The translations under genes were made by a program, and so were the position numbers. Positions 1 through 20,000 of a DNA stretch of 20,000 nt are shown here, in pieces. A model generated the notes under the pieces. That model did not search any database and had not been told where the DNA came from. It was given only the letters and a program-made list of their open reading frames with translations. Each line of letters begins with the position of its first letter. Within the stretch, counting starts at the first letter, position 1. Location of the stretch: positions 51,834 to 71,833 of the IMG/VR virus record IMGVR_UViG_3300033463_000096, one strand, 5' to 3'. Source of the DNA: an uncultured virus (IMG/VR IMGVR_UViG_3300033463_000096). Lineage: Duplodnaviria > Heunggongvirae > Uroviricota > Caudoviricetes.

Positions 1-291
1 GCCACGAAGAACGGCAACCTTGCCTAGCTTATAGAATACATCTTCATAATTGAAATGTTCGCTGCTATCCTTAATCTGGATAAGCATCTGCTTGATTTTC
101 TTATCTGGAACATCGTTGGTAGCAAGATAGGTCTTTTCGCCATTATCGTCTTCGTAGTAATACTTGCCTTCGTCGTCCTTTTCAATGTGGTCTCTATATT
201 TGGACAGCGCCTTTGTGTCCTTACCTGCGATGGCTTTTTGTATTCCTGTCTTAACAGGATCCTTCTTTGTTTCTTCTGTCTTTTCAGCCAT
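1..291 (-). CDS. Hypothetical phage protein, 5' part (runs off the window start)
   Basis: Not in the ORF track. My translation from ATG 291 (AGGT just upstream) is open to position 1: MAEKTEETKKDPVKTGIQKAIAGKDTKALSKYRDHIEKDDEGKYYYEDDNGEKTYL...KLGKVAVLRG. It directly follows regA. Confidence 0.75.
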   Translation of the reverse strand, partial: MAEKTEETKKDPVKTGIQKAIAGKDTKALSKYRDHIEKDDEGKYYYEDDNGEKTYLATNDVPDKKIKQMLIQIKDSSEHFNYEDVFYKLGKVAVLRG

Positions 292-298
292 ACATTAC

Positions 299-703
299 CT
301 ATTCATTGCTAAGGTTTTTCACATTAAATTTCTTGATAAGTTGCCAGTTATGTTTTTCAGCATGTGGCAAAACAAATATGCGTGTTTGGTGTTCTTCAAT
401 TTCTTGCGGTTCTACAACCTCAATCATGTTCCACTTAACAAGGCAATATGCAATAGAATTTCGTCTTTCAAGATCTTCAAGCGATACATTGCCAAATCCA
501 GGATACCCATCCTTACCGCGGCTCAAAACAAACAACTGCTTGAAATGCGCAAGATAATAAGTGTCAAACTGCTTAAGCAGATGGCATGATTGGTATAGCA
601 CCTTATTCTTATTATCAGGTATGCCCATTCGGCTCAGCGTTTCTTCAACGATCCACGCATCAACCTTCAATCTTACTTCTAGCAACTTATTCGTACTTTT
701 CAT
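299..703 (-). CDS. regA: T4-like translational repressor RegA
   Basis: ETLSRMGIPDNKNKVLYQSCHLLKQFDTYYLAHFKQL and RRNSIAYCLVKWNMIEVV...W.L..K match T4 RegA as I recall it (ETLTRMGIANNKDKVLYQSCHIL...YYIVHFKEM...RRDSIAWLLEDWGLIEIV). Confidence 0.93.
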   Translation of the reverse strand: MKSTNKLLEVRLKVDAWIVEETLSRMGIPDNKNKVLYQSCHLLKQFDTYYLAHFKQLFVLSRGKDGYPGFGNVSLEDLERRNSIAYCLVKWNMIEVVEPQEIEEHQTRIFVLPHAEKHNWQLIKKFNVKNLSNE

Positions 704-705
704 CT

Positions 706-1146
706 TTAACCCAATGTCAGAGGTTCAGGCTGCCAGTCAAATTCCTTCACCTCATTATCAAAAATTATTCTAGCAGTAGCAACTGGGTCAAGCTCTTCAT
801 CGCCATAACCTAGGAATTCACCGAGCAAGATATCTCGCAATGTTTTATAGCGAACTAACTCGGTTTCACTTAGCTTGCTAAAGCCGTAATGTTCATATCC
901 ATTCTCACTGTATATTTTCTGAATTTCTTCACGCAGCTTCGTAATGTTCAAATGATGATTATTGAAGAACAAGATTTTTTCGTCGCCAATAATCTTAGCA
1001 TTCCAAGTCTTCGGATTAACTTGTTTCAAAACATCAGCAGGTCCATGCTGGTCATTAACCACGGGCTGTTCTTTAATGTCCTCGCGGTTATATGTCTTGT
1101 TCATGTGCATCTGAACATACTGTGTAAATGTGAGTTTATTATTCAT
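706..1146 (-). CDS. Hypothetical protein (146 aa)
   Basis: Tightly packed ORF with AAGG RBS and an AATAAATA box 16 nt upstream. No family recognised. Confidence 0.7.
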   Translation of the reverse strand: MNNKLTFTQYVQMHMNKTYNREDIKEQPVVNDQHGPADVLKQVNPKTWNAKIIGDEKILFFNNHHLNITKLREEIQKIYSENGYEHYGFSKLSETELVRYKTLRDILLGEFLGYGDEELDPVATARIIFDNEVKEFDWQPEPLTLG

Positions 1147-1167
1147 ACTTAACCTTTGTTGTATTTA

Positions 1168-1572
1168 TTAAGCAGAAATGACTCGTGAGAATTTGTGATA
1201 CTGATTATCTCCATAAAAGTATGGTATCTCGAGCTCAACAGCATGATTGGCTGAGTCAACATTCACATTTGTATTTGGACGGTCAATGCGAACACCCACC
1301 CACTTTTCAATCATCTGGAAAACTTCTTCAACAATTTCTTCGGCGTCACCTTCGTTCTGGAACAAAAGACGGTAGAATGGTGACCAGAAGTCAATGTTGA
1401 ATAAGCGTTCATAAGGCTCGGTTACGATAACTGCTTCAATGGCCTGGTCAAGAGCATCAGTTCCATACACCTCAGCCTTGACACTAAGATCATCGCCGTT
1501 AATGTCGCGGTAAGGGTTTTCACCGTATGCACCGTAATCTTTAAAGTCATTATTTGCTGATAATGGTAGCAT
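1168..1572 (-). CDS. Baseplate wedge protein, gp25/GPW-like
   Basis: 134 aa. ALDQAIEAVIVTEPYERLFNIDFWSPFYRLLF resembles the gp25 pattern AI.QSI..I..T..GER.F.PDFG..L...LF, followed by IEKW...RI. Confidence 0.75.
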   Translation of the reverse strand: MLPLSANNDFKDYGAYGENPYRDINGDDLSVKAEVYGTDALDQAIEAVIVTEPYERLFNIDFWSPFYRLLFQNEGDAEEIVEEVFQMIEKWVGVRIDRPNTNVNVDSANHAVELEIPYFYGDNQYHKFSRVISA

Positions 1573-1573
1573 A

Positions 1574-1936
1574 TTATCCTCTCAACTGAAGCCATGTTTC
1601 AGGCATGTTAAAAACAACAGAACCAATCTTGTGAGGTCCTTTGCCAGCAATAACCCTGACATCAAATAACCTCACGCCTTGAATGGTTTCCTTTTCTGCG
1701 ACTACTTGGAATGTATAAGGCACATTGTCAAGTGTTTCGGAATAAGCCTTGTCTCCGACTTGTATTGGCCTATCTTCAACAGGCGTGTTTTGAAGTGATG
1801 GGAAATCATCCTTCACTTCTTGTGCCTTTTTCACTTCCTGATAGATTTGTGCTCTTATCCAATCAGGTGTTCGCTTGTTCATCGCTATGCTTTTACAAAG
1901 TTCATACAGAATATCTCGCTGAATTTGTTCTTTCAT
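1574..1936 (-). CDS. Hypothetical protein (~120 aa)
   Basis: The track starts at 1954, but ATG 1936 (MKEQIQRD) has a GAGG RBS and begins right after the stop of the upstream gene at 1938. Confidence 0.65.
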   Translation of the reverse strand: MKEQIQRDILYELCKSIAMNKRTPDWIRAQIYQEVKKAQEVKDDFPSLQNTPVEDRPIQVGDKAYSETLDNVPYTFQVVAEKETIQGVRLFDVRVIAGKGPHKIGSVVFNMPETWLQLRG

Positions 1937-1937
1937 A

Positions 1938-3332
1938 TTAAACCTCTGTGACAAGTTCGCTTTCTCTAATCATATCGTTGACCTGGGTCCACTTTTCTTG
2001 GCAGTGTTGCTTAAGATCTTCGTCTCCTTCAACTGAAATACGAATTGCGGCACGAAGTGCTGAAATGATCCTGCCGTTATAGTAGAAGGCATCGGGCATG
2101 TCCATTGACTCATCACCATCGGTCGAGTATTCTTCTGGTTCTGGCAATGTTGTCCAGCCGAGCATATCGTTTGAATAGCCCTTCATTGTTGCTGGGTCAT
2201 TGATGTCAATAGTTTCTTCAACACCGTTCAAGCTCATCTTGATGATACCGTTCTTATCGTCAATTCTCATGCCGCCGATAACATATTCAGTGCTTGTTTC
2301 AGGTGGGAGCTCTTTGTGCTTGCCGAGGAATGCTTCTGCAAACTGGTCGCCCTTAACTGAGAAGTAATGGACCATACGGTTCTTCTTCCAGTTGCCGTTC
2401 TTGATATCGGTCCAGCTCATGCCGCCTGGGAAAACATTCTTTGACAAGTTGAATGCCTTTGACGCTGCTCGTGTATCACTTGGACTAATCAGTGCATCAA
2501 CTGCTTCTTGCAGAACATTCTTTGAATTGTTCAGCTGGTTGATGCGTGAGTCAAATGTATTCATCATCTTGTTTGCGGTAGACGCTTCTAGCTTGTAGTT
2601 GCCATTGCCGCATTCTTCAATATGCATCTTAGCAAGTGAATCAGTATAGAAGTTTCTTGTAGAGCTAATTGAGGTGCAAGAATCGGTCTGGTCAAGAATA
2701 CAGTTGAAGAATTTCTTGAGCTTTGCCATCATATCAAAGATACCGCTGTCAATCAGCTTATTGATGTAAGACTGAATCATACGGCGGATATTGTCCTTCT
2801 TGCGTTCAAGCATATTCAAGAAGCCTTCAATCTGTTCCTTATAGAAGTTCAAGAGCTTCTTAATTGCTGACAAGCCGAAATTGAAGGTAAAGCCGAAATT
2901 ACAGATAGTGTCCATAAATCCGTTATAGTCATTGATGATTTCATTGACGAACTGTTGCTGTTCCTTCGTAATGACACCTAGCTTAATAAGTGTCTTACAA
3001 ATCAAGGAGTTTGAGTCAGTCAATTCTTCAATGAAGATATTACATTTATACAAGTTATTACAGAATGCCGATTTCTTCTTACCTGTTTTTGGGTCTGTCT
3101 TATATCCGTCCCACAGCAAGTCAACCAACTTTTTCTGTAAGACTCGTATCCCATTTAAGATAGCTTCTACGGCAAGGTCAACGGTAAACTTAAGCAAAGA
3201 CAAGATAGCATCAAACGCCGTATTAAGCATTTGAAGCGTTGTCTGTGCTAGAGCAATACCGACCTGTAGAGCCGCCTCCACTAGCAAGAAGGTTCCATAA
3301 ATGTATTCACAAAAGATGCTACCTGGACTCAT
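1938..3332 (-). CDS. Hypothetical protein (464 aa), helical hydrophobic/amphipathic N-terminus, possibly tail or baseplate associated
   Basis: Long ORF coupled by TAATG to the upstream tube-like gene. Function is inferred from context only. Confidence 0.7.
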   Translation of the reverse strand: MSPGSIFCEYIYGTFLLVEAALQVGIALAQTTLQMLNTAFDAILSLLKFTVDLAVEAILNGIRVLQKKLVDLLWDGYKTDPKTGKKKSAFCNNLYKCNIFIEELTDSNSLICKTLIKLGVITKEQQQFVNEIINDYNGFMDTICNFGFTFNFGLSAIKKLLNFYKEQIEGFLNMLERKKDNIRRMIQSYINKLIDSGIFDMMAKLKKFFNCILDQTDSCTSISSTRNFYTDSLAKMHIEECGNGNYKLEASTANKMMNTFDSRINQLNNSKNVLQEAVDALISPSDTRAASKAFNLSKNVFPGGMSWTDIKNGNWKKNRMVHYFSVKGDQFAEAFLGKHKELPPETSTEYVIGGMRIDDKNGIIKMSLNGVEETIDINDPATMKGYSNDMLGWTTLPEPEEYSTDGDESMDMPDAFYYNGRIISALRAAIRISVEGDEDLKQHCQEKWTQVNDMIRESELVTEV

Positions 3333-3988
3333 TACTGCACACTCCAGTGGTCATAATGAATTGTCATTGACAATTTTAGACCGTCTTCACTATCATAACT
3401 AACCGAACCGCCAGTATCAACATTTGTGATAACGGGGTTCTCAAGAACAAATCTTTTGTATATCCTGCCGTCAATGGTTCTCAAAGTTATCCAGATGTAT
3501 GAGAACATCGGTTCAAATTCTGGATGTGTATAATCGTATTGAAGTGTGTCAATTCTCTTGTGTGCAAGAATATCAAGCAATGCCTTCTTTCTTGTTCCAG
3601 GTTCATCTTGGCCTAGCTTATTCGTATTGCCTCTAAGCCAGAACTGCAATTCACTTTCGCCTGAATAGTCACGGCAAATTGCCTTTGTCATTTTTGAACC
3701 AAGGAAGAAGAATTCCTTAGTCTTCGTTTCAAACTTCGGAAGGTCAGCCTTGACACACATGAATGTTGGGTCAGTAGATACATCATCAAGATTGTATCTT
3801 GCTTTTGCTTCAGGTGTAAAGAAAAAGTCAACTTCAAACATCCAGCTCGTTTGCGGCTGGTCCCATGAAGGCTGCATCTTGTATTGCGGAGCAAACTGTG
3901 TCTGCTTGCTCTTCAAGTACTGACCGAGCTTTTCGTCAGATGCGTTATGCAGATCTTCTGCGTTAAATCCTTTAGCGTCCTTCCACAT
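3332..3988 (-). CDS. Tail tube-like protein (T4 gp19/gp54 family)
   Basis: Tube-fold pattern: MFEVDF...CVKADLP.....F.G......R.YSGE.ELQF...F.LEN.....V....VSYDSEDGLKLSMTIHYDHW. Confidence 0.65.
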   Translation of the reverse strand: MWKDAKGFNAEDLHNASDEKLGQYLKSKQTQFAPQYKMQPSWDQPQTSWMFEVDFFFTPEAKARYNLDDVSTDPTFMCVKADLPKFETKTKEFFFLGSKMTKAICRDYSGESELQFWLRGNTNKLGQDEPGTRKKALLDILAHKRIDTLQYDYTHPEFEPMFSYIWITLRTIDGRIYKRFVLENPVITNVDTGGSVSYDSEDGLKLSMTIHYDHWSVQ

Positions 3989-4596
3989 TATTTACCTGCG
4001 TCTTCCGCTCTGTTGTGACGACGCCATAGCATATAGTCGTATGCTATTCTAGCAGTCTTCGTAATCACATCATCATCGGTTGTGTAATTGAACTCTTCTT
4101 CATTGATACTTACAAGAATACAGTTGTGAAACTCGATGTCAGCGACAACCTTCGTTTCACTATCATTAGCGCCTACCGTATAACCCGGCTTCAAAATCTG
4201 CAAATGCAAGGTGCGGTCAGTCTTATTGAACTGCTGATTATAAATGTAGTTGCCCTGACCTGTAAAGAAATGGTCATTCGAGCACTCACCGTTGAACAAT
4301 TCTTCAAGAATATGAGAAATGCTTAAATTTGCATCCTCGTTAAATGTAATGTTCAATTCACCAGTATTTTGAACACGGCCTGGGAAGTTTGCTTCCATGC
4401 CTGCGTAATATGTCTTAACGATTGACGTTTCACGCTTTCCCCACTGACAATTAACGATAGCGCGGGTAAGCTGGTTAGCATAATAGGTTTGCTTCTTGTT
4501 AAGAATAAAGTTTTCAAAGTTGACCGAGAAACACCATTTGGGCAATGGTTTGTAATTCTTGTAAAAAGGGTTATCCCAAATTGACTTTATTCCCAT
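3988..4596 (-). CDS. Tail tube-like protein (T4 gp19/gp54 family)
   Basis: Likely start ATG 4596 (MGIKSIW, AAGGA RBS, AATAAATA boxes upstream) rather than 4692. Motifs YYAGMEANFPGRVQNTGELNITFNED and IEFHNCILVSINEEEFNY..DD....TARIAYDY. Confidence 0.7.
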   Translation of the reverse strand: MGIKSIWDNPFYKNYKPLPKWCFSVNFENFILNKKQTYYANQLTRAIVNCQWGKRETSIVKTYYAGMEANFPGRVQNTGELNITFNEDANLSISHILEELFNGECSNDHFFTGQGNYIYNQQFNKTDRTLHLQILKPGYTVGANDSETKVVADIEFHNCILVSINEEEFNYTTDDDVITKTARIAYDYMLWRRHNRAEDAGK

Positions 4597-4610
4597 ATCA
4601 TTTTCCTTTT

Positions 4611-4627
4611 TATTTATTGTATTTATT
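4611..4627 (-). promoter_or_regulatory. Putative T4-type late promoter boxes (AATAAATA x2)
   Basis: AATAAATA on the minus strand at 4611-4618 and 4620-4627, one mismatch from TATAAATA, just upstream of the tube gene start at 4596. Confidence 0.5.
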
Positions 4628-4639
4628 CTTTGTTTGATA

Positions 4640-4954
4640 TGGGGAACCGGAGACTGTAAGCCCGGTGGCGAGCTTACCGTCAATGTATCCAATCTTTGTT
4701 TTGACTGGGTAAACCGTATGACGTTGTAAGTAGACTTACTTATAGGCTTACGGAGCGGTCAACCTGTATTCCGGCTACATCCTATAATGCTATTGGCGGC
4801 TGCATGTACTACTTGCTAGGTACTACTTCGCTATTGCATTAGTCGTTCGTTGAAATGGGTAAGCAATTCTACCCGAACGGCGTCCCTCTACCGATACTCG
4901 CATTGAGTTGCTGTTCGTTCCGAGGAAACGGCTTAAAATTTTGTTCGGGTAAAA
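4640..4954 (-). ncRNA. Candidate structured non-coding RNA, unassigned
   Basis: ~310 nt gap with no credible ORF and several helices: 4867-4878/4943-4954 (12 bp, with a G-U valid only on minus), 4740-4746/4781-4787, 4726-4730/4735-4739, and an H-type pseudoknot 4656-4661/4672-4677 plus 4646-4650/4662-4666. Confidence 0.45.
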
Positions 4955-4974
4955 ATATAAAAAAGATTTTTAAG

Positions 4975-5006
4975 AAAACAAAGACTGCGGTTTTAATTCC
5001 GCAGTC
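4975..5006 (-). terminator. Intrinsic terminator after the acidic zinc-finger gene
   Basis: Minus strand reads GACTGCGG-aattaaaa-CCGCAGTC-TTTGTTTT. Confidence 0.7.
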
Positions 5007-5035
5007 CCTGAAAATTTATGTCCGCAGTCTAACTA

Positions 5036-5467
5036 TTAGAGATCGTCTTCTAGGTCGAGATCAGACAAATCGTCTTCTTCTCCACCTTCAAGATCGTCTT
5101 CACCAGCGAGGTCATCTTCTTCCGGTTCAATGACGTTCAAATGAGCGCCGCAAACTGGGCAGACACCTTCTTCTGGGTCAAAGTCAAATTCTGCTTCGTC
5201 AATGGCAACTTCACCTGTTCCGCCGCAAGTTGGGCATTCGGTTTCGTTTCCATCTTCGTCTGTGATAACGCCGGTTCCGCCGCAGTCCGGACAAGGAACC
5301 ATTTCAGGTTCTTCACCTTCTTCTGCGCCATCTTCAGCTGGTTCATCTGTAGGAAGATCTTCAGCACCTGCGTCTTCAGCCGGTAGCGGAAGTTCATCAT
5401 CTTCCACAGCTTCATTCATGAAACGGCAAGCACGCTTGCACTGTTCAAGGAATAATTTATCGTTCAT
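5036..5467 (-). CDS. Highly acidic protein with DnaJ-type CxxCxGxG zinc finger
   Basis: CPDCGGTG and CPTCGGTG plus CPVCG, embedded in D/E-rich tracts. GGAG RBS upstream. Confidence 0.8.
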   Translation of the reverse strand: MNDKLFLEQCKRACRFMNEAVEDDELPLPAEDAGAEDLPTDEPAEDGAEEGEEPEMVPCPDCGGTGVITDEDGNETECPTCGGTGEVAIDEAEFDFDPEEGVCPVCGAHLNVIEPEEDDLAGEDDLEGGEEDDLSDLDLEDDL

Positions 5468-5503
5468 TGTGATCTCCTATAAAAATCTATTGGTTTATTT
5501 TAT

Positions 5504-6208
5504 TTATTTTGCATACATTTTAAGTGCATCATAAATCTCATTCTGCACATATTCAATGTTGACATCAAATCCTTCAGTTTTCAACTCGCTTTGTAATGCG
5601 GTTGCAGCGCGTTTGACGGCGGCCTTTAGGCTGTCAGATAGATAATCAAATCTTTCAAGATATTCTTGAGAAGGGCGGTTATTGACCGTTAAATCTGGCA
5701 CATTGTCGCTGATTTCACGAGCATATATTTCCTGTGCCACTGAATATACCTTATCAAGCAAGTATTCAGACAACTTGTTTTCATCTAGCTTGACGCTTTC
5801 TGAAAAGCGTGGTGTCGGACGCTTAAATGAACCCAGATAGCGAACATCTTTGACGATGTCATTTAGAAGTTCTTTTAGGTTAACGTAATTCTTATCATTG
5901 TAAATGAATATGGTTCCGCCAGTGCTGCCCTTAATACCTTCATAATATCCATCAGCTTCAACTCGCTGTAAAGCAGGCTTAATCTTTACCTTGACAGTAT
6001 TCTTGCCATGATAAACATATACGATGTTGCCCGCAGCAACATTACATGACCAGCCATCACGACCACCAAAGTCAGGGTCAAATTTCTTATATAATGCGTC
6101 TACGATATCTTGAGCAGTGAACTTTTTCCAGTTATCAGGAGTACCCATCCAATGTTCAGCAACAAGACCTGCACCTTCAAGTGTTTTTAATGCTTCATCC
6201 AATTCCAT
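5504..6208 (-). CDS. Hypothetical protein with shared leader MELDEALKTLEGAGLVAE (putative head-internal protein)
   Basis: 234 aa ORF. The N-terminal leader is shared with the segments starting at 6825, 8572 and 9341. Confidence 0.75.
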   Translation of the reverse strand: MELDEALKTLEGAGLVAEHWMGTPDNWKKFTAQDIVDALYKKFDPDFGGRDGWSCNVAAGNIVYVYHGKNTVKVKIKPALQRVEADGYYEGIKGSTGGTIFIYNDKNYVNLKELLNDIVKDVRYLGSFKRPTPRFSESVKLDENKLSEYLLDKVYSVAQEIYAREISDNVPDLTVNNRPSQEYLERFDYLSDSLKAAVKRAATALQSELKTEGFDVNIEYVQNEIYDALKMYAK

Positions 6209-6828
6209 TATTTACCCCTTACTTCTGCAATAATTTCATCAACGAAAGCAATGATGTCTTCTTCGTCAAGTACCTTCTTGAAGCTCTTCTTGCGTCCACC
6301 AAATTCAGCCCAGCCGTCAACCACAAATTTTCCGGTATATCTACTAAAGGTATCTCTAGGCATAAATGCTATTGCTTTATCTGTTTCAGCATAAGGTGTT
6401 TCTTGCTGTTCAGGTGTCACATACCAGTCAATTCTCCAACCGCCACGGCCAATATCAGGTCCGCAGGCAAACTTAATCCTATGATAGTTTTGAGCAGGAG
6501 CATTATGAGCACCAGAAACAGGATTATAATATCCATCATCGTAGCTCCAGATGTCAACCTTATACTTCTTCTCGATATGCTTTATCATTTCTTCAACTAC
6601 AGGCACGGCACTTTTACGAAGACGAATTGCTTCTTGGTCATACTTGTCTCTGACATACTTGTTATTTCCACCGTATGCCTTTAAGTTAAGACGAAAGTCA
6701 ACCTGTTTCTTCTGTTCTGGTGTTGTAGCGCCATACTTAGCATAAGCTCTTTCACGGTTGGCGTCTATTGCTTCAGCAATCAATCCTGCTTTCTGCAATG
6801 CATCTAATGCTTCGTTTAATTCCATCAC
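6208..6828 (-). CDS. Hypothetical protein with shared leader MELNEALDALQKAGLIAE (putative head-internal protein)
   Basis: 206 aa ORF, ATGA-coupled to the gp53-like gene, carrying the shared leader. Confidence 0.75.
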   Translation of the reverse strand: MMELNEALDALQKAGLIAEAIDANRERAYAKYGATTPEQKKQVDFRLNLKAYGGNNKYVRDKYDQEAIRLRKSAVPVVEEMIKHIEKKYKVDIWSYDDGYYNPVSGAHNAPAQNYHRIKFACGPDIGRGGWRIDWYVTPEQQETPYAETDKAIAFMPRDTFSRYTGKFVVDGWAEFGGRKKSFKKVLDEEDIIAFVDEIIAEVRGK

Positions 6829-7145
6829 TTATCCTTCTTCCTGTAAATCTTCATCGCTTCACGAGCGATGTTGATGTCTGGATATTTCAAAATCATCTGT
6901 GGGCGAATGTCGTTCCATACATCTGAAATGCCGTTGAACCACATTAGGAACCACCAGTAGTTAGTGGTTCCATAAATGAGCTTTGAAATACGGTCAGGTC
7001 TACCAACATCGTATTCTGAACACTTATACCATTTTACAGGACCAAAGTCAAAATCACCAAAATCCATTGAACCCAAATCCTTTTCAACGATTTGGTCAAC
7101 GGTGTTGGTCTGCAGGAAATTGGTTCTGTATGTCAGGTTTTCCAT
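6825..7145 (-). CDS. Baseplate wedge protein, gp53-like (LysM-like fold)
   Basis: RPDRISKLIYGTTNYWWFLMWFNGISDVW...LKYP matches the gp53 pattern RPD.IS..LYG....WW.....N.I.D. Confidence 0.75.
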   Translation of the reverse strand: MENLTYRTNFLQTNTVDQIVEKDLGSMDFGDFDFGPVKWYKCSEYDVGRPDRISKLIYGTTNYWWFLMWFNGISDVWNDIRPQMILKYPDINIAREAMKIYRKKDK

Positions 7146-7148
7146 ATT

Positions 7149-7265
7149 TTATTTATTCTTTATCTGTTTCAATTCATTTTGGAATTCATAGATGTGTCCA
7201 ATTGGCGCAGTAATGATCTTGCCCCAATCGTCTTTCACGGTAATCTTCTGGTCACCTGTCAGACA
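7149..7265 (-). mobile_element. Atypically short N-terminal split-intein fragment (38 aa)
   Basis: Intein block A-like C-L-T-G-D-x-x-I-x-V followed by x-I-x-x-(L/I)-Y, starting right after FNQEYA and ending at a stop 38 codons later. Confidence 0.82.
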
Positions 7266-8051
7266 AGCATATTCCTGGTTGAAGTGCTTGATACCGTGGT
7301 CGCGGATAATCTTTTCTTTGAATTTCTCATCACGACCGTCAATCTCCCACCACTGAACCTTACAAGGAATAAAGGTATTACGCCCTAACTTTGCGTCGTT
7401 CCAGATATTATAGAAGTGGTTAAATCCTTTCGGTGTGCTAATAAGCAAAAGCATAGCGTCAGGACGAGATGCTTGAGTAGGGAACACAGAGTTCATAAAG
7501 GCATCAGCAGCTTTGTCATCAAGGTGAGCAAATTCGTCCACCAGTTCAAGGTCAACCGTCTTACCACGGATTGACGAAGAAGATGACGCTGCTGAAAATA
7601 CTCTTGTCTTGTTTTCAAGAATAAATTCTGATTGGTTCCATTTGATGATACCCTTCTGCAGCCACATTGGCAGTGAAGTATAGGCCTGCTGAATACGGAA
7701 CATAATTTCATCGGCCTGAGAAGCCTTGTTAGCCAAGATAGCGATAATCTTCGCTGGATGGAACAAAGCATACCATGTAATGTAAAGCGTAGCGATGGTT
7801 GTCTTACCAGACTGGCGACCCATCATAATGATACGGTTGTTTCGGCCAGGTACTTTGGTCGTGATAGCCTTCACCAAACGCTGCTGGTAGCCACGGAGCT
7901 TAATAGGATGAATACCGTCCGCAGCAGTGATTTCAAAGTATTTAGCGAAGTGGAAGATATTACGTTTACACTTCAAATACTCTTGCATCTGCTCGGGCGT
8001 CATCTGAACCTTTTCGCCGGCGGCTCGCAATAATTCGTTCTTCTTAAACAT
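7149..8051 (-). CDS. terL: Terminase large subunit (T4 gp17-like), N-terminal ATPase half fused to a split-intein N fragment
   Basis: Q motif LRGYQ, Walker A MGRQSGKT, Walker B LELVDEFAH, motif III ISTPKG, then FNQEYA. The nuclease domain is absent, and the ORF ends CLTGDQKITVKDDWGKIITAPIGHIYE...K-stop. Confidence 0.92.
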   Translation of the reverse strand: MFKKNELLRAAGEKVQMTPEQMQEYLKCKRNIFHFAKYFEITAADGIHPIKLRGYQQRLVKAITTKVPGRNNRIIMMGRQSGKTTIATLYITWYALFHPAKIIAILANKASQADEIMFRIQQAYTSLPMWLQKGIIKWNQSEFILENKTRVFSAASSSSSIRGKTVDLELVDEFAHLDDKAADAFMNSVFPTQASRPDAMLLLISTPKGFNHFYNIWNDAKLGRNTFIPCKVQWWEIDGRDEKFKEKIIRDHGIKHFNQEYACLTGDQKITVKDDWGKIITAPIGHIYEFQNELKQIKNK

Positions 8052-8066
8052 TATTCAACCTCTAGT

Positions 8067-8078
8067 TATTTATAAATA
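8067..8078. promoter_or_regulatory. Overlapping divergent T4 late promoters (palindrome TATTTATAAATA)
   Basis: TATAAATA on + at 8071-8078 and on - at 8067-8074, each 16-17 nt from its ATG (8095 and 8051) with a GAGG RBS on each side. Confidence 0.8.
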
Positions 8079-8094
8079 CTGTAGAGGTATTTTA

Positions 8095-9339
8095 ATGAAA
8101 GACATTGACGAAGGCTACATGGAAGGCGATTTCAACCGCTGGGACCGTAGAAAGATTGAAAAAGGTATTGCCCCGTCATGGGCAAAAAAAGTGACGATTA
8201 TGGGTCCTAGACCTAAGAAACCGCAAACAAGCTCTTCTCCATCTGAACTTGCTATGCGCCGCGTCACTGAACCGAATTATCGCCCAGCTTTTTCCGAAAC
8301 AGATTTGAAGGCAGCACGAGAAGGCGAAGAAACAATGAACGCCCGTATTGCTGACCGTATTCAGAAGGCATTTGACGAATTTCATGTCGGCTGTTCTGCT
8401 GACTGCATTTCAGTCAATACACCTACCGTAAGGTTTATGATTTATCCTTACGGCTTTGTTTATAAAGTAAAAACAATTTACAGTGCCACACGCAAAGAAA
8501 TGACTGATTGTGAATCTTTGTATGAGGTCATTGAGTTAATCAAACAAAAGAGCCAAACAGTTGGAGAATCTATGGAAATTGAACATGCATTGAAATTGCT
8601 TGAAAGCGTGGGCGCCAAGGTTTTGAAAGAAGATACCGATGATTGGGATGTTGCTGATATGCCTGCCGGCTTGACACACGCTCAGCGTCAGAAATGGGCA
8701 AAGCGCCACAACGCCGCTACCGATAAAGACTTTGAAAGACGAGCAAGAAATTGGGACCAAGTTCACAAAGCAGAAGATGAATATCAAAAGGAATTCGGTG
8801 CTGGTGAACCAATTGAATACTGGAAGGCTGAAGACGGCCAGGAAGGCCGAGTAGTTGGTTCTAAGGCTGAATACGCAAAGGCATTTAACCAGTCACCTGA
8901 AAATGACGAAAAGGTTAAAGCAATTTTTGATGGCCTAGTTGAATTGGGCTGGAAATACGTCGGAACATGGATGGGACAGGAATTGCCTAAGGGTTATGGT
9001 GACCCTGCATTTTCGTCACCTAATGAACGCTTCTTCGTGTTCAAGAAACCAGGCAAGTTCAAGACTGGATATAAGGCTGGCAAGAAAGGACACATTGAAG
9101 ACTATGTGATTGGCTTCGCTGTGCCGCCGCAATACAATAAGCCAGGACAAAAGAAATTGTCAGTCAGCTACTTTGACGCTACAAGAGATGGCGGCGGAGA
9201 CGCTTCTTCACCTAAAGAATTTGTTAAAGAAGTTGAAAGACATTACCAATTCTACATTAAGGACCACAAGAAATTCTATCGTGGTGCCGGCAAGCCGGAT
9301 TACGAAGAAATGGCAGCATTAGCTTATGAGGGCAGATAA
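8095..9339 (+). CDS. Hypothetical protein (414 aa) with an internal copy of the shared leader at Met160
   Basis: GAGG RBS and late promoter upstream. Internal GES-MEIEHALKLLESVGAKVLKEDTDD begins at 8572, with GGAG just upstream. Confidence 0.75.
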   Translation: MKDIDEGYMEGDFNRWDRRKIEKGIAPSWAKKVTIMGPRPKKPQTSSSPSELAMRRVTEPNYRPAFSETDLKAAREGEETMNARIADRIQKAFDEFHVGCSADCISVNTPTVRFMIYPYGFVYKVKTIYSATRKEMTDCESLYEVIELIKQKSQTVGESMEIEHALKLLESVGAKVLKEDTDDWDVADMPAGLTHAQRQKWAKRHNAATDKDFERRARNWDQVHKAEDEYQKEFGAGEPIEYWKAEDGQEGRVVGSKAEYAKAFNQSPENDEKVKAIFDGLVELGWKYVGTWMGQELPKGYGDPAFSSPNERFFVFKKPGKFKTGYKAGKKGHIEDYVIGFAVPPQYNKPGQKKLSVSYFDATRDGGGDASSPKEFVKEVERHYQFYIKDHKKFYRGAGKPDYEEMAALAYEGR

Positions 9340-9340
9340 A

Positions 9341-9922
9341 ATGAAATTAGACGAAGCATTGGATAAATTAAGAGCAGCAGGTGCTCAATTTATTAAAGAA
9401 GACACCGACACCCACGATGATGAAGAGTTTCCTCTTAATCTGAGAAGACATAACATTTTCAAGGGCGCCAGAGACAGAGCATTGACAGACAAGGAAGATA
9501 AAGAAGTTGATGCTATTGATAGAAAGCTGAGCAAGATACCGGACCACGACAGCGTCTGGCGGAAAAAGATAAATGCAGGTATCTGGGCTATCAAGCTAGT
9601 TGTTTCAACTGATGCGTATGACGAAGAAAAAGACGAATACGTTGATGACTATACGCTTGGCTATCTTAAGCCGGATGGCACAGTCGCTAAAACATACGGT
9701 AATGACTGTATGTTGAATTATCGTCAGTGTCAAGACTTGATGGACAAATATGCAAGATACAATGACGGACCAGCAAAGCCCGGATTTGAAAAGGCATTGA
9801 AACAGAAGTTCAAGATTACCGATAAAAAGGCAACAATCTTCTTGTCACCGGGAACCATCAAGCGCGGTAAGTTCCATCTGTTCAACATGGATGACAACTG
9901 GGCAGATGCAGAAGACATTTAA
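9341..9922 (+). CDS. Hypothetical protein with shared leader MKLDEALDKLRAAGAQFIKE (putative head-internal protein)
   Basis: Start re-assigned from 9326 to ATG 9341, which follows the upstream stop and begins the shared leader. Confidence 0.75.
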   Translation: MKLDEALDKLRAAGAQFIKEDTDTHDDEEFPLNLRRHNIFKGARDRALTDKEDKEVDAIDRKLSKIPDHDSVWRKKINAGIWAIKLVVSTDAYDEEKDEYVDDYTLGYLKPDGTVAKTYGNDCMLNYRQCQDLMDKYARYNDGPAKPGFEKALKQKFKITDKKATIFLSPGTIKRGKFHLFNMDDNWADAEDI

Positions 9923-9961
9923 CTCCCAGCCGAAATAATCGGACACGTTTCATACTAAAAA

Positions 9962-9990
9962 GGAGCCCATTTTCATGGGCTCCAATTTTT
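9962..9990 (+). terminator. Intrinsic terminator
   Basis: GGAGCCCAT-tttc-ATGGGCTCC followed by AATTTTTGTTTT. An A-run upstream makes it possibly bidirectional. Confidence 0.75.
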
Positions 9991-10147
9991 GTTTTCAAAA
10001 CCGGCTTTTTCGCCGCAAACTGACAAATTTTCTATCTTAAATTTATGAAATTTGGGCAGTTTTATTACAGTTTTGAGCAGAGTTCTTGTTTATTTGTGAT
10101 AAATTACCTAAAAATTAGTAATTATACAGATTATGCAAAAATTACAG

Positions 10148-10174
10148 AAAAAGGCGGGATTTCTCCCGCCTTTT
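10148..10174 (-). terminator. Intrinsic, bidirectional-type terminator
   Basis: AAAAGGCGGGA-tttc-TCCCGCCTTTT immediately after the stop of 10178..11092. Confidence 0.8.
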
Positions 10175-10177
10175 ATT

Positions 10178-11092
10178 TTATTCACTTCTTGGCTTCAAAT
10201 CATTGTATCGGAAGACGCAGTGCTTCTGAGCATATTCCCTTGCATTCTGTTGTGCAGCAGCTCGTGTAAGCATCAGTTTCGCAAATTCACAGATTTCTTC
10301 GGTTGAATTGGCATAAACATATTGTCCGCCTAAACCGAGTTCCTGTTCAGTTTCGTAACTGACTTCAATGCGGTGCAGGATGTTATCCTTAACTCCGCCT
10401 TCAGCGATAGTAAATGCCTTTGCCCAACGCTTCATTCCGTTTTTATCGTTATAGGCAACGAACACATGATAGAATGTATGCCAGCGAACAATACGGTCAG
10501 CAATGCGTTCCATCTTAATGTTAAATTCTTCACCTGTTTCAGTAAGGATTTCCTGTATCTTTTCAATCGGCAAACCTAACTTACTTTCAAGTTTGATGAG
10601 CTGCTTCTTAACAGACTTTTCTCTCTTACGAAGACGCTTGACTTCATTAAGTGTCAATTCTTTCAGTTCTTCCATTGAATGTTCATGGTCTCTGTCGCCG
10701 TAAATCTTGTTGGCGATAGGACGAACATCAACTCGCTGATACTGCCAAAATTCATTTGGCAATCCGCCATAGTCAAGCCAAGCAATCGGAGAATGCATGT
10801 GCTTAGCTCCAAGGTTCGCTTTATCAGCAGCAATCTCAAGACCTTTCTCATAAGCGTTTTTCCACTTCCAGACATAAACATCGGAAAATGCAACACGGTC
10901 AGGTTTGAAGGAATTAGCGTTGGTATGAAATTCAAACACAATGCCGTCATCTCTGCCATCTGGGAAGAAAACGAACATTCTCTTCGTATCTTCACCGCTG
11001 CACCATCTTGGGCGCTCTTGATAACAAGCAAAGTATGGAATTTGGTTTTCGTCACACCAGTTAGCAATTTCTAAAGCAGTTAAATCAATCAT
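10178..11092 (-). CDS. Hypothetical protein (304 aa)
   Basis: Long ORF with GAGGA RBS, its own candidate promoter and a terminator. No family recognised. Confidence 0.75.
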   Translation of the reverse strand: MIDLTALEIANWCDENQIPYFACYQERPRWCSGEDTKRMFVFFPDGRDDGIVFEFHTNANSFKPDRVAFSDVYVWKWKNAYEKGLEIAADKANLGAKHMHSPIAWLDYGGLPNEFWQYQRVDVRPIANKIYGDRDHEHSMEELKELTLNEVKRLRKREKSVKKQLIKLESKLGLPIEKIQEILTETGEEFNIKMERIADRIVRWHTFYHVFVAYNDKNGMKRWAKAFTIAEGGVKDNILHRIEVSYETEQELGLGGQYVYANSTEEICEFAKLMLTRAAAQQNAREYAQKHCVFRYNDLKPRSE

Positions 11093-11110
11093 TTCAAATC
11101 CTCTGTTATA

Positions 11111-11139
11111 AAATTAAAAAATGGGGCGCCGTTTGGCAA
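11111..11139 (-). promoter_or_regulatory. Putative sigma70-type promoter overlapping a terminator hairpin
   Basis: TTGCCA (11139-11134), 17 nt spacer, TAATTT (11116-11111). Confidence 0.45.
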
Positions 11140-11143
11140 CCCC
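11116..11143 (-). terminator. Intrinsic terminator after the cadherin gene
   Basis: Minus strand reads GGGGTTGCC-aaac-GGCGCCCC-ATTTTTT. Confidence 0.65.
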
Positions 11144-11162
11144 TTTTGAAATAATTTATTCT

Positions 11163-14100
11163 TTATTTAGTTGGTCGTTTATAACCGAAGATGGTCATGT
11201 CTTCTTCCTTCTTAACCGTCTTATCGCCTTTTCGTTGCTCCTTATAGTCACAGCGATGTTTTGCTATTGACTTGGAGAAGAGCTTGGTGATATAAGAACT
11301 GGTTCCGAGCGAGTGACCATTCTTAGCCTTAACATTGCCATCTCTATCTGTCAAGTAGTCAACCACCATTGTCACGGTTCCCGCAGATGTAGCCTCGTCT
11401 TCGTCGTTCAGTGTGTATTCAACAACGAAATCATTTACATAGTTCGCTTGTGTTGTGTAAACCCACAAGTGCATGTTATAGGTCACATCATACAATGGAA
11501 TGTTCAATCCATGCTTCTGATAGTCCTTCTTGAATTCTTCAGTGCAGTGTTCGTCAACATATTGGTCAACAGGTATACCCTTTGTTGAAGCTCCGACAAT
11601 GTTGCCTTTATCATCAATCGGTATCATTCCGTTCTTGACGATATCATCAAGCGTTGCCAAACCACCCGTTGGTGATACTGAAGGCAAAGCAATGTCAACC
11701 TTAAATCCGATACCGACCGGGTCAGGTTTATCATCGCCCTTCAAAGTAGTCACCGTATAAGGCTTCTTCGGGTTATACTTGTTGTCGGCATAGAAGGAGT
11801 CAACCTTATCTTGATTTACCTTCGTCACTGGGTTGACGATGTTTATCTCAATATCCTTTGCTTCCTTCATGATTACCATTACTGTATCAGCAGCAACATT
11901 GCCAGCCTTGTCAACATATCTACGGATAACATAATTGACGCCTTTTTCAAGTCTCTGCAATGTCAAGGTATCTTGCTTAACTCCGTTGACTGTCCATTCC
12001 ACAGGAATAGCATTTCGGTTGAATGCCTCGCCGCCGTAAGGTGACAAGATTTCAAGTGAAGGCGGAATATCGTCAAAGATTATGTCAACCTTTGAAGATG
12101 CCTTATTGCCGAAATCATCTATGTAGTCGTAAGTGACGGTGTAAGCAATGTTGCCTTCCTTGTTCTTTGCGATTTTCTTGTTGTCATCTAAGAAGTAAGA
12201 TACCGTTGTGCAAGAGTCAATTGAGTATGAAACCTTATAGTCAGAAATACGCTGACCTGTTAGGTTGTCAACCTTGTATGAAATAACGATATCTTTACCA
12301 TCTTGCTTAACCGTGTATGTGACAGTCTGGGTTGTGTCAATAGGATTACCCTTCTTATCAACAACTTGGGTCAAGGTGATGACAACGCCGTTGTCTGTTA
12401 TAACTTCCTTCTTTTCAAATTTACCGTTGCCGATAGATGTGGTTGTTGCCAAGCTTTCGTCAATCAAGTATGAATAGTCCTTGATGTTTTTAGTACTTAC
12501 ATGAACTGTATCTAGCTTGACATCAATTGGGAAGGTTTTTGTTGTTTTGTGAACTGTGTCCTTCACAGTCACGACCAACTGATTATCCTTCTTGTTCACA
12601 TATATCTTATCGTCCTTTGTTTCCTCAATGGTAATGTAGTCAATCAAAGCGTCAGTGCTCTTTGCATTGGTCAATGTCACTACCGGAGGAGCATCATTGA
12701 ACAGAACGACAATTGAGTCACAAACGGTCTTCTTATCATTACATACCTTAATGACTGTGTCCTTCTTGATATGAGGTGTCTCGATGTGACCATTACATGT
12801 GTCACCTTCGCATACCTGCCATTCAAAACGGTGGTCAGGATCATTGGTCTTTACGGTATCCTTTGGCTTTTCGTCGTCCCACTTTGTAATCTCGACTGTT
12901 TCAGGTTCATCAAGTACCCTGATTATGATAGTTGCGGTATCTGCAAATTCACCGTCTGTGACGATAACCTTTACAGTGTCCTTTGTTTTCTTCTCATAGT
13001 CAATTGGGTTCTTAATTGTGATAACGCCTGTTGAGTCTATAGAATAATTTGTGGTGTCGGTGATAATGAATTTCGGAGGTGTCTTATCCTCGTCAGTTCC
13101 AGTCACCTTACAGACCTTGCCGGTGTAATTCTCCTTTACAGAACATGTGGTATCTTTTGTATGCACAGGTTCATTAATGTCAGTGACCTTCACGACATAA
13201 ATCGCTGTATCTGCACCTCCATTAGGATCCTTGGCAATAACCGTAATCTTAACTTCTGGTGTTGTTTCAAAATCAAGCGGTTCAGTCAATTTCAACACGC
13301 CGTTACTGTCAATCGCAAAGCCAGGCTGAATTACATCATACTTGATTGGGTCCTTGTCTGGGTCAATCGCTGTAATGATGCCTACAATGCAGCTCTTACA
13401 ATTTTCAGGAACAGTGAGCGAGTCATTTGGTTGTAGTTTCGGGTCTTCATTGACATTGTTCACCTTGATGATAACCTTTGCCGAATCTTTGAAGGTTCCA
13501 TCTGTCACATAAACCGTGACAGTATCTGCCTTCTTCGTTTCGTAATCAAAAGGTGTCACCAGGGTAAGTTTCCCAGTGCTATCGATGCGATAATCATCAG
13601 TATTGCTGACAGTAAATTTAATAGGGTCTCCATCTTCGTCCTCCGCTATTACTTTACCTAAATCGCCGACCTTTCCTTCATCAACGCTGAAGGTTGTGTC
13701 CCTTACATGAACAGGCTCATTAACATTCAATACCTTGATGACGAAGCTAGTATCCTTTTTAGAACCATCTGTTGATGTTGCTGTCACCTTAACAGGATAT
13801 GATGTTTTGGTTTCATAATCAAGCAATGTGTTAGTTGTGATTACGCCAGTGACCGGGTCAATCTTGAAATCTGTTGTGTTAATGGTGTAAGTTACCGCGG
13901 TGCTGTCGGCATCTACACCCGTAATGACGCCAATAGGTGTTCCAAGTTCTGAGTTTTCATAAACTGGGTCAACCTTACCTGTGACCGTAATCGGTTCATC
14001 AATGTTTGTGATCTTGATGGTATAATTAGCGCTGTCCGCAAATTCACCATCTTCAACCTTAATCTTTACAACATATATGGTATCTTCGGTTTCGTAGTCA

Positions 14101-15641
14101 AACACATGATTTGTCTTAATCACGCCGTCCACAACAGTGAACAATCCGCTAGGATCTTCAATGCTCCAGATAAGCGGTGCGAGGCCATCATCTGTATATT
14201 TGATATTGCCTACAATGCCGGTTCCAGGAGGAATACGCAATTCTTCTTGATATGTCTTAATTGTATCTGTCTTGTCAAGGACCACCGATGTGTTCTTTGC
14301 AGCCTCAGCATCAATGATCTTGATTTTCAACTCACCTGATGTTTCGCCGTTTGGCAAGACCGCACCTGTAATGCTATCAATGTGCATAATCAGATAGTCA
14401 TTTGGTTCAACAATCGTATCCTTCTTTACATTGACCTTAATTGTGTCAATAGGTGCCTTTCCGCCGATAGGAATTTTCGTTGTGATAGCAGTATCACCAC
14501 AAATCGGTATGAATGGCGGCTGGTTAAAGTCTTCAATAGTGACGCCGTCCTTCAGGTCAAAGCAGTATGTAAAGAATACATCAATCGTTGATGTATCGCT
14601 TAACTGAATAGGAATAATTACGGTGCTATCATTTTCTCTCAAACCACCCTGCTTATTCAATTCTGGGAAGTCAAGAGTATCGGGGTCATACTTCACGAAG
14701 TGGAAATTCTCACCCTTGAAGTCATCACCGATTTCAAGCTGGTTAGCAAGCAACTGACCTGAGAAGTCAAGGTTACATTTTAGGTAAATCTTTGAGGTTG
14801 TGATATATGAGCCTTGGATAGGCACATTGTCAGTGTTATCAAAGATGATGTCCTTGTTTGAATAGATAAGCACATTACCGCGGTATTTGCTCTGCGGCAA
14901 AACGGAGTCTCCAAGAATAACGCTTATTGTGGTATGGTTACCGATGAACAATGAGTCAACGAAAATTCTTGTTAGACGGTTCTTCTCCATCTGAATGTAA
15001 ATCTTACATCCGTTCTTACCACCAACGCATGTATGAATGTTCTTAAAGTAAAGGTCATATTGTCCTTCACCTTCTGGAACATGAATGGTATCGGCTTGGT
15101 TATTTTCAGTCAAGATAATGTCTTCTTGATAACCGTCTGCAGGCCAGACGATAGTAGGCATCTTCAATGTGACCGGAGCAGGAGGAACGGAGTCGCAAGA
15201 CAAGGTTCCTTCACCTCTGTTAATACCTGTGGTTATCTGTCCAGTCGGAGCATTAGCCAAACAGATCTTGCCAGCGAACAGAGCTTCGCCGTTATCGTTT
15301 CCTGTTGTCAGTGACTTAGCACGAATAGGTCCAGTTGTGAACTTACATCCATCACCCAATGTGATGGTGCTATCCGTAAGCACGGGACCACCAAGGCTGA
15401 TTTGTTCAGCAGATGTAATCGGTCCGCTTGAACCGTTCCATCCCGACTTATCAGGAATGATGACACGGCGACCCATCTTGATATAGTCCGTGCCATATAG
15501 CTTGTATTGAAGCATGTAGTCAAATTCCGCCTGTTGAGAGACAGTGTCAGTGGCTACATTTTCAAATGTGAATGGTCTGTAGTCAGCCGCACCTGCGCCT
15601 GCTATCAAAACCGCCATTATGTAGAATAAGATTTTCTTCAT
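11163..15641 (-). CDS. Large secreted cadherin-repeat protein (1492 aa), Fibrobacter-like surface protein
   Basis: Signal peptide MKKILFYIMAVLIAGAGA. A Calx-beta-like segment (VIIPIQLSDTSTIDV...VKKDTIVEPNDYL...IKIID), five cadherin repeats (D(Y/F)E motifs with N(I/V)(N/D)EP linkers), Ig-like segments (DDIPP...DKAGN) and a C-terminus ending FGYKRPTK. Confidence 0.85.
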   Translation of the reverse strand: MKKILFYIMAVLIAGAGAADYRPFTFENVATDTVSQQAEFDYMLQYKLYGTDYIKMGRRVIIPDKSGWNGSSGPITSAEQISLGGPVLTDSTITLGDGCKFTTGPIRAKSLTTGNDNGEALFAGKICLANAPTGQITTGINRGEGTLSCDSVPPAPVTLKMPTIVWPADGYQEDIILTENNQADTIHVPEGEGQYDLYFKNIHTCVGGKNGCKIYIQMEKNRLTRIFVDSLFIGNHTTISVILGDSVLPQSKYRGNVLIYSNKDIIFDNTDNVPIQGSYITTSKIYLKCNLDFSGQLLANQLEIGDDFKGENFHFVKYDPDTLDFPELNKQGGLRENDSTVIIPIQLSDTSTIDVFFTYCFDLKDGVTIEDFNQPPFIPICGDTAITTKIPIGGKAPIDTIKVNVKKDTIVEPNDYLIMHIDSITGAVLPNGETSGELKIKIIDAEAAKNTSVVLDKTDTIKTYQEELRIPPGTGIVGNIKYTDDGLAPLIWSIEDPSGLFTVVDGVIKTNHVFDYETEDTIYVVKIKVEDGEFADSANYTIKITNIDEPITVTGKVDPVYENSELGTPIGVITGVDADSTAVTYTINTTDFKIDPVTGVITTNTLLDYETKTSYPVKVTATSTDGSKKDTSFVIKVLNVNEPVHVRDTTFSVDEGKVGDLGKVIAEDEDGDPIKFTVSNTDDYRIDSTGKLTLVTPFDYETKKADTVTVYVTDGTFKDSAKVIIKVNNVNEDPKLQPNDSLTVPENCKSCIVGIITAIDPDKDPIKYDVIQPGFAIDSNGVLKLTEPLDFETTPEVKITVIAKDPNGGADTAIYVVKVTDINEPVHTKDTTCSVKENYTGKVCKVTGTDEDKTPPKFIITDTTNYSIDSTGVITIKNPIDYEKKTKDTVKVIVTDGEFADTATIIIRVLDEPETVEITKWDDEKPKDTVKTNDPDHRFEWQVCEGDTCNGHIETPHIKKDTVIKVCNDKKTVCDSIVVLFNDAPPVVTLTNAKSTDALIDYITIEETKDDKIYVNKKDNQLVVTVKDTVHKTTKTFPIDVKLDTVHVSTKNIKDYSYLIDESLATTTSIGNGKFEKKEVITDNGVVITLTQVVDKKGNPIDTTQTVTYTVKQDGKDIVISYKVDNLTGQRISDYKVSYSIDSCTTVSYFLDDNKKIAKNKEGNIAYTVTYDYIDDFGNKASSKVDIIFDDIPPSLEILSPYGGEAFNRNAIPVEWTVNGVKQDTLTLQRLEKGVNYVIRRYVDKAGNVAADTVMVIMKEAKDIEINIVNPVTKVNQDKVDSFYADNKYNPKKPYTVTTLKGDDKPDPVGIGFKVDIALPSVSPTGGLATLDDIVKNGMIPIDDKGNIVGASTKGIPVDQYVDEHCTEEFKKDYQKHGLNIPLYDVTYNMHLWVYTTQANYVNDFVVEYTLNDEDEATSAGTVTMVVDYLTDRDGNVKAKNGHSLGTSSYITKLFSKSIAKHRCDYKEQRKGDKTVKKEEDMTIFGYKRPTK
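12890..14280 (-). repeat. Five tandem cadherin-like repeats within the 1492 aa gene (bounds approximate)
   Basis: FDYETEDT..VEDG, LDYETKTS..STDG, FDYETKKAD..VTDG, LDFETTPE..DPNG and IDYEKKTKD..VTDG, spaced roughly 90 aa apart. Confidence 0.8.
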
Positions 15642-15660
15642 TTATCATTACCTTCTTTGA

Positions 15661-15668
15661 TATTTATT
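15661..15668 (-). promoter_or_regulatory. Putative late promoter box (AATAAATA) upstream of the cadherin gene
   Basis: Intergenic, 20 nt upstream of ATG 15641, with an AAGG RBS between. Confidence 0.45.
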
Positions 15669-15670
15669 CG

Positions 15671-15919
15671 TTACTTTTTCGCATCTGGACCTTTTTTAAT
15701 GTTTGGCGGTTCATGCGGATAATACATGTCATACTCGTCCTCTTGCTTGCCAAACAATTCAGCCAGAAAATCCCATATAAAGAAAAGCGCTGCTATACCC
15801 AAAACAACCGCAACCACAGCGATGCCGGCAACACACGCAAGCGTTTCCATTGATGTGACGAATGCAGCTCCGTTTCCCGCATTGGCTGCTGCATTTAAGA
15901 TTAACATAGTTTCATTCAT
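15671..15919 (-). CDS. Small single-pass membrane protein (82 aa)
   Basis: Hydrophobic stretch LACVAGIAVVAVVLGIAALFFIWDFL. GAGG RBS and a sigma70-like promoter upstream. Confidence 0.7.
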   Translation of the reverse strand: MNETMLILNAAANAGNGAAFVTSMETLACVAGIAVVAVVLGIAALFFIWDFLAELFGKQEDEYDMYYPHEPPNIKKGPDAKK

Positions 15920-15952
15920 TCATACCTCGCTGGGCTTTCAAGTTTGCGTAAT

Positions 15953-15981
15953 AAAATAATAACATTTGACGATAATGTAAA
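15953..15981 (-). promoter_or_regulatory. Putative sigma70-type (early) promoter
   Basis: TTTACA (15981-15976), 17 nt spacer, TATTTT (15958-15953), with an A-rich tract upstream. Confidence 0.6.
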
Positions 15982-16017
15982 TGGTTTTTTCAAATAAAGT
16001 TTCTAAAAGACAAGACT

Positions 16018-16044
16018 ATAAAAGAGCCCACCGAAATGGGCTCT
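16018..16044 (-). terminator. Intrinsic terminator after the xylanase gene
   Basis: Minus strand reads AGAGCCCA-tttcgg-TGGGCTCT-TTTA. Confidence 0.7.
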
Positions 16045-16050
16045 GGTATA

Positions 16051-17862
16051 TTACTTAATTACGGTCTTCCAAGAGCCGTTAACTTTCATTAGGTAGATAC
16101 CTGGGCTCAACTTCGAGTATCTTACTGCGTCAGTTGCAGTCATACCCTGTAAAGCACCGTGGTATTTGCCAGAAGGATCATATACTTCAAAGTTCAGCAA
16201 TTCAGCGTCTGCCTTGTTGAAGTCAATCCACACAGTCTTACACATAGGATCATCAGGATAAGCATCACAGTTGTATGATGGGCCTCCGCAAAGAGCATCA
16301 CCCGGAGCACAGTCAGTTACTGCGAACTCGAAGTTGTCAACATCAATGTAGCCTTGAGCAATTTCAAGGGTCAAGATCTGTTCACCAGCAGCGCTGAATG
16401 TTGCCTGTCCCTTAATCTTTTCAAACTTAGACCATGAGTCTCCAGTGAACTTCATTGTATCAGACACTGCCTTGTTGCCAACCTTAAACAGAATAGCGCC
16501 ATCGCCTTCCGCAGCCACTGTTGCATACACAATATAATTGCCTGCTTCAGGAACCTTGATGGTATACTGGTAGTAGTTGCCTGTTGCATTACATCCAATC
16601 ACCATACCGCCATTCTTATCGCCAATCTTTACAGATGTGCCAGCACGGTATGTTGTGTTCCATGTATCATTACAGTCACCGCTGACTGAATATGAATTAT
16701 TACCGGCGCCCTTTCCTGGGATGTCAAAGTCTTCTGCTTCAATCGGGAATGCAAGGTTAAATGCTTCGCCCTTAAATGGTTTCTGCGGTTCGGGTTCAAC
16801 GATAGTACCGCCCTCACCTGTAGGCAAGCCGGTTGAGTTCTGACCTGGGTGAGATGGCAAATAAGATTTTAGCCATGTCATAGCAGGACGATCATTTCCA
16901 TTCTTAATAATGCCGGAGTTACCGTTGGTAGTCCAAGTTGAGCCATAGATGTAGCCCCAGAGGGTGATACCTGCGATGTGCTCATTTTCCATAAAGTAAG
17001 AAATCTGCTGTTCATAGCAGTTCTTCTGGTCATTGTCATCTTCGGTAGCAATATCATATTCGGAGATGAACATCGGCATCTGGGTCTTATTCCAGATTTC
17101 TTCAATAGCAGACTTCAGTGTGTTAATGTCTAAACAAGATCCGCCACCGCCAGTACCGCCATTACCGCCACCGGCCTTCTGCATGTCGTGTGCCTGTAGG
17201 CCGTATGCGTCTACCGGAGCTCCCGCAGCCTTAATCTTATTGATGAGGTCAATACCTTCATTCTTCTGCCACTGAACGGTATTATAGTCATTATAAATCA
17301 AAATCGCATCAGGCCAGCGTTCACGAGCCATCTTAAATGCAGTAGTCACAAATTCATAATTGCCGTTATCTCCGCCAAGCGCTGCTATTATATTATTGTT
17401 GCCCTGCGGTCCGTAGGCTGAGTGATATTTGCCGTCGTTTGTTTTAATTGCTTCATTGACCACATCTATCATTTCAAGATCTGGGTAATGATTCTTTACC
17501 GCATCCATCCAGTTCGTAATAGCTGTCTTTGTGTCAGCAGCGGATTTTCCATTCAGCCAATTGGGATATTGAGAACCCCAAACAAGGGCGTGAAATTTGA
17601 AGTGAGCATTGTTCTGCTTTGCCCAATTATATGCGGCATCGCATCCACTCCAATTATAACGACCTTGTGTGCCTTCAATGGAAGCCCACTTGCATTCATT
17701 TTCAGCAGTGATTTGGTTCCAGTACTGACCGAAGTCAGAACGGACTTGACCATTAGTGGTGATGTTTCCGACGAACTTAGTTGCTCCTTCTGCCAACGGG
17801 GCACAAATGCCTGCGGACATACAAAGCAAGATAAGCACGGCGAGCCATTTTAACAACTTCAT
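16051..17862 (-). CDS. Secreted GH10 endo-1,4-beta-xylanase with CBM6-like module and C-terminal sorting-like domain
   Basis: Signal peptide. GH10 motifs WNQITAENECKW, HALVWGSQYPNW, DVVNEA (acid/base Glu), LIYNDYN, GLQAH, ISEYD (nucleophile Glu) and GITLWG. CBM6-like IEAEDFD...YQYTIKV..AG.Y...DNFEF. Basic C-terminal VYDPSGK...PGIYLMK. Confidence 0.93.
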   Translation of the reverse strand: MKLLKWLAVLILLCMSAGICAPLAEGATKFVGNITTNGQVRSDFGQYWNQITAENECKWASIEGTQGRYNWSGCDAAYNWAKQNNAHFKFHALVWGSQYPNWLNGKSAADTKTAITNWMDAVKNHYPDLEMIDVVNEAIKTNDGKYHSAYGPQGNNNIIAALGGDNGNYEFVTTAFKMARERWPDAILIYNDYNTVQWQKNEGIDLINKIKAAGAPVDAYGLQAHDMQKAGGGNGGTGGGGSCLDINTLKSAIEEIWNKTQMPMFISEYDIATEDDNDQKNCYEQQISYFMENEHIAGITLWGYIYGSTWTTNGNSGIIKNGNDRPAMTWLKSYLPSHPGQNSTGLPTGEGGTIVEPEPQKPFKGEAFNLAFPIEAEDFDIPGKGAGNNSYSVSGDCNDTWNTTYRAGTSVKIGDKNGGMVIGCNATGNYYQYTIKVPEAGNYIVYATVAAEGDGAILFKVGNKAVSDTMKFTGDSWSKFEKIKGQATFSAAGEQILTLEIAQGYIDVDNFEFAVTDCAPGDALCGGPSYNCDAYPDDPMCKTVWIDFNKADAELLNFEVYDPSGKYHGALQGMTATDAVRYSKLSPGIYLMKVNGSWKTVIK

Positions 17863-17895
17863 GTGTTATCTCCTTTTTATGAATTGGTTGAAATT

Positions 17896-17924
17896 AAAAT
17901 AAACAAAATCTAAGGCCAAGTCAA
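17896..17924 (-). promoter_or_regulatory. Putative sigma70-type promoter of the xylanase gene
   Basis: TTGACT (17924-17919), 17 nt spacer, TATTTT (17901-17896). An AAGGAG RBS precedes ATG 17862. Confidence 0.65.
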
Positions 17925-17952
17925 TAGACTGACCCCATATTTTATCTATACA

Positions 17953-17981
17953 TAAAGGGAGGGCCAGTTTCCTAGCCCTCC
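17953..17981 (-). terminator. Intrinsic terminator after nrdD
   Basis: Minus strand reads GGAGGGC-taggaaactg-GCCCTCC-CTTTA. Confidence 0.6.
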
Positions 17982-17987
17982 GTGGTA

Positions 17988-20000
17988 TTAAATGTTGTGC
18001 CTATCTCTCAATTCAGCAAGCTTACCATCATTCCATGATTTGGTAATTGACTTTCTTGGAGAACCGGTCAAGTAGCCTGTGATACGGCGAACACGAACGA
18101 ACTTATCTTCATTCTTGCAACCGCACTTAGGGCAAGCATCGTTGATGATGCCGTGGAAACCACATTCTAGACAGTCATCTGAGTCCATAGTGACAGTGAA
18201 GTAGCCAAGGTCGGCGTCATACATCGCATCAATCACGTGTTTAACGGCGTCAATGTTCTTGCTGAGGTCACCATTCAGTTTGTAGTAGAAAATGTGTCCA
18301 GCATTCGTTAACTTGTGGAATGGAGCCTCTGTCTTGAGCTTGTTCACGAGTGATGTATTGACTGAATAATCAATCATATGCGAGTTCGTGTAATAGCCCT
18401 TGCCAAAGATACGATACAAATCCACATCCTTTAGCTTTTTCTCATTTTCAAACTTGTTCTTGTCAATGTTTGCGAATCTGCCTGCGACTGCTTCTGCAGG
18501 TGTTGCGAAACAAGACCAGTTCAAGTGAGTTTCCTTCTGCTGTTCATCACAGAACTTACGAATCGTCTTAACGATGCTCAAAGCGAAATCGTCAATGTCG
18601 TGGTCAACGCCCCATGTCTTACCAGTGATGAGTGTCACCACTTCCGCAATGCCCACATAACCAATTGACAAAGATCCCTGGCGGAATACTTCCCCGACCG
18701 TGTCAGTGACATCGTGCGGTTCATCATCAGATGTGAGATACAGACCTTGCTGCATTGTGAATGGGTAAGATTCGTATGTTTTCTTTGAAATGAGAGCGAA
18801 CCTATCAAGGAGGCTTCCTTTAACATCTTGAAGAATGTTCTGAAGCTTTTCAAAGAAGATTGCTTTTCTTTCTTCAACCGTATCAGCAGCCATGTGCGCT
18901 TCAATAGCCAAGCGCGGAAGGTTGATGGTGTGGAATGCAAGGTTTCCACGGCCGGTTGTTTGTTCAGCGCCATTGATGTTGCCCAAAACACGAGTGCGGC
19001 AACCCATCGTTGAAACAGTGGTGTTCTCAATGAGCTTTCTCAATTTCAACATGCCGTTCTCAATAGCGGCAATTTCCCAGTACTCACCAGTACCAACTTC
19101 AAATTCATATTTAGGCTGGTCAAAGACAACATCTTCATTTACGAATACTTGTTCAACTTCGTCCCTACCTCTCACCTTTAATTCAAGTGAAAGCACGCCC
19201 TTGACATCAATGATCTTTTCACGATACTTGACATACGGAGCGTTGAATGACGAGTCAACACGAACAAAGTTCGGATAGAAGCGTCTTGCCAAACATTCAA
19301 GCGACCTCTGATACAAGTCATAGTTAGGATCTTCAGGGTTCTTGGTATATCCCTTCATCAACTTGAAAATCAAAATCGGGAAGATTGCTGTCAAGCCATC
19401 ACCCAAGCCTTCCATCTGTGAACGGATAAGGTTAGCCGAAACCATTCGTCCGCAATTTGATGTATCAAGACCAAAGTTCAGTGATGAGAACGGAACCTGG
19501 TTGCCTGAACGTGACTGTAGTGAGTTCAAGTTGCCGATTAGGCCTTCCATAGCCTGATGGGTATCATCGTCTGTTTTCTTGATAGCCTTTTCAACACACT
19601 TATGAGGGAAGAGCATGTTTAGGCGTTCAACTGGCTGGTTCATGGAAACAGTCTTCAAGAGCTTATCCATATCACCGGCGCATGCAGGCGAGCCGCTATA
19701 TTCTTCGTAGCGGATTAACTCAGTTTTAAGGTTTTTCTTGAATGATAAATCTACAAACGGTGCAAGGTCAAAGTCAATGTTGTCGTCGGCAATACCGCCG
19801 AACTGCTGATTTGACTGCAACTGCAAAATCACTGCTGTCAAGGCTGCTGCTGTTTGAATTGACTGCGGTGCACGAAGGAAGCCGGTACCTGAGTCAAAGC
19901 CATGTCTAAGCAATTTGCCTACTGGAGCAAACAAGCAGTTGAATGTAAGGTTATACTGGTTCAAGTCATGAATATGAATTGCTCCGTCCTTATGTTCAAT
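17988..20000 (-). CDS. nrdD: Anaerobic (class III) ribonucleoside-triphosphate reductase, 5' end outside the window
   Basis: The frame is open to the window edge (..EHKDGAIHIHDLNQY..). Motifs TFNC, SRSGNQVPFSSLNFG, MGCRT, GRGNL..TINLPR, TPAE, YYTNS, zinc ribbon CLECG..CPKCG and glycyl-radical motif RRITGYL. Confidence 0.96.
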   Translation of the reverse strand: MEHKDGAIHIHDLNQYNLTFNCLFAPVGKLLRHGFDSGTGFLRAPQSIQTAAALTAVILQLQSNQQFGGIADDNIDFDLAPFVDLSFKKNLKTELIRYEEYSGSPACAGDMDKLLKTVSMNQPVERLNMLFPHKCVEKAIKKTDDDTHQAMEGLIGNLNSLQSRSGNQVPFSSLNFGLDTSNCGRMVSANLIRSQMEGLGDGLTAIFPILIFKLMKGYTKNPEDPNYDLYQRSLECLARRFYPNFVRVDSSFNAPYVKYREKIIDVKGVLSLELKVRGRDEVEQVFVNEDVVFDQPKYEFEVGTGEYWEIAAIENGMLKLRKLIENTTVSTMGCRTRVLGNINGAEQTTGRGNLAFHTINLPRLAIEAHMAADTVEERKAIFFEKLQNILQDVKGSLLDRFALISKKTYESYPFTMQQGLYLTSDDEPHDVTDTVGEVFRQGSLSIGYVGIAEVVTLITGKTWGVDHDIDDFALSIVKTIRKFCDEQQKETHLNWSCFATPAEAVAGRFANIDKNKFENEKKLKDVDLYRIFGKGYYTNSHMIDYSVNTSLVNKLKTEAPFHKLTNAGHIFYYKLNGDLSKNIDAVKHVIDAMYDADLGYFTVTMDSDDCLECGFHGIINDACPKCGCKNEDKFVRVRRITGYLTGSPRKSITKSWNDGKLAELRDRHNI

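Follow-up and report, generated by a model that had tools for sequence, protein, structure and literature searches.

Two unlinked genes of a large gut phage encode the halves of a terminase that are most likely joined by an atypically split intein

Terminase genes and their surroundings

The window analysed here is a stretch of 20,000 nucleotides, which corresponds to G000:C1:51834-71833 of an IMG/VR virus record of 71,833 bp. This record is about 16% complete according to CheckV. The minus strand of the window contains a gene for the ATPase half of a terminase (TerL), which is followed in frame by an N-terminal intein fragment (IntN). The features of this gene and of its immediate surroundings are as follows.

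7149-8051, minus strand: ATPase-IntN ORF of 300 aa, of which residues 1-262 end in FNQEYA.
7266..8051, minus strand: N-extein, TerL ATPase domain, residues 1-262, assigned by Terminase_6N, 3ezk_A and BLASTP to three contiguous TerLs.
7152..7265, minus strand: IntN, 38 aa from Cys263 to Lys300, block A only, assigned by the alignment of IntN tails.
7149..7151, minus strand: TAA stop codon closing the IntN fragment, read from the sequence and spanned without indels by contigs of another study.
6825..7145, minus strand: downstream gene, 106 aa, weakly baseplate-wedge-like, starting 4 nt past the TAA.
8059..8063, minus strand: AGAGG, putative RBS-like sequence, 7 nt before the ATG.
8067..8074, minus strand: TATAAATA, putative late-promoter box of the T4 type, located 16 nt before the ATPase-IntN start.
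8067-8078, both strands: palindrome TATTTATAAATA, which places the box on each strand, between the ATPase-IntN gene and a divergent 414-aa ORF at 8095.

The ATPase body matches Pfam Terminase_6N with an E value of 4.7e-16, the T4 gp17 chain 3ezk_A with that of 1.3e-35 and phrog_5989 with that of 2.4e-44. Its Walker A (GRQSGKTT), Walker B (LELVDE) and STP (ISTPKG) motifs are aligned to their gp17 counterparts in the 3ezk_A alignment. When cultured phages were searched by tblastn, 2,595 records were matched, and the alignment ends at residue 263 in all of the 25 rows listed. This result indicates that the 38-aa tail is an addition to a conserved TerL. A preliminary description of this DNA stated that a gp17-like ORF with the ATPase motifs reaches FNQEYA, switches to another sequence and stops. 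This is confirmed, because the 262 aa are followed by a Cys-led tail of 38 aa, CLTGDQKITVKDDWGKIITAPIGHIYEFQNELKQIKNK (residues 263-300), and then by the TAA at 7149-7151. The same description reported that neither a C-intein nor a nuclease half is found in the window, and postulated that the nuclease half is encoded elsewhere behind a long C-intein. Both statements hold. The C-terminal intein fragment (IntC) and the nuclease half are encoded by one ORF on the same contig, outside the window, as follows.

G000:C1:5396-6538, plus strand: IntC-nuclease ORF, 380 aa, with Terminase_6C inside.
G000:C1:5396-5764, plus strand: IntC, 123 aa, ending in NGVINHN.
C1:5765-6535, plus strand: nuclease C-extein, 257 aa, starting at Cys124.

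Terminase_6C occurs only once on the contig (C1:5903-6370, plus strand), and the contig holds only one IntC-like match. IntC residues 1-123 are followed by Cys124, by AFGGSTSTLIS and by the nuclease domain. The T4 gp17 alignment of the C-half starts exactly at the IntC/Cys124 junction, and the D, E and D positions of the RNase H-like site of the nuclease, which we take to be the catalytic triad, align with identical gp17 residues. The ORF has an AGGAG box before its ATG, and just four sense codons lie between the upstream stop and this ATG.

The TATAAATA box is present in 17 copies on the contig, as compared with 2.2 expected, and 15 of these 17 copies lie 9-58 nt upstream of the start of a gene on the same strand. 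A gene for a gp55-like late sigma factor is located at C1:8647-9303. These boxes look like a T4-type late promoter set. Unlike the ATPase gene, the IntC gene has no TATAAATA box in the 480-bp spacer upstream of it, and a scan for sigma-70-like promoters and terminators around the IntC gene gave results at chance level. This non-coding spacer contains the direct repeat AAGATAGCAACAAAAA twice, at C1:5217-5232 and 5248-5263 (815-830 and 846-861 of locus L001).

The protein encoded at 6825-7145 matches the PHROG baseplate-wedge families with E values of 2.3e-4 and 4.6e-4, and Pfam Phage_gp53 with that of 0.025, which is below the cut-off. Thus, the gp53-like nature previously assigned to this gene is retained only as a weak likeness to baseplate-wedge proteins, because the match to the gp53 family itself falls short. 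Neither an endonuclease gene nor IntC is present at 6825-7145. A motif, M-E/K-L-D/N-E-A-L-x-x-L-x-x-A-G, is common to six ORFs, and is N-terminal in five of them and internal in the 414-aa ORF. It is located at 6167-6205 (minus), 6784-6822 (minus), 8575-8613 (plus) and 9344-9382 (plus) in the window, and at C1:6587-6625 (plus) and C1:39761-39799 (minus) on the contig. Several of these six ORFs adjoin the terminase halves, and they have no Pfam or PHROG family. Elsewhere in the window, 17988-19964 (minus) encodes an NrdD-like anaerobic ribonucleotide reductase of 658 aa (phrog_487, 2e-138), in which the best match begins at residue 315.

Intein fragments and extein junction

The first residue of a class-1 intein is represented by Cys263, which directly follows FNQEYA. 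The T/S-x-x-H motif of block B is represented by S43-N-D-H46 of IntC, and the C-terminal residues of an intein by H122-N123, followed by C124 at position +1. The intein is split between blocks A and B, such that IntN contains block A and IntC contains blocks B, F and G. F9, H46, Y103, V108, H122, N123 and C124 are invariant among 10 IntC-like IMG/VR sequences, and the pattern across 10 relatives consists of S/T-x-x-H in block B, of block F, and of HN in block G followed by Cys+1.

A profile constructed from the window phage's IntC and nine relatives (A1) was compared with PDB. It matches 6dsl_B, 'Consensus engineered intein CatC', over the whole length with an E value of 1.1e-21, and the next matches are gp41-1 (2.6e-10), VidaL (3.6e-7) and other inteins. 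In this match, the first residue of IntC is paired with the residue at which the intein of CatC begins, and this result points to the same split point. Pfam Intein_splicing (PF14890) matches 15 of the 17 aligned IntC relatives, and misses the window phage's copy and L003. The Pfam intein families do not match the IntC or IntN of the window's phage even at E <= 10, the NCBIfam search gives nothing relevant, and the phmmer search of PDB with the single IntC sequence gives no intein. An IntN profile (A2) has no meaningful match in PDB. The 38-aa tail aligns with IntN tails present at the same TerL site in L008, L010, L015 and L012. In addition, TerL of Vibrio phage vB_VmeM-32 contains a contiguous mini-intein, which extends from C209 to N351 and is followed by C352. 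The start of this mini-intein matches IntN (E value of 0.005) and its end matches IntC (2e-9). The Hint similarity expected for the tail is therefore recovered in its alignments with the same-site tails and with the start of the vB_VmeM-32 intein, but not as a match to any Pfam intein HMM.

The structure of IntC was predicted by AF2 for IntC alone, not for the assembled pair, with a pLDDT of 84.8. When this model was used for a Foldseek search, 32 PDB matches were obtained at E <= 0.001. Among the matches listed, all are inteins or Hedgehog/BIL HINT domains, the top ones are inteins, and 6dsl_B is matched with 25% identity. The AF2 model of the whole ATPase-IntN protein, which was built from an 8-row alignment, has a pLDDT of 49.3 and is too low for use. 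The complex of IntN and IntC was predicted from alignments that we supplied. The ipSAE value is 0.42 (0.42, 0.42 and 0.61 in the individual runs), as compared with 0.00 for the best of three controls. This value lends weak support to binding of the two fragments, and may reflect mere likeness to 6DSL, a solved complex of the same kind. The ipSAE mark is reached by 116 of 157 solved complexes and by 2 of 215 mismatches, and at a value of 0.60 or lower it is reached by only 18 of those 157 solved complexes together with both passing mismatches. At least 79% of the contacts agree among the runs, and the pLDDT of the partner is at least 66. Judging from these motif, profile and fold comparisons, the pair is a member of the family of atypically split TerL inteins that contains GOS-TerL, AceL-TerL and Cat.

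To locate the junction of the exteins, each half was compared by BLASTP with three intein-free TerLs (L072, L080 and L084). The N-half alignment ends on a native Cys in all three proteins. In L080 and L084, this Cys is also the first residue of the C-half alignment, with neither a gap nor an overlap. In L072, the local alignment of the C-half runs back into IntC, yet it pairs C124 with the native Cys. The two alignments share this native Cys, indicating that the exteins meet without loss or duplication. The size of the ligated TerL is predicted to be 519 aa (262 + 257).

These results suggest that TerL is made from two unlinked genes and that its halves are most likely joined post-translationally by the split intein. 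The two proteins would be co-expressed. The short IntN would dock into the near-complete IntC, and the HINT fold would be completed in this way. Cys1 would then form a thioester, the ATPase would be transferred to Cys+1, and cyclisation of Asn123 would free the intein. A peptide bond would finally form between the exteins to generate the 519-aa TerL.

Alternatively, the intein fragments may bind to each other but no longer splice, in which case the terminase would be a non-covalent ATPase-nuclease heterodimer held by a dead intein. Splicing of the pair is predicted from its sequence, and the sequence of the window phage's copy has diverged beyond the reach of the Pfam intein HMMs. In block F, this copy has Thr in place of the Asp that is present in 6 of the 10 aligned relatives. 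In L109 and L111 (records G008 and G011), IntC ends in N-Y-N before Cys+1, and this replacement of the penultimate His by Tyr hints at relaxed chemistry in the clade. However, the window's pair retains Cys1, the block B His, the terminal Asn and Cys+1. H46, N123 and C124 are invariant in all 17 aligned IntCs, and Cys263, which is Cys1 of the intein, is invariant in all eight orthologues. Conservation of these catalytic residues argues against a module used only for docking, because such a module would not need them. Loss of splicing is therefore considered to be unlikely.

Arrangement and conservation of the split gene

The two halves of the terminase are separated by 52.4 kb on the contig of the window's phage (G000), and are located on opposite strands in a convergent orientation. 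This arrangement agrees with the earlier proposal that the packaging motor is built from two unlinked genes. The halves flank the structural module, which contains the genes for the portal, major head protein, scaffold, tail tube and baseplate. Both halves are present in five records, namely G001 and four of the ten further records searched. They are adjacent in none of these five records, and the spacing between them ranges from 45 to 129 kb. The halves are on opposite strands in G001 and G008 (about 52 kb), G011 (50 kb) and G010 (45 kb), and on the same strand in G009 (129 kb). G009 is 243,336 bp in length, has terminal repeats and is 100% complete according to CheckV. It gives one Terminase_6N match and one Terminase_6C match, indicating that the split TerL is its only TerL. 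By analogy with G009, the split TerL would be the sole TerL also in the window's phage.

The distribution of the break was examined for the best 80 of 244 IMG/VR relatives. These loci are classified as follows.

40 of the best 80: loci whose ORF stops after an IntN tail of 28-59 aa.
19 of the best 80: loci contiguous by the motif rule.
13 of the best 80: full-length ORFs of 535-612 aa without our motif pattern.
2 of the best 80: ORFs running off the locus.
6 of the best 80: short or broken ORFs.

The seven orthologue clusters (293-308 aa) all terminate in an IntN tail, in which the first approximately 24 intein residues are conserved and the remainder is variable. In L066, L069, L070, L078 and L088, the TerL reading frame is interrupted at the Walker A region or immediately upstream of it, and the resulting ORFs are 48-110 aa in length. 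These breaks could be due to a frameshift, to an additional split or to an error in assembly.

It might be supposed that the split gene is decaying or misassembled, and that a separate intact TerL, encoded in a region of the genome that has yet to be sequenced, is the functional one, given that the available sequence covers from about 16% (G000) to 37% (G001) of the genome. However, the arrangement is identical in a second record, G001 (139,105 bp, about 37% complete), in which both genes are 100% identical to those of G000 and have the same spacing, although this record is perhaps not an independent sample. The window stretch is present in bovine gut metagenome runs, and contigs from another study cross the stop and the next gene without a single indel (X5 record 16, 6731-8300; X4 record 11, 6903-7754). 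Twelve of the 13 nucleotide substitutions in the ORF in other samples are synonymous, including both of those within IntN. The same break is kept in half of the 80 loci surveyed, and the complete relative G009 has no ATPase or nuclease match other than those of its split TerL. The break is therefore genuine, and the misassembly that the preliminary description had proposed to check for is not seen. It is highly unlikely that the gene is a decaying or artefactual one backed by an intact TerL. A joint skipping 7370-7725 is present in one contig of run X3, with a side of 21 letters, and is taken as a metagenome artefact.

Finally, it is scarcely credible that the tail is an ordinary lineage-specific C-terminal extension, the first 123 aa of the nuclease protein an unrelated beta-rich domain, and the two proteins independent of each other, because, although IntN alone is too short for significant database matches, the IntC family profile matches CatC (1.1e-21), the fold search gives inteins, both parts are joined in one contiguous TerL intein and the exteins abut at one shared residue of intein-free TerLs. 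Trans-splicing of a TerL encoded by two unlinked genes is thus preferred.

Origin of the split and comparison with known systems

Endonuclease-like modules are found at the split point in several relatives. In L010, such a module is located in frame at the split point of a contiguous TerL intein (SegE_GIY-YIG, E value of 0.0028, below the cut-off). L014 has such a module as a fusion downstream of IntN (Pfam NUMOD3, 2.7e-12). A similar extension is fused behind IntN in L017 and L019, with Pfam NUMOD3 confirmed in L014 only. At the site used by the window's phage, L010 has an ATPase-IntN gene, a free-standing 343-aa ORF and an IntC-nuclease gene in this order. The intervening 343-aa ORF matches no Pfam or NCBIfam family, and nothing significant was detected when the contig was searched with it by tblastn (best E value of 0.84). 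The genes neighbouring either terminase half of the window's phage give no endonuclease matches, and the window's pair does not have the layout of a fractured gene, in which adjacent halves flank an endonuclease ORF.

Splitting of TerL at other positions is seen in record G004 (15.9 kb; L021, L019, L015 and L011), in which TerL consists of four adjacent colinear ORFs with three atypically split inteins. The first of these inteins is at Walker A, the second immediately precedes Walker B and the third lies where the ATPase meets the nuclease, and the second IntN carries an endonuclease-like extension. Protein P0014 (377 aa) starts with IntC, continues with an extein of 8 residues, a contiguous mini-intein and the remaining ATPase sequence, and ends in IntN, and thereby has three intein elements around Walker B.

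We tentatively raise the possibility that the atypical split point between blocks A and B is a further site, apart from the canonical one, at which homing endonucleases enter the HINT fold. According to this speculative scheme, the window's pair would represent an end state, from which the endonuclease has been lost. A single inversion with a breakpoint at the split, between the two halves, would place them at both ends of the 52-kb block of structural genes in a convergent orientation. The separated arrangement would then have been stable across a clade of gut phages with genomes of 240 kb or more. Two questions are raised by these findings, namely whether the phage, by keeping the halves apart, can control when or how much nuclease-competent terminase appears, and how the invasion of endonucleases influences the sites at which inteins break.

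The cyanobacterial DnaE split intein provides a precedent, in which the two parts of an essential enzyme are encoded far apart and are joined by trans-splicing, as is proposed for the window's TerL. Unlike the phage pair, DnaE is a cellular gene with a canonical split, which gives a long IntN and a short IntC. A literature search, outside the reach of which lie Thiel 2014, Bachmann & Mootz 2015 and Stevens 2017, gave no paper on unlinked TerL halves in large or jumbo phages.

According to Dassa et al. 2009 (PMC2677866), the GOS terminase contains a split intein with an unusual fracture point, the C part of which has 122 residues and lacks only motif N1, and fractured genes consist of neighbouring halves that are separated by an endonuclease gene. 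A 2025 review gives the fragment sizes as 37/115 aa for GOS-TerL, 25/104 aa for AceL-TerL and 30/104 aa for Cat, and the residues at the splice junctions as Ser1/Cys+1 for GOS-TerL and Cys1/Cys+1 for AceL-TerL and Cat.

GOS-TerL resembles the window's pair in that its host protein is a myovirus gp17-type terminase and in that its IntN is similar in size (37 aa, as compared with 38 aa here, where IntC is 123 aa). It differs from the window's pair in having Ser1/Cys+1 instead of Cys1/Cys+1. GOS-TerL was later characterised, reportedly by Bachmann & Mootz in 2015. AceL-TerL and Cat are members of the same family and share Cys1/Cys+1 with the window's pair, but their fragments are of 25/104 and 30/104 aa, whereas those of the window's pair are of 38/123 aa, with two insertions in IntC. 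CatC and the window phage's IntC are 25% identical in the structural alignment, and are not matched with each other by single-sequence phmmer. The layout reported for fractured genes is exactly that of the relative L010. In contrast, a distance of 45-129 kb separates the halves in the window's phage and in four relatives, and those of the window's phage have no endonuclease beside either of them.

By these comparisons, the pair is a new, divergent example of the atypically split TerL inteins, a type that earlier work on phage metagenomes has revealed. The two native partners of an atypically split intein from nature are thereby placed in their genomic surroundings, and the sole packaging motor of a whole clade of large gut phages would come from two unlinked genes. 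For protein engineering, the pair represents a divergent Cys1/Cys+1 intein with a peptide-sized IntN, and may be orthogonal to the existing split-intein tools, because it is only about 25% identical to Cat.
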